A DNA stretch of 62,652 nt, the filler included, from Candidatus Coatesbacteria bacterium (GTDB lineage Bacteria; JAFGND01): assembly GCA_016927185.1 (NCBI GenBank). It is 5 parts of 5 records of this genome, joined end to end, with 100 filler letters (N's around TTAATTAATTAA, not from the genome) between each part and the next. Parts side by side here need not be neighbours in the genome. Positions count along the whole stretch, not along the records: positions 56,532 to 62,652 come from JAFGND010000015.1; 4 more parts are not named here. One strand, written 5' to 3'. Position numbers and translations under genes: made by a program. Of this stretch, positions 1-62,652 are shown in pieces (position 1 is the first letter of the stretch; every line of letters starts with the position of its first letter). The notes beneath the pieces are model-generated. The model had not been told where the DNA came from and did not search any database. It saw only the letters and a list, made by a program, of their open reading frames with translations.

Positions 1-23
1 ATTTAGAATAATTATTTTTTCCC

Positions 24-52
24 TTGACAAAATCATAAAATGTTCGTATATT
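24..52 (+). promoter_or_regulatory. sigma70-type promoter
   Basis: TTGACA (24-29), 17-nt spacer, TATATT (47-52); predicted start near 58-60. Confidence 0.7.
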
Positions 53-58
53 ATATGT

Positions 59-361
59 GAACGTTCCAAGTATCCATTTCTGAAAATGTGTTTCGAAATG
101 ATTGATACAGATAAGCTCCTTTATATGAAAATATATGAATAACTAATGAACTGGGAAAGCCCCTGTTTCCATAACCAGGGAGTCTGTCTTGAAAGAGGCA
201 GATTCCCCTGAAATGGAATAAGACTCTATCAGCTAGTATTACTTGTTAAGCATCAAGACTGTCATCCTGAACTTGAATAAAAGGTCTGATTCCATATAAG
301 TCCAGGCATTATCTATGGATAAAGAACCATATAGAAAGGTAATTTCTATTGACTCTTTTTT
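59..361 (+). ncRNA. candidate structured ncRNA or long cis-regulatory leader (family unassigned)
   Basis: No long ORF; stems seen by eye: 166-219 with GAAA tetraloop, 109-130 with 290-314, 138-154 with 229-240, 71-107, and 331-349 followed by a T-run. Confidence 0.5.
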
Positions 362-388
362 AGGCATAAAAAGCCCTGAAATTAAAAA

Positions 389-1636
389 ATGCTAAAGACA
401 CCAAAGGCTCTAAGGCTTCATATCGGTTTATATGGTAGAACTAATACTGGCAAATCCAGTTTTCTTAACATGTTAGCCAATCAAGATGTAGCCATTATTT
501 CTCCAGTTCCAGGAACTACTACTGATGTGGTAAAAAAATCAATGGAGCTTCTTCTAATAGGTCCAGTGATGTTTCTTGATACTGCAGGAATAGATGATAC
601 TTCTGAGCTTTCAGACTTGCGTCTTAAAAAAACAACAAAAGCTTATGACAGCTCAGATGTATTTGTTCTTGTCATGGAAGCAGATAACTGGTCAGAATAC
701 GAAGAGAGGATTTATCAGGAAGCAAAAACAAGAAACATTCCTCTTATAGTTGTTGTAAACAAAATAGACTTGAAGAAACCTGATAATTCACTTATAGAAA
801 AACTGAAGGGAAAAACCAGGCATATTCTTAAATGCTCAAGCGTTGACGAAGCAAACAGAAACAGATATGTAAATGAATTCAAGGAAATGCTGCTTGAGAT
901 ATGCCCGGATGAATTCCTTTCTCCACCTCTCTTGATTGGTGATTTGCTGAAACCTGGTGATATTGCTGTACTAATGGTTCCAATTGACTTGCAAGCCCCA
1001 AAAGGGAGACTGATTTTACCTCAAGTCCAGGCAATAAGGGATGCTCTTGATAATGATGCTGCTACACTTGTTGTAAAAGAAAGAGAGTTTATTCACATTC
1101 TTGATAAACTAAAAGAAAAACCTGAGTTGGTGGTTTGTGATTCACAGGTTGTTCAGAAAATGGTTGCATATACGCCTCCAGAAATCAAAACCACAACTTT
1201 TTCCATCCTTTTTGCAAGATTTAAGGGAGATTTGCTGGAAGAAGCAAAAGGAGCTGCCTATATAAAGAAGCTCAAAAATGGTGACAAAATCCTGATTGCA
1301 GAAGCATGTTCTCATCATGCATTAGAGGATGATATTGGTCGTGTCAAGATCCCTCGCTGGTTAAGGCAATATGTTGGAGGAGACTTGCAAATTGATGTTT
1401 CAACAGGCAGGGATTATCCTGACAACCTTGAAGAATACAAGCTTGTAATACATTGTGGTGCTTGCATGTTGACAAGAAGAGAGATGTTGTTTAGATTACA
1501 TAAGGCAAAGGAAAAGGGAGTCCCTGTTACCAATTATGGCGTATCGATTGCATTTGTTCAGGGAGTACTGGAAAGAGTTCTTGAACCTTTTCCCGCTGCA
1601 TTAGAAGCTTACAAGAAAGTGATAGAGGAGTTATAA
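389..1636 (+). CDS. hydF: [FeFe]-hydrogenase maturation GTPase HydF
   Basis: GRTNTGKS P-loop, DTAG, NKID; EACSHH and HCGAC cluster ligands; next to hydG/hydE. Confidence 0.95.
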   Translation: MLKTPKALRLHIGLYGRTNTGKSSFLNMLANQDVAIISPVPGTTTDVVKKSMELLLIGPVMFLDTAGIDDTSELSDLRLKKTTKAYDSSDVFVLVMEADNWSEYEERIYQEAKTRNIPLIVVVNKIDLKKPDNSLIEKLKGKTRHILKCSSVDEANRNRYVNEFKEMLLEICPDEFLSPPLLIGDLLKPGDIAVLMVPIDLQAPKGRLILPQVQAIRDALDNDAATLVVKEREFIHILDKLKEKPELVVCDSQVVQKMVAYTPPEIKTTTFSILFARFKGDLLEEAKGAAYIKKLKNGDKILIAEACSHHALEDDIGRVKIPRWLRQYVGGDLQIDVSTGRDYPDNLEEYKLVIHCGACMLTRREMLFRLHKAKEKGVPVTNYGVSIAFVQGVLERVLEPFPAALEAYKKVIEEL

Positions 1637-3129
1637 TGCTGGATAAAGACAGAAATTGGCTTGAAGAAAGAATCAATTACAAGGAAATCTCTAAATACAT
1701 GAAAGATGGAAAAGATTTCATAAATGATTCTGAAATTGAAGAGAAGATAAAGAACAACAAAAATCCTGACCCCAAAAGAGTTAAAGATATTATTGCCAAG
1801 TCATTGACAATACATAATCTTGCTCCAGATGAACTTGCTGCCTTGATAAATGTTACTGACAGGGATTTGATAGCAGAAATGGAGGAAGCTGCAACTGCTG
1901 TCAAGAAATGGGTATATGACAACAGGATAGTTACATTTGCTCCTTTATACTTAAGCAACTTATGCCTCAATAATTGCCTTTACTGCGGCTTGAGATGCAG
2001 CAATCAGCAAATGCAAAGAAAAACACTTTCAGATGAAGATATAATAAATGAGGTTTCATATCTTACAGGGAAGGTGGGACACAAGAGATTGATTGTAGTC
2101 TATGGGGAGCATCCAGAGGCTTCTGTTGATTATATGCAGAAATCAATAGAAACAATATATGGAGTAAAGGTTAAAACCAGGAAAGGCTTTGGGCAGATAA
2201 GAAGATTGAATGTTAACGGTCCTCCATTATTGCTAGAGGAATTCAGGAAAATGCATGAAGTTGGAATAGGAACTTATCAGATTTTTCAGGAAACCTATCA
2301 TCATGATACTTATAATATTGTTCATCCAGGAGGGACATTCAAGGGAGATTATGATTGGCGACTTTACAGTATGCACAGGGCATTAGAATCAGGTATAGAT
2401 GATGTTGGATTAGGTGCGCTTTTTGGTCTTTATGACTGGAAATTTGAAATAATGGGGCTTCTCTATCATTCCATAGAACTTGAGAATGTATTCGGGATAG
2501 GACCTCATACAATTTCTTTTCCAAGACTGGAACCAGCTGAAAACACTCCTTTCATAACAGATCCAAAGTATCAGAAATATCATGTTTCTGACGAGGATTT
2601 CAAGAGGCTTGTTGTACTTCTGCGGCTTGCTGTACCTCATGCAGGAATGATAATTACTGCAAGAGAATCTCCAGAAATAAGAAAGGCACTGCTTCCACTT
2701 GGATGTACCCAGACAGACGCCTCTTCCTGCATAAGCATAGGAAGCTATTCTGAAGATGGCAAACAAGATAGTTGCAGACAGCAGTTTTTACTGGGTGATA
2801 CAAGAAGTCTTGATGAAGTAATAAGAGATCTGGCACAACTTGGTTTCATAACTTCATTTTGTACAGCAGGATACAGATGTGGAAGAACCGGACAAAATAT
2901 CATGGAATTGTTGAGAACAGGTCAGGAAGGCAAATTCTGCAAACTCAATGCAGTTCTGACTTTCAAGGAATGGCTTGATGATTTCGCAAGCGAGGAAACC
3001 TATAAAATAGGGATAAAGCTTATTGAGATGGAAATGGAAGAAATAAAAAAGAAGACACCTAATGCTTTTGATGCATTCATGGTAGCATATAACAAGATCA
3101 GCAATGGAGAAAGGGATTTATATTTCTAG
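1636..3129 (+). CDS. hydG: [FeFe]-hydrogenase maturase HydG (radical SAM)
   Basis: FAPLYLSN-CxxxCxxC, FQETYH, GPHTISFPR, C-terminal CTAGYRC-x19-C, ends GERDLYF. Confidence 0.95.
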   Translation: MLDKDRNWLEERINYKEISKYMKDGKDFINDSEIEEKIKNNKNPDPKRVKDIIAKSLTIHNLAPDELAALINVTDRDLIAEMEEAATAVKKWVYDNRIVTFAPLYLSNLCLNNCLYCGLRCSNQQMQRKTLSDEDIINEVSYLTGKVGHKRLIVVYGEHPEASVDYMQKSIETIYGVKVKTRKGFGQIRRLNVNGPPLLLEEFRKMHEVGIGTYQIFQETYHHDTYNIVHPGGTFKGDYDWRLYSMHRALESGIDDVGLGALFGLYDWKFEIMGLLYHSIELENVFGIGPHTISFPRLEPAENTPFITDPKYQKYHVSDEDFKRLVVLLRLAVPHAGMIITARESPEIRKALLPLGCTQTDASSCISIGSYSEDGKQDSCRQQFLLGDTRSLDEVIRDLAQLGFITSFCTAGYRCGRTGQNIMELLRTGQEGKFCKLNAVLTFKEWLDDFASEETYKIGIKLIEMEMEEIKKKTPNAFDAFMVAYNKISNGERDLYF

Positions 3130-3386
3130 TGAATATTGATGATCAAGTGAGAAAACTTCTTCTGGATATTGAGGATAAATTTAATGTAACTCTTTATCTG
3201 GCAAGTATTCATGGCAAGAGGTGGGAGTTTATTTCTGGAACAAGAACAAGGGAGATACCTCTATCACAACCATTCAGGATAAGCATTTCTGAAGAGATGG
3301 GACTGGTAATTTACGGCTGGTATGAACTTGATGATACAAAGAAAAGAGAGATTGAAAGTCTTATAAGTGATATAAGGCATGGATAA
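3129..3386 (+). CDS. 85-aa hypothetical protein inside the hyd operon
   Basis: GTG start overlaps the hydG stop; stop overlaps the hydE start. Confidence 0.65.
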   Translation: MNIDDQVRKLLLDIEDKFNVTLYLASIHGKRWEFISGTRTREIPLSQPFRISISEEMGLVIYGWYELDDTKKREIESLISDIRHG

Positions 3387-4353
3387 AGAAGAAGTTCTTT
3401 ATTATCTCAAATCCCTAGAAACAAATGACTTATTCAAAAAAGCTGATTCTGCAAGATCAGAATTTTGTGGTAATAAGGTTTTTGTTAGGGGAATTGTAGA
3501 ATTCTCAAATAATTGCATCAGAAACTGTAAATATTGTGGTATAAGAAGAGATAACAAGAATATCAATCGCTACAGGATGACTCAAGATGAAATACTAGAA
3601 TCTGTAAAAAAGATAGATGGTAGCGGTCTTAATTCAGTAGTATTGCAGTCTGGAGATGATTTCTTCTATACACAAAAAGATATTTGCCTTCTTCTTGAAC
3701 GAATAAAGTATGACTACCCAGATATGGCAATAACCTTGTCAATAGGAGAGAGACATCTGGAGGATTACAAGGAATTCAGGAAATCAGGTGCAGACAGGTA
3801 TCTGCTCAAACACGAAACAGTAGACAATGAACTTTATAAGTTCATGCATCCCAATCAATCCCTAAGTCACAGATTGAGAATTCTCAATTATTTGCGAGAA
3901 CTGGACTATCAGGTTGGCACAGGTTTTATTATTGGTCTGCCATTCCAGAAACTTGAAGATATTGCCTCTGATATACTCTTTCTTGAGGATTTTCAGCCTG
4001 ACATGGCAGGGATAGGTCCTTTTATTTCCCAGCAAGATACTCCACTAGCTGATGCTGAAAATGGATCTATTGAAATCAGCTTGAAGACACTTGCCCTTTC
4101 AAGAATAGTAACAAGAAATAGCCATCTTCCTGCTACAACTGCTCTTGCGTCCATAGAGACAAAAAATGGACATGTCAATGGATTGAAGGCTGGATGTAAT
4201 GTCATTATGATAAGTTTTACTCCAGTTGATTACAAGGAAAACTACAAGATATATGATAAGAGGGCTTGTTTCGAACTTGAAGAAGTTAAAAGGAGTATTG
4301 AAAAAGCAGGGAGAGTTTTTTCAGGAGAGAAGGGTGATTCCCTTAAGAGTTAG
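3379..4353 (+). CDS. hydE: [FeFe]-hydrogenase maturase HydE (radical SAM)
   Basis: RGIVEFSNNCIRNCKYC, RYLLKHET, PATTAL, YKIYD; operon context. Confidence 0.9.
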   Translation: MDKEEVLYYLKSLETNDLFKKADSARSEFCGNKVFVRGIVEFSNNCIRNCKYCGIRRDNKNINRYRMTQDEILESVKKIDGSGLNSVVLQSGDDFFYTQKDICLLLERIKYDYPDMAITLSIGERHLEDYKEFRKSGADRYLLKHETVDNELYKFMHPNQSLSHRLRILNYLRELDYQVGTGFIIGLPFQKLEDIASDILFLEDFQPDMAGIGPFISQQDTPLADAENGSIEISLKTLALSRIVTRNSHLPATTALASIETKNGHVNGLKAGCNVIMISFTPVDYKENYKIYDKRACFELEEVKRSIEKAGRVFSGEKGDSLKS

Positions 4354-4357
4354 TTTA

Positions 4358-6442
4358 TCATATACTTACTAACTTCATTGTTTTCTGATAATTTCCTATT
4401 ATGAACTTTATAAAATACATACCTTTTCCTTCAAAAGGATATTCATATCTGAAATCTCTGTCTTTTATCAAGCCTTCAAATAGAATTTTCATCCTTCTAC
4501 CTCTTATATCATAAAGAATAATCTTTGTTTTTTCGCATTCTCTTGTTTTCAGATTTATTCTTATCGCCCCTCTGCAGGGATTTACAACAAGAATTCCTGG
4601 CTTGTATGGCAGAAGGTGCGAGGAAAGTTTTCTCCTATATCCGGTTTCTGAAAAAAACAATTCCTTTACTGGACTAATAAGACCTTTTCCAATCTCATTT
4701 TCTCCCTGGGATATGAAATAAAACTTACCTTCATCATGATTATTGAATTTGAAATTTGAATCAGCAGATTCACCCTTGAAAGACCATGTCTTATTATTTA
4801 CTACAGGATAAAAATCATCAATACTAAGATATTCACCTGTTTCTGAAGGATTACCTATCCAGCTGAATCTGAAAATATACTCAGATCCTTCAGGAAAATC
4901 AGATAAGGAGTAGTTCTTTTCTGTCCAGTCGCTGTAATTGGATAGAGAATCCAGCTTAAACCAGCTTCTTCCATAATCAGTTGATAGCTGGAAATATATG
5001 CAGTCGTTTGATCTCAAGGTAAGCCATGATGCATTGAAAGAGCAATTCTTCACCCCTTTTACTGGAATGCTGCTTTGAAGCCAGGAATTGGATTCAAGTT
5101 GTCTCTCTGTTCTTATATAATTGCTTGATGTTCCATGTCTTAGGGAAAATCCTTTGTAAAACCATTTTCTGGGGGAGACAGTATCAGGAAATGTCTCGAA
5201 ATTCTCTGTTTCAATATCCATAATTGAACTTTCCCATAAATATGATTTCTTGACAAATCTTAGATTGTTGTCAAAATGCCATTTCAATCGCCAGTTTATG
5301 CTTACTGTATCAGGAGTTTCTTCCCAGATTGGGGAAAGCGGATAGAGATATGGTCTTGTGATCTGGGTTCGCATGAAATTAATAGCAGCTTCAGTCTGCA
5401 CTTTGCATATTGAATCAAGTACTGTACTTTCAGGATAGCCTTCTGAAAGCTCTATGGTAAATCCAATTGATGATTTTTCACCGCAACTCCAGTCACAGTA
5501 TTCCCCATTTGTTGGGTACAAGAATATAGTTTGCCATGGCATATATTTAGTGTCCCTTGCCAAAGTATCAGCAAGAGCAGTGAAAGCATAATTCTCTATT
5601 GGATGGGCATAAGCAAATCCAAAGGGGTAAAGAATTAAGGAGCCTTCTGAATGATAGCTTATTGATGAATAGACAGGATATTTTTCAAAAAGATCCTTGA
5701 TAGATCTGGTTTCAGATTCTGAAAAAGAATATTCTCCCCTGTAAGTAGCTTCATAAGGATTGCTGCTTGAACCTCTATCATCATAACCGAATTTGAAACT
5801 ATAATTTCTGTTGAGATCTACTCCATCAGGAGGTCTCATGTTTTTTCTCCTGAATCTACCCTGCTCTGATTCTATATGTCCATCCACATTGAGCATCGGA
5901 AGTATTATTATCAATGATTCCTTCAACAATTTGCTTATTAGTGAATTTTGTCTGTTTGAAAGCAGATTCCTTGCTATTGTAAGAGTAACTTCAGTAGATA
6001 CAACTTCATTTCCATGGTGTAAGCCTACGAAAAGGAAGCAAGGTTTTACATAATTATCATTACCAATTATCAGAATTGGTATATTCCTTTTTAAATAAGT
6101 ATTACCTGCGTTTTCTATCTTTGCAATATCTGGGTATTTCTGAACCAATGAATCAAGTAATTCAAGCATTTCTTCATAAGTATGATAAGCACCCATGTCT
6201 GATCTGAAATCCCAGAAAGAAGAAATATATTTTCCAGCGTCATGAGCTATTTTCCTGCAAAAAACGTTTTTATTGATCCTTGATAGATCCGATTGCCTTA
6301 TTGCTATATCGTAATACTTGTTTTTTTCAATTTTCAGTATACTATGATTGTAGTCAATATTGGGAGTATATAGGCGATAAACTGAATAGTTTTCAATAAA
6401 GAAGCTTGCCTGAAAAAGCATAAGGTAAAGTAAAAAACTCAT
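4358..6442 (-). CDS. exported M14 zinc carboxypeptidase with T9SS-like C-terminal domain
   Basis: Signal peptide; HHGNE, RRKN, DLNRNY, SYHS motifs; C-terminal YDIRGR...GMYFIK...KLV. Confidence 0.85.
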   Translation of the reverse strand: MSFLLYLMLFQASFFIENYSVYRLYTPNIDYNHSILKIEKNKYYDIAIRQSDLSRINKNVFCRKIAHDAGKYISSFWDFRSDMGAYHTYEEMLELLDSLVQKYPDIAKIENAGNTYLKRNIPILIIGNDNYVKPCFLFVGLHHGNEVVSTEVTLTIARNLLSNRQNSLISKLLKESLIIILPMLNVDGHIESEQGRFRRKNMRPPDGVDLNRNYSFKFGYDDRGSSSNPYEATYRGEYSFSESETRSIKDLFEKYPVYSSISYHSEGSLILYPFGFAYAHPIENYAFTALADTLARDTKYMPWQTIFLYPTNGEYCDWSCGEKSSIGFTIELSEGYPESTVLDSICKVQTEAAINFMRTQITRPYLYPLSPIWEETPDTVSINWRLKWHFDNNLRFVKKSYLWESSIMDIETENFETFPDTVSPRKWFYKGFSLRHGTSSNYIRTERQLESNSWLQSSIPVKGVKNCSFNASWLTLRSNDCIYFQLSTDYGRSWFKLDSLSNYSDWTEKNYSLSDFPEGSEYIFRFSWIGNPSETGEYLSIDDFYPVVNNKTWSFKGESADSNFKFNNHDEGKFYFISQGENEIGKGLISPVKELFFSETGYRRKLSSHLLPYKPGILVVNPCRGAIRINLKTRECEKTKIILYDIRGRRMKILFEGLIKDRDFRYEYPFEGKGMYFIKFIIGNYQKTMKLVSI

Positions 6443-6565
6443 GGTCTTAATTAGAAATTGAATATGGTTTGTGTCAAGTTAAACTATTAATCTATTAAAA
6501 TCTTTGCTTGACACCTAATTGCTCTTAAATGTTTTTGCTTCAAATAATTAGAAGGAGGTTTTGAT

Positions 6566-7759
6566 ATGCTTGCTATATCAAAGCGTGTTTCGGAAATGCA
6601 GGCTTCACCTATCAGAAAATTGGTTCCTCTTGCCAATCAAGCTAAAAGCAGGGGAATAAGTGTTTTTCATCTGAATATTGGTCAACCTGACTTGCCTACT
6701 CCTCCTGCTTACTGGGAAGCAGTTCATAAATTCGAGGACAAGGTGCTTGCTTATGGACCCTCTGAAGGATTACTTTTTCTAAGAGAGGCAATAGCAGGAT
6801 ACTTTGAGAGATATGATATTTCCGTGGACAAGGATGAAATATTGATAACAACTGCAGGGAGTGAAGCAGTTCAGTTTGCCTTATTGACAATAGCTGACGA
6901 AGGCGATGAAGTGATTGTTCCTGAACCTTTTTATACAAATTATAATGGATTTGCTTCTATCGCCGGTGTAAAACTGAAACCAATCAGGACATTACCGGAA
7001 ACTGGATTTCATCTTCCTTCGCAGGAGGAGATAGAATGCAAGATTAGTCCCAGAACCAAGGGGATTCTTATCTGTTCCCCAAATAATCCAACTGGTACAA
7101 TACTTGACAAAGAAGAAATGGAAATGCTTGCAGAACTTGCTTTGGAGCATAACCTTTATTTGCTGAGTGATGAGGTCTACAGGGAATTCTCATATGGGAC
7201 AGCTCCAATTTCCATTTTATCATTCCCTAGAATAGCTGATAGGGTTATAATGCTTGATAGCATAAGCAAGAGGTTTTCAGCTTGTGGTGCAAGAATAGGT
7301 TGTATGATAATAAAAAACATGCATGTGAGATCTGAAATAATGAAACTAGCTCAGTCAAGATTATGTCCTCCCACCCTGGAACAATATGGTGCAGCAGCTG
7401 CTTATTCACTTCCAGAGAGTTATTACAATTCAGTAAAGGAAGAATACAAGAAGCGAAGAGATGTCGTTCTGGATGGCTTATGCAAGATATCAGGTTGTTT
7501 GTGCCAGGAGCCGAAAGGTGCCTTTTATGTAATGGCTCAATTGCCTATTGATGATGCAGATAAATTCGCAGCCTGGCTTTTAACGGAGTTTTCTGTTGAT
7601 AACAAAACAGTCATGCTTGCACCCGGGGCAGGTTTTTATGCAACTCCCGGACTTGGTTTGAAAGAAGTAAGAATAGCATATGTCCTTGAACAGGACAAGC
7701 TACGGGAAGCAATGGACTTGCTGAAAATAGCTATAGAAAAATACAAACAGATAATATAG
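6566..7759 (+). CDS. PLP-dependent class I/II (aspartate-type) aminotransferase
   Basis: LNIGQPD, SPNNPTG, DEVY, SISKRFSACGARIG; GGAGGT RBS. Confidence 0.9.
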   Translation: MLAISKRVSEMQASPIRKLVPLANQAKSRGISVFHLNIGQPDLPTPPAYWEAVHKFEDKVLAYGPSEGLLFLREAIAGYFERYDISVDKDEILITTAGSEAVQFALLTIADEGDEVIVPEPFYTNYNGFASIAGVKLKPIRTLPETGFHLPSQEEIECKISPRTKGILICSPNNPTGTILDKEEMEMLAELALEHNLYLLSDEVYREFSYGTAPISILSFPRIADRVIMLDSISKRFSACGARIGCMIIKNMHVRSEIMKLAQSRLCPPTLEQYGAAAAYSLPESYYNSVKEEYKKRRDVVLDGLCKISGCLCQEPKGAFYVMAQLPIDDADKFAAWLLTEFSVDNKTVMLAPGAGFYATPGLGLKEVRIAYVLEQDKLREAMDLLKIAIEKYKQII

Positions 7760-9586
7760 ATGGATGATTTACTGAAAACAGTTAATGAACGCATTGTTCT
7801 GTGTGATGGAGCAATGGGAACAAGATTGTATGCCAAAGGTATATATATCAACCAGTGCTTCGACTTGCTTAATCTTACAAGACCGAAGCTGGTAACTGAA
7901 GTTCACAAGGAATACTTTGATGCAGGAAGTGATATAATTGAAACCAATACATATGGTGCCAATTACGTAAAACTTCAGAAGCATGGCATAGAGGATCATC
8001 TTGAAGATATAAACAGGGAGGGAGTAAAACTTGCCAGAGAAGTGGCAGGTGATAAAGCCTGGGTTGCTGCAAGTATAGGACCAATTGGTATTCCAATAGA
8101 ACCATTTGGTAAAATGAGTTTTGATGAAGTTTATGATGTTTTCAGGCAGCAAGCTGAAGCTTTCAAGGATACTGATGTAGATTGTTTCATGTTTGAGACA
8201 TTCAATCGGCTGGATGAGCTTCTACAGGCAATAAAAGCTTTCAGGGATTTGTATGATAAGCCAATAATTTCTCAGATTACCGTAGGTGATGATGCCAAAA
8301 TGCCTTATGGAACAACACCATCACAAGCTGCCAGACAACTTGAGGAAATCTCTGATGTAATAGGGATAAACTGTTCAGTAGGTCCTCAGATAATGCTTGA
8401 AGCTATAATAGAAATGGCTAAGGCAACTTGCAAACCTCTTATAGTACAACCAAATGCAGGAATTCCGAAGATGGTTGAGGGAAGATTCATTTATCTCTCC
8501 TCGCCTGAATACATGGCAGAATATGCAAAAAGGTTCATTCAGTATGGAGTGAGAATAATTGGAGGTTGCTGCGGGACTGATTATAATCATATATCCGCAA
8601 TGAAAGCAGCAATAAAAGCATTAACTCCCTCAAGAATAGAAGATGTAATTGTTCAGACATCAGAAAACGGAAAAACAGCGGAAGCTCAAATCCCGATTCC
8701 AAAAGGGCAGAAAAGTGCATTTGCCAGAAGACTTCTATCTGGAAAATATGTTATTTCAGTGGAAATAGATCCTCCGAGGGGAACTAACTTTGACAAGGTA
8801 CTGGAGGGAGCCAAGTTTCTGAAAGATAATAATATAGATGCATTAAATATTGCAGATGGACCAAGAGCCTCTGCCAGAATGAGTGCCCTTGCACTAGCTA
8901 AAATAATTGAAGAAGAAGTTGGAATTGAGACAATTCTTCATTACACCTGCAGAGACAGAAACCTGCTTGGGATGCAAAGCGATTTGCTGGGTGCTTCTGC
9001 AATGGGATTGAGAAATGTTCTTGCAGTAACCGGGGATCCTCCAAAACTTGGAGATTATCCTACGGCTACAGCAGTATATGATGTCGATTCAGTTGGATTA
9101 GTACAGATTATTCACAGACTAAATGTAGGACTTGATGTGGCGGGTAATCCCATTGGTAATCCATGCGCTTTTTATATAGGAGTTGGAGCAAATCCTGGAG
9201 CAATAGATATTGAACTGGAGCATAAAAGACTGTTTTGGAAAATTGATGCTGGAGCAGAATATATTCTTACACAACCAGTCTTTGATCCAGAACTTTATCT
9301 CGAGTTTATGAAAAGGATAAAGCAATATAAAATTCCTGTACTTGCAGGGATACTGCCTTTAGTATCTTACAAAAACGCTGAATTCCTTCACAATGAAGTT
9401 CCGGGAATGAGCATACCTTTTGAAACAAGGGAAAGAATGAGGTTGGCGGGAACAGGAGCTGCTGCCAGAGCTGAAGGAATAAAGATAGCAAAAGAATCTC
9501 TTGATTCAATAAGAAAGCATTCTCAAGGAGCTTATCTTATAATACCATTCGGGAGTTTTAAATCTATTACTGACATACTTGAATAA
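7760..9586 (+). CDS. yitJ: bifunctional homocysteine S-methyltransferase / methylenetetrahydrofolate reductase (YitJ type)
   Basis: DGAMGT, GINCS, PNAG, GGCCGT; C-terminal MTHFR domain (HYTCRDRN, TGDPP, TQPVFD). Confidence 0.9.
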   Translation: MDDLLKTVNERIVLCDGAMGTRLYAKGIYINQCFDLLNLTRPKLVTEVHKEYFDAGSDIIETNTYGANYVKLQKHGIEDHLEDINREGVKLAREVAGDKAWVAASIGPIGIPIEPFGKMSFDEVYDVFRQQAEAFKDTDVDCFMFETFNRLDELLQAIKAFRDLYDKPIISQITVGDDAKMPYGTTPSQAARQLEEISDVIGINCSVGPQIMLEAIIEMAKATCKPLIVQPNAGIPKMVEGRFIYLSSPEYMAEYAKRFIQYGVRIIGGCCGTDYNHISAMKAAIKALTPSRIEDVIVQTSENGKTAEAQIPIPKGQKSAFARRLLSGKYVISVEIDPPRGTNFDKVLEGAKFLKDNNIDALNIADGPRASARMSALALAKIIEEEVGIETILHYTCRDRNLLGMQSDLLGASAMGLRNVLAVTGDPPKLGDYPTATAVYDVDSVGLVQIIHRLNVGLDVAGNPIGNPCAFYIGVGANPGAIDIELEHKRLFWKIDAGAEYILTQPVFDPELYLEFMKRIKQYKIPVLAGILPLVSYKNAEFLHNEVPGMSIPFETRERMRLAGTGAAARAEGIKIAKESLDSIRKHSQGAYLIIPFGSFKSITDILE

Positions 9587-10124
9587 AGGAGAGAAAATGT
9601 GCCTTAAACTGATTGTAGCTGTTTTATTAATATCACTTGGTTTTACTTTGCTTAATGCAGAAAAACTTCTTCCAGGAGATGATAATGAAACAATAATCAA
9701 CAAATTGAAAGCAAACGCTGATACCTTGAAAATAGTAACTGAAATTGCAAAACAAGAAGATAACTCTGTCTTGCAGATGGGTTTCAAGAGTAATGAACCT
9801 GGAGAAATATACAAAGCAGTACTAGTTTTTAGCTCTCTTCAGATTCCTTCGCAGAATGAAAAGAAATACTCTATTGTCTTGATATATCTTTTCACGAATA
9901 TTGAAATTTCAAAAGATAAATCCAAAGTAATTGATCTTATAAACCAGTTTCATAACGATTACTGGAGCGGAACTTTCAGTATAGATGAGAAAAACAGGGT
10001 TAAAGGCAAGATAACTGTATTAATTCCCCCTGAAGGAATTTCTCCCAACTCAGCATTTGCTGCATCAATGTTTTTGATGCAAGGATGGGAGATTTTGTTT
10101 CAGAATTTGAAGCCTTATATTTAA
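9579..10124 (+). CDS. exported hypothetical protein, possibly YbjN-like
   Basis: Signal peptide; shares NxFH/HN...GxF...G...PPEGI...GW pattern with the next gene. Confidence 0.55.
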   Translation: MNKGEKMCLKLIVAVLLISLGFTLLNAEKLLPGDDNETIINKLKANADTLKIVTEIAKQEDNSVLQMGFKSNEPGEIYKAVLVFSSLQIPSQNEKKYSIVLIYLFTNIEISKDKSKVIDLINQFHNDYWSGTFSIDEKNRVKGKITVLIPPEGISPNSAFAASMFLMQGWEILFQNLKPYI

Positions 10125-10125
10125 A

Positions 10126-10629
10126 ATGAGAAAACTAATCGTCTTATTGTTTACCTTTTCTATGATTTTTGCAGAAGAGAATCTGATAAAACCTACTATG
10201 CCTAATGATGAATTCTTGAGGATACTATCAGAATACTTCAAGACAAACGGAATAGAAAGTGAGATAATAAAACTTAAGAATATCAGTTTATTGAAAGTTA
10301 CGCCACCTGAAAAACTTGGAAATATGTGGCTGGTTTTCAGCCTTCAACCGATGACAGTATTTGAAAAAAGAGCATATGGATTTGTTCAGATAAATATGAT
10401 GACAGGGAGGAGAATGCATAGATACAAGAAGCATTTCATTACCATGAATGAACATAATCTGAAAAATTCTGAAGGTTGTTTTTTCATGAACGAGTTTGAT
10501 AGAATTGAAGGTAATTTACTTATCGTTGTGCCACCTGAAGGGATAAAACCAGATATAATTCTTCAAGGCAAGAATTACCTGCAGGATGGATGGGTAAAGT
10601 TATCTAAGATGTTAGGTGTTGATCCATAA
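10126..10629 (+). CDS. exported hypothetical protein, paralog of the previous gene
   Basis: Signal peptide; GCFFMNEFDRIEG...PPEGI...GW. Confidence 0.55.
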   Translation: MRKLIVLLFTFSMIFAEENLIKPTMPNDEFLRILSEYFKTNGIESEIIKLKNISLLKVTPPEKLGNMWLVFSLQPMTVFEKRAYGFVQINMMTGRRMHRYKKHFITMNEHNLKNSEGCFFMNEFDRIEGNLLIVVPPEGIKPDIILQGKNYLQDGWVKLSKMLGVDP

Positions 10630-10647
10630 AAGGGGAGGGGACTGGCA

Positions 10648-11793
10648 ATGTTTCACGACAATAAAGTATTCTTTTCTTTAAAGAGAGAAAAAAATAGGCC
10701 TACTTGTAGAATGGAATCAGATGATAAGCATTATAATGCATTGATAGATTGGATTGGAAAAGCCTATCGAAACACTCCCATGAATCTAGCTTTCCCTGCA
10801 GGCTATAATCTGGAACAAGGATGGTTGAAGGGAAAGGAAACAACAGCTGCTTTAGCTCTTGTTTTTTTCCTTAAGATAAATGAAGAGCGCTTTATTGAAG
10901 TGGCAAAATCTCTTGCTGATTATCTTGTTTCAAGACAGGTTCCAGTCGGATGGTATTTCCCGTCTGATAAAAAACCTCCAGTAAACCCTTCTATTTATAC
11001 AACAGCAGTTATAATAGATGCATTGCTAAAAGCTTATTCTAAATTCAACGATGAAGCATATATAGAATCAGCGATAAATGCAGGGAACTGGCTAATATCA
11101 ATACAAGCAAGTGATGGAACATGGAGAAGATTCTCCCCCCATGGAAGACCACAATCATTTCATGCAATAGCTGCCTCAAAACTGGCAAAACTATATGAAG
11201 TAACTCTTGAAACAGGATTCAAGTTAGGAGCAATTAAATATATGGAATGGTTGAAAAGCATGTATGAACCAAGAATACCATGGATTTATCATATGGAAAG
11301 GAAAGAGGGAATTTCTACAAAAACAAGAGATATGGCATTGACATTGCTTGGAATGGTTGAAATAGCAGAACAACTTTCACTCCATGATATCATGGCAAGA
11401 GCTTCAGACTTTGCAGAAAAAATCCTGGAAGTTTACAGAGAAAAATCCTTTCTATATCCAGCATATTCAATAGAATGGAAACCTGAAGTAAAATCTTATG
11501 CTGACATTCTTGGTTATGCATACATGGCGAGGACTTTTCTAAATCTGGATAAATTGAAACAATGTGTTGCTTTTGGCGGAATTGCCAGATCAATGATTCA
11601 ATATATCAAGAAGACACATGTAATTGAAGGTAAAGAGGATTTTGTTGGAGCATTAAAACTAAGCCAACCCATACACAAGGGAGAAAAACCATTAACATTT
11701 TCTTCTGATGCTACTATAGTTTTTGCTGATTTGTTATATGATGCTAAAACGGATTTATTACCGAAATGGGACAGGAATCCAGAGAAAAAATAA
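10648..11793 (+). CDS. alpha/alpha-toroid (prenyltransferase/squalene cyclase-like repeat) protein
   Basis: Repeats such as ADYLVSRQ..GW and AGNWLISIQASDGTW; YTTAVIIDAL. Confidence 0.55.
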   Translation: MFHDNKVFFSLKREKNRPTCRMESDDKHYNALIDWIGKAYRNTPMNLAFPAGYNLEQGWLKGKETTAALALVFFLKINEERFIEVAKSLADYLVSRQVPVGWYFPSDKKPPVNPSIYTTAVIIDALLKAYSKFNDEAYIESAINAGNWLISIQASDGTWRRFSPHGRPQSFHAIAASKLAKLYEVTLETGFKLGAIKYMEWLKSMYEPRIPWIYHMERKEGISTKTRDMALTLLGMVEIAEQLSLHDIMARASDFAEKILEVYREKSFLYPAYSIEWKPEVKSYADILGYAYMARTFLNLDKLKQCVAFGGIARSMIQYIKKTHVIEGKEDFVGALKLSQPIHKGEKPLTFSSDATIVFADLLYDAKTDLLPKWDRNPEKK

Positions 11794-13058
11794 TGCTTTC
11801 AATTGAAGATATTCAGAAATATGGTATAGTAGGATGTGGTGGCGCAGGATTTCCTTCTCATATCAAGCTTATGAATGAAGTCAAAACATTCATTATCAAT
11901 GCAGTTGAATGTGAACCTCTTTTATGGACAGATAAGTATCTTGCCTTGAATCATTACGAGGAAATAATTAATGGAATTGATTATGTAATAAGATTAAAAA
12001 AACCTGAAAAAACAATATTATGCATCAAGGACAAGTTTTATGAGTATTTTACAGAGTTAATAAAGAGACTTGATAATATTGAAGTAATGCGAATGAAAGA
12101 CTATTATCCTGCTGGAGATGAATTAATAATAATAAACGAAGCTCTTGGATTAACCATAAGTCCAGGGAAAATACCCAAAGATTATGGAATACTTGTTAAT
12201 AACATTGAGACATTGTTTCATCTTGGGAATGCAGCAAGTAAAAACAGAAAAATGACAAGGAAATATTTAACAGTCACTACAAAAACAAAATCATATATTG
12301 TATCAACCCCTATAGGCACCCGTTTCAGGGATGTATTAGCAAAATTAGATATAAAACTAAAAGAAAATGAGATTTTAATAGAGAATGGTCTTATGACTGG
12401 GAATTCTATCAGTGAAGATTCTTTTATTAATTCAACAACAAAAGCCTTGATTGTTTATAATCCAACAAGAGTTTACAATGAGATAGTTTCGTTTTCCCCT
12501 TCCAGACAGCAAAGAAGAAATTTTACAGCATGTATTCAATGCAGCAGATGTACTGATTTGTGCCCAAGGTATCTTATAGGTCATCCACTGAAACCTCACA
12601 GGATAATGAGATGCATGATGAATGATGAGAAAAAAGCTATTGATTTTGGACTTTTTTTATGTTCTGATTGTGGTTTATGCGAAATTTATGCTTGTCCTAT
12701 GGGTATTGCTCCAAGGCAGATAATCAGGAAACTGAAGAATGAATTAGAAAACAAGGGTACTCTTCATGAAAATCTCTTGAAAACAAATACAAGAAAATTC
12801 AGATTGGTAAGCAGCAAATCTTTATACAAGAGACTTGCAGTGACGAGTAAAAAGCCTGATTCAAATGAAGTCTGCATAAATCCAGAAACTGTAAGATTGC
12901 AGATAAAAAGTAAAGGTTCCTTGCTTGTATCTAATGATGAAAAGGTAACTGAGGGGCAGCCTTTATGGAAACCAGATAATACTTTTAATGTATGGATTAA
13001 TGCAACGATTAGTGGCAAGATAAAAATAGATAGTGAAGGCATTATAATAAAGGATTAG
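11793..13058 (+). CDS. pduS: PduS/RnfC-like flavin and Fe-S protein (cobalamin reductase family)
   Basis: GIVGCGGAGFP, NAVECEP, YPAGDE, two CxxCxxCxxxCP motifs, C-terminal NATISG; likely start ATG 11793 coupled by TAATG. Confidence 0.8.
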   Translation: MLSIEDIQKYGIVGCGGAGFPSHIKLMNEVKTFIINAVECEPLLWTDKYLALNHYEEIINGIDYVIRLKKPEKTILCIKDKFYEYFTELIKRLDNIEVMRMKDYYPAGDELIIINEALGLTISPGKIPKDYGILVNNIETLFHLGNAASKNRKMTRKYLTVTTKTKSYIVSTPIGTRFRDVLAKLDIKLKENEILIENGLMTGNSISEDSFINSTTKALIVYNPTRVYNEIVSFSPSRQQRRNFTACIQCSRCTDLCPRYLIGHPLKPHRIMRCMMNDEKKAIDFGLFLCSDCGLCEIYACPMGIAPRQIIRKLKNELENKGTLHENLLKTNTRKFRLVSSKSLYKRLAVTSKKPDSNEVCINPETVRLQIKSKGSLLVSNDEKVTEGQPLWKPDNTFNVWINATISGKIKIDSEGIIIKD

Positions 13059-13059
13059 A

Positions 13060-13605
13060 ATGCTGGAAGCAATTGGATTGATTGAATGGCAGAGTATTGC
13101 CATAGGTTATGCAGCAACTGATATATTGCTTAAAACCTCAAACATAACTTTACTGGAAGCAAGGCCAACATGCCCTGGGCGTTTTTATGCCTTGATAACT
13201 GGAGATGTCGCTTCTGTAAAAGTTTCAATAGAGAAAGCAGAAAACTATTCCATTGAAGAGGTCATAGATAAAATAGTGCTGCCTAATGCTCATCCTACAG
13301 TAATACCAGCGATTACAGGTAGAGGTATTTCATATGAAAACCAATCCCTGGGAATCGTAGAGACTTTCACGTTAAGTTCATGTTTGAATTGTGCTGACAT
13401 GATTGCAAAATCAGCTGCTGTAGAGCTTATTGAAATACGATTGGGAATTGGACTAGCAGGCAAATCAATTGCGATTTGCTGTGGAGAAGTAGCTGCTGTT
13501 TCCTCAGCTGTCAATCGTTGTCCATTACTTCTCAGTGAAAATGGAAACCTTGTAGCTGTTGAAGTTATAGCAGCTCCCCACAAAGACTTGTACGGCTTAT
13601 ACTAG
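13060..13605 (+). CDS. pduT: tandem-domain BMC shell protein, PduT-like
   Basis: AIGLIE, CPGR (Fe-S Cys position), GDVASV, LGIVET, GLAGK, VIAAPH. Confidence 0.85.
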   Translation: MLEAIGLIEWQSIAIGYAATDILLKTSNITLLEARPTCPGRFYALITGDVASVKVSIEKAENYSIEEVIDKIVLPNAHPTVIPAITGRGISYENQSLGIVETFTLSSCLNCADMIAKSAAVELIEIRLGIGLAGKSIAICCGEVAAVSSAVNRCPLLLSENGNLVAVEVIAAPHKDLYGLY

Positions 13606-14222
13606 CTATCACCTAAAACTTCAGCAAAATCAGAATCAGAATCAAGCAGGTTTTCATCAAAAGCATCCTCTTTCAAAGACGACAGTATTGTTCTTACTAT
13701 TTCTGGTTGATTATCCATGAGAAGTTTTGTTACATGATCAGCAAGATTTCTGTTTTTCAAAGCCTGGATTTTTTGAGATAATTCTGGATGTTCCTCTGAA
13801 ATCAAAAGCTTTTTGAAAAGAGGTTCGTCTACAAATTCCAAGAATTTTATGTCTTTTGATTTCTCTAATCGTACCAGATCTGATGCCTTGCAAATACAAT
13901 ATTGTTCATCAAAGTCCAGGTCCTTGTTAAGAATTTGTATTACCAGTAAATCCTGTTCAGGTTTCATTTTCCATTTCAGGAGTTTTTCTATCTTGTATTC
14001 AGTTTTTGCTTCCTGAGGCAATTCAAGTAAAGTTATGGATGCAGTCTGAAGGTTGGCTCCCTTTCCAGTATACCAGACATAATAAATCCAAAGCGGATCC
14101 TTGAAGTCATTAATGTACTCATTTATAAGGTTTCCAGCTTTCTTGAATTCCTCCTCAATCAGTGCATTAAATCTTACCCCATTCTCATTAAGCTGTGAGT
14201 TTAAAAGAGCAAATTTCCCCAT
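13602..14222 (-). CDS. hypothetical protein
   Basis: 206-aa ORF with GGGGG RBS; last gene of a minus-strand operon. Confidence 0.7.
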   Translation of the reverse strand: MGKFALLNSQLNENGVRFNALIEEEFKKAGNLINEYINDFKDPLWIYYVWYTGKGANLQTASITLLELPQEAKTEYKIEKLLKWKMKPEQDLLVIQILNKDLDFDEQYCICKASDLVRLEKSKDIKFLEFVDEPLFKKLLISEEHPELSQKIQALKNRNLADHVTKLLMDNQPEIVRTILSSLKEDAFDENLLDSDSDFAEVLGDS

Positions 14223-14238
14223 TTCAAAACCCCCTTGT

Positions 14239-15414
14239 TTAACCAGTCATTTTATCTATAGATTTCAAATTAGTCTTCTTGTCTCTTGATCTGTTCTTTT
14301 TCCATCCTGCTGCAACTGATATTGGTAGCAATGCAAGTGGAATGAGAGCTAGAAAATAGCTAGAATATGGTACTTTATATATCATGGCGATAATACAAAT
14401 CATTACCATTATATGTGTTATTCTATTCAGGAAAAGCTTCTTCTGTCCATCAGGTTGTACTGAAACAAAAGGCAAAATCAGAAATAATACTGTGACTAAT
14501 GTCATAACTATACTTGAATATAGATCTATTATTGTATTTGTTTTTGTATAGTTCCAGAAATAGAACGATATTATAATCAAATTATCAGTTAGCATATCAA
14601 ACCAGGCCCCAAACGATGAAGATGCACTCATTTGCTTGGCAATCATTCCATCAAAAATATCAGTGAGAAATATAAGTATGATTATTGACATTCCTGTAGA
14701 TGGATTTCCCGACATGTTTCTCAATAATATGAAAGTAAGGAGTATTCTTGTAAAGGTAGTGATATTAGCCAGGAAATAGCCTATGACTTTCAGAAGCTTC
14801 AACTCAAGCAATCCTGAATAATATAAATGTGCAAGTACACTAACTAGTGTTAGTAGAAGCATTATTCCCAGATAGTATTCAAGGAACGGAAGTTTTCTAT
14901 TGAAAAAATAGTGGAAGAAAAGGAAGGGGATTAAACTCCATTGAAGTGTCATTTTCCATTTTCCAACACTTGTAGCTCCAATTTTCTCTTCAATTTCCTC
15001 TGATGCCCACTGAACTAAAGCAGAACCAGCGCTTATAAGTTCCAGAATTATGACAGGCAATATTAATGCAACAAAGGACTGGGCAAAGAATACGTATAAG
15101 GAAATCATTGAAACTTTATCTGCAATTCTATCCAGGAATTGCCCCAATGGCTTTGGTGTTTTGTGAGTGAGTCTTGATAAAGGTCCATCAAGGAAATCTG
15201 TTAATCCCAATAGAAACCATGATATCATGAATATCCATGCATATGTATTAGCACCTCCCTCATGGAAAGCAATCAGGGCAAAAATGCAGACAGGCATGAA
15301 GAATAATGGTCTGCTTAACGTAAGCCTGTTTGGTGTTATCCAGTAGGGGAAAAGCCTTGCAAATCTTATTGCAGTGTGTTCCCTGAACTCCAAAAATTTT
15401 TCCAATAGAGTCAT
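14239..15414 (-). CDS. CDP-alcohol phosphatidyltransferase with two tandem catalytic domains
   Basis: Two DxxDG...GxxxDxxxD motifs, PNRLTLSR and ANITTFTR starts, many TM segments. Confidence 0.8.
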   Translation of the reverse strand: MTLLEKFLEFREHTAIRFARLFPYWITPNRLTLSRPLFFMPVCIFALIAFHEGGANTYAWIFMISWFLLGLTDFLDGPLSRLTHKTPKPLGQFLDRIADKVSMISLYVFFAQSFVALILPVIILELISAGSALVQWASEEIEEKIGATSVGKWKMTLQWSLIPFLFFHYFFNRKLPFLEYYLGIMLLLTLVSVLAHLYYSGLLELKLLKVIGYFLANITTFTRILLTFILLRNMSGNPSTGMSIIILIFLTDIFDGMIAKQMSASSSFGAWFDMLTDNLIIISFYFWNYTKTNTIIDLYSSIVMTLVTVLFLILPFVSVQPDGQKKLFLNRITHIMVMICIIAMIYKVPYSSYFLALIPLALLPISVAAGWKKNRSRDKKTNLKSIDKMTG

Positions 15415-15417
15415 TTT

Positions 15418-16092
15418 TTACCCAAAATACTCAAAATCTATTTTAAATAATTCCTGCAAAAGCTCATTTTGCTGTATTTGTTCTTTTTCATTCCATCTTG
15501 TTCTCAATAATTCCCTGTCAATAATCCCCTTATTTATTGCTACCTGCAATGATTTTTCTCTTGATATCAATATATCAGTCAGATCCCATGGAATAATCGA
15601 ACTTTTATAATTTGCTTCATTTTTCTTAAAAGGAATATGGAGAAGTTGCCATTCTTCTGGATTATAAACAAGTGATTCTATTCCATATTTATTCAATCTT
15701 GCTATGAAAGGAATTATTGACCACAAGCCGGCAAGATTGAGCTGTGAAGCGAAGTAAGGAATATCTCTCGGTGGTTTTTCATCAAACTTAAGCTCTTTAT
15801 TGAATGGGAAAATTCTGGATGTGAATTTAATAATTATTTTGAAATTGAAAGGATGGATGGAGAGTGGGATTAGAATATAATAATCCTTTCCTAAATTAAT
15901 CCTTACAAACGGGCAATATCTCGATGCTTCATTAATATCCTCTTCAATATTAATCCATTTAGTTTCAATTGGCATTATCTTGCTTTCCGATATTATATTG
16001 CATTTTCCGCATTTTTCGCATATCCAGATATCTCCGCGAATTCTTGGTAATATACTTTTACAATCGGCACAATATAATGCAAGAGCCTTCAT
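15418..16092 (-). CDS. zinc-ribbon protein
   Basis: CADC...CEKC, YCPF, HIPF. Confidence 0.6.
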   Translation of the reverse strand: MKALALYCADCKSILPRIRGDIWICEKCGKCNIISESKIMPIETKWINIEEDINEASRYCPFVRINLGKDYYILIPLSIHPFNFKIIIKFTSRIFPFNKELKFDEKPPRDIPYFASQLNLAGLWSIIPFIARLNKYGIESLVYNPEEWQLLHIPFKKNEANYKSSIIPWDLTDILISREKSLQVAINKGIIDRELLRTRWNEKEQIQQNELLQELFKIDFEYFG

Positions 16093-17105
16093 TATTTCCT
16101 TATCTCTATTATGAAATTCTCTTTTGCTTGTTTATAGCCTTCTATAAGGAACGGGAAAAGTGTATCATCAATAAATGATGATTTTCCTTCCCTTAATATC
16201 ATGTTGTTATTAAGAACAAAAGGTAAAATAAAAAGCATTGCTGCCATGAAAAGTACAGCTAGTCCTGCAGACTGAGGTTTCATTAAACCTTCCGGATGGC
16301 ATAATGTAGTCAACAAGAAAATTGATAGTATGACTTTGATAATACTTTTGAAAAAGAGCTTTTCTCCTTTTCCTTGAAGTAAGGCATAGATAATTTTCTT
16401 TGAAACTCCATCTACTAAAATCAAGTAGTTTTTTCCTTCAAAAAATATTCTGAAAACCCATAAAGGATAATAAAGCAAACCTATACTCTCCTCAAGAACC
16501 ACAGGTGAATTCATGATGTTATTGGATTCAGGCGATTTAATACTCTTATCTGCAGTTGATTTCAAGAAGAAATCGTCAGTAAGATGTTTTCTTGCTGCTT
16601 CCGGGGTCAGCACAGGAGTGAGAACTATTCCTTCTTTGTTCAGTATTTTATAATCAACCTTTTCTCTGCAATATTCATTAGTTACCAGACCCTTGATATG
16701 AAGGTGATCCAAATCTACTGCCGGTACTCGTCTCCTGAAAGTTTTCACGACAATTTTATCCATTATCTCAGTTTCAGATTCAGTTTCAAAAAGACTTGCA
16801 TTCCCTCTCCATGTACCTATCATCACTTCAAACTCCCAGAAGGGAATATATAGCAGATCAGTGTTAGAAGGATTAATTGCGTCTATGAAACCGTTTTCAA
16901 TATCCATTGTTTTAAGCTCAGATTTGAGATGTTTATAAACTTCTGCTTTATTAAATAAATTCCTTATAACTTCCCTTTTCTGAAGACCTTTTATCAAGAC
17001 AGGAGTATTGCAAAAATCACAGATTTCATTTGAATCTTCCAGACTGAGTGTTCCTCCGCAATTGGGACAATTAAGAGAAATACTATTAATATAATTGAAG
17101 TTCAT
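16092..17105 (-). CDS. zinc-ribbon membrane protein (YdjG-like)
   Basis: CPNCGG...CDFC, YIPFW, YYPLW, VDG; C-terminal TM segments. Confidence 0.65.
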   Translation of the reverse strand: MNFNYINSISLNCPNCGGTLSLEDSNEICDFCNTPVLIKGLQKREVIRNLFNKAEVYKHLKSELKTMDIENGFIDAINPSNTDLLYIPFWEFEVMIGTWRGNASLFETESETEIMDKIVVKTFRRRVPAVDLDHLHIKGLVTNEYCREKVDYKILNKEGIVLTPVLTPEAARKHLTDDFFLKSTADKSIKSPESNNIMNSPVVLEESIGLLYYPLWVFRIFFEGKNYLILVDGVSKKIIYALLQGKGEKLFFKSIIKVILSIFLLTTLCHPEGLMKPQSAGLAVLFMAAMLFILPFVLNNNMILREGKSSFIDDTLFPFLIEGYKQAKENFIIEIRK

Positions 17106-17890
17106 CTATTACCCTTATCCAAATATTTCGTTTTTGCAAGCATAGCTCCTGAAACCAAAACTATAAGCAATAAAATCTTAATGAATATGTAAAAATAATT
17201 CACTTCCAGATAAACAGCTCTATATATGTTTGCGCCAAAAATATAAGCAGGAAACTTCACTTCCCACAACAGGAAGACTATAAAAGATATAGAAAAAACA
17301 GTTACAAAATAATTCCTGAGTCTGTTTAAATATTCTTTTCTTAAATTTGGAGGGGTTTGATTAATATGAATTTTGCCTTTGGTTGCATCAATATATGCAA
17401 TATATTCCTCATTCTTGACTATAAACGAAATAATGTAGAATGGAACAAAAGCAAGTATGGCTTGCTTGAACTCACTATTTTCAAGATACTTGTCTATTGA
17501 TATATCAGGCTGATAGCAATTGCTTATTTCACCACTTTCTATATCTGAAATCTCTCCTATCTCTATCTCGTTGGTAAAAATAGAAGTAGTTATACTGCTA
17601 TTTCCAGACTCAATAATTCTCTCATTTTTCATCTCAATTACCCAGAAAGGTAAATATGAGAAAACAGGATTGGATATATCAGTTGATTCAATACTCTCAC
17701 TTTTCAGATAACTTTTTAGAAGTTCCAAAGAATCTTGTTCTTTTATTTTTTGTGCAAGAACAAATGAAAGTACCATTTTTGTGATATCGAAATACTGATA
17801 TTGATCACAATATGGACATTTAACTACTTTGTTTATCAAATCAAGTTCAAGTTTGTTTCCACACTTAAGGCAATCTACTTGTTTTTTCAT
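17102..17890 (-). CDS. zinc-ribbon membrane protein (YdjG-like)
   Basis: CLKCG...CPYC, YLPFW, FVPFY, IDA; start probably ATG 17890 (ORF track gives 17929). Confidence 0.65.
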   Translation of the reverse strand: MKKQVDCLKCGNKLELDLINKVVKCPYCDQYQYFDITKMVLSFVLAQKIKEQDSLELLKSYLKSESIESTDISNPVFSYLPFWVIEMKNERIIESGNSSITTSIFTNEIEIGEISDIESGEISNCYQPDISIDKYLENSEFKQAILAFVPFYIISFIVKNEEYIAYIDATKGKIHINQTPPNLRKEYLNRLRNYFVTVFSISFIVFLLWEVKFPAYIFGANIYRAVYLEVNYFYIFIKILLLIVLVSGAMLAKTKYLDKGNR

Positions 17891-18026
17891 ATAGCTGCTT
17901 TTTTTTATGAAAATCTTTCTGTCAAGCATATTTGAATGAAAAAATAGTCAGGATAAATTTCAATTGACAATAAGTAATAAAATATAATGTTGTTAAATAA
18001 AGAAAATGAGTTAGAAAGGAGTTTTT

Positions 18027-19457
18027 ATGCAATTTAAAAGACTTTTTACTCTATTTGTTTCTTTATCATTAACGATTTTTATCTTGCTGGTTGCCAGCTG
18101 CGGTGATGAGGATTCAAATGGTGGCTGGAATACCGGTACAGGAACTGCAACAGGCACAGGACCTTATTATCCTCCAACAATCAAGCTACTTTCTCCAGGG
18201 AGTGAAGGAGCATATGCAGATAGCTCTTACAGAATAAAATGGGAATTTACTGCTCATCCCAACACATCACCAGTTGTCTCGCTATATTATGATGATGATA
18301 ATGAGAAGAATGGAAATGAAGCTGCTATTGCTGAAACTATAAGGGCTTCAACAACACTATATGATTGGAGTTGTGATTCGTTGACAGAAGGAAAGTATTA
18401 TCTTCTTGCGATTATTGATGATGGCTACAACAAGTCTACTTACAGATCTACCAACAGATTAGGCAAGAACAGAAAAAATCCTGTTTATGTCGGCAAAATA
18501 GGAAAAGAGCATAATACTGATCAATCTTATAGCGAAGGTAAACTTTCAATAACCCATAATCCCCCAGGACAACCCATATTGCTTATGGCAAAACATTCTG
18601 ATTTCCTTTTTACTTGCGATATTTCTCCTAATGGTAAAAATGCATTATCAGCTGGTTCAGATACAACGGTTTTTTACTGGGATTTGAGCACAGGCAATAT
18701 ATTAGCTGAATTAGATGGTCCTGATTCAATGAAAACGATTTATGGAGTGAAATTTTCTCCAGATGGTTATCATGCCATGTCAGCAAGTAATGACAAGAAA
18801 ATCAGATATTATAATTTAACTAACAAAATTGTAGAATTCACAATAAATGATATTGATTCACCTTTCAGATGTGTTGATATTTCATCAGATGGTCAGTATT
18901 GCGCTTTTGCTGGAGATAATAAGATAGCTTATTATTATAAAATTGCTCGTCCACCTATCATGGTAAGGGAATTCAATGGACATACCTCATGGATACTAAC
19001 AATCAAAATATCAAAAGATGGAAGATATTTGCTTACAGGTGGAATGGACAAGACAATAAAATACTGGGATATATCTACCGGTTCATTACTGAAAACACTT
19101 TCTGGGCATTATCACGATGTTTATTCAGTTGAATTCTCCCCTGACGGGAAATATGCAATTTCTGGTGGTGGAGATTATAATATGATATACTGGGATTTAA
19201 CAACTGGGACAAAGGTTAAGACTTTCTCTGGACATACTTATGACGTATTCGGAGTAGATATTTCAAGCGATGGTTCCAGAGCACTTTCTGCTTCAGGCGA
19301 CTACTCTGTCTGTTTCTGGAATATAAATACGAATGTAAGATTGTTGCAGATGAGAGGACATGAATTACAGGTTAATTCGGTTTGTTTTTCTCCTGATGAT
19401 ATGAGAGCTCTTTCGGTAAGCTCAGATAAAAAAGCTATATACTGGCAGCTCTGGTAG
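18027..19457 (+). CDS. WD40-repeat lipoprotein
   Basis: Lipobox VASC, Gly/Thr linker, Ig-like segment, about 7 GH...WD repeats; AAAGGAG RBS. Confidence 0.85.
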   Translation: MQFKRLFTLFVSLSLTIFILLVASCGDEDSNGGWNTGTGTATGTGPYYPPTIKLLSPGSEGAYADSSYRIKWEFTAHPNTSPVVSLYYDDDNEKNGNEAAIAETIRASTTLYDWSCDSLTEGKYYLLAIIDDGYNKSTYRSTNRLGKNRKNPVYVGKIGKEHNTDQSYSEGKLSITHNPPGQPILLMAKHSDFLFTCDISPNGKNALSAGSDTTVFYWDLSTGNILAELDGPDSMKTIYGVKFSPDGYHAMSASNDKKIRYYNLTNKIVEFTINDIDSPFRCVDISSDGQYCAFAGDNKIAYYYKIARPPIMVREFNGHTSWILTIKISKDGRYLLTGGMDKTIKYWDISTGSLLKTLSGHYHDVYSVEFSPDGKYAISGGGDYNMIYWDLTTGTKVKTFSGHTYDVFGVDISSDGSRALSASGDYSVCFWNINTNVRLLQMRGHELQVNSVCFSPDDMRALSVSSDKKAIYWQLW

Positions 19458-19463
19458 GAATTA

Positions 19464-19496
19464 ATTGAAAAGCGGGTTTTATACCCGCTTTTCAAT
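19464..19496. terminator. bidirectional intrinsic terminator
   Basis: Perfect 14-bp inverted repeat ATTGAAAAGCGGGT/ACCCGCTTTTCAAT between convergent genes. Confidence 0.85.
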
Positions 19497-19497
19497 A

Positions 19498-20757
19498 CTA
19501 AGTTCCAGATGAATAATCATCCAGATAATAAACCTGTTCTTTTGTTAATTTGTCTATAGATATATCAATTGTTTGAAGCTTTATTGATGCAAGTTCCTGA
19601 TCCTGTTCTTCAGAAATATCATAAACCTTTTTTGAATATGTTTTCCCTTCACTTGCCAGTCTTATCAAGGATAAAAACTGATTAGCAAAAGACATATCCA
19701 TTACTTCACTTGGATGACCTTCTGCTGCAGCAAGATTAACAAGCCTTCCCTGGGCAAGAAGATAGATTCTCCTGCCATCATTAAGAGTATACTCTTCACA
19801 GTTGTGACGTATAGTTCTTCTGGATTTGGTAATTCCTTCAAGAGCTTCAATGTCTATTTCACAATCATAATGACCTGTATTACATACAATCGCTCCATCT
19901 TTCATAGCATCGAAGTGTCTTTTTACTATAACATCCTTCATCCCGGTTGCTGTTATGAATATATCCCCAATTTTCGCTGCTTCATCCATTTTCATAACCT
20001 GGAATCCTTCCAGTGTTGCTTTCAAAGCTGCAGTTGGTTTTACCTCAGTTACATAAACTTTGCATCCCATTCCAGATGAACGCATTGCACATCCTCTTCC
20101 ACAATGACCGTAACCAGCTACCACGAAATTTTTCCCTGCAAGCAGAACAGATGTAGCTCTTAGAATTCCATCTATAGAGCTTTGTCCTGTTCCATAAACA
20201 TTGTCGAAATCCCATTTTGTTTCAGCATCATTTACAGCAATTATTGGATACAACAGCTTATTATCTCTTTCCATTGCTCTCAATCTATGAACTCCGGTTG
20301 TAGTTTCCTCTGTTCCCCCAATAATGCCTTTTGCCAATTCAGGATGCTTGTGATGTACAGTGAATATCAAATCCGCTCCGTCATCAAGAGTTAGTGATGG
20401 TTTTTGATTAAGTGTCTGTTCAATGCACCAATAAAATTCCTCAACACTCAATCCATTCCATGCATAAATTGAAACACCGTTTGCAGCAAGTGCAGCTGCA
20501 ACCTCGTCATTGGTAGACAAAGGATTACAACCACTCCAGGCGACTTCTGCTCCTGCCATTCTAATAGTTTCTACTAAAACAGCAGTTTCTTTGGTTACAT
20601 GAAGACAACCTGAGATCTTGTATCCCTGTAATGGTTTCGTTTCAGAATATTTTTTTCTCAAATGCATCAGAACAGGCATACGGCTCTCTGCCCAATCTAT
20701 CAACAATCTTCCTTTTTCAGCAAGTTTGATATCCCTTACTTTAAAATTGTCAGTCAT
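19498..20757 (-). CDS. ahcY: adenosylhomocysteinase
   Basis: GCLHVT, SGCNPLST, EETTTG, FDNVYGTGQS, GRLVNL, GHPSEVMD. Confidence 0.97.
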   Translation of the reverse strand: MTDNFKVRDIKLAEKGRLLIDWAESRMPVLMHLRKKYSETKPLQGYKISGCLHVTKETAVLVETIRMAGAEVAWSGCNPLSTNDEVAAALAANGVSIYAWNGLSVEEFYWCIEQTLNQKPSLTLDDGADLIFTVHHKHPELAKGIIGGTEETTTGVHRLRAMERDNKLLYPIIAVNDAETKWDFDNVYGTGQSSIDGILRATSVLLAGKNFVVAGYGHCGRGCAMRSSGMGCKVYVTEVKPTAALKATLEGFQVMKMDEAAKIGDIFITATGMKDVIVKRHFDAMKDGAIVCNTGHYDCEIDIEALEGITKSRRTIRHNCEEYTLNDGRRIYLLAQGRLVNLAAAEGHPSEVMDMSFANQFLSLIRLASEGKTYSKKVYDISEEQDQELASIKLQTIDISIDKLTKEQVYYLDDYSSGT

Positions 20758-20899
20758 AAAACCTCCTTTTCAATGATTAATATTTTTGTTTTGCAAGCCA
20801 AAAATGCCAAGGTTAAGTCAAGTTATTTGTAAATCCAACAATAAATGGTCTTCCTGAAAAAGGAACTTTGAGTATCGTTTTCAGATTCCTGCTTTATTG

Positions 20900-21568
20900 C
20901 TAAGAGGAATTCGTTTCAAAAACAAGATCGCTGCATCTACCTATAACTGCAAAACCATAAGCAAGATTTCTTAGTGTTCCAACATGCATATCTTCTGTTG
21001 ATGAAACACTTCCATCTGCTGGAAAGAACACTAGCAAATCCCTGAAATATGCTGATCTTGCTGTGCTTTCACAACACAGATTGCTTTTTATTCCAACTAT
21101 TACAACCTGTTCTATTTTCTGGCATCTTAGTACAATTTCCAGATCAGTATTATAAAATGCATCAAAACGATGTTTATGAATTATCTTATCGCAATCATCT
21201 GGATAAACCGAGTTATGAATTCTTGCAAAGTATGTTCCTTCGTACAAGATGCCAGCCCACCAGAAAGCCATGATACCAGCATCAATTCCAGTTTTATGAT
21301 GAGAATGACAAGTATATATGACAGGTCTGTTGAGTTTCCTGAATGATTGTATCAATCCATTCACATTTTCAATGATTGCTTCAGAAGCTGGAGTATAAGC
21401 AGGACTGGTGGGATCTATGAAAAAGTTCTGCATATCCACTACCAGCAAAGCTGCCTTTTCATATTTTATCTTGATGTTCTGTCTTAAATAATCCTTTATT
21501 TCATAGAGCCATTTTTCTGTCTTTTCCTTGATATTGTCTTTAGTTATATATCGTTCAGTTTTTCTCAT
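20900..21568 (-). CDS. isochorismatase-family cysteine hydrolase
   Basis: LLVVDMQN, KHRFDAF, CCESTAR. Confidence 0.9.
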   Translation of the reverse strand: MRKTERYITKDNIKEKTEKWLYEIKDYLRQNIKIKYEKAALLVVDMQNFFIDPTSPAYTPASEAIIENVNGLIQSFRKLNRPVIYTCHSHHKTGIDAGIMAFWWAGILYEGTYFARIHNSVYPDDCDKIIHKHRFDAFYNTDLEIVLRCQKIEQVVIVGIKSNLCCESTARSAYFRDLLVFFPADGSVSSTEDMHVGTLRNLAYGFAVIGRCSDLVFETNSS

Positions 21569-22719
21569 TTATCTTCCTTTTCCTCAGTTTGTTCCTTTCT
21601 TCTGTCTCTCAATATTCTTCTTTCCATTCCCTTGTATTTATCAATAATTCCCTTTTTAGGAACAAATGCAGCTCCATTTGAAATAAAGACACCAATTGGC
21701 TTGGTTTCTGAAAGGTTCTCAAGGATGATTTTGATAACTGCTATAATTGGAGTTGCAAGAAATGCTCCTGGTATTCCCCATATATATGTCCCGAAAAGCA
21801 TACCGAAAAGAACAATCAATGGTGATATATCCAGTTGATCCCCCATTACCCTCGGCTCGATTATATTTCCCCATATGTTATTTATCATTAACATCAATAT
21901 TGTCACAATGATCATTGACCAAACCCCATTCAGAACTAATGCAAGAATAATAGGAAATATTGCAGCGATTATGCTTCCAATATTCGGTATAAAGTTAAGA
22001 AGAAAGGCAATCATCCCCCAAAGCAGAGGGAAATCTATGCTAAACAGCCAGCATACGATTGTAACACAAATACCGGTTGCTAATGATATCAAAGTTTTCA
22101 TGACAATATAGAGTCTGATCTTTCTATCTATATCTTCGATTATTGAGAGTATTTGTTCACCTTTATCTTCAAATGCACATTTTACCCTTTGAGGTAAGGA
22201 TTCCTTTCCTACCATTATATAGAGCATGAATAGAAGCACCATAACAGATTGACCAAGGAAATTAAGGAAACTTCCCAGACTGGAGAAAAATCCTGAAGTG
22301 ATTTCTCCTAAATTAAGTTTTGATATGTCTATTCGGTTAGGATTGAAGTTTCTTAGCTGTCTTAATTGAGTTTCCAGTTTATATTGGGTTTTGATTTGAT
22401 CAGCATAGTTAACTATCAATCCCTGGTATTTAGTCATGTTATCAGTTACATTGCTTGTACTTGAGTAAATAATTGCACCCAGAACATATAACAATCCAGA
22501 CGCAAGAAGAAGTATAAAGATAACTGCAATTATCTTGGGTACTTTCATATTTCTTATAAGTTTATATATTGGTTCAAAAAGATAGCTGAGAAACAAAGCT
22601 ATGAAAAAAGGCTGAAATACGCTTTTTCCAAGTTTAAGAAGACCTAAAGCAAGTATTATTGCTATTGTGACTAAAGAGATCTTAATTACTTTCGCATCAT
22701 CAACTAGTTTCATATTCAT
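21565..22719 (-). CDS. AI-2E (PerM) family transporter
   Basis: FLLNFIPNIGS, NIIEPRVMG, WGIPGAFLATP. Confidence 0.9.
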   Translation of the reverse strand: MNMKLVDDAKVIKISLVTIAIILALGLLKLGKSVFQPFFIALFLSYLFEPIYKLIRNMKVPKIIAVIFILLLASGLLYVLGAIIYSSTSNVTDNMTKYQGLIVNYADQIKTQYKLETQLRQLRNFNPNRIDISKLNLGEITSGFFSSLGSFLNFLGQSVMVLLFMLYIMVGKESLPQRVKCAFEDKGEQILSIIEDIDRKIRLYIVMKTLISLATGICVTIVCWLFSIDFPLLWGMIAFLLNFIPNIGSIIAAIFPIILALVLNGVWSMIIVTILMLMINNIWGNIIEPRVMGDQLDISPLIVLFGMLFGTYIWGIPGAFLATPIIAVIKIILENLSETKPIGVFISNGAAFVPKKGIIDKYKGMERRILRDRRKEQTEEKEDK

Positions 22720-24437
22720 TTCCTGTTTTTGAATATTAAGTCAAGATCTTTATCTTTTTGTGTATATTTCTTGCAAGCTGAAAATCTGATCATTATTTCT
22801 TTTCTGTAAATCGTATCAAGCTCTTCTGTATCCATGTATTTCCTTATGAATCTTGATAAGGCTTTTCTGCCAAGACTCTTCTCATTATTTTTGTATAGAT
22901 ATTGCCCCATTTCAAACAAGAATAATGCAGATTCGTCATCCAGTTCTTTTTTTAATATTTGCTTTTTAACCATATATTTAACAGACTGGATATCATTTGA
23001 TAATTTTGCCTTTTCGAACGAGGCATAGGATATAATTTTTCTATTTCTTGTTAACCATTCATCCAGTAATAAATCAGCTGTAGGGAAATTACCTGGAAAG
23101 TTTATGTCTATGATATCCAATAATTTGCGTGACCCTTTATCATCAAGAGAATATTTCTGAAACAAATATGCATTAAATATATCTTCATTATAAAAAATGT
23201 CTTTTTCTTTCTTATTTGCTCTTCTTGTTTGAAAACTAAGTTTTCCTGTTATCTCTTCTTTTTCAGGGATGAAAGCAAAATAAAAAGGTTTTTCAGCTAA
23301 TGAATCATTATCTGAGTAAATTTCTCCTGTTCTTAAAAGTGCTTTCCATTTTTTATTGGCAGAAGCATTGATCCTGGATATTTCTTGTTTACGCTTTATA
23401 ACATAAGGTTTCAATTTATCCCAGACGCTTATTATCGGATTTTCTGTATTTCCTCCTTCCTCTCCATGAAAATAATCTTCTATAAAAAACATGTCTTCTG
23501 ATAGTTCAAGGCTTTTCAGGAGTGATTCAATAGCTTCTTTTTTCTGATTGAATTCTGCAAGCAAGCAACCCCATCTGAAATAAACATATGGTGGATAGAC
23601 GGATCTGTCACTTATTTTATAAGCGTTTTTATAATCCTTGCCTGCTTTTTCAAATTTCTCTATAGCTTTTTTCAAATAGAATCTCTCTCCATCTTCATCT
23701 TTGTACAATTCAGATAGATTGATATATGCAGAAACAGACAATGCATCATTTTCATCAATGTTTGTGACTTTTCTCCATAATCCAACAGCCAGTTCATCTC
23801 TTAATGATATTTCCTGACAGAAGTTCCCAAATATATTAGCCTGTAGCCACAAATAATAGGGCTTTCTTGGATTATCTTGCCCTGATAATAGTTTATCAAG
23901 AATATTCATCCACTTAGCCATATCTGGTCTGAATGCAAATACTATTTTAGGAAAATCCTTATTTCCTGACCATTGCCAGCTTGAATGCCTTTCCAGTGAG
24001 GGTTTGCCAGCTGTCCATAACGTATCTATGGACGTTGATAATTTAGCTATTACATATATTGAGTCAGGCTTAGCTTTAATGGGTAGATAATCCCTGGTAT
24101 TGAAATCAAATCTGTGAATGTTTAGAGATGAGACTTTTAATTTCTTCCTGAAAGAAATCTCGATTTTCTCTGTTTTTCTAGTTCCTAAATTGATTTTCTG
24201 CGACATGAATTTGATAATTTTGTTGTTATGCTTTATCTGAGAGTTCTTTGGAAAACTCTTTGGAAGAGACACAATGATTAAATCAGAAAGTTTTGTCCTT
24301 TTAATAAGGAATTTAACCCTATAGTTGGCATAAATCTCTCCTATATCAATCTTGATTTCCTCTTTCAGGAAATAAGAATTTTCAGAAAATACTTTCGCAG
24401 AAAGGATGAGTAACAAAAAAAGTGTTAGTTTAAGCAA
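22716..24437 (-). CDS. exported hypothetical protein with TPR-like helices
   Basis: Signal peptide; TPR-like segments. Confidence 0.6.
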   Translation of the reverse strand: MLKLTLFLLLILSAKVFSENSYFLKEEIKIDIGEIYANYRVKFLIKRTKLSDLIIVSLPKSFPKNSQIKHNNKIIKFMSQKINLGTRKTEKIEISFRKKLKVSSLNIHRFDFNTRDYLPIKAKPDSIYVIAKLSTSIDTLWTAGKPSLERHSSWQWSGNKDFPKIVFAFRPDMAKWMNILDKLLSGQDNPRKPYYLWLQANIFGNFCQEISLRDELAVGLWRKVTNIDENDALSVSAYINLSELYKDEDGERFYLKKAIEKFEKAGKDYKNAYKISDRSVYPPYVYFRWGCLLAEFNQKKEAIESLLKSLELSEDMFFIEDYFHGEEGGNTENPIISVWDKLKPYVIKRKQEISRINASANKKWKALLRTGEIYSDNDSLAEKPFYFAFIPEKEEITGKLSFQTRRANKKEKDIFYNEDIFNAYLFQKYSLDDKGSRKLLDIIDINFPGNFPTADLLLDEWLTRNRKIISYASFEKAKLSNDIQSVKYMVKKQILKKELDDESALFLFEMGQYLYKNNEKSLGRKALSRFIRKYMDTEELDTIYRKEIMIRFSACKKYTQKDKDLDLIFKNRK

Positions 24438-24439
24438 TA

Positions 24440-25957
24440 CTATTTTTTCTTTTTTCCCAGTATCCCTTTTTTCTTGAATAATAGCTTGGATTTCTTTTTC
24501 TTTATCCCTTCGGTATCTGTTTGTGCAATTGTTTCTTCTGCAGTCTCCTCTTCTTCTGCTGTTTCCTCTTCTTTTACTTCTGGCTCTTCTATTTTCGGAA
24601 CAGGACGTTCAATAATGGTCTCAACATCATATTCTTCTTTTGTCTCTTGGACCTCTGTCTCTTCCTGAACGGTAAACGTAGTTTCCTGGATAACTGTTTT
24701 TTCTTCTGTTTCCTCTTCAGGTTCTTCCTGTACCTCTTCTGCTACCTGATCTTCTATTTCATCTGCTATTTCCTCTGTTTCATCTTGCAACTGTATTTCG
24801 GGAGCTTCGATTTCTTTTTCTCCAGAATCTCCTTCAGTGGTCTGCTCGCTGCTTTCCTTTATATCAGTTTCTTTCAATTCTTGCTCAGCAATCAGTTTCT
24901 TCAGTTCATCTTCTTCTTCTCTTGTTTTATCTTCAAGATGTTCTTCTTCATATACTTCTGCAATAGCAGAGACATCTACCTGAAGAGTTTCTTCTTCTAT
25001 TTCCTTTTTGGTTTTTTTCTTTCCAAGTATTATTTTCTTTCCCCCAAAAGGGAGTTTTTTCTCTATAAATATTGGCTTCTTCTTTATGAATGACTTTAAT
25101 TTTCTTTTTCCTGCTTTTTCTTCTTCTGTTCCCTCAGCTGTTTCCGAAACCTCTTCCTGTTCTTGCTCCTGGATTTCTTCCTGAGCTTCCTCAACAGCTT
25201 CTTGAGTAGATGCAACTGAGATTTCCTCTTTTTTCTCGATAATCTCTTCCTTGCATACTTCTTCTTCATCTATCTTGCTTTCTAATTCTTTCTGCTTCCT
25301 TTCTTGCTTGACTTTCTCTATTTTTTCAGAGATACTTACTACTTCTACTTTCTTTTCAGGAGGTTCTGAAACTGCTTTGTCTTTAAGGCCTACTATAACG
25401 ACTTTTTTGGGATGTTTCTCTTCCTTCTCTGCTTCAGTTTCAACTTCAGGAATTTTAGCTTGAATTTGCTGTACATCTATTTGCATAGATAGTTTTTTCT
25501 CAAGATTCTGAAATTCCTCAAGCAGTTCTTCTATCTTGTTGGATAAAGTGATATTATGAACTGCAAGTTTTTTTGCTTCCTTCAAAGTATTAATAGCTGA
25601 GTTAAAATCCTCTTTTTCAACAGCTATTTTCGCCATATAGATATATCTTTCAACAATAAGCTCTTTCTTGAATTTATTCAGAAGCTTTTTTACCTTGTCA
25701 TTTTCAGGATCTATTTCAAGTATTTTTTGTAGTTCTTTGACAGCTGATCTTTTATCTCCTTCTACAAGCAGCTGTTGAGCATTCTCATAAAACTGTCTTA
25801 CAGATAGCTCGCCTTGAATCCTGTTTATTAATTGTTTTACCCTCTTGTTTTCTGGATTGACTTCCAGTAAACGTTCCAGATATTCTAAAGCCGTCTGCCT
25901 GTCCTTCTTGCCAAGGGCATCCATGGCTTTTCTTAACAGTTCTCTGGTATCTTCCAT
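24440..25957 (-). CDS. TPR protein with long Glu-rich low-complexity tail
   Basis: N-terminal TPRs (LEVNPEN, LEIDPEN); acidic tail with Lys-rich blocks. Confidence 0.75.
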   Translation of the reverse strand: MEDTRELLRKAMDALGKKDRQTALEYLERLLEVNPENKRVKQLINRIQGELSVRQFYENAQQLLVEGDKRSAVKELQKILEIDPENDKVKKLLNKFKKELIVERYIYMAKIAVEKEDFNSAINTLKEAKKLAVHNITLSNKIEELLEEFQNLEKKLSMQIDVQQIQAKIPEVETEAEKEEKHPKKVVIVGLKDKAVSEPPEKKVEVVSISEKIEKVKQERKQKELESKIDEEEVCKEEIIEKKEEISVASTQEAVEEAQEEIQEQEQEEVSETAEGTEEEKAGKRKLKSFIKKKPIFIEKKLPFGGKKIILGKKKTKKEIEEETLQVDVSAIAEVYEEEHLEDKTREEEDELKKLIAEQELKETDIKESSEQTTEGDSGEKEIEAPEIQLQDETEEIADEIEDQVAEEVQEEPEEETEEKTVIQETTFTVQEETEVQETKEEYDVETIIERPVPKIEEPEVKEEETAEEEETAEETIAQTDTEGIKKKKSKLLFKKKGILGKKKK

Positions 25958-26072
25958 AGAAAATAACCCCTCTTCATATATTTATGTTAAGTTTTTTATA
26001 ATGAGTTAACTTCTAGTTTGGTTATATGACGTCAAGCTAAAATACTTGAAAGCTAATCTTTTTGTTCCGAAG

Positions 26073-26510
26073 CTAGACTTCTTCAAAAACCTTTTTAACA
26101 AAATAGTGAATATTCTTTATATATTTATAATTTGCTTTTTCAAATAATGCAATTGATGGCATATTATCTTCATAAATCAAGGCTGAGAATACTTCAATAT
26201 TTTCTTTCTTTAACCATTCTTCAGCTTCATCGATTAATCTCAATGCAATTCCATGTTTCTGGAATTCAGGTAATGTTGAAATCCTGTTTATCCATCCTTT
26301 TCTTCCATCATGTGTTGCAAGTACTACCCCCAGCATTTTCTCATCATTAAAAGCACCTATAAATCTTGTATTAGGTAAATCCATCTGTCTCATCAGATTT
26401 TTTCTGCTATCTCTCCCTTTTTTCTTTAGTTCTATACCAGACTTAAACCATACTTCATATATATCATCAAGATCTTCCTTTAAGAGTACTCTACAACTGA
26501 TATTTATCAT
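26073..26510 (-). CDS. GNAT N-acetyltransferase
   Basis: HDGRKGWINR, PEFQKHGIA motif A, N..SIALF. Confidence 0.85.
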   Translation of the reverse strand: MINISCRVLLKEDLDDIYEVWFKSGIELKKKGRDSRKNLMRQMDLPNTRFIGAFNDEKMLGVVLATHDGRKGWINRISTLPEFQKHGIALRLIDEAEEWLKKENIEVFSALIYEDNMPSIALFEKANYKYIKNIHYFVKKVFEEV

Positions 26511-27007
26511 TAATAACCTTTTTTTGATTCGGAAGTGCTTATTTCAAGAAGATAGTTTTTCTCCAGGTAAATAATTTCTTTATCGGGATTCATAATGACA
26601 ACTCTTCTGATGCCTGAATTTACTATTACTCTTGCACACATCTTGCAGGGAGCAATATTCTCTACCATAGAATCATCAGAAGTATTCTCACCATATAAAT
26701 ACATTACACCACCTAAAACAGGTGTTCCCGTTCTTGCAGCGTTTATAACAGCATTCATTTCTGCGTGAACAGATTCACATAACTCATACCTTGTTCCGGG
26801 TTCTATGTTTAATGCCTGCCTTGTACATATTCCTCTATCAATGCAGTTAATGCTTCCTCTTGGTGCTCCTACATATCCAGTTGCAACTATTGTTCCTGCA
26901 CGAACAATTACTGCTCCGAAACGTCTTCTCAAGCATGTGCTTCTTTTCGAGACATCTTTTGCAATGTTCAGGTAATATTCATCAATTGAAGGTCTTTTGA
27001 AATCCAT
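26510..27007 (-). CDS. dCMP deaminase family protein
   Basis: RSTCLRR.GAV, HAE.NA, PCKMC; likely start ATG 27007 (TGATG coupling). Confidence 0.9.
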   Translation of the reverse strand: MDFKRPSIDEYYLNIAKDVSKRSTCLRRRFGAVIVRAGTIVATGYVGAPRGSINCIDRGICTRQALNIEPGTRYELCESVHAEMNAVINAARTGTPVLGGVMYLYGENTSDDSMVENIAPCKMCARVIVNSGIRRVVIMNPDKEIIYLEKNYLLEISTSESKKGY

Positions 27008-27543
27008 CAAGCATTTCTCCTTAAATTTTCTGGTAAACAATCAAGAATTATTTTTACATTACAGGATGGCTTTTTATCTGTTTGTAAACAGATATAAGGA
27101 TAAGTAATTGTTTCAAAGTCATTTCTTACTTTCTTGTACAAGTTGATAGTCCTGTCCCTGGCGGGGTGTTTATTGTTTTTTCTATCATATTCAATGCGAT
27201 CCTTTGCAACTTTGTCTTCACAAATGCAGTGAAAAATCAGTAATTTTATGCCAAATGTAGATGCAAGATCCACATATTGCTGTACTGCTTCAGCCCTGGA
27301 AAAAGCAGTTCCATCAACAATAACATTTTCTCCTCTTAAAAGATAAAGCCTTGTGCATCCCAAGACTACATCATCAATGAAGTGTTTCTCTTCCAGAGAA
27401 AAATCAGGAGGGGAAAAAATCTGCATCCTGATTATATCTCTTGATACTATCTTGGCATTTATTAATGGTGCCAGTTTTTTCACAATCTTTGTTTTTCCAA
27501 CACCTGGAAGACCCCTGAAAAGTATTAGAACTTGATCATTCAT
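27007..27543 (-). CDS. AAA_33-like P-loop kinase
   Basis: GLPGVGKT, D.IR, VIVDGT; start ATG 27543 or GTG 27552. Confidence 0.8.
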   Translation of the reverse strand: MNDQVLILFRGLPGVGKTKIVKKLAPLINAKIVSRDIIRMQIFSPPDFSLEEKHFIDDVVLGCTRLYLLRGENVIVDGTAFSRAEAVQQYVDLASTFGIKLLIFHCICEDKVAKDRIEYDRKNNKHPARDRTINLYKKVRNDFETITYPYICLQTDKKPSCNVKIILDCLPENLRRNA

Positions 27544-27689
27544 TTTCTGCACATTGCTGAAACAGTATGTTTATTGTCAAGAATTACAAACAAGTGATTG
27601 TATTCACTTGTCAACATCTTCATACAGTTTGCTGATATCTCTAACTATCTTCTTGACAAAAAATCGGAAAGGAAAATTGCATAGAAATC

Positions 27690-28793
27690 ATGTTCAAATG
27701 CATAAAATGCTTGAAGACTTATTCGTTTGATGACAAGATAATAAGATGTACGTGTGGTTCATTATTGGATTTTGAATTCTACGCTGAATTTCCATTAGAA
27801 AAAATCAGGAAAAGAAAACCTTCTTTATGGAGGTATGAAGAAGCCATACCTATTGAAAACAAGAATTCAATAGTTACTTTTGATGAAGGTTTTACACCAT
27901 TATTGAAGATGAAATTCGGCAGAGCAGAAATTCATTTCAAGCTGGATTATATGTTCCCGACAGGTTCATTCAAAGACAGAGGCTCAACAGTATTGATAAG
28001 CAAGATAAAAGAGCTTGGCATAAAAGGAGTCATTGAAGATTCTTCTGGTAATGCAGGTGCATCAATTGCTGCTTACTGTGCCAATGCAGGTATTGAATGT
28101 ACAATATATATTCCGGAAAAAACTTCCATTATGAAATCAAGACAGATAGAACTTTATAATGCAAAACTCGTTGAAATCAATGGAAGCAGGGAAGATACTG
28201 CAGAAGCAGCTCTTGAAGCTTCAAAGAATGTCTATTATGCAAGCCATGTCTTCAATCCTTTCTTCCTTCATGGAACAAAAACCATTGCTTATGAAATAGC
28301 AGAACAGCTGGACTGGAAATCTCCTGATGCTGTAATAATGCCAGTCGGTAATGGAAGTTTGTTTCTTGGTGCTTATATCGGTTTCAGAGACTTGCTAAAT
28401 TGTGGTATAACAGTAAAAATGCCCAAACTGATTGCAGTACAGGCAGAAAACTGCTCTCCAATATATACTGAATTAAAGAGAAGTCAGTGTAGGGTAGTAG
28501 AGAAGGATAAGAAAGAAACTATAGCAGAAGGGATAGCAATAAGAAAGCCTGTTAGATCAAAGCAGATTATCGATGCAATAAAGGAAAGCAAGGGTGATTG
28601 TTTCACAGTGACAGAAAGAGAGATAATAGATGCTTTTAAGGCAATGTCTGGCAAGGGATTATTTATAGAATATACTTCAGCAGTTGCTGTTGCAGGAATA
28701 GACAAGTATATGAATAGCATAGTGAAAAGAGAGACAATTATTACAGTCATCACAGGTAATGGCTTGAAGAATTCGAGATTGGAAAGTGTTTGA
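27690..28793 (+). CDS. thrC: threonine synthase-like PLP enzyme
   Basis: N-terminal Zn ribbon, EGFTPL, PTGSFKDRG, SSGNAG, PVGNG, TGNGLK. Confidence 0.8.
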   Translation: MFKCIKCLKTYSFDDKIIRCTCGSLLDFEFYAEFPLEKIRKRKPSLWRYEEAIPIENKNSIVTFDEGFTPLLKMKFGRAEIHFKLDYMFPTGSFKDRGSTVLISKIKELGIKGVIEDSSGNAGASIAAYCANAGIECTIYIPEKTSIMKSRQIELYNAKLVEINGSREDTAEAALEASKNVYYASHVFNPFFLHGTKTIAYEIAEQLDWKSPDAVIMPVGNGSLFLGAYIGFRDLLNCGITVKMPKLIAVQAENCSPIYTELKRSQCRVVEKDKKETIAEGIAIRKPVRSKQIIDAIKESKGDCFTVTEREIIDAFKAMSGKGLFIEYTSAVAVAGIDKYMNSIVKRETIITVITGNGLKNSRLESV

Positions 28794-28811
28794 GATGAGC
28801 AGGTTAGGGGA

Positions 28812-30632
28812 GTGAAGAATATCAGCTATCCAGTATCTCTAAAACCTTATACAAGGTGGTGGTGGTTTGCTTCTGAAATAAAGGAAAATGATATCAGATA
28901 TCAGCTTGAATGGGCAAGGAATAACAATTTCGGGGGAGTTGAAATCGCCTGGATTTATGGACTGAAATCAAGCAAGAAAACGCCAGTATTTTTAAGCAGG
29001 GAATGGTCAGAAAAGGTCTTGTATGCGAAAACATATGCAAAAAAACTGGGACTGGGATGTGATTTCACGTTTGGTTCAGCCTGGCCATTTGGTGGCACTT
29101 TTCTTGAAAAAGAGTATTCTGCAATGACTTTCAACGGTTTATCGGAGCAAAGGCTTGAAAAATCATGGGAAGAACCTTTAAAGGGATACATTCTCAATCA
29201 TCTTGATAAGAAAGCCTTTGATAGATACGCATTAGAAATAAACGATGCATTGAAAGAATCCCTCAAGCTAAGTAAAAGTGCATTGTTTTGCGATTCCTTT
29301 GAAGTTGAAACTGAAGGAATGTGGACGAAAAGTTTTTCGGAAACATTCAAGGACAGATTCGGTTATTCAATAGAAGAATACATGCCTTTAATAAATTATC
29401 ATCCTGATGAAAGATTTGATTACAGATTGCTTATATCTGATATGCTGCTTGATGAGTTTTTCAAGCCCTTTTGTGATAACTGCAAGAAGATGAAAGCTTT
29501 TTCCAGACTGCAAGCTCATGGTGCTCCGGCAGATATACTGACTGCATATTCCTTTGCAGATATTCCTGAAAGCGAGGCGATACTGTTTGATCCCACTTTC
29601 TCGCAGATAGCCTCATCAGCAGCAGTATTGACTTCAAAGAAAATTGTTTCAGCAGAAGCATTTACATGTATTTATGGCTGGAAACCAAAACCAGGTCCAT
29701 CTCCTCATCAGATGGAAGAGGAAATCGGTGATTTGAAAATACTTGCTGATGCCTTGTTTGCCAATGGTATCAATTTCTTTATATGGCATGGCATGCCTTA
29801 TAACAAGAAAAACGGCAGGAACTATTTTTATGCTACAGTTCATGTAGGTGAAAGTGGAGCATTGAGCAAGCATTTTAATGTTTTCAATTCATATCTTGAG
29901 AATATTTCTTCAAAGATGACCGACGGTATAACTTATTCACAGACAGGAGTTTATCTTCCACTTGAAGATAACTGGATGTTGAATGAGCTGCCAGATAATA
30001 TGAAAAAAATAAGTGCGAAATATTACTGGGAGCTGCAGCATTTGAAATTCCCGGAAGAATTATATGGCTATCAACCAATCTGGCTCACTGATCCCTTCCT
30101 GAAAAATGCTGAAGTTGAAAACGGGATCATGAAAATAGGGGATTGCTCATTCAAGCTTTTATATGTGTATTCTGAGTGGATGACAATTGAGGTACTAAAC
30201 AATATTAAACGATTGACTGACAAGGGATTGACGATTATTTTTAAAAGAAAACCGAAACAGGCAGGGAGAATCAAGAGCAAATGCTTCGATGAATATTTGG
30301 GGAAAATTTTCAATATAAAAAATATGCATAATGATATGGTAGAAGCAGGATTAAGACCTTTGCTTGCATGCAATGAAAAGATTGAATTCAGATGCAGGAA
30401 AATTGATTCAGAATTGCTTTTTTTCATTGCCAATCCAGTTAGCAAAACTCTTTCTTACCCAATGAGATACAGGCAATTTGAAGATGGATTCGCAGGTGAA
30501 ATTGAAATAACTATCTTTAATGGGAGCAATCCTGTAAATACGAAGCTTGATTTTTCCAGAAATTCGTCATTTCTTTTACATATTAGCAAATCATGTAAGA
30601 TCAAACAGGAGAAGCTTGATATTGATTATTAA
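28812..30632 (+). CDS. glycoside hydrolase, GH106-like
   Basis: PYTRWWW, GGVEI, WPFGG, DSFEV, QAHG, DIPESE, SAEAFT, WHG. Confidence 0.7.
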   Translation: MKNISYPVSLKPYTRWWWFASEIKENDIRYQLEWARNNNFGGVEIAWIYGLKSSKKTPVFLSREWSEKVLYAKTYAKKLGLGCDFTFGSAWPFGGTFLEKEYSAMTFNGLSEQRLEKSWEEPLKGYILNHLDKKAFDRYALEINDALKESLKLSKSALFCDSFEVETEGMWTKSFSETFKDRFGYSIEEYMPLINYHPDERFDYRLLISDMLLDEFFKPFCDNCKKMKAFSRLQAHGAPADILTAYSFADIPESEAILFDPTFSQIASSAAVLTSKKIVSAEAFTCIYGWKPKPGPSPHQMEEEIGDLKILADALFANGINFFIWHGMPYNKKNGRNYFYATVHVGESGALSKHFNVFNSYLENISSKMTDGITYSQTGVYLPLEDNWMLNELPDNMKKISAKYYWELQHLKFPEELYGYQPIWLTDPFLKNAEVENGIMKIGDCSFKLLYVYSEWMTIEVLNNIKRLTDKGLTIIFKRKPKQAGRIKSKCFDEYLGKIFNIKNMHNDMVEAGLRPLLACNEKIEFRCRKIDSELLFFIANPVSKTLSYPMRYRQFEDGFAGEIEITIFNGSNPVNTKLDFSRNSSFLLHISKSCKIKQEKLDIDY

Positions 30633-30660
30633 ATAAAGTAAAGATATTCAGCAGCACAAT

Positions 30661-30774
30661 GAAAATCCTTGACATTTAATCTTTTCAATTTTTATGTGAA
30701 ATATATACGAAAGGGAAGACTATGATTATAGTAAGGAGGCTATTATGAGAAATCTTCTTCTATTCATAATTCTG
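30661..30774 (+). repeat. promoter/RBS/start cassette, copy 1
   Basis: 8 mismatches in the 84 nt before the ATG versus 44383-44466; contains TTGACA and TAAGGAGG. Confidence 0.9.
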
Positions 30775-31836
30775 ATATCTTTTTCATCTCTGCTTTTCTC
30801 AGCTCCCGGAGATTTGATATGGAGATATAAGACAGGTGATGATGTTTACTCCTCTCCCTGTGTCTCTGATGGAGTTGTTTATTTTGGTAGCTATGATTGG
30901 TACATTTATGCAATAAATAGCTCTGATGGAAGTTTTAAATGGAGATATAAGACTGGAAGTTATGTAGAATCATCTCCTTGTGTTTCAGAAGGAGTTGTTT
31001 ATATTGGAAGTAGGGATAATTATCTTTATGCAGTAAACTGCTCAGATGGAACTCTTAAATGGAGATATCAAACAGGTAATTTTGTTATCTCATCACCTTG
31101 TGTTTCTGATGGAGTTGTTTATGTTGGTAGTAATGATTTTTATTTATATGCAATAAACTGCTCAGATGGAACTCTTAAATGGAGATATCAGACAGGTAAT
31201 TGGATTAGATCTTCTCCTTGCGTTTCAAATGGAGTTGTTTTTGTTGGAAGCTGGGATTATCGTATTTATGTGATAAACTGCTCAGATGGAACTCTTAAAT
31301 GGAGATATCAGACATGTGATTGGATTGAATCCTCTCCTTGTGTCTCTGATGGAGTTGTTTATGTTGGAAGTAGAGATTCCCTTCTTTATGCAATAGACTG
31401 TTCAGATGGAACTCTTAAATGGAGATACAAAACTGGTAATCAAATTTACTCCTCTCCTTGTGTTTCAGATGGAGTTGTTTATATTGGAAGTTATGATTCT
31501 TATCTTTATGCAATAAACTGCTCTAACGGAACTCTTAAATGGAGATATCAGACAGGTTATGAAGTTAGCTCATCTCCTTGTGTTTCAGATGGAGTTGTCT
31601 ATGTTGGAAGTTGGGATAATTATCTTTATGCAATAAACTGCTCAGATGGAACTCTTAAATGGAGATATCAGACAGGAGATGGAGTTTATTCCTCTCCTTG
31701 TGTTTCAGATGGAATTGTCTATGTTGGAAGTGCTGATTATTATCTTTATGCAATTGATTCTGGAAAACCTTTTATAAAGGTTTATTCTCCTAATGGTGGA
31801 GAAGAGTGGGATGTTGGTTCTGTTCATGATATTACA
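30745..31836 (+). CDS. exported PQQ-like 8-bladed beta-propeller protein, 3' truncated by contig end
   Basis: Signal peptide; eight 40-aa WRY..G....SSPCVSDGVVYVGS.D..LYAI repeats; then SPNGGE domain start. Confidence 0.9.
30820..31759 (+). repeat. intragenic tandem repeat, 8 x 120 bp
   Basis: TGGAGATA at 30820, 30940, 31060, 31180, 31300, 31420, 31540, 31660. Confidence 0.95.
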
Positions 31837-31936
31837 NNNNNNNNNNNNNNNNNNNNNNNNNNNNNNNNNNNNNNNNNNNNTTAATTAATTAANNNNNNNN
31901 NNNNNNNNNNNNNNNNNNNNNNNNNNNNNNNNNNNN
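31837..31936. other. artificial contig linker
   Basis: N44-TTAATTAATTAA-N44. Confidence 0.98.
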
Positions 31937-33367
31937 AACTCCCTCTCTCCATTTGCTTGTATCAATAGAATGTTTGCCTTTAGGAAGTTTCATTATTAAT
32001 TGACCAGTAAGGGAATAGATAGCCCCTGAGGAAGGAAGAGAAATCATAAGTCTGCCTGAGAAAGGATTTGGGGAAACTGAGAAGGAGTGATATGGAAGCA
32101 AAGAAGATGAGGTTCTGTTTTTGAATCCAACAGTATTCATTTCAAAAAAATCATCACTTTCATCTATGGGAACTACGATATTATTGCTGTAACCGCTTAT
32201 CTTGATTTTACATTCAGTACTTTTAACTTCAGGAAGTGTCCATTTGAAAGTGCCATTGTTTTCGCATTTTGAAATAACACTCCAGTTTTTCCCTGCATCA
32301 GTAGTAAGCTCAAGAAGAACTGAATCCATTGCCCCAAAAGTATCCCAGAGTATTGTTGAAGTATCATTCTCTTCATAAAATTTTTCTCCTCCATTCGGGT
32401 AAGTCATGTCAAGGAACATTTTGCTTGCAGATACTGAATATATGTCATCATCTGCATCAATAGTTCTTACGCAGTTACCAGTTGACAGATCCCAGAATTT
32501 CAGTGTATTATCCCAGCTTCCTGAAAGACCATATCTTGCATCAGATGTGAAATCGACAGGCAAGACAGCATCAGTATGACCTTCCATTATTCTCTTGCAG
32601 TCGCCGCTTGATATTTCCCAATATCTGACTACATAATGTCAGCCTCCTGAAAGAGCATACAAACCGTCATATGATATGACAGCAGAATTCACATGGAGGT
32701 TGTGTCCAGACATGGTCCTTATGCACTCTCCAGTTGACAAGTCCCAGTACTTAAGGGTTGCATCGAAACTCGCTGATAATGCATATCTGCCATCAGGTGA
32801 GAATACAACTGACGAGACTGACAAAATATGACCAGTCATTGTCCTTATAAGATCACCTGTAATCAGGTTCCAGTAATCTATCTTGTTGTCACTGCCACAT
32901 GATAATCCGAAATTCCCGTCAGGTGATATGTCAACACCATTATTGGACATATTGCTTGATTTCCAGCTTCTTAAGCAATTGCCTGTTTCAAGATCCCAGT
33001 ACTTCAGGCAGCTGTCCTCTGAAGAACCTGAAAACCCGAAATTGCCATCTCTTGAAATTGAAACAGAAAGCACGCTTTTATCATGTCCAGTCAATGTCCT
33101 TATGCATTCACCAGTTACAAGATTCCAGTATTTCAAGGTCATATCATTGCTTCCGGATAATGCCTTCATCCCGTCTTCAGAAATGACAACTGAATTGACT
33201 GTTGATGAATGAGAAGACATTGTCCTTATTTTGATGCCTTCTGACAGACAGAAGAGTTTTATTGTCTTGTCAGAACTGCCTGATATTGCTACTGGGTAAT
33301 CCTTATGACTTGCCTTGAGAAATGAAATCAGGAGAAATATCTCAATAAAAATTATGGGTATTTTCAT
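31937..33367 (-). CDS. exported WD40 protein with PNGGE domain and T9SS-like CTD, interrupted by in-frame TGA at 32639-32641 (recoded or pseudogene); 3' truncated
   Basis: ORFs 32639-33367 and 31889-32587 are in one frame; junction reads SGG*HYVVRYWEISSGDCKRIMEGH, a normal WD repeat. Confidence 0.8.
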
Positions 33368-33541
33368 TAGAATAACTCCTTGATTGTCACCTTTAATGAT
33401 TAATTTTCAATGTGCATCAGGTTTCGCTTTTATTTTGTCAAGCAAAAACAGCTTTGAATACTTTACATTTCTAAAATTCAACTTAAGCTTGACAGAAAAA
33501 AGCTATATTAAACCGTCATTAAGAAAATTAAAGGAGGCATT

Positions 33542-34456
33542 TTGCAGGAAGAGCAGATAGTCATAATCGGAGCAGGGGTTGCAGGCCTCTCTTCAGCAAT
33601 ATATGCTGCAAGGGCTTATTTGAATCCGCTTGTTCTCGAGCAGTCCTTCCCTGGTGGACTCGCTGCAACTACTTATCATATAGATAATTATCCAGGTTTC
33701 CCGGAAGGGATTTCAGGAACTGAACTGGTTTTCAAGATGTCTGACCAGGCAAGAAAATTTGGTGCAAGAATTGAAAGCCAGAAAGTCATATCATTGAAAT
33801 ATGACAGAAGATTCAATATAAAGACAGAAAAAAGCGTTTATATATCAAAGGCTGTGATTATAGCTTCAGGTTGCGTTCCGAACAAGCTTAATATCCCTGG
33901 AGAGACTGAACTTGTTGGAAGAGGCGTAAGCTACTGTGCTAATTGCGATGGAGCTTTCTTCAAGAACAAGGTAGTTGCTGTTGTTGGAGGAGGAGATGCT
34001 GCTGTTTCTGAAGCAATATTTCTGACACGATTTGCATCAAAGGTTTACATTATTCATAGAAGAAAGCAGTTCAGGGCAAGCAAATATCTTGAATATCAGG
34101 CAAGAAACAATGATAAGATAGAACTAGTTCTTGAATATGTTCCACTAGGGATAACAGGAGATAACCTGGTTAATGGAATAGTGTTGCAGAATGTAGTGAG
34201 TGCTGAAGAGAAGAATATTGAAATTGATGGAGTATTTTTCTATACTGGCTGGAAAACAGAGCTTGATTTCATTGATCTTGATATAAAGATTTCCCCTTAT
34301 GGTTTCATAATAACAGATGAGAAAATGAGCTGTGGTCTGCCTGGATTATTCGCAGCAGGAGATGTAAGGCAGAGACCTTTGAAGCAGATAGTGACTGCTT
34401 GCTCTGATGGTGCAATTGCTGCAGTGTCCGCTGAGCATTTCATAGATAACATTTAA
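33542..34456 (+). CDS. trxB: thioredoxin-disulfide reductase
   Basis: IIGAGVAG, NYPGF, GVSYCANCDG, GGGDAA, HRR, FAAGD; TTG start with AAGGAGG. Confidence 0.93.
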   Translation: MQEEQIVIIGAGVAGLSSAIYAARAYLNPLVLEQSFPGGLAATTYHIDNYPGFPEGISGTELVFKMSDQARKFGARIESQKVISLKYDRRFNIKTEKSVYISKAVIIASGCVPNKLNIPGETELVGRGVSYCANCDGAFFKNKVVAVVGGGDAAVSEAIFLTRFASKVYIIHRRKQFRASKYLEYQARNNDKIELVLEYVPLGITGDNLVNGIVLQNVVSAEEKNIEIDGVFFYTGWKTELDFIDLDIKISPYGFIITDEKMSCGLPGLFAAGDVRQRPLKQIVTACSDGAIAAVSAEHFIDNI

Positions 34457-36951
34457 TGAATGAATTTAATGAGATTATAGATTTTCTCGGGAGTATACAG
34501 AAACCCTTGAGGTATCTTGGTGGCGAGAAAAATGTAATTATAAAAAAATGGAGTGAAACACCTTACAGGATTGCACTTCTTTTTCCTGAACCTTATGAGC
34601 TTGCACAATCAAATCTTGGAATTTCAATAATTTATCATCTTTTAAACAGGGAGAAAGACTTCTTGTGTGAGAGGGTCTTCCTGCCATGGGAAGATTTCTC
34701 TAATCTATTGAAAGAAAAGAATATATCTCTATCTTCTATTGAAAACAGGATGCCTTTGAAGGAATTTGATGTCATAGGAATATCTCTGCAGAGTGAAGTC
34801 TCTTATACTAATGTACTGCATGCACTTAGCCTTGCAAGAATCCCCATTCTCTCTTCAGAAAGAGATAATTCTCATCCCATAATTCTTGGGGGAGGTCCCT
34901 GCACTATTAATCCATTGCCACTCAACAGTTTTCTGGATGCATTCGCAATTGGTGATGGCGAGATACTTGTCAATGAAATTGTTGAAGCATTAAGGAAATT
35001 TCCCAGGGAATGTAAAAGGGAAAGGCTTGAAGCACTTGACAAATCAATGCATTTCTATTTGCCTTCCATGAGTGCGGAAAAGATTGTCAGATATGCAGTT
35101 ACAGAAAACCTTTCAAGAGAGGATTATCCTTCAAAACCCCTGGTGCCAATACTTGAGACAACACATGACAGGCTGAATATTGAGATAATGCGAGGATGCC
35201 TTCGAGGATGCAGATTCTGTCAGGCAGGTTTCATAAACAGACCAAAGAGGGAGCGAGCTGCAGATGACATAATTTACTTGATGGAACAGGGAATAAAGAA
35301 CTCAGGCTGGGAAGATTTGTCTCTTTCCTCTTTATCATCAACGGATTACAGCCTTTTCAATGAATTATCCCAGGCTATACTTCCATACTGTACATCAAAA
35401 AGGATTTCCCTGTCACTGCCATCAATAAGGGGAGATAATTTCGATATACATATGTTGAAATCACTGGCTCTTGGAAAGCATTCAGGATTGACTTTTGCTC
35501 CTGAAGCCGGGACAGAAAGGCTGAGGAATGTCATAAACAAGACCATAAGCAATTCTGATATAATAAGGGTTGTTGACATGGCTTTGAAGAATCAGTGGAA
35601 GACAGTGAAGCTGTATTTCATGATAGGGCTTCCAACAGAAACAATTGAGGATATTGAAGGTATTGCAGAGCTGTCTGATGAAATCGCATATATGGCAAGA
35701 AGGCATAATGCACTGGTAAACATAAATTTAGGGATTTTCATTCCAAAACCTCATACTCCATTCCAGTGGATGAGATTTTCTTCAAGAGAAGAAATCAAGG
35801 AAAAAACTGAGCTTTTGTTTGAGAAGATGCCGAGACATGCAGTCAAGATAAAATGGCCTGTATATGAAGAGTCTCTTATAGAGGCGGTTCTTGCAAGAGG
35901 TGATGAGAGAGTTTCAGCACTTCTTTTATCTGCTTATAATAATGGTGAATATCTTACAGGCTGGTCGGAATTCTTCGATTTTACAAGATGGGATGAAGCA
36001 TGCACCAGTAACGGCTTGAGCTGGGATGAGCTTAGCAGAGGATATGCTCTTGATGAGAAACTGCCATGGTCTTTCATTAACTGCAATATAAGTGAGAAAT
36101 TCTTGAGGAATGAATATGAAAAGGCAATTCAGGGACTGCTTACTCCTCCCTGTAATCAGGATAGCTGCAATAATTGCGGAGCTTGTAGTGAAAAGACAAG
36201 GATTGAGAATTCCTCTCCAGTCACCAGACGTATTACTATTGAAACCACATCATTTGGCAGGCAGAAGACAAAAGTAGCTCTTGAAAAAGAAGCTCCTTCA
36301 TATCGCGTTCATTACACAAAGTCCGAGCATGCAAGATTTGCCTCTCATCTTGATATGGGAAGGATTTTTGACAGATTGTTCAGGCAATTCTCAATCCCAG
36401 TGGATTTCAGCGAAGGATATACTCCGCGTCCCAAATTCTCATTCGGTCCTCCCTTGCCACTAGGCATAGAGAGTCTTGCGGAATATTTTGATTTCCAGGC
36501 AAAAAGGGAAGTTCCCATTGCCATCTTGAAAGCAATGCTGATGAATATCAACAATATCGGAATAGAAATAGAGAAAGTGGGACGTATTGCAAGAAATGCT
36601 CCATCCCTGATGAAAATGATACAAGGCATAGATTATTTTTTTAATCTTGGGAGCTTGGACGAAAACGAGAAAAGAAATTTCAAGGAAAGGATTGCTGATA
36701 TAAGAAACCCTGCAGCAGTAGTTACAAAGGTGAATGTTGAAGGCAAGAAGAAGGAAATCAGCATAAACAAAAGCCTCAAGAAGTTCAGCATAAATAACGA
36801 TGATTTCGTATTCACACTAGTGAACAATGAAACCAATTACCTTAATCCAATCCTTTTCATTGAATATTTGATAGGAAGAAAAACAATGCAGATAAAAAAG
36901 ATAAGTGTTAATCCAGATCCCTTTTCAAGGGAGCTAGTAATAGAAAGCTGA
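34456..36951 (+). CDS. B12-binding-type radical SAM protein fused to a radical SAM-linked C-terminal domain (TIGR03960/TIGR03936-like)
   Basis: RGCLRGCRFCQAG, TFAPEAG, YFMIGLP, PKPHTPFQW; SHLD...FSEGYTPRP; upstream of RNase E/G. Confidence 0.85.
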   Translation: MNEFNEIIDFLGSIQKPLRYLGGEKNVIIKKWSETPYRIALLFPEPYELAQSNLGISIIYHLLNREKDFLCERVFLPWEDFSNLLKEKNISLSSIENRMPLKEFDVIGISLQSEVSYTNVLHALSLARIPILSSERDNSHPIILGGGPCTINPLPLNSFLDAFAIGDGEILVNEIVEALRKFPRECKRERLEALDKSMHFYLPSMSAEKIVRYAVTENLSREDYPSKPLVPILETTHDRLNIEIMRGCLRGCRFCQAGFINRPKRERAADDIIYLMEQGIKNSGWEDLSLSSLSSTDYSLFNELSQAILPYCTSKRISLSLPSIRGDNFDIHMLKSLALGKHSGLTFAPEAGTERLRNVINKTISNSDIIRVVDMALKNQWKTVKLYFMIGLPTETIEDIEGIAELSDEIAYMARRHNALVNINLGIFIPKPHTPFQWMRFSSREEIKEKTELLFEKMPRHAVKIKWPVYEESLIEAVLARGDERVSALLLSAYNNGEYLTGWSEFFDFTRWDEACTSNGLSWDELSRGYALDEKLPWSFINCNISEKFLRNEYEKAIQGLLTPPCNQDSCNNCGACSEKTRIENSSPVTRRITIETTSFGRQKTKVALEKEAPSYRVHYTKSEHARFASHLDMGRIFDRLFRQFSIPVDFSEGYTPRPKFSFGPPLPLGIESLAEYFDFQAKREVPIAILKAMLMNINNIGIEIEKVGRIARNAPSLMKMIQGIDYFFNLGSLDENEKRNFKERIADIRNPAAVVTKVNVEGKKKEISINKSLKKFSINNDDFVFTLVNNETNYLNPILFIEYLIGRKTMQIKKISVNPDPFSRELVIES

Positions 36952-36955
36952 AGAA

Positions 36956-38530
36956 ATGTACAAAGAAATAGTAATAAATGTAGAAATGAATGAAGTCAGG
37001 ATAGCAGTCCTGGAGGATCAACAGCTGGTAGAATATTATATAGAGAACAGAAGCAGGCATCATATACTTGCAAATGTATATCTGGGAGAGGTAAAGGCCA
37101 TACTCCCCGGAATGCAGGCAGCCTTTATTGATATAGGGCTGGACAAGAATGCATTTCTGCATGCAAGCGATATGGACGTTCCACCTGGCAACCTTGATGA
37201 TCTTGATCTGAGTGATCCTGAAAATGCAAGGAATAATAAGGATAAATTTGAAACCAAACCAATTGAGTCACTTCTAAAGAAAGGTCAGGAAGTTCTTGTT
37301 CAGGTGATAAAGGAGGCAATCAATACCAAAGGTCCAAGAGTAAGTACTAGCCTTTCATTTCCTGGCAGGAATGTAGTTATCATGCCAACCATAGATCATT
37401 TAGGAGTAAGCAAGAAGATACTTGACAAGAATGAAAGAGACAGGTTGAGAAGGATAATTAGAGATAACAGGCGAGGCAAGACTGGATTTATTGTCAGGAC
37501 AGAAGCAGAAGGCAAGGATGATGAACTAATCAAAAAAGACATGGAGTACCTGCTTTCAATATGGGATGAAATAAAGAAGACCCTTGAAAAGTCAACTCCT
37601 CCTGCACTGATTTACGAGGAACAGGATCCAGTACTGAATTTCCTGAGAGACAGTTTTGGAAGTTCAGTAAACAAACTGACAATTGATGATGAGCTTTATT
37701 ATAACAAGATAAGATCATATCTTCTTAGAAATACACCAGATTCAGCAGACTACATAGTTAACTACACCAATGACATACCCATTTTTGATGCATTCGAAAT
37801 AGAAAATGAGATAAAAAAGGCATTCCAGAGAAAGGTATGGTTGAAATCAGGAGGCTATATTGTAATTGACAAAGTTGAAGCCCTGACACCCATTATAGTA
37901 AATCAGGAGGAGGTGTCTGACAGACTTTCCATATGTATAGATGTAAATACAGGAAGGTATACGGGAAAAGTTAATCCAGAGGAAACCATTCTGAAGACAA
38001 ATCTTGAAGCTGCTCATGAAATAGCAAGGCAATTGAGGTTAAGGGATCTGGGAGGGATAATCGTAATTGATTTCATTGACATGATGAATGTGGAAGGGCG
38101 AGAGAAAGTTATTTCTGCACTCAAGGAAGCATTAAAAAGAGACAGATCTCATACAAAGACATTCGAAGTAAGTCCACTTGGACTCGTTGAAATGACAAGG
38201 AAAAGGGTGAAGCAGGATCTTTACTCAGTTTGTTATGAAATCTGTCCTTATTGTGAGGGAGAGGGCATGTTGCTTTCTACCCAATGTGTTTCCATGCAAA
38301 TCCTGAGGATACTTTCCAGAATAGGAATTATTGGAGCAATGAAAAAACCTCTTGTAATTGAAGCTAATTCAAAAGTGATAGAATTCCTGAAAGAAAATGC
38401 ATCAGAAAAGCTTGACGAATTTCAGAAAAAAGATATATTTAATATCGAGTTGAAAGAAATTCTGACTTTTTCACAGACTGACTTTCGGATATTGCTGGAA
38501 GACAAAGATGTTACAGAGGAATTCAAATAA
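36956..38530 (+). CDS. rng: ribonuclease E/G family (RNase G-like)
   Basis: PGMQAAFIDIG, KGPR, IDVNTG, QLRLRDLGGIIVIDFIDM, CPYC.G.G. Confidence 0.92.
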   Translation: MYKEIVINVEMNEVRIAVLEDQQLVEYYIENRSRHHILANVYLGEVKAILPGMQAAFIDIGLDKNAFLHASDMDVPPGNLDDLDLSDPENARNNKDKFETKPIESLLKKGQEVLVQVIKEAINTKGPRVSTSLSFPGRNVVIMPTIDHLGVSKKILDKNERDRLRRIIRDNRRGKTGFIVRTEAEGKDDELIKKDMEYLLSIWDEIKKTLEKSTPPALIYEEQDPVLNFLRDSFGSSVNKLTIDDELYYNKIRSYLLRNTPDSADYIVNYTNDIPIFDAFEIENEIKKAFQRKVWLKSGGYIVIDKVEALTPIIVNQEEVSDRLSICIDVNTGRYTGKVNPEETILKTNLEAAHEIARQLRLRDLGGIIVIDFIDMMNVEGREKVISALKEALKRDRSHTKTFEVSPLGLVEMTRKRVKQDLYSVCYEICPYCEGEGMLLSTQCVSMQILRILSRIGIIGAMKKPLVIEANSKVIEFLKENASEKLDEFQKKDIFNIELKEILTFSQTDFRILLEDKDVTEEFK

Positions 38531-38541
38531 AGGAATTTGAA

Positions 38542-40440
38542 ATGCTTAATTTTTTCCTTTTGCTTCTTTTTTCACTCACAGCTGATCCAAGATTGCATTT
38601 GAAACCAACTCCTAAACCAAACTCTGTAAAAGCACCATTCACGGATATAGATATACAGCATTACAGGTTGAACATCAAGCTGGATATGACTAACAGGCAG
38701 ATTGATGCATGCTGCACTATCAAGATATTGCCTAAAGACACTTATATTAATGAAGTATCTCTTGATTTCTGGAACCTGACAACTGACAGCGTTAAAACAG
38801 AAAACTCAAAGCTTGCTTTCGTGCATTCAAGTGGTATCCTTAAAATTACTCTTGACAGGCAGTATTCTCCATCTGATACAATAAACCTGTCAGTTTTTTA
38901 TCACGGTAAACCTTCTAAAGGATTGTACTTTGGTTCAAGCAAGCCTAATACTGCATGGACACAGACTGAGCCTGAGGATTCAAGGTTCTGGTTCCCATGC
39001 AATGATATTCCTTCTGACAAGGCGGATATGGGAGTGGAACAGATTTATACCTTGCCAAAGGATATTATCTTGCAGGCAAACGGACTTCTTTATTCAAGAA
39101 CAACAAGCGGGGATGTTAGCACATGGTCATATAAGCACAATTATCCAATAGCAACGTACTTGATTGCGTTTGCTGCAGCTCCTTATGACAGCCTGATACA
39201 ATCATATAACGGAATGCCTGTAACTCATTACTTTGACAGTAATTATTCCGCATCAAGAAAGAATCAGCTTTCGAATTTCCCGACTTTGATAAATCTGTGT
39301 GAGCAGTATTACGGAGTATTCCCTTTCCGTAATGAACGAATAGGGACAATGGAATACTGGATGAATCCACAATACTGCATGGAACATCAGACAATGATAA
39401 GCATGAATGGATGGGGATATGAATATACATGGGTTATATTTCATGAATTGTCACATCAATGGTGGGGGGATCATGTCACATGTGGAACATGGTATGACAC
39501 ATGGTTGAATGAAAGCTGGGCTACTTTCAGCGAGTATTTGTATGCACATAAAATAGAGAATTATAAATGGGCTGATTACAGAAAGATTGAAAGAGACAAT
39601 GTTGTTTATAGCGATTCCTGGGAAAAGAGCATTCTGGATTGCTTCGGATGCGAAAGCTTGACTTACGGGAAAGGTGCTTTTGTTATGGAGATGCTGAGGC
39701 AGAGAATTGATGTAACAGACAGCATTTATCCGGGAAGCCAGTTTTTCAGCTCTCTCCGCCAGTATGGGAGTGAGTATTCATACAGGTCTGCAGTAACAGA
39801 GGATTTCATTTTAAGCTGGGAACACAGTACAAATGATTCCTTGAGGGATTTCCTCATGCAATGGCTCGGAGGAATTGGACATCCTATTGTGGAATACAGG
39901 ATAGTGTCAGATGGCAATAGTGCAGATATTTACCTGGAGCAGAGACAGAAGAAGGATCATCCGAATGCTTCGCTGTTCACATTCCCTCTTGAAATCAAGT
40001 TCAATGGAGCAGACAGGGAGACATTGATATCAGTTGAAATGAATAATTCCACATTCAGGGATACAGTTGATATAGGTTTCAATGCAACAAGCTGGACGCT
40101 TGATCCCAATAGCAAGCTTCTTGCTGAATACGGGCATTACTCCAAATTTGATGATAAAAAAAGAGCTGAATACTTACCTGTCAATATAGATTATTATATA
40201 TACCCAAATCCCACAAGAGATGATTGTTATGTCAGATTCAATACAGAGAGAAAACTCAAGGGCAGGATAGCAGTTTATGATATAGCTGGAAGAAAACGTA
40301 TAGAGAAAGATATACCTGCACCATATAATGGAAAGACAATAGTATTGCTTCCAGTCAGGAAGCTGTCATCAGGCATTTATCTTGTGAATGTTCAGATTGA
40401 AGGAAAGAATATTAATAAGAAACTCGCAATAATGAAATAA
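38542..40440 (+). CDS. exported M1 aminopeptidase with T9SS-like CTD, copy 1
   Basis: HELSH-x18-E, YCMEH, Y.KG, YPNP...YDIAGR...GIY. Confidence 0.9.
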   Translation: MLNFFLLLLFSLTADPRLHLKPTPKPNSVKAPFTDIDIQHYRLNIKLDMTNRQIDACCTIKILPKDTYINEVSLDFWNLTTDSVKTENSKLAFVHSSGILKITLDRQYSPSDTINLSVFYHGKPSKGLYFGSSKPNTAWTQTEPEDSRFWFPCNDIPSDKADMGVEQIYTLPKDIILQANGLLYSRTTSGDVSTWSYKHNYPIATYLIAFAAAPYDSLIQSYNGMPVTHYFDSNYSASRKNQLSNFPTLINLCEQYYGVFPFRNERIGTMEYWMNPQYCMEHQTMISMNGWGYEYTWVIFHELSHQWWGDHVTCGTWYDTWLNESWATFSEYLYAHKIENYKWADYRKIERDNVVYSDSWEKSILDCFGCESLTYGKGAFVMEMLRQRIDVTDSIYPGSQFFSSLRQYGSEYSYRSAVTEDFILSWEHSTNDSLRDFLMQWLGGIGHPIVEYRIVSDGNSADIYLEQRQKKDHPNASLFTFPLEIKFNGADRETLISVEMNNSTFRDTVDIGFNATSWTLDPNSKLLAEYGHYSKFDDKKRAEYLPVNIDYYIYPNPTRDDCYVRFNTERKLKGRIAVYDIAGRKRIEKDIPAPYNGKTIVLLPVRKLSSGIYLVNVQIEGKNINKKLAIMK

Positions 40441-40453
40441 CAAGGAGGTTTTC

Positions 40454-42346
40454 ATGCACGAGATGATTTTCCTGCTTTTGCTTGCTCTTAATCCCTATGA
40501 TAAATTCTACTACAAGCCTGTCAAACCTCCCAATCCAGTAAAAGCACCATACAAGAAGATAAACATCCAGCATTACAAGATCAATCTGAATCTTGATTTC
40601 GCAGGAAAGCAGATTGATGGAAGCTGCGGAATAAAGCTGCTTCCTAATGGTTCTCCAATTGATACGGTTTATCTGGATTTAGTGAACCTGACCGCAGATA
40701 GTGTGAAGACTGAAGGAGGAACAAAGCTTTATTTCAGCCATGACGGAAGTATCCTTACAATAGGACTCGACAGGCTCTACAATCCAGCGGAACTTGTCAG
40801 CATTTACGTATATTATCATGGACATCCGACGGCAGGTGTGTATTTTTACGAGAATTCTGCTGATACCCATACTGAATCAGAGGATTCAAGATTCTGGTTC
40901 CCATGCAATGACATCCCTTCTGACAAGGCAGAACTTGGTGTGGAGCAGTATTACAGGACTCTGGAAAACATCAATCTGCAATCTAATGGCAAACTTGTTG
41001 AAAAGACTGTATCAGGAGGTTATGCATACTGGCATTACAAGTCTGATTATCCTATCGCCACATATCTTATTGCATTTTCTGCAGCAGATTTTGACAGCCT
41101 CATTCAGGAGCATAAGGGAATGCCTGTCACTCATTATTTCTATAAATCATCATCTTCTCAGAGAAAAGAGCAGCTTTCAACCTTTCCAGACATGATTACA
41201 CTATGCGAAACTTTTTATGGAACTTATCCTTTCAGGAATGAGAGGCTTGGATGCATGGAATTCATAACTGGTGGTGGAATGGAGCATCAGACAATGATAA
41301 GCATGAGTGACTGGGCATTCAGCGAGCAATGGGTGATTTTCCATGAGCTATCCCATCAGTGGTGGGGAGATATGGTTACATGCGGAACATGGTATGATAC
41401 ATGGCTTAATGAAAGCTGGGCAACCTACAGCGAAATGCTTTATTATCATTTCATGGATAATCAAGACTGGCTTGATGTAAGACATGATTATCTACTGAAT
41501 GCCTTGCGTATAGAAGACTGGAGTAAAAGCATGCTTGACTGCTTTGGTTGCGAAAGACTTGTTTATGGCAAGGGAGCTTTCATAATGGAAATGCTTCGTC
41601 TCAAGCTTGAGGAAAAAGACAGCATTTATCCTGAAAGCATATTCTTCAATTCATTACGCAGATACGGTTCTGAATATAAATATCTGAGTGCAGTAACAGA
41701 GGATTTCATACGTTCATGGGAGCAAAGCACCAATCAGAATCTCAGGAGTTTTCTTGTGCAATGGATAGGTGGAATTGGTCATCCAGTAATTGATTATGTC
41801 GTTTCTCCATATTCTACTGGAGTTGAGCTTAATCTTTCACAAGTACAGAGAAAATCTCATCCAAAGGCAAGCATTTTCGAATTTCCTCTTGAAATAAGAT
41901 TTAAAGACGCTTCCCATGACACTACCGTCGAAATAGATTTCACTAAGGAAACATATGAAGGCAAGATTGAGCTTGGTTTTCAGCCTGCGGAGTGGACATT
42001 CGATCCAGGGTACAAGTTACTTGCCGAGTATAAAAAAGGAACAGGTTTCAAGAACAGCTATGCAAGTTCATACAAACCAGTTCCTCTTGAAATAAAGCTA
42101 TATCCAAATCCTGCAAGGAATTACTTCCATCTTTCTACAAGAGGTAACGAGAGGAATTTGAAAGGTCGACTGGAGATTTATGATATTACAGGAAGAAAGC
42201 TGGAAAATATAGATATTTCCAGGCAGCTGAGTGAAAAATCAAAAGCAAGAATCAGCTTGCAAAATATTCCTCAAGGAATATATATTGTATCCATCAAACT
42301 TGAAGGCAGGAATGTGATAACCAAGCGAATTGCAGTAATCAAATGA
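40454..42346 (+). CDS. exported M1 aminopeptidase with T9SS-like CTD, copy 2
   Basis: HELSH-x18-E, GGMEH, YPNP...YDITGR. Confidence 0.9.
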   Translation: MHEMIFLLLLALNPYDKFYYKPVKPPNPVKAPYKKINIQHYKINLNLDFAGKQIDGSCGIKLLPNGSPIDTVYLDLVNLTADSVKTEGGTKLYFSHDGSILTIGLDRLYNPAELVSIYVYYHGHPTAGVYFYENSADTHTESEDSRFWFPCNDIPSDKAELGVEQYYRTLENINLQSNGKLVEKTVSGGYAYWHYKSDYPIATYLIAFSAADFDSLIQEHKGMPVTHYFYKSSSSQRKEQLSTFPDMITLCETFYGTYPFRNERLGCMEFITGGGMEHQTMISMSDWAFSEQWVIFHELSHQWWGDMVTCGTWYDTWLNESWATYSEMLYYHFMDNQDWLDVRHDYLLNALRIEDWSKSMLDCFGCERLVYGKGAFIMEMLRLKLEEKDSIYPESIFFNSLRRYGSEYKYLSAVTEDFIRSWEQSTNQNLRSFLVQWIGGIGHPVIDYVVSPYSTGVELNLSQVQRKSHPKASIFEFPLEIRFKDASHDTTVEIDFTKETYEGKIELGFQPAEWTFDPGYKLLAEYKKGTGFKNSYASSYKPVPLEIKLYPNPARNYFHLSTRGNERNLKGRLEIYDITGRKLENIDISRQLSEKSKARISLQNIPQGIYIVSIKLEGRNVITKRIAVIK

Positions 42347-42409
42347 AAAATTATGAAACTTTTTAACAATTATTGTGTCTAATATAGTAACCCAATACAA
42401 GGAGGTTTT

Positions 42410-44302
42410 ATGTTACATCTTCTCCTGATGGTTTTACTGGCATTAGGTCCCGATTACAAGGTGATAAGAAAGCCGGTAAATCCTCCAAACCCGATAAAGG
42501 CACCTTACAAGAAGATCAATGTCCAGCATTACAAGATCAATCTCAATCTGGATTTTACAAACAAAGAGATTGATGGTTATTGCGGCATCAAGCTTCTTCC
42601 AAATGGTGCACCAATTGATACGGTTTATCTTGATTTAGTCAGTTTATCTACTGACAGCGTAAAGACTGAAGGAGGAACAAAACTGTATTTCAGTCACGAG
42701 AATAGCATACTTACAATAGGACTGGATAAAACTTATACTCCAGCTGATCTTGTAAGCATAATAGTCTACTATCATGGAAAACCCAGGGCAGGATTATATT
42801 TTGAAGGAACTGATATATCATATACCATGACTGAACCTGAAGATTCAAGATACTGGTTCCCATGCAATGACATACCTTCTGACAAGGCAGAACTTGGTGT
42901 AGAGCAAATTTACAGAACACCCGATGCAGTAAACCTGCAGGCAACCGGGCTTCTTGTAGAAAAGTCATCCTCAGGAGGATATTCTGACTGGCATTACAAG
43001 TCTGATTATCCAGTATCCACTTATCTCATTGCATATTCAGCAGCCAGATTTGACAGCCTGATTCAACAGCATAATGGCATGCCTGTAACTCATTATTTCG
43101 ATGCAGACAAGGGAGCCCAGAGGAAGGAACAGCTTGCCCAGTTCCCTGACATGATAACTTTATGTGAGAGATTCTATGGAACCTATCCTTTCCGTGCTGA
43201 AAGAGTTGGAAGCATGGAATTCTTCATAGGAAGTTATTGCATGGAGCATCAGACAATGATAAGTTACAGCGACTGGGGCTACAGGGAACCTGATGTATTG
43301 TTTCATGAACTTGCACATCAATGGTGGGGTGACATGGTAACATGTGGAACCTGGTATGATACATGGCTCAATGAGGCATGGGCAGTTCATAGTGAATGGC
43401 TTTATTACGCATTCTTGCAGGGAGCTCCATGGGATACAATAAGACCTTATTATCTTGAGGCAGCATTTCATGTTGAACAATGGAACAAGAGCATACTGGA
43501 TTGTTTTGGATGCGAATCCATGATATATTATAAGGGTGCATTCATAATGGAAATGCTGAGACTGAAACTGGAGAATTCTGACAGCGTGAATGAAAACAGC
43601 AAATTTTATAATGCCCAGAGAAATTATGGAAGGGAATACAAGTATATTTCAGCCATAACCGAGGATTTCATATTGAGTTATGAGAAAAGTACAGGGGAAA
43701 GCTTGAGATCTTTCCTTATCCAGTGGCTTGGAGGTATCGGACATCCGATACTTGATTACACTTTCACTCCGATAGATACTGGAGTGAAAATGAAGCTGGA
43801 ACAGGTTCAGCGCAAGTCTCATCCAAAAGCAAGCATATTCGAATTCCCTCTTGAAATAAGATTCTGGGATGCAACCCATGATACTCTCATTGTAGTAAAC
43901 ATGAGAGGAGAAAGCTATTCAGCTTCAGTTGAACTTGGTTTCAAGCCTGAAAATTTCACGATTGATCCCAAATCCAAGCTTCTTGCAGAATACAAGGAAA
44001 GCACTGGATTTGAAACAAGTACAACAAAATTTTACAAGCCAACTCCTTTAAGCGTGATGGTTTACCCGAATCCTGTCAGGGATAATTGTCATGTCAGAAT
44101 AATGTCTCCAGAAAAGCTGACTGGCAAGCTAAGTGTTTATGACATAACAGGTCGCAAACACTATGAAACTGCATTGCCAAATCCCTATAAGACATCAACT
44201 TATATTAACATTCCAGCAACAAAGCTTGGTGCAGGTGTCTATTTCATAAAGATAGAATGTGCTAATCAGATCATCTCAAAGAAGATACTGGTAGTCAAGT
44301 AA
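42410..44302 (+). CDS. exported M1 aminopeptidase with T9SS-like CTD, copy 3
   Basis: HELAH-x18-E, YCMEH, YPNP...YDITGR. Confidence 0.9.
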   Translation: MLHLLLMVLLALGPDYKVIRKPVNPPNPIKAPYKKINVQHYKINLNLDFTNKEIDGYCGIKLLPNGAPIDTVYLDLVSLSTDSVKTEGGTKLYFSHENSILTIGLDKTYTPADLVSIIVYYHGKPRAGLYFEGTDISYTMTEPEDSRYWFPCNDIPSDKAELGVEQIYRTPDAVNLQATGLLVEKSSSGGYSDWHYKSDYPVSTYLIAYSAARFDSLIQQHNGMPVTHYFDADKGAQRKEQLAQFPDMITLCERFYGTYPFRAERVGSMEFFIGSYCMEHQTMISYSDWGYREPDVLFHELAHQWWGDMVTCGTWYDTWLNEAWAVHSEWLYYAFLQGAPWDTIRPYYLEAAFHVEQWNKSILDCFGCESMIYYKGAFIMEMLRLKLENSDSVNENSKFYNAQRNYGREYKYISAITEDFILSYEKSTGESLRSFLIQWLGGIGHPILDYTFTPIDTGVKMKLEQVQRKSHPKASIFEFPLEIRFWDATHDTLIVVNMRGESYSASVELGFKPENFTIDPKSKLLAEYKESTGFETSTTKFYKPTPLSVMVYPNPVRDNCHVRIMSPEKLTGKLSVYDITGRKHYETALPNPYKTSTYINIPATKLGAGVYFIKIECANQIISKKILVVK

Positions 44303-44310
44303 ATCAATAA

Positions 44311-44343
44311 ACGCTCTGGCACGTGTCAGAGCGTATTTTCTTT
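44311..44343 (+). terminator. intrinsic terminator
   Basis: ACGCTCTGGC-ACGT-GTCAGAGCGT stem followed by ATTTTCTTT. Confidence 0.75.
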
Positions 44344-44382
44344 CAGTTACAGAATATTCAGTAGCTAACTAAATATATCTTA

Positions 44383-44495
44383 GAAAATCCTTGACATTTA
44401 ATATTGTCAATTTTTATGTGAAATATATATAAAAGGGAAGACCATGATTATATTAAGGAGGCTAAAATGAGAAATCTTTTAATTATCATAATTCT
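44383..44495 (+). repeat. promoter/RBS/start cassette, copy 2, with truncated gene start (ATG 44467, MRNLLIIII)
   Basis: Ungapped match to 30661-30774; runs into the contig end. Confidence 0.9.
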
Positions 44496-44595
44496 NNNNN
44501 NNNNNNNNNNNNNNNNNNNNNNNNNNNNNNNNNNNNNNNTTAATTAATTAANNNNNNNNNNNNNNNNNNNNNNNNNNNNNNNNNNNNNNNNNNNN
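44496..44595. other. artificial contig linker
   Basis: N44-TTAATTAATTAA-N44. Confidence 0.98.
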
Positions 44596-44602
44596 AACAT
44601 TT

Positions 44603-44618
44603 GCAAAAGATTTAAATA
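44603..44618 (+). promoter_or_regulatory. archaeal-type BRE plus TATA box
   Basis: GCAAAAGA-TTTAAATA ending about 25 nt before an ATG that lacks an SD. Confidence 0.5.
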
Positions 44619-44642
44619 TAACTTATCATTACTAAAATCAAA

Positions 44643-45542
44643 ATGAAAAGAAAATTAGTAAAACAAGGAGCAGCAACTATGATGGTTAGTCTGCCTGCTA
44701 AATGGATAAAACAAAACAACCTAAAAAAAGGCTCAGAAATAGATATAGAAGAAAAAGAAACCGATTTATTGATTTCAGCAAAGCCAATTGAAATAAAAAA
44801 ACAAACAGAAATCAAATTAGCAAACTTAACAGAAACTTCTGTAAGAACATTAATCAATAACACCTATAGAAGCGGCTATGATAGGATCAAAGTTAGCTTT
44901 CAGACAGAAAACCAATTCAAAATTTTAGGAGAAGTAATAAAAACAAGATTAATTGGATTTGAAATAATAAAAAGAGAAAAAGATTCCTGCATTGTAGAAA
45001 ATGTAACAGAACCTTCTTCTGAAAAATTTGATACAATATTACAAAAAATGTTCTTTAGCATCTCAGAACTATTTGCTATAACAAAAGATAGATTAGAAAA
45101 TCCAAAAGAAGAATATAGTTATAAACAAGCAGAAGAAAGAATACAAAGATATGATAATTTCTGCAGAAGAATAATAATTAAACAGAAATTAACAAACATA
45201 AAAGCAGCATTTTTGTGGGGATTCTTAGCTCAAATAAGCTATGGCCAGAGGCAGTTATATCACTTAAATAATGTTCTAAAAAAAGGATTAATCATCTCAG
45301 ACAAAACAAAACAATTATTAGAAGATATTAAAAAGATGTTTGAGATAATAAAAAATGTATATATATCAAAAAACGTAGATGATCTTGGAGAAGTGCATAA
45401 GCTGAACAAAGAACTGATTAAAAAAACATATTCTTTGTTACAGCAAAAGCAGGGAAAAGAAAATATAATCCTGCATCATATAATGATGAGTATTAGATCA
45501 TTCTACCAATCAAACAGCCCTTTATCTGGGTTTATTATTTGA
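44643..45542 (+). CDS. archaeal-type AbrB/PhoU-like phosphate uptake regulator
   Basis: MKRKLVKQGAATMMVSLPAKW...LKKG AbrB domain, Y..GYD.I, G.EII, helical PhoU-like C-terminus. Confidence 0.75.
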   Translation: MKRKLVKQGAATMMVSLPAKWIKQNNLKKGSEIDIEEKETDLLISAKPIEIKKQTEIKLANLTETSVRTLINNTYRSGYDRIKVSFQTENQFKILGEVIKTRLIGFEIIKREKDSCIVENVTEPSSEKFDTILQKMFFSISELFAITKDRLENPKEEYSYKQAEERIQRYDNFCRRIIIKQKLTNIKAAFLWGFLAQISYGQRQLYHLNNVLKKGLIISDKTKQLLEDIKKMFEIIKNVYISKNVDDLGEVHKLNKELIKKTYSLLQQKQGKENIILHHIMMSIRSFYQSNSPLSGFII

Positions 45543-47595
45543 AAAATATTTTTTTCTATATTCTTCTATCTTATCTGAAAAATTCCTTCCAGGTATTGCA
45601 AGTTTCAATCTGTAAAAATTTTCTGTTACTTCCTCTCCTTTAAAAGGATATGCTGCAAAAAGTATAGGCTTTCCATCTTGTCTGGCCATTATTAGCAATG
45701 TTTTTTCAATAGAATCTGTAGAATCTGGCAGCTTTATTTGTTCACCAAAAGAAGAGGATTTACCAGTAAACATATTCTTGGTATTTCTTGACCAGCCTGT
45801 CTCAGGAACAGACAATTCATAAACTAATTTTTTATCTAAATCAGGTGGAGGATTCATTCCTGGTTGATAATGCAGTCTCATTTCAACTCTTTCTACATTA
45901 AAATATTGGGTGTCATATCCCCAGTCAAAAGACAGCGTACTAATGCATATTCTTTCATCTAAATCTCCTACTACAATAGGGATTGTTTTCATCGCCAAGC
46001 ATCTTCCAGTATGAATAAACTTAACATCACTTATAGCGTTTATATAACCTGGTATTCCTGGTTTTTCAGGAGCATAGACAACTACACAAAGTTTATAATT
46101 TCCATCAGGCATATCTTCTGGAATAGTCATTTTTATTTGAGGTATAGTGGGAGAATAGAATTCGTCATATCCATCTGTATTCACACTTAAAATACTTGTC
46201 TTAAACTCTTTTCCTTTCCATCCTTCAATATATACTTTTCCGCTGAATGTAGGAAAGCCTAATGAACAATCTCCTTTTGGTATTGCTTTAGGTTCTGGAC
46301 GAATTTCTATTTTTTGTCCTTGTTTAAAACTAAGGAAAGGAGGTTTACCATTATCTCCATAAACACAATTCCATGGTTCATCAGTCCATATTGCAAAATC
46401 AAGACTAATTAAATTATTGACTATCTCCTGATTTTCAGTCCATTTAACACTAACAGGATATTTTTTTGCTTCAGCTTTAGCTTGGTTTATCATTTCATTA
46501 TATCTGCTTTCAAGATGTATTCCACCAATCCCTAATGTCAATCCTAAAGCAGCAACTCCTGCACCGAATATTAATCCTCTTTTCTTAGTAATTATAAGAT
46601 GTTTCTTTCTTTCAAAATCACTAATCACTTCATCTATCGAAGAATATCTAACTTGCTCTCTTCTTTCAAAATATTTTCTTACCTTTTCTCCAACATTTTC
46701 TCTCAGATTTTCTGGCAATACTTTCCTTAACCATCTATTTTCAATCTTTTCTGGGACTAAACTTAAAGCATAATCAATTGATTCATGTTTTCTTGGTTCT
46801 TCTTTTGATGTCAGACATCTTCTTATAACACCTTTATATCCTTCAGCTTCTTCAGGAATTAGTTCTAAAGCTTCTTCTAAAGATTTTTCATGCTTTTTCC
46901 AATCAACTTTTTTGTATACTATCCTTTTTCCATCTTCTGTCTTTTCTATATATGTTTTATTTTCTTTCAATAAACTTCTTCCTTTAAAATCTACAGCAGT
47001 CCTTTTGTCAGGATCATATTCAAAAGGAAGCTTTCCAGTAAGAGCATAGACCATATTAACTCCAATTGAATAAAAATCAGAACTTATCCTAAATTCAGAT
47101 TCTTCTCCTATAAATACTCCCTGGCTTCTTGGATCTGTATAAGATTTGCTTCCAGCTGTTGCAAACAATTTCTTGCTTAAATTTTCTCTTTTGCATGCAT
47201 TTGCAAGATCAGTTAATCTTACTTCTCCTTTTTCATTTATAATGATATTATTTGCTTTAATATCTCTATGAACCCATCCTTGATCCATCAGATATTTCTC
47301 AGCTTCTAAAACTTGAGAAAATATATTTTCAAATTGTTTTAAAGACAAAGGCCCGTCTTCTTTGATAATCTCATCTAATGTTCTTCCTTCAAAGAATTTT
47401 TCAACAGAAATAAATATTCCTTCATCTAATTTATAATAATCACAAAGCTCTGCTATATGGTGCTTTTCAGGGTCCTTTAGTTGAGATAAAGCCTTTATAT
47501 CATGCTCAGTTGTATAGCCTCTTTCAGTATATCTAACAGCTCTTGGATTTGTTATATTAAGCAGATCAATCTTTGCTATTCTTTTTTCATCTCCA
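45522..47595 (-). CDS. membrane Ser/Thr protein kinase, 5' truncated
   Basis: Frame open to the contig end (RIAKID...EKFFEGRTL); HRDIKANN, TDLA, SDFYSIG; one TM then a large C-terminal domain. Confidence 0.8.
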
Positions 47596-47695
47596 NNNNN
47601 NNNNNNNNNNNNNNNNNNNNNNNNNNNNNNNNNNNNNNNTTAATTAATTAANNNNNNNNNNNNNNNNNNNNNNNNNNNNNNNNNNNNNNNNNNNN
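47596..47695. other. artificial contig linker
   Basis: N44-TTAATTAATTAA-N44. Confidence 0.98.
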
Positions 47696-47696
47696 G

Positions 47697-47789
47697 GGCA
47701 AGCACTCTCTTGATACAAGCAAATGGAAACAGGGAGTTTATATTGTTAAGTCAGGGAAAGAAATGAAGAGGATAGTGAAGGTCAGGTAA
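47697..47789 (+). CDS. 3' end of a gene with the shared short T9SS-like CTD
   Basis: GKHSLDTSKWKQGVYIVKSGKEMKRIVKVR*, matching the CTDs at 31937 (-) and 51606. Confidence 0.8.
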   Translation, partial: GKHSLDTSKWKQGVYIVKSGKEMKRIVKVR

Positions 47790-47889
47790 ATTCTCAGATA
47801 CTTTGATATAACGCTGATTTACCATAAGCCTTGAATTAGAAAAATCTTGACATAACAAGCGGTTATGACGACCTCGCAGGACGATATTT

Positions 47890-48654
47890 ATGGAAATCAA
47901 GCCCAGAACCGCTTCAGTAATGTTTACAGGTGGAGTTGACAGCACACTTGCTGCTGCCCTTCTGCTTGAGGAATACGACCAGGTCTACCTTGTTACGTAT
48001 GATTACGGAGCTGAGCTTTTCATGAAAAACTGCGAGAAAAGCCTGAACCAGCTTATTGAAGCGTATGGCAGAGAGAAAATCCATCATGAATATATAAAAG
48101 TGGAGAAATGGTGGAGAGATATTCAAATCAGGAATGCATCACAATTCAACCTCGTATGCATGAGCTGCAAGTTCATAATGCACACAAGAACTGTATGTTA
48201 TTGCCTGGAAAATGGCATATTCGCAAGTTCAGACGGCTCAATTCATGAACAGAGTCAGCATCCAGAGCAGATGGGAGAAGTCCTGAAAATAATGAAAAAC
48301 TATTACAAAAGCTATTTCATAGATTTCACGACACCTGCCTATACTTATACGAAATCTGCTGAGGATACGAAACTTGCAAGCATAGGAATAAACATGGGAA
48401 AACGTTTTTCAATCGGGGAAGCAAAAGGCAGCCACATTCACAGACAGCCAATGTGCCTGTTTGCATTCTTTGACGTTCTTTTCTCAGACAATCCTTTCTT
48501 TCCTCACAAGGAGGAAAAAGTCATTGAAATGTTGAACAGAAACCTTGATTATGGTCATAATCTTATAAAAGAATACTTCAAACAGAAGGAACTTGATATA
48601 CAGGAGATTGTAAGGGAAAGGGAGAAAGCCTATGGCATGCTGCGGAATGATTGA
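47890..48654 (+). CDS. PP-loop (QueC/ExsB-like) adenine nucleotide alpha hydrolase
   Basis: MFTGGVDST, CMSCK..MH, QPMC. Confidence 0.65.
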   Translation: MEIKPRTASVMFTGGVDSTLAAALLLEEYDQVYLVTYDYGAELFMKNCEKSLNQLIEAYGREKIHHEYIKVEKWWRDIQIRNASQFNLVCMSCKFIMHTRTVCYCLENGIFASSDGSIHEQSQHPEQMGEVLKIMKNYYKSYFIDFTTPAYTYTKSAEDTKLASIGINMGKRFSIGEAKGSHIHRQPMCLFAFFDVLFSDNPFFPHKEEKVIEMLNRNLDYGHNLIKEYFKQKELDIQEIVREREKAYGMLRND

Positions 48655-49009
48655 TGACAAGAGAAAGAGCATATTCAAGTTTTTGTTCCTGATAATGACT
48701 TTCGGCACAACAGGCTTTTTCAATCTCTTCATGATAAGCCTGCTCAAGCCAAAATGGTTCCCTCTTTTCTTCAAGGTCATCAAGTTCTTTGCAGGACTTC
48801 CTTTCAAACTGAACAGGGAGAAAATAGACATACTTCAGGATTTCTATATTATCAATCCTTCATATCGTTGCAAGGCATCAGCTTACTTCTTCTCTACGAA
48901 TCCCGCACTTGCAGGTTTCATTTACAAGTATTTCAATCTTCTTGTTGCAGTATCATTCCTGATAATTGCCTCAGGAATAGTTACAGGAGTTTATTTTATA
49001 GTCAAATAA
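48632..49009 (+). CDS. small membrane protein
   Basis: Two hydrophobic segments; overlaps the upstream stop; start 48632 or 48647. Confidence 0.55.
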   Translation: MACCGMIDDKRKSIFKFLFLIMTFGTTGFFNLFMISLLKPKWFPLFFKVIKFFAGLPFKLNREKIDILQDFYIINPSYRCKASAYFFSTNPALAGFIYKYFNLLVAVSFLIIASGIVTGVYFIVK

Positions 49010-49024
49010 AAGTCAGGAGTTTAG

Positions 49025-50221
49025 ATGTTCCCACAATCAGATTTCCCTGCTCTTTCTCAGAAATTCAAGAACAAACCGCCAATCTATCTTGATAATGCCT
49101 GCATGTCCCTCAAGCCGCAACAGGTAATAAACAAGGTTATTGAATATTACTCGCAATATCCCAGCTGCCATGGAAGAACAACTCATAAGTTCGGCTTGAG
49201 AACAACTGAGGAATTCGATGCAGCAAGAATAAAGGCAAAGAAATTCCTTAATGCAAAATCACCTGCAGAGATAATATTCACAAAGAATGCAACAGAAGCA
49301 TTAAACCTTGTATCCCAATCAATTACGCTCGAAGCGGAAGAATCCGTGATAACATCCGGGCTTGAACATAACTCTAACCTGTTGCCATGGCAGGAATTAG
49401 CAAAAAGAACAAAAGCCTATCACTTGATTTGGGAATGCGATGAAAAAGGCAATCTTGACTTGAATATTTTGTCGGATTTGCTTAAAAGACATAAAGTTAA
49501 GCTTGTTTCCTTGTTCCATAAATCAAATCTCACTGGAGCTGTTCTTCCAGTAAAGGAGATTTCAGAGCTGGTTCACAATGCAGGAGCATGGCTTGTTGTT
49601 GATGCTGCCCAGAGTGCATTGTCAGTGAATATTGATGTACAGGAAATGAACTGCGATTTTCTTGCACTTTCATCACATAAAATGCTTGGTCCTACAGGAG
49701 TTGGCTTGTTATACGGAAAGCTTAATTTCCTTGAAAGACTCCCGTCATTTCTTGTTGGCGGGGAAACTGTCATTGATACTGAATATCACAGCATGACGAA
49801 AGCCAATCTTCCTGACAGATTTGAGGCAGGTCTTCAGAATTATGCAGGTGTAATAGGTATGGGTGCTGCTATTGACTATATAGAGAAATATGGAAGGGAG
49901 AAGATAAACAGCTATATAAAGAACATTTCCAGAAAAGCTTTCGAGAAATTGTCAAAGATTGACAAGATTTCCCTGATTGGAGATCCTGAAGGAGGAATAC
50001 TCACTTTCAGCATAAGGGGAATGTCTTCACAGGAGGCAGCAAGGTTTCTTGATGAATCTGAGAATATAATGGTTCGTGCTGGCAAGATGTGTGTACATTC
50101 ATTCTTCAATCATTTCAAGCATCCTGAAATGCTGAGGATCAGTCTTGCTCCATACAACAATGAAGCTGAAATTAATATAGCTAATTCCGCAATAGAAAAG
50201 ATAGTTAAATTCTTTGTATGA
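49025..50221 (+). CDS. SufS-like cysteine desulfurase (class V aminotransferase)
   Basis: YLDNA, EHNSN, DAAQ, SSHKMLGPTG, FEAG, RAGKMC. Confidence 0.85.
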   Translation: MFPQSDFPALSQKFKNKPPIYLDNACMSLKPQQVINKVIEYYSQYPSCHGRTTHKFGLRTTEEFDAARIKAKKFLNAKSPAEIIFTKNATEALNLVSQSITLEAEESVITSGLEHNSNLLPWQELAKRTKAYHLIWECDEKGNLDLNILSDLLKRHKVKLVSLFHKSNLTGAVLPVKEISELVHNAGAWLVVDAAQSALSVNIDVQEMNCDFLALSSHKMLGPTGVGLLYGKLNFLERLPSFLVGGETVIDTEYHSMTKANLPDRFEAGLQNYAGVIGMGAAIDYIEKYGREKINSYIKNISRKAFEKLSKIDKISLIGDPEGGILTFSIRGMSSQEAARFLDESENIMVRAGKMCVHSFFNHFKHPEMLRISLAPYNNEAEINIANSAIEKIVKFFV

Positions 50222-50337
50222 ATAGCTGTTAAGAATTTTCTTGACAGATAAGCTAAAAAAACTCGTTTGTTTTAAGCTATATCATTATTATTTGCAATGA
50301 ATGTTTCCATAATAGCTGTTATGAGAAAGGAATTCTT

Positions 50338-51606
50338 ATGAAAAAATACTCATTATTAATTCTTATAATTTTAGCTAGTTTCGCTTTTGCTGCTCCCGGT
50401 GATCTTCTATGGAGATATGAAACAATGGGCTGGGTTGACTCTTCTCCATTTGTTTCAAACAGGGTAGTATTTATCGGAAGTTATGATGATTATATGTATG
50501 CGATAAATGCTTCTGATGGAACAATGAAATGGAGATATAAAACCCTGGATGATGTTTATACTTCACCTTTTGTTTCAGATGGAGCAGTCTTTTTCGGCAG
50601 CGAAGATGATTACATTTATGCATTGAATGAAGAAGATGGAACTCTTATATGGAATTACAAGACAGGTGATGATGTCTATTCATCTCCTTTTGTATTGGAT
50701 GGAGTGGTTTATATAGGAAATCTCGAGGGGATACTATTTGCACTAAATGCAGCAGATGGGACTCTCAAATGGAGTTACAAAACAGGAGGCTTTATAAGAT
50801 CGTCTCCATGCACCTCGGGAGATGCTGTCTTTGTAGGAAGCAAGGATAAAAGTATGTATGCATTTAACTTGTCAGGTGGAACCATCAAATGGAAATACGA
50901 TACAAGTGATTGGGTATGCTCTTCTCCTTGCGTATCCGAAGGTCTTGTTTACATAGGAAGTGAAGATGATCATCTTCATGCAGTATCAGAGTCAGATGGA
51001 GCCTTCAAATGGAGATATCAGACAGGAAGTGATATAAGATCATCACCATGTGTTGATTCAGGGACAGTCTATGTTGGAAGCGATGATTACCATCTTTATG
51101 CAGTAAATGCTACAGATGGAGCCTATAAATGGAGATTAAAGGCAGGAGATGTAATTCGCTCTTCCCCATGCGTTTCAGAAAACGTGGTTTATGTCGGGAG
51201 TGATGACTACAATCTTTATGCAATAGACGCTTCAAATGGCGCATTGAAATGGAAATACGAGGCAGGTTATTTCATTTTTTCCTCTCCATGCGTTTCAGAA
51301 GGTGTTGTCTACTTCGGATGTGATGATCATTTCGTATATGCAATTGAAACATATGGTTTTAAAGGTTTCTCAGACAGAGGAAAAACAGCAAAACTCCCTC
51401 AGTTTTCATTTTCTGCTTCACCAAATCCTTTCTCAACCTGTCTTACTCTGTCTATACCTTCTGAAGCTAAAGTATATTCATTGACAGGAAGACTTGTCAT
51501 GAATCTGGGCAAGGGCAATCATAAAATTGATACAAGCAGCTGGAAAAATGGAGTATATATCTTGAAAGCAGGTAATCAAGCAAAGAGGATAGTCAAGGTA
51601 GACTAG
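50338..51606 (+). CDS. exported PQQ-like 8-bladed beta-propeller with short T9SS-like CTD
   Basis: Signal peptide plus APGDLLWRY; eight 40-aa repeats; SPNPFS...YSLTGR...DTSSW..GVY. Confidence 0.9.
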   Translation: MKKYSLLILIILASFAFAAPGDLLWRYETMGWVDSSPFVSNRVVFIGSYDDYMYAINASDGTMKWRYKTLDDVYTSPFVSDGAVFFGSEDDYIYALNEEDGTLIWNYKTGDDVYSSPFVLDGVVYIGNLEGILFALNAADGTLKWSYKTGGFIRSSPCTSGDAVFVGSKDKSMYAFNLSGGTIKWKYDTSDWVCSSPCVSEGLVYIGSEDDHLHAVSESDGAFKWRYQTGSDIRSSPCVDSGTVYVGSDDYHLYAVNATDGAYKWRLKAGDVIRSSPCVSENVVYVGSDDYNLYAIDASNGALKWKYEAGYFIFSSPCVSEGVVYFGCDDHFVYAIETYGFKGFSDRGKTAKLPQFSFSASPNPFSTCLTLSIPSEAKVYSLTGRLVMNLGKGNHKIDTSSWKNGVYILKAGNQAKRIVKVD

Positions 51607-51664
51607 TTTTCAACAGAATAGCAGTTTTGTTATGAATTCTTGTGAATGAGAATATGAAGGAGTC

Positions 51665-52486
51665 ATGTTGAGAGCTTCCAATCTTACAATTTCAATACCT
51701 GCAGGGAAATGCCAGAAAAATTGTCCCTATTGCATCAGCAAGATGACAGGATATCCAGAACCTGATGAAAGATTGATGCTCAGGAAAATAAGTAAAGTGA
51801 GAAAGCTTGCAGAACTCTCAGGTGTGACATCTGTCCTTATCACTGGAAAAAGCGAGCCATTCCAGAATTATCAATTCATGAGGAATTTCCTGGATTCGTT
51901 TCGGGATTTTCCAGTTGAAATACAAACCAATGGAATACTGCTGAGTAAATGGAATGATTATTCATCACTTAAGGATGAAGGTGTCGACATAATCGCATTC
52001 TCGATAGACAAGATGAAACAGCTGAGAGAATATTCTGAATGCTTCAGTAAACTGCACAAGGCAGACATATTAGTAAGAATTTGCCTGAATGTAACAGATA
52101 TGATTATGCCTGTGACTTACAATGAGATAATTGAACAGGTAAGAAGTATTGAAGCAGAGCAGCTTCTGTTCAGGAAAATTATGGAACCTACTTCAACTGT
52201 TGACACACTGGAAGCACAGAAAACAAGGGAATGGATCAGGGAACATACCTTGTCAGGTAGCTATTACGAGAAACTGCAAAATGACAGTTCTAGAAATATT
52301 GATGAAAGATGGATAAGAGTAACAGCTAATGGCATGCGTATATGGGATAATAATGGATTATCAGTAAGCTTCTCTGATTATTGCATACAGGAGAAAAGCA
52401 ATGAGGATGAGATAAGGAGCCTCATCTTTCTTGAGGATGGACACCTTTATACAGCATGGAACAGCAAAGCGAGCATCTTGTTTTAG
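51665..52486 (+). CDS. radical SAM protein of unknown function
   Basis: CQKNCPYC, ITGKSEP, QTNG. Confidence 0.85.
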   Translation: MLRASNLTISIPAGKCQKNCPYCISKMTGYPEPDERLMLRKISKVRKLAELSGVTSVLITGKSEPFQNYQFMRNFLDSFRDFPVEIQTNGILLSKWNDYSSLKDEGVDIIAFSIDKMKQLREYSECFSKLHKADILVRICLNVTDMIMPVTYNEIIEQVRSIEAEQLLFRKIMEPTSTVDTLEAQKTREWIREHTLSGSYYEKLQNDSSRNIDERWIRVTANGMRIWDNNGLSVSFSDYCIQEKSNEDEIRSLIFLEDGHLYTAWNSKASILF

Positions 52487-52544
52487 GGATGTTATAAATT
52501 AAATCAATTGCAAGTGAATATCTTATTAAATAAGAAGGAACAGT

Positions 52545-52883
52545 ATGAAAAAGTCATTGCTTCTTGCTTTTATTCTTGTTTGCTGTAATCTGTATTCACA
52601 AGACAAAATGCTGTCTGAAGACAAATTACTTCATTTCTCTGTTTCCACTGCAATGTCATTTTCCGGACATTATTTAATGACAAGACAGGATTTAATAGGA
52701 AGAGCACCGAGGCAAGTGCTTGTCATAAGCGGTTCCTTCATCACTGGCTGCATGAAAGAAAAAAGAGATGGAAGATCTGGAGGATCAGGAGTATCAGCAA
52801 AGGATTTGCTCGCAGATGCAGCAGGTATACTTGCAGGAACAGCCATCTTTCTTATCCTGAAGCCTGAGGAAAAGGTCTTCTGA
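52545..52883 (+). CDS. YfiM/DUF2279-like small membrane protein
   Basis: DKLLHF, KE..D...GSG.S.KDL.AD..G. Confidence 0.65.
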   Translation: MKKSLLLAFILVCCNLYSQDKMLSEDKLLHFSVSTAMSFSGHYLMTRQDLIGRAPRQVLVISGSFITGCMKEKRDGRSGGSGVSAKDLLADAAGILAGTAIFLILKPEEKVF

Positions 52884-52975
52884 TTTCATGCATATTTACT
52901 AATAAAAAGCTGGACATTTACTAGAACATATGAGAAGATAAATCCACTGTAATATATGAAAATGAAAGGATAAGA

Positions 52976-54946
52976 ATGCCTCTCTTCAAACTTCATTCAC
53001 CATTCAATCCTGCCGGGGATCAGCCCCAGGCAATTGACAAAATAGTTGAACATATTCAGAACAATGAAAGATATATCACACTTCTGGGAGTTACTGGTTC
53101 AGGAAAGACATATACCCTTGCAAACGTAATAGCCAGACTTGACAGACCCGTACTTGTAATCTCACATAACAAGACACTTGCAGCGCAATTGTATGCTGAA
53201 TTCTCAGCTTTCTTTCCGGAAAATGCTGTTGGGTTCTTCATTAGCTATTATGATTACTATCAACCAGAAGCCTATATTCCCAGATCTGATCAGTATATAC
53301 CCAAAGATGCTGATGTGAACCAGGATATAGACAGAATGAGGCTTGCTGCTACAAGTGAACTTCTGTCAAGGCGTGATGTTATCATAGTAGCTTCAGTAAG
53401 CTGCATATATGGATTAGGTGCACCTGGCGATATAGAGAAAATGGTTCTCAAATTTAAGACAGGAGACAGGATAGACAGGTACCGCTTCTTCCAGGATCTT
53501 GCAATAAGACAGTATTCAAGAAATGATCTTGTACTAAACAGGGGAGAATTCCAGGTAAAGGGAGACATAATTGATATATTTCCTTCTTATGAGGAAAGAA
53601 TAATCAGAATTGAACTCTTTGATGATGAGATAGAGCGAATATCTTTTCTGCATCAGGTTACAAAAGAAAAACTAAAGACAGTAAAAGATTATACTCTTTT
53701 CCCTGCAAAGCATTTTGTAATGCCAGAAGAAAGACTGAATTACGCATTGAAAAATATCAAGGAAGAGCTGAAGGAAAGATATAAATATTTCACTGATTTA
53801 GGGAGAATTGTAGAAGCAGAGAGAATAAAGACAAGAACTGAATATGATCTTGATATGCTTCAGGAAATGGGCTACTGCTCAGGAATAGAGAATTATTCAA
53901 GGCATTTCGATGGACGTTCAGCAGGAACAAGACCAGCTTGTCTTCTTGATTACTTTCCCAAGGATTTCATTACAATTGTTGATGAGAGCCATATGACAAT
54001 TCCGCAGTTGCATGGAATGTACAGGGGAGACAGATCAAGGAAGGAAACGCTCATAGAATATGGTTTCAGGCTGCCTTCTGCTCTTGATAACAGACCGCTT
54101 TTTTTCGAAGAATGGGAGATATTGACAGGGCAGACTATATATATGTCAGCTACTCCCGGACCTCATGAAAAGAACATCACATCAGCTACTTTGGTGGAAC
54201 AGGTAATTAGACCAACAGGACTTGTTGATCCTGAGGTTGAAGTAAGACCTGCAGAAAATCAGATTGAGGATCTGCTGAATGAGCTTAAAAGAAAGGAAGA
54301 GCATGAGAAGATACTCATAACCACTTTAACAAAAAGAATGAGTGAGGATCTCTCTGAATACCTTCTCAATAGAGGCTATAAAGTTGCATATCTTCATAGC
54401 GACATAGATTCTCTTGACAGGATTGAATTACTCAAGAACTTTCATGGGGAAACATTTCAAATACTTGTAGGAATAAACCTTCTTCGGGAAGGACTTGATC
54501 TTCCAAAGGTGACACTTGTCGCTATACTGGATGCTGACAAGGAAGGATTCCTGCGATCAGAGACAAGTCTTATTCAAACTTCAGGAAGAGCGGCAAGAAA
54601 TGTTACAGGCAAAGTCATCCTGTATGCTGATAGACTTACTGGCAGTATTCAAAGAGCTCTGGGCGAAATGAACAGAAGACGCGAAAAGCAGCTTGATTAT
54701 AACAAGAAGCATGGAATTATTCCCAGAAGCATTACTCCAAAAGAATTTTCTGCTCCCGGTTTCGAGAACTTGATGAAGAAGAAAGGAAAGAAGCAGGAAA
54801 TAAGGATACCCAAAGATGAAATTGCTTCAATAATAGAGAAACTAAAGAAAGATATGATTGAAGCTGCAAATAATCTTGATTTCGAGAAAGCAGCATTCCT
54901 GAGGGATCAGATAATGTCAATAACAGGAGAACTTCCAATCACTTGA
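52976..54946 (+). CDS. uvrB: excinuclease ABC subunit B
   Basis: PAGDQP, GVTGSGKT, YYDYYQPEAY, DESH, GINLLREGLD, UVR domain. Confidence 0.98.
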   Translation: MPLFKLHSPFNPAGDQPQAIDKIVEHIQNNERYITLLGVTGSGKTYTLANVIARLDRPVLVISHNKTLAAQLYAEFSAFFPENAVGFFISYYDYYQPEAYIPRSDQYIPKDADVNQDIDRMRLAATSELLSRRDVIIVASVSCIYGLGAPGDIEKMVLKFKTGDRIDRYRFFQDLAIRQYSRNDLVLNRGEFQVKGDIIDIFPSYEERIIRIELFDDEIERISFLHQVTKEKLKTVKDYTLFPAKHFVMPEERLNYALKNIKEELKERYKYFTDLGRIVEAERIKTRTEYDLDMLQEMGYCSGIENYSRHFDGRSAGTRPACLLDYFPKDFITIVDESHMTIPQLHGMYRGDRSRKETLIEYGFRLPSALDNRPLFFEEWEILTGQTIYMSATPGPHEKNITSATLVEQVIRPTGLVDPEVEVRPAENQIEDLLNELKRKEEHEKILITTLTKRMSEDLSEYLLNRGYKVAYLHSDIDSLDRIELLKNFHGETFQILVGINLLREGLDLPKVTLVAILDADKEGFLRSETSLIQTSGRAARNVTGKVILYADRLTGSIQRALGEMNRRREKQLDYNKKHGIIPRSITPKEFSAPGFENLMKKKGKKQEIRIPKDEIASIIEKLKKDMIEAANNLDFEKAAFLRDQIMSITGELPIT

Positions 54947-56329
54947 TTAAAAAAATTTGTCCTTCAGGAAAATTATCTGGGAAATTGCATACTCAGCTTG
55001 AATATACAAGAAAAACAAAACTGTTAATATAAAGACAAGTCTTCTTTTCCCTGATGCTTTCTTGTAAAGGCTTGATATGCTACCATCCATGCTTGATAAT
55101 GAATCAAGGGAAATCGCGGAAAGTATACCTATCAAAGGCATCACAGGAATGCAATATAAACCTGAAGAAAAAGATATCCAGTAAGGAATAGCATACATTG
55201 ATATTATCAAGATGATGCTTTTCAGACTATTCCTTGCTTTGTTTTCATCAAGAAGTATTAGTACAAGAGATGTCAGAATTATGAATATATGAAAAAAGAA
55301 ATCAAGTATCACTGAGATATATGCAATAGACCTGTTCAATGCAGTATATCTCATCTTTTTTAATATTGTGCTGCCTGTATAAGAATTAAATGCGAAAAAT
55401 GATCTGATCCTGCTAGTTGTTCTTATTACGAAAAGATCGGGTCTAGTCTTGATGTTATTCAAGGTATAATTGAAGAAAAATTTTTCCTGCTCATCAAGTG
55501 GCATACTCAGAATTTTGGTAACCATCTCAAGATAACCAGCAGGAATCCTCTTGTTATTTGGTGAAATTTCTCCAAAAGGCCATGTCCTGTAAAGAGGCGT
55601 GAATTCATTATTACCATAAAAAAAGTTTCTTGAATTGGCAGCGTTAATGAATACCAGTTTGCCGGTTTTCATATGCACAAATGAAATCCATGATATTATC
55701 AGTAATAATGATGCAGCAAGCATTATCAAGTAATTCCTTATATTTCTTGTTTTATATAGTATATGTAAAGGTATGGCAATACAAAGCAAAAGGTTCGATG
55801 GTCTGATAAGAACAAGCAGGGAGAGTACCAGTCCCAGTAAAATGAAAGTCACTAGCTTGCTTTCTTTATTGATTTTTTGCAACAGGAAGAATATCATGAT
55901 TATTAAAGGTATTATTATTCCCTGAGTCATAGGAGCTATTGTGAAATATATGAAAGAGGGAAAATATGTAAAAATTATAAGATAGACATTAGCGGTTTTT
56001 CTTGTAATGATCTGCTTCATGATAAAGTATAAAGAACAAGCGAACACAATGTACATGAGTATCATGGAAATCCTTGCAATTATCAAGCTTGCACCAAATA
56101 TCGAATAAAAGAAGAACAGGTAAAATGACATTCCAGGAGGCCAGTAAGGGACTTCAAATACACCTTTCAGGTATTGCAGGGCAACTATATGATAGCTTAA
56201 ATCATCTCCAAGAAATGGTGAATCCCTCAAGAAAAAGATAGTTGCTATACGAAAGAGAATTCCTGTGAATATTATATAAATGAAACTCCATTTATTATCC
56301 AGCAAATCAATAAATGGAGTTTTATTCAC
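54947..56329 (-). CDS. ArnT/PMT-like (GT-C) membrane glycosyltransferase
   Basis: Many TM segments, DD..Y, YWPPG, LIRP, NFFYGNN. Confidence 0.7.
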   Translation of the reverse strand: MNKTPFIDLLDNKWSFIYIIFTGILFRIATIFFLRDSPFLGDDLSYHIVALQYLKGVFEVPYWPPGMSFYLFFFYSIFGASLIIARISMILMYIVFACSLYFIMKQIITRKTANVYLIIFTYFPSFIYFTIAPMTQGIIIPLIIMIFFLLQKINKESKLVTFILLGLVLSLLVLIRPSNLLLCIAIPLHILYKTRNIRNYLIMLAASLLLIISWISFVHMKTGKLVFINAANSRNFFYGNNEFTPLYRTWPFGEISPNNKRIPAGYLEMVTKILSMPLDEQEKFFFNYTLNNIKTRPDLFVIRTTSRIRSFFAFNSYTGSTILKKMRYTALNRSIAYISVILDFFFHIFIILTSLVLILLDENKARNSLKSIILIISMYAIPYWISFSSGLYCIPVMPLIGILSAISLDSLSSMDGSISSLYKKASGKRRLVFILTVLFFLYIQAEYAISQIIFLKDKFF

Positions 56330-56431
56330 TATTCAGCATCCTTGACTTTCAGTATTCTTTCATCGGAATTAGCACGCAGGGTAGGTGCATACATTGCAGA
56401 AGCTAAAGCAGGCAGGGCATGGAATGTACCC
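56329..56431 (-). CDS. 3' end of a probable bacterial alpha-2-macroglobulin gene
   Basis: GTFHALPALASAMYAPTLRANSDERILKV resembles the A2M C-terminal G.F..P.A..AMY.P motif; stop overlaps the next GTG. Confidence 0.5.
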
Positions 56432-56531
56432 NNNNNNNNNNNNNNNNNNNNNNNNNNNNNNNNNNNNNNNNNNNNTTAATTAATTAANNNNNNNNNNNNN
56501 NNNNNNNNNNNNNNNNNNNNNNNNNNNNNNN
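56432..56531. other. artificial contig linker
   Basis: N44-TTAATTAATTAA-N44. Confidence 0.98.
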
Positions 56532-56533
56532 GA

Positions 56534-57439
56534 ATGAGTTCAACAATGAGTTCATATCAATTAAAGTTAAGCAGTTGGCTTTTAAAGTATGCACCTAAGA
56601 TTAGTTTTAAAAAACAAGGTGATTGTTTTGAACAGAAATATTCCTTGTTATTTAAAATCTTTTTTCCCAATATAGAAAAGTTTTGGAGTAATAATATAAT
56701 TCCTATTTCAGAAAGGATGAGTAATTTTGCTAATCCAAATGTTGGAAATAGAGATGTAATAAGAAAAGATGTTAATCCTCTTTTAACTATAATAGCTGAT
56801 TTACATTATTCTGTGTTCTTGAATCTAGTTTATGCTTATTATTATATATATAAGCACAGTCCTTCAAGACTAGAAGATTTCTATTATCATATTGCTTCAG
56901 CAATAGACGTGACTGAAAAATTTATTGCATGGGTATATCTTTTAGACTGTAAAATTAGTAATAAAACATTTAGTTATTCAGATATAGCGGATGAAGGCAA
57001 TATTAGAAATGGTGTTTTATATGATAATAATACAACTTATAAAGAAGATAGAATTAAAGAATTATTTTGTTCCTATTTTCCGATTGATATGAATCCATTT
57101 AAGAATAGAACAAACATAGAATTTATATGTTCTGTCTTAAATTATAGGCACATCTCGACCCATTCTTTACATATTGGAAAAATTCATATAGAACATGGAT
57201 ATCAATTAATACCAAAGAGAGAAGTAGTTAACAGATATAGACGTTTTTCAGAAATAAGAGAAGCAGCTAATAATAGTACATTATTAAATCGTGATTTCAT
57301 TAGAATGGATACACAAATGAAAAATGATTTAAAAGAGCTTCTAAGAATTTTGAATTTAATGTGGGAAAAGCCTTTGAGGGATTTCGAAGATTATTTCAAA
57401 ACTGATAATGCTGAATTAATTAAGCTTTATAATTTTTAA
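56534..57439 (+). CDS. putative HEPN-domain protein (may be 5' truncated)
   Basis: RHISTH = R-x4-H motif at 57146-57163 in a helical protein; very AT-rich; next to an RM locus. Confidence 0.5.
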   Translation: MSSTMSSYQLKLSSWLLKYAPKISFKKQGDCFEQKYSLLFKIFFPNIEKFWSNNIIPISERMSNFANPNVGNRDVIRKDVNPLLTIIADLHYSVFLNLVYAYYYIYKHSPSRLEDFYYHIASAIDVTEKFIAWVYLLDCKISNKTFSYSDIADEGNIRNGVLYDNNTTYKEDRIKELFCSYFPIDMNPFKNRTNIEFICSVLNYRHISTHSLHIGKIHIEHGYQLIPKREVVNRYRRFSEIREAANNSTLLNRDFIRMDTQMKNDLKELLRILNLMWEKPLRDFEDYFKTDNAELIKLYNF

Positions 57440-57462
57440 AACTTAGAAATGGAGGTTTATAT

Positions 57463-57639
57463 ATGATTATTCCTATTAATCCTGAAGACTTTGGTCTAAC
57501 AAAAGAAGCATTTGATAATTTAAGCCAAGAAGAAAAAGACACACTTATAAGTGAAAAATTTGCATCAATTCAATATCCAAAATCAACTGCTGGAGCAACT
57601 TGTATTGTTGATGCTAGTGGTATAATTAATCAAAGTTAA
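57463..57639 (+). CDS. 58-aa small protein not in the ORF track
   Basis: GGAGGT RBS at 57451-57456; MIIPINPEDFG...STAGATCIVDASGIINQS; terminator follows. Confidence 0.7.
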   Translation: MIIPINPEDFGLTKEAFDNLSQEEKDTLISEKFASIQYPKSTAGATCIVDASGIINQS

Positions 57640-57652
57640 TATTTTCTTCTCT

Positions 57653-57684
57653 CAGCAAGGCTTTCGCCTTGCTGTTTCTTTTTT
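57653..57684 (+). terminator. intrinsic terminator
   Basis: CAGCAAGGC-TTTC-GCCTTGCTG followed by TTTCTTTTTT. Confidence 0.9.
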
Positions 57685-57748
57685 CTTGACCAGTTTGTTT
57701 CCTGTTTCATGCAAAGTTGACATTAACAAAATTGAGAAGGAGCAAAAT

Positions 57749-59578
57749 ATGTCTGCTCAGACAGAAAATAAAAAGCAAACCGAATTGCTTGATAGAACCT
57801 TGTTTCTGGATGTAATAGAGAAAGGAAAGCAGGAAGGTTTGCTTTCTTTCAACGAAGACCGCTCAAAGATAATTTATCATTGCAAGAGGGATTATACAAC
57901 AAGTTTCAAGAATCCAGAGGAAACAATAAGAGCTTATTATTACACGGAGCTTGTCTTGGATTATCAATATCCAAAGAAGAGAATTGATTTAGAGGTTCTT
58001 ATTCCAAAGAGATTGCCTGAAGACAGAGCGGATATAGTTGTCTATGAAGATGATGATTGCTTGAAACCGTATATTACTGTTGAAGCAAAAAGGGAAGGTA
58101 TAACTGACGCTGAATTCAATCAGGCAATAGAACAGGTCTTTGGAAATGCTGTTTCAATAGCTTCTGTATATGCTGTTGTTATTGCAGGATTTACAAAAAG
58201 GTCTTTCAAGTTGAAAGGTTTTCCTCCTCTGGAAAGAAAGAAGAACATAATAGCAGTTATTCCAAAGAAATATGAAAAGGAACAGAAATATACTTACATA
58301 AAAGGTGATGCATTTAATGACTTGAAAATAGTCAAGCAGGAAGACTTGAAGAATGCGCTAAAGAAATCGCATGACACAGTCTGGGAAGGTGGCAAGCGAG
58401 ACCCTACATCAGCATTTGATGAGGTTTCAAAACTGATTTTCTGCAAACTGAAAGACGAGAAAGATACAAAGAAAGGTGAACCTTACAAGTTCCAGATTGG
58501 TTCGCATGAGCTTGCTTCTGAAGTGTCTGACAGGATAAGGAAGATATATGAGAAAGCAAGAGAAAGGGACGCAGAAGTTTTCAAGGAAAGTATTAATCTG
58601 GAAGACGAGATATTATTCAGTGTAGTAAATCACATTCAGGAAATCAGTTTCAGCAAGACTGAACTGGACATAAAAGGTGAAGCATTCGAAGAATTCATGC
58701 AGGGATTTTTCAAAGGTCAGATGGGTCAGTTTTTTACTCCGAGAAAAGTGGTTGATTTCTGTGTCAATATGATGAGTCCTGACAAAGATGCTCTCATTCT
58801 TGATCCTGCTTGTGGCAGTGGTGGCTTCCTTCTTAATTGTCTGGAACATGTAAAAAAGAGGGTTGAACAGGATTACGAGGAAGAGGCATATAATCAATGG
58901 CATGAATTCGCAAAAAACAATCTCTTTGGTATTGAAGTAAATGAGAAGATTGCTCGCGTTTGCAAAATGAACATGATTATACACGATGACGGACATACAA
59001 ATATCATAAGCACAGATGCCCTAAAGGAAATAGAAAACAAGGACAAGAATATCAAGGGAATAATTGACCTGAACAAGAAAATTGACAAGAATAGCTTTGA
59101 TTTGATACTGACTAATCCGCCCTTTGGAGCAACAATAAAAAGAAGCGAAAAGAGCTATTTAAATAATTATAACTTAGGCAAGAACAAGAAGAACCAGAAA
59201 ACAGAAATCCTGTTTATTGAAAGAGTAATTGAGTTTGTCAAACCAGTAACTGGCAGGATTGCTATTGTATTACCTGACGGGATATTAACAAACTCATCTC
59301 TTCAATATGTAAGGGATTTCATTATGGAGAAATGTCAGATACTTGCAATAGTATCTCTTCCTCAGACTGCATTTTCATATTATGGTGCAGGTGTAAAAGC
59401 TTCTCTTGTTTTCCTTCGTAAAAAAGGTGACTATGAAATGCTGGAAGATTATCCTATTTTCATGGCAATAGCTGAAAAAATAGGATATGATGCAACAGGC
59501 AGGGAAATACCTGAAAATGATTTTTCAGAAATTCTAAAAGCATACAAGAACTTCAAGGAGCATAAACACCCTTTTTAG
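57749..59578 (+). CDS. fused restriction endonuclease (HsdR_N-type PD-(D/E)xK) and N6-adenine methyltransferase, type IIB/IIG-like RM subunit
   Basis: PEE.IR, RADIVV...VEAK; GQFFTP, DPACGSGGF, NPPF; AAGGAG RBS before ATG 57749. Confidence 0.88.
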   Translation: MSAQTENKKQTELLDRTLFLDVIEKGKQEGLLSFNEDRSKIIYHCKRDYTTSFKNPEETIRAYYYTELVLDYQYPKKRIDLEVLIPKRLPEDRADIVVYEDDDCLKPYITVEAKREGITDAEFNQAIEQVFGNAVSIASVYAVVIAGFTKRSFKLKGFPPLERKKNIIAVIPKKYEKEQKYTYIKGDAFNDLKIVKQEDLKNALKKSHDTVWEGGKRDPTSAFDEVSKLIFCKLKDEKDTKKGEPYKFQIGSHELASEVSDRIRKIYEKARERDAEVFKESINLEDEILFSVVNHIQEISFSKTELDIKGEAFEEFMQGFFKGQMGQFFTPRKVVDFCVNMMSPDKDALILDPACGSGGFLLNCLEHVKKRVEQDYEEEAYNQWHEFAKNNLFGIEVNEKIARVCKMNMIIHDDGHTNIISTDALKEIENKDKNIKGIIDLNKKIDKNSFDLILTNPPFGATIKRSEKSYLNNYNLGKNKKNQKTEILFIERVIEFVKPVTGRIAIVLPDGILTNSSLQYVRDFIMEKCQILAIVSLPQTAFSYYGAGVKASLVFLRKKGDYEMLEDYPIFMAIAEKIGYDATGREIPENDFSEILKAYKNFKEHKHPF

Positions 59579-59623
59579 TCCCCCCTGACTTGGAAGACAA
59601 GATTTTTATTACAAGGTCAGGGG
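59555..59623 (+). promoter_or_regulatory. predicted -1 programmed ribosomal frameshift signal
   Basis: AAGGAG 59555-60; C_CCT_TTT 59569-75 directly before TAG; stem CCCCTGACTT 59582-91 / AGGTCAGGGG 59614-23. Confidence 0.75.
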
Positions 59624-60957
59624 AAATAGAAGGTGCATTTAATCCATTAAGATATAAAAAGAAAATAAATTTTCCCAAAAGTGCTAAAATAAGAGATTTT
59701 GGATTAGTAATAAGTGAAACATTTATCCCAGCTAAATTATATCCTGATCAAATCTTTGATTGGTTAAGAATTGATAATGTTGAGATAGGTGGTTTTTTAA
59801 ATGAAAATTCTATAATTACAGTCTTGGGAAAGGAAATCAGCAAAAGCACAGTTCAGTTAGCTTTAGAGGGAGATATACTTATAGCTAGACTAGGTCCATC
59901 TCTAGCTAATGAGAAAATATTGATAGCACCTAAAACAAAAAATACATTAGTAGTTTCAGGGGAATTTATTGTTTTTAGATCTTCTGGTTTGCAGCCAGAA
60001 GTTATTGTTAATATTCTGAAAACAAAAAAGTATTTAAATTATGTTTTGTCAAAAGGAAGAGGAGCTACTCCCAGCAGATTTAGAATAGATAGAAATGATT
60101 TTTCTGAACTCAGTTTTCCTTTAATGGAAAAAGGTTGTTTCGATAAAATTTACATTCTTGTTAGAGAGATAAATAATAGATATATGTCTTTTATACAGCA
60201 AGCGGATTCCCTTCTTGCTTCTATTGACGAATATGTCCTTTCAATGCTTGGCATAGAAATGCCAGAACTGGAAGACAAAAAGGTATTCACAGTATCATCA
60301 ATAGAATGCAAAGGCAAAAGAATTGATCCGCATTATCATAGTCCTAAATTCGAAGTAATAGAAAATAGTTTAAAAACAGGTTTATATAAACCTGTTATAT
60401 TGGATATATTTATTACTAAAATACATTATGGGATTTCAATTGAAAATGAATATGTAAAAAAAGGAATACCTTTATTGAGAATTCTAAATTTGAAACCTAA
60501 TGAGATAGATATAAGTGATGTAGTTTATTTAGATGAAAGTAAAAGGAAAGAAATCGGTTCAGGGTTCGTATATAAAGATGATTTATTAATCTCAAGAAGT
60601 GGTTCTATTGGAATTGTAGCAGTTGTTCCAAAAGAAGCAGATGGTTTTGCTTTTGGTTCTTTTATGATTAAACTTTGTCTAAATGATGATATAAACAAAA
60701 ACTTTGTGACTATTTGGTTGAATAATAAAGTTTTACAGAATTTGATTTTCAGGGAAAAGATTGGTGCTATTCAAGGTAACATAACAATAGATACTATTAA
60801 AAATTTTCTTATTCCTCTCCCCCCTCCCCGCATCCAAACCCAGATAGCTGACGAAGTAAAGAACCGAATGAACAAGGCAAAGGAATTGAAACAGGAAGCA
60901 AAGAAACTGCTGGAACAGGCAAAAGAGAAAATAGAAGAAATGATTTTAGGAGAATAA
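59575..60957 (+). CDS. HsdS-like specificity subunit with two TRDs, in the -1 frame (ORF track TTG start 59590)
   Basis: GDILIARLG, DDLLISRSGSIG, IPLPPPRIQTQI; two modules with coiled-coil spacers. Confidence 0.88.
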   Translation, partial: LVPPDLEDKIFITRSGEIEGAFNPLRYKKKINFPKSAKIRDFGLVISETFIPAKLYPDQIFDWLRIDNVEIGGFLNENSIITVLGKEISKSTVQLALEGDILIARLGPSLANEKILIAPKTKNTLVVSGEFIVFRSSGLQPEVIVNILKTKKYLNYVLSKGRGATPSRFRIDRNDFSELSFPLMEKGCFDKIYILVREINNRYMSFIQQADSLLASIDEYVLSMLGIEMPELEDKKVFTVSSIECKGKRIDPHYHSPKFEVIENSLKTGLYKPVILDIFITKIHYGISIENEYVKKGIPLLRILNLKPNEIDISDVVYLDESKRKEIGSGFVYKDDLLISRSGSIGIVAVVPKEADGFAFGSFMIKLCLNDDINKNFVTIWLNNKVLQNLIFREKIGAIQGNITIDTIKNFLIPLPPPRIQTQIADEVKNRMNKAKELKQEAKKLLEQAKEKIEEMILGE

Positions 60958-60962
60958 TAGCT

Positions 60963-61172
60963 TTAATCACAGGTTAACTCCTGTGCTTTCTGCTCATACT
61001 GTTTCTGCATGGTTAAGGAATTTCTCTTGTTCAGGTATTCAGTAAGCTTGGTTATCTTTTCTTGCTGGTCTGCAATCTCTTCTTTGTTCATCTCTTCCCA
61101 GTGCGCTCTTACTCTTGCCCTCTCCTCATCACTTCTTGTCTTTCCCAAATTTCCAATGTCAGTAGTTTTCAT
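60963..61172 (-). CDS. small hypothetical protein
   Basis: 69-aa charged helical ORF with TTGACA upstream; no SD. Confidence 0.4.
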   Translation of the reverse strand: MKTTDIGNLGKTRSDEERARVRAHWEEMNKEEIADQQEKITKLTEYLNKRNSLTMQKQYEQKAQELTCD

Positions 61173-61378
61173 GAGTCTTTGTTCTATTTTTTTTTGTCAA
61201 GTTTTTTCTTGACCTTAATCCTTTCTGATTAATATGCATCTTGATAATTTCATCTATCTTTTTTCTTTAGTTTGCTTGATAATAATCTGTTTGTAACTAT
61301 TTTCAGAAAAGTCTTGACAGAATAAAAAACTTATGTACTCTCAGGAATTAGTTGTTCACTAAAAAAAGGGAGGTCATT

Positions 61379-61969
61379 ATGACAAGAAAGAGTGAAAAAA
61401 GCGCATGGGAAGCGCATGGGAGAGTAATAATTGCTCTCCTTACTTGTTTTCTGTTTCTCTTTTTCTTCAGTTGTCAGGATGTATCCAATCCAACATCTGT
61501 TTCAGATGTATCCAAAACAAAGTTTGAAAAATATCAAGCATTAGCTAAAAAGCTTGATATCCCTGAAGATTTGTTAAAGCAATATTTTGAACAGCAGGAA
61601 AATAACTTTGTAGGAGATGGTCCACCTTATACAACAGAATGTTGGGGTGTTACAGGTTCTATAAGTATTGATGGTGGTGGCACTGTTCCTAAATATACAA
61701 TGGTTTATATTAAAGGAAAGATGCCATATTATTTTTTTTTTTCTGGATGGGATTCACTTTCTTTGAATAATTCTTATAAAATAGGTTTAAAATGGAAAAT
61801 TGGAGATCCTCCTGATGGTTGGACAGATCTTCCAGCTGGGACTTATAAAGTTTGTGCTTTTCTTGAATATAGTGGTAGTTTCTGGTATGGGGAAAGTAGT
61901 AATTTTGGCTGGATACCCAGTGCAAATGCTGATGTTACTGGTGTAACTGTAACAGTCTATGAAGAATAA
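61379..61969 (+). CDS. lipoprotein of unknown function
   Basis: GGGAGG RBS, lipobox FFSC; paralogous to the next gene (LKW..G.PPD.W...G.Y.VC...YGESS.F.W). Confidence 0.75.
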   Translation: MTRKSEKSAWEAHGRVIIALLTCFLFLFFFSCQDVSNPTSVSDVSKTKFEKYQALAKKLDIPEDLLKQYFEQQENNFVGDGPPYTTECWGVTGSISIDGGGTVPKYTMVYIKGKMPYYFFFSGWDSLSLNNSYKIGLKWKIGDPPDGWTDLPAGTYKVCAFLEYSGSFWYGESSNFGWIPSANADVTGVTVTVYEE

Positions 61970-61979
61970 GGAGGGGAAA

Positions 61980-62534
61980 ATGAAAAATAAAAGCAATGCT
62001 CAAAAAACGATTCTAATTTTAATATTGGTTTTTTCAGTTTTTTTATTGAATTGTTCTGATATTCAAGGTCCATCAGAGAATGAAAAAAAATCAAATACTT
62101 CTCAATCTGACTATTTCCAGTTTATTCCAAACACTTCTTCAAGTGGCTATAACCAGCTAATTCCTAATTTAGGAACGAAACCTCCATTTTGCTGAGACGG
62201 TATAGGAGTTGTTGGTGTCGTGTACATCAATGTTGATGGTGATACAATTGAAGCTCCCAATAAAACAAGAATATGGATTGAATATCATTCTAATTATTGG
62301 GGAATGGTTAATTGGACAGGTTCTGGCTCTCCTGGTTGGTATGAGATTTTACTAAAATGGACAAATGGTAGTCCTCCTGATGATTGGCCTGGAACTCTGA
62401 CAAATGGTAACTATTATGTTTGCGGATTTTGTGAGTATGATGGTATTAAATATTATGGAGAAAGCTCTGTTTTCAGTTGGAATTCTGCACAAACAGATCC
62501 AGATACAGTCGATCTTACTCTTAATGAGATGTAA
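61980..62534 (+). CDS. paralogous lipoprotein interrupted by in-frame TGA at 62193-62195
   Basis: AAGGAGG RBS, lipobox LLNC; ORFs 61959-62195 and 62220-62534 are in one frame. Confidence 0.7.
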
Positions 62535-62577
62535 AAGATACTTATATCCATATGTTGCATAAAGTAGGAGGTTAAAA

Positions 62578-62652
62578 ATGTATCGATTAATAATTCTAAT
62601 ACTAATCATTCCTTCTCTTATTTTCTCAGACTCTTTCAACCAGTACAGAAAA
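62578..62652 (+). CDS. 5' end of an exported protein, truncated by the window end
   Basis: AGGAGGT RBS; MYRLIILILIIPSLIFS signal peptide. Confidence 0.65.
   Translation, partial: MYRLIILILIIPSLIFSDSFNQYRK

Follow-up and report, generated by a model that had tools for sequence, protein, structure and literature searches.

To our knowledge, most documented cases of programmed ribosomal frameshifting in bacteria concern insertion sequences, genes of phages, dnaX, and prfB. In the case of Escherichia coli dnaX (tau/gamma), the programmed −1 shift involves a heptamer, a hairpin, and an upstream Shine-Dalgarno (SD)-like box; in the orfA-orfB pair of IS911/IS3 and in the G/GT genes of phage lambda, the downstream ORF is made only as a −1 trans-frame fusion. 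The available text of PMC4066793 names dnaX as a true frameshift case, reports the stimulators of IS3/IS911 together with the use of U_UUU_UUC in IS elements, and indicates H_HHU_UUY and V_VVA_AAR as the most efficient heptamer classes in E. coli.

As far as restriction-modification enzymes are concerned, the available text of PMC11997821 assigns the composition (RM)2S to BsaXI, which cuts on either side of a bipartite site, and describes Type IIB enzymes in which two TRDs are embedded in a single RMS chain. An engineered fusion between the M and S subunits of EcoKI requires the addition of free M in vitro (PMC3510504, in the text available).

A literature search retrieved no published case in which frameshifting links an RM or M gene to an S gene, in line with the first-pass annotation of this locus, whose author knew of no such description for restriction-modification systems. 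The main texts of PMC3711429 and PMC4066793 contain no RM/S frameshift case; the supplementary GeneTack (146) and heptamer (69) cluster tables could list the family. None of six RM terms occurs within the first 300,000 of the 449,034 characters of the review PMC5009743. In the distinct situation of a C-REase fusion, frameshifting was considered and none was detected (PMC3850674).

The RM and S Genes

The locus lies in a window (i.e., the whole stretch of DNA analysed, 62,652 nucleotides long), and all the features described below are located on the plus strand. The RM gene (57749-59578) is preceded by the Shine-Dalgarno sequence AAGGAG (57737-57742), 6 nt 5' of its ATG (57749), and its zero-frame product is a nuclease-methyltransferase fusion of 609 aa. 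The Pfam matches of this protein (N6_Mtase, 8.6e-47; HSDR_N_2, 3e-11) correspond to a PD-(D/E)XK-type domain and to a gamma-class N6-adenine methyltransferase, and the residues D95, E112, and K114, as well as N456-P-P-F459, are invariant across eight relatives. Its closest PDB relative is RM.BsaXI (8w0p, E 4.6e-38), with a match spanning residues 175-564 only. The S (specificity) region matches Pfam Methylase_S (7.8e-12) and, over residues 55-459, PADLOC Specificity_I (1.4e-37).

Two traits of Type IIB enzymes are found, that is, a nuclease and an N6-adenine methyltransferase in one chain and a two-TRD, HsdS-like S. No helicase (HsdR) ORF is present on the part of the contig in view. The flanking ORFs (301, 58, and 69 aa) have no family match and no homologues beside the other loci, so that no conserved third gene exists here. 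An identity with MAD2 and MAD5 of the methylation-associated defence system (MADS) was rejected, since the scores (332.6 and 75.4 bits, respectively) fall below the NCBIfam equivalog cut-offs of 720 and 400. As judged from its sequence, the system is a two-gene, helicase-less, BsaXI/BcgI-like (putatively Type IIB-like) restriction-modification system. No close relatives were found in phage and E. coli genome collections, and the "N-6 DNA methylase" matches in the plasmid collection were all distant or partial.

Anatomy of the RM/S Junction

The RM ORF ends with CAC CCT TTT TAG, where the slippery heptamer C_CCT_TTT (59569-59575) lies in the RM frame and abuts the zero-frame stop TAG (59576-59578) that ends the free RM. 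An SD-like AAGGAG (59555-59560), a possible local stimulator, is located 8 nt 5' of the heptamer. A spacer of 6 nt (59576-59581) separates the heptamer from a predicted stimulatory hairpin (59582-59623), whose arms (59582-59591 and 59614-59623) form 10 bp, including one G.U, around a 22-nt loop. The S region (59575-60957) harbors two TRDs and consists of 460 codons from the shift site plus a TAA; its frame, starting with L V P P D L E D K I F, is exactly −1 relative to RM. The first ATG of the S frame is found 548 nt 3' of the RM stop, and its sole nearby start-like codon is a TTG (59590-59592), embedded in the 5' arm of the stem, devoid of an SD, and coding for a Leu of the conserved linker. 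The sequence features pointed out in the first-pass annotation were all found as described, including the echo of the linker peptide at the start of the second TRD. The same annotation remarked that no stop intervenes between the two frames, which is true and, taken alone, weak, the −1 frame being open only from 59566, downstream of a TAA at 59563-59565.

Considered by itself, the fold of the window junction is moderately unusual (z = −2.17, with 10 of 200 shuffles folding equally well), and the 62.6-kb window contains 67 inverted repeats of at least 10 nt within 40 nt, at least 12 of the 67 being artefacts of the N spacers. It is because of the homologues, rather than of this fold alone, that chance is made unlikely. 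A Logan contig from an independent assembly of the probable source run is identical to the window over 59000-59861 and shows no gap in the T5 and C6 runs, the comparison being with contigs and not with raw reads. The two metatranscriptome contig sets from the same study gave no match to the stretch, which speaks neither for nor against expression. The host of the window uses SD sites, an SD-like 4-mer occurring upstream of 19 of the 40 long ORFs of the window vs. 12.7% of random 16-mers.

Survey of Homologous Loci

The organization of the RM/S junction was compared in 161 homologous loci, 81 belonging to a genome set (window included) and 80 to a metagenome set. A total of 29 loci (8/81 in the genome set, including the window, and 21/80 in the metagenome set) share a frameshift design, i.e., an in-frame X_XXY_YYZ heptamer 0-3 nt before the RM stop, a 6-nt spacer, a hairpin, and S in the −1 frame. 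Carriers are found among Bacteroidota, Melainabacteria, and gut and sediment metagenomes, and include the isolate genomes of loci L041 (Deminuibacter soli) and L096 (Flavobacteriaceae bacterium M23B6Z8). An in-frame heptamer 0-3 nt 5' of the RM stop occurs in all 29 design loci vs. 3 of 125 other loci. The C_CCT_TTT of the window is unique (1/29); the other 28 loci have TTTTTTC (21), AAATTTT (4), TTTTTTT (2), or GGGAAAG (1), and all five heptamers belong to the H_HHU_UUY or V_VVA_AAR classes, as these are defined in the available text of PMC4066793. The RM stop is located 0 nt (two loci) or 3 nt (27 loci) past the heptamer. In all 28 measurable loci, the spacer has a length of 6 nt, the remaining one (L175) being cut inside the stem.

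The design class was first picked by eye. A cross-tabulation blind to heptamer, frame, and hairpin, in which abutting long ORFs were sorted only by the presence of an ATG (−30..+60), revealed that 23 of the 24 ATG-less cases combine the −1 frame, the heptamer, and a match to the covariance model described below; where an ATG is present, 2 out of 70 loci do so.

Among the 26 complete design loci, 22 have an intact S frame (454-488 codons) and the other four a shortened one (43, 98, 222, and 361 codons), so that some copies of this class are decaying. The peptide encoded 5' of any start codon is conserved among the design loci, and their linker begins some 9-10 residues before the position at which stand-alone S proteins have their Met. 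At the nucleotide level, the signal forms a conserved island beside the hypervariable TRD, and in 10 out of 13 pairs its identity exceeds the value for the neighboring 3' end of RM. The 29 loci are interrelated; on a FastTree phylogeny of 159 RM proteins, the frameshift trait needs 8-9 changes, only four of which are forced by well-supported branches.

The SD-like box, part of the signal proposed in the first-pass annotation, is present in the window, but the family does not conserve it as an element of the signal: an SD-like 4-mer 6-17 nt upstream of the heptamer was detected in 16/29 loci, where the codons encode K/E-E/D. In the window, whose host uses SD sites, AAGGAG may still act. On the whole, the window is an outlying member of its class, on account of its unique heptamer, low model score, modest fold z, and TTG past the stop.

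Covariation of the Hairpin

In the design loci, 98.1% of the 155 cells of the outer helix are paired, and three of its six pairs change on both sides (for instance, pair 1 is GC in 14 loci and CG in 12; pair 5 is CG in 17 and UA in 6), the counts being derived from the model-based alignment A3, which is fitted to the structure, the MAFFT alignment A2 having set the 3' arm of the window one column off. Doubly changed cells amount to 19, vs. 7.5 ± 1.7 in shuffles, none of 500 reaching 19; slid controls are paired in 39-65% of cells.

The covariance model R1 matches the window with 38.5 bits (E 1.5e-06), the second lowest score among uncut, insert-free loci. In 1.14 Mb of loci, the model matches these junctions only, and in four whole genomes it gives one match per genome. 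The scan of 150 other Bacteroidota genomes disclosed two new junctions of the same design, each lying where an RM homologue ends and a −1 S ORF (462 or 477 codons) follows. These data point to a stable downstream RNA structure under selection at the junction. The alignment of homologous M-S junctions, proposed in the first-pass annotation as a check, has therefore brought out a conserved heptamer, a conserved −1 frame, and a covarying stem in a class of 29 loci.

Other Arrangements of RM and S

In a separate class of 69/161 loci, S has its own start, in frame +1 (42), −1 (22), or 0 (5) relative to RM, and overlapping or adjacent stop-start coupling is the rule. S genes with their own starts in random frames, which the first-pass annotation had named as evidence against its reading, are therefore found in this class; they are not the arrangement of the 29 loci that form the class of the window.

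Natural in-frame RM-S fusions also occur in the family, with a co-linear linker and without heptamer, stop, or hairpin; the linker of the frameshift class is co-linear with that of the natural in-frame RM-TRD fusions. In a sliding-window comparison, the best of 80 windows in these fusions has a median of −12.5 kcal/mol vs. −22.4 for the fixed window of the frameshift class. The extension is of one-TRD size in 31 of 33 natural fusions. The remaining two (L090 and L091) carry two TRDs and, in each of them, the junction contains an A10 tract, with both alternative frames stopping within 2-5 codons of it. Locus L152 was rejected as an A-run frameshift site, owing to a one-base deletion upstream of the run; together with L134 and L135, it is a plainly broken relative.

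How the S Frame Might Be Expressed

The conservation of the signal in 29 loci, its covariation, the frame rule, and its specificity support the RM-S interpretation of the first-pass annotation, according to which a −1 shift fuses the two products, and the RM/S junction of the window is very probably a programmed −1 ribosomal frameshift site. From these observed features, we infer the occurrence and the efficiency of slippage and the assembly of its products. Ribosomes translating the RM gene would meet C_CCU_UUU while the hairpin, 6 nt further on, stands at the mRNA entrance. The majority of them would end at the adjacent UAG, releasing the free RM of 609 aa, whereas a minority would slip one base back (tRNA-Pro from CCU to CCC, tRNA-Phe from UUU to UUU) and continue through the start-less S frame, yielding an RM-S chain of about 1069 aa. 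Since the S frame has no start and would be reached by slippage, S would be produced in fused form only. Free RM and RM-S might then assemble into a complex of (RM)2S composition, their ratio being set by the efficiency of the shift; by analogy with BsaXI, it is reasonable to propose that frameshifting sets the proportion of RM to RM-S in a complex equivalent to (RM)2S. The existence of two-TRD single-chain RMS enzymes implies that free RM may not be strictly needed.

It might be argued that S is a separate protein, produced by termination-reinitiation or by weak initiation at the TTG at 59590, and that heptamer and hairpin are incidental or modulate the coupling. That codon is only 14 nt past the UAG, coupling is usual in the 69/161 own-start relatives as well as in EcoKI (PMC3510504, in the text available), and in two loci of the frameshift class an NTG overlaps the stop (ATG in L158, GTG in L153). 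However, 14 of the 23 start-less loci contain no ATG, GTG, or TTG anywhere in −30..+60, and the position of a start is conserved nowhere. Moreover, the codons 5' of the TTG specify conserved residues, co-linear with the fusion linkers, and the TTG itself is buried in the stem and lacks an SD in a host that uses SD sites. Reinitiation would also leave unexplained the in-frame heptamer, the fixed 6-nt spacer, and the exclusive −1 frame, and we consider it quite improbable.

The T and C runs of the junction raise a second alternative, namely, that slippage takes place in the DNA (phase variation) or during transcription, placing RM and S in one frame in a subpopulation. Tracts such as A10 are known to support transcriptional slippage, and the one found at the same junction in L090 and L091, along with the T5-T7 runs of most loci, would fit this scenario. 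Nevertheless, the runs of the window are short (T5 and C6), and AAATTTT (four loci) and GGGAAAG (one locus) hold no homopolymer longer than four bases inside the heptamer. A conserved hairpin at a constant 6 nt is a ribosomal rather than a transcriptional trait; the independent contig contains no length variant, and the 29 assemblies all share the −1 configuration. There seems to be very little room for this explanation.

Lastly, the junction might be regarded as defective, owing to a mutation that shifted the frame, or to a faulty assembly, of a gene whose ancestor was fused or coupled, with S left unexpressed. This idea is close to refuted, for even if the window derives from a metagenome-assembled genome of 109 contigs, and truncated S frames (4/26) and plainly broken relatives (L134, L135, and L152) do exist, the configuration recurs in 29 loci of many assemblies, isolates L041 and L096 included, and in two further genomes, with varied heptamers, compensatory stem changes, and an intact S (454-488 codons) in 22/26 loci, and the independent contig is identical to the window.

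Implications

If programmed frameshifting at this junction is accepted, a broader scenario can be outlined, in which a clade-spanning, recoding-dependent class of RM systems would possess S solely as a frameshift extension of the catalytic chain, with a frameshift efficiency setting one free RM per RM-S for an enzyme equivalent to (RM)2S. The family would then have reached the two-to-one composition through four interchangeable solutions, that is, coupled genes, dimerising one-TRD fusions, the −1 frameshift, and the A10 tract in two-TRD fusions. Taken as a whole, we lean towards this scenario by a slight measure only.

If true, it would mark the first description of recoding in an enzyme of restriction or anti-phage defence; once confirmed, a −1 signal both conserved and structured in such a cellular enzyme would represent a new functional class. 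Confirmation would also explain the many start-less or frameshifted-looking "hsdS" annotated next to "N-6 DNA methylase" genes, and genome annotation and REBASE-type catalogues would need a "ribosomal slippage" model for the RM/S family. The frameshift reading is directly testable in cultured carriers and with E. coli reporters.

Comparison with Known Systems

The junction resembles dnaX in having a heptamer, a downstream hairpin, and a stop near the shift site, as well as, in the window, an upstream SD-like box. In both cases, one gene would give two chains sharing the N-terminal part, in a set ratio and within one complex. However, the shifted product is the shorter one in dnaX, whereas here it would be longer and carry a whole extra subunit; besides, the prevailing heptamer is U_UUU_UUC, not A_AAA_AAG, and the SD box is present in 16/29 loci only.

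With IS911/IS3 and lambda G/GT, the locus would share a −1 downstream ORF without its own initiation, a hairpin or pseudoknot as stimulator, and a product ratio that matters for function. It differs in that the gene concerned encodes a restriction-modification enzyme instead of a transposase or tail chaperone, and in that the zero-frame stop lies 0-3 nt from the heptamer, with the spacer fixed at 6 nt.

The likeness to BsaXI and BcgI concerns the RM fusion chain and the two-TRD S, with no helicase subunit; yet, RM is 609 aa long here vs. 916 aa in BsaXI, cleavage on both sides of the site is a putative trait here, and in those enzymes S is a separate protein with its own reading frame (for BsaXI, from the available text of PMC11997821).

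Finally, in the EcoKI "MSFusion" (Type IMS), a covalent M-S chain is functional, and its need for free M fits one fused and one free methylase per S (PMC3510504, in the text available). That fusion is artificial, the natural one-base offset having been removed, and the source of free M in vivo is left unexplained in the same text, whereas the natural signal described here would supply both chains and, if confirmed, would represent a natural answer to that problem.

Organization of the RM–S locus

Several contigs, separated by N spacers (N runs around a TTAATTAATTAA linker at 31837-31936, 44496-44595, 47596-47695 and 56432-56531), make up the window, so that genes on either side of a join lack physical linkage. 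The RM–S locus is located on contig C24 of a genome of 109 contigs, 93% complete, whose nearest relatives compared have just the domain in common with it. The RM gene (57749-59578; 609 aa), whose ATG is preceded by AAGGAG, encodes an HSDR_N_2 nuclease-type and an N6_Mtase domain; residues D95, E112 and K114, together with the NPPF motif, are invariant across eight relatives, and the closest solved structure is RM.BsaXI (8w0p, E 4.6e-38), with Type I M subunits ranking behind. The downstream S region is HsdS-like with two TRDs, and no helicase gene is in view around the locus. On the basis of this domain content, the relatedness to BsaXI, the two-TRD S and the lack of a helicase, the locus is, to judge from its sequence, a BsaXI/BcgI-like, motor-less RM + S system; its matches to the MADS models are under the model cut-offs. 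Two ORFs lie upstream of RM (56534-57439, 301 aa, beginning at the contig edge, and 57463-57639, 58 aa), with no Pfam or PADLOC match and no homologue beside any other locus surveyed.

The RM ORF ends with CAC CCT TTT TAG, i.e., with the slippery heptamer C_CCT_TTT (59569-59575) immediately followed by the stop codon. An SD-like AAGGAG (59555-59560) lies upstream of the heptamer, and a stem begins 6 nt 3' of it (arms 59582-59591 / 59614-59623; 10 bp including one G.U pair; loop of 22 nt). The S reading frame is -1 relative to RM, is open no further upstream than 59566 and, from the shift site, comprises 460 codons ending at TAA 60955-60957. Its sole nearby start-like codon is a TTG (59590) inside the stem, the first ATG being 548 nt past the RM stop. 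Simultaneous-slippage -1 frameshifting is the best reading of this junction; it would yield two products, a free RM and an RM-S chain. By itself the fold of the window is moderately unusual (z = -2.17; 10 of 200 shuffles as stable). A Logan contig of what is probably the source run shows 0 differences and 0 gaps relative to 59000-59861, which, at contig level and below read-level proof, argues against an assembly indel at the junction.

Homologous junctions

RM-protein scans provided 161 junctions: the window, the best 80 of 114 relatives from genomes and the best 80 of at least 304 from metagenomes. Among those listed, 69 have a separate S with its own start adjoining the RM stop (frames +1: 42, -1: 22, 0: 5), 33 are in-frame RM-TRD fusions, 29 share the design of the window (hereafter the frameshift class; 8/81 in the genome set, window counted, and 21/80 in the metagenome set), 21 have no long downstream ORF, in seven RM runs off the contig, and in two (L134, L135) the S gene is disrupted. 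In eight loci of an archaeal/CPR-rich subclade (L027, L036, L043, L050, L076, L098, L127 and L138), RM is directly followed by a non-S ORF of 76-272 codons, with a hydrophobic N-terminus in those inspected.

The heptamers of the class (TTTTTTC in 21 loci, AAATTTT in four, TTTTTTT in two, CCCTTTT in the window and GGGAAAG in one) are all in the RM frame, 0 nt (two loci) or 3 nt (27 loci) from the stop; outside the class, 3/125 loci have an in-frame heptamer that close (0-3 nt upstream) to the RM stop. All five belong to the H_HHU_UUY and V_VVA_AAR types, which rank among the -1 motifs of highest efficiency in E. coli (PMC4066793). The spacer between heptamer and stem is exactly 6 nt in 28/28 measurable loci (a contig end cuts L175), regardless of the position of the stop. 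The SD-like box is present in just 16/29 loci, coinciding there with K/E-E/D codons; in the SD-using host of the window it could act as a local stimulator. Within the class, the window is an outlier: no other locus shares its heptamer, its score against the RNA model is low and a TTG lies close by. Four of the 26 complete class loci (L122, L130, L171 and L180) are broken copies, their S frames being shortened to 43-361 codons.

Since the class was initially chosen by eye, the 94 loci in which a long ORF abuts the RM stop were re-sorted on one neutral criterion, the presence of an ATG within -30..+60 of that stop. Twenty-four have no ATG, and 23 of these combine the -1 frame, a heptamer and a match to the RNA model, the exception being L150, which lies in frame 0 and has a TTG at +9; 14 of the 23 also have no GTG or TTG in the same interval. 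Heptamer and model match occur together in two (L155, L158) of the 70 loci with an ATG, and the heptamer alone in one (L116).

Starting with the codon right after the heptamer, the -1 frame encodes a conserved peptide of the type hydrophobic-S/T/P-P-D/E/G-W/L/F ... K-I/V-F. In a protein alignment, this stretch reaches about 9-10 residues N-terminal of the stand-alone S Met and is co-linear with natural in-frame fusion linkers, as well as with the beginning of the second TRD in the window itself.

Conservation of the hairpin

A covariance model trained on 25 junctions and specifying only the six outer pairs matched the 29 class junctions, four of them outside the training set, in 1.14 Mb of loci; the only extra matches were the palindromic reverse strand of L096 and a weak one (E = 0.82). 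In the model-based alignment of 27 sites, which is biased towards structure and composed of related sequences, 98.1% of the 155 outer-helix cells are paired, versus 39-65% in slid-register controls. Three of the six pairs show both-sided changes (pair 1, GC 14 / CG 12; pair 5, CG 17 / UA 6), and doubly changed cells number 19, a count reached by 0/500 shuffles (shuffles: 7.5 +/- 1.7). A register-free table shows the same pattern. The GC-to-CG swap goes with a change of Ser/Thr codon at the 5' side and is synonymous (Gly) at the 3' side. The signal region exceeds the adjacent RM 3' end in identity in 10/13 pairs, the neighbouring TRD being about 50% identical. The hairpin loops of L174 (2038-2122) and L180 (3465-3570) carry an extra insert; in L180 this consists of a GC-rich inner hairpin, roughly 40 nt long, resembling an inserted small repeat element.

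Each of four carrier genomes scanned contains one model match. A blind scan of 150 other Bacteroidota genomes disclosed two new sites, both ending an RM homologue (for one, L186, 47% identity, E 6e-100) and both reading T_TTT_TTC, one codon, TAA, hairpin and then an S ORF in the -1 frame (462 or 477 codons).

In-frame fusions and evolution of the junction

On a FastTree phylogeny of 159 rows (L069 and L100, with garbled frames, were left out), the frameshift trait requires 8-9 changes, at least four of them forced by well-supported branches, and it is present in 19/24 rows of one deep clade. In-frame fusions are nested in frameshift clades (L046 and L060 among L041, L054 and L130; L167-L172 among L159-L163). 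Those at L046, L060, L167, L168, L170 and L172 have one TRD and junctions that are rewritten rather than derived by one-base indels, which indicates that the two architectures interconvert in evolution. Heptamer, stop and hairpin are all absent from the in-frame fusions examined, whose median fold energy, taking the best of 80 windows, is -12.5 kcal/mol, versus -22.4 for frameshift-class loci in their fixed window.

Among the matches listed, 31/33 in-frame fusions have an extension of one-TRD size (213-279 aa); these could dimerise symmetrically. The only two of two-TRD size, L090 (437 aa) and L091 (433 aa), come from Brachyspira MAGs and carry an A10 tract precisely at the RM/S junction (L090:5754-5763, L091:1964-1973). 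Since either alternative frame hits a stop 2-5 codons past the tract, slippage there would release free RM; the tract may serve to make free RM in this way, or may be phase-variable. L152 is a broken copy that has lost one base upstream of its A10 tract.

Comparison with known systems

No account of frameshifting from an RM or M gene into an S gene emerged from full-text literature searches, or from looking up terms in the principal recoding review and in the text of two genome-wide frameshift surveys; the supplementary cluster tables of the surveys may list the family. Type IIB enzymes with both TRDs in a single RMS chain are known (PMC11997821), and they count against a strict necessity of free RM. 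The prevalence of one TRD among natural fusions, with A10 in both two-TRD cases, fits a role of the frameshift in subunit balance. We infer this role from the composition of BsaXI, (RM)2S (PMC11997821), and from an engineered EcoKI M-S fusion, which cut DNA in vitro only after free M was added, leading its authors to propose an enzyme made of one fusion and one free M (PMC3510504).
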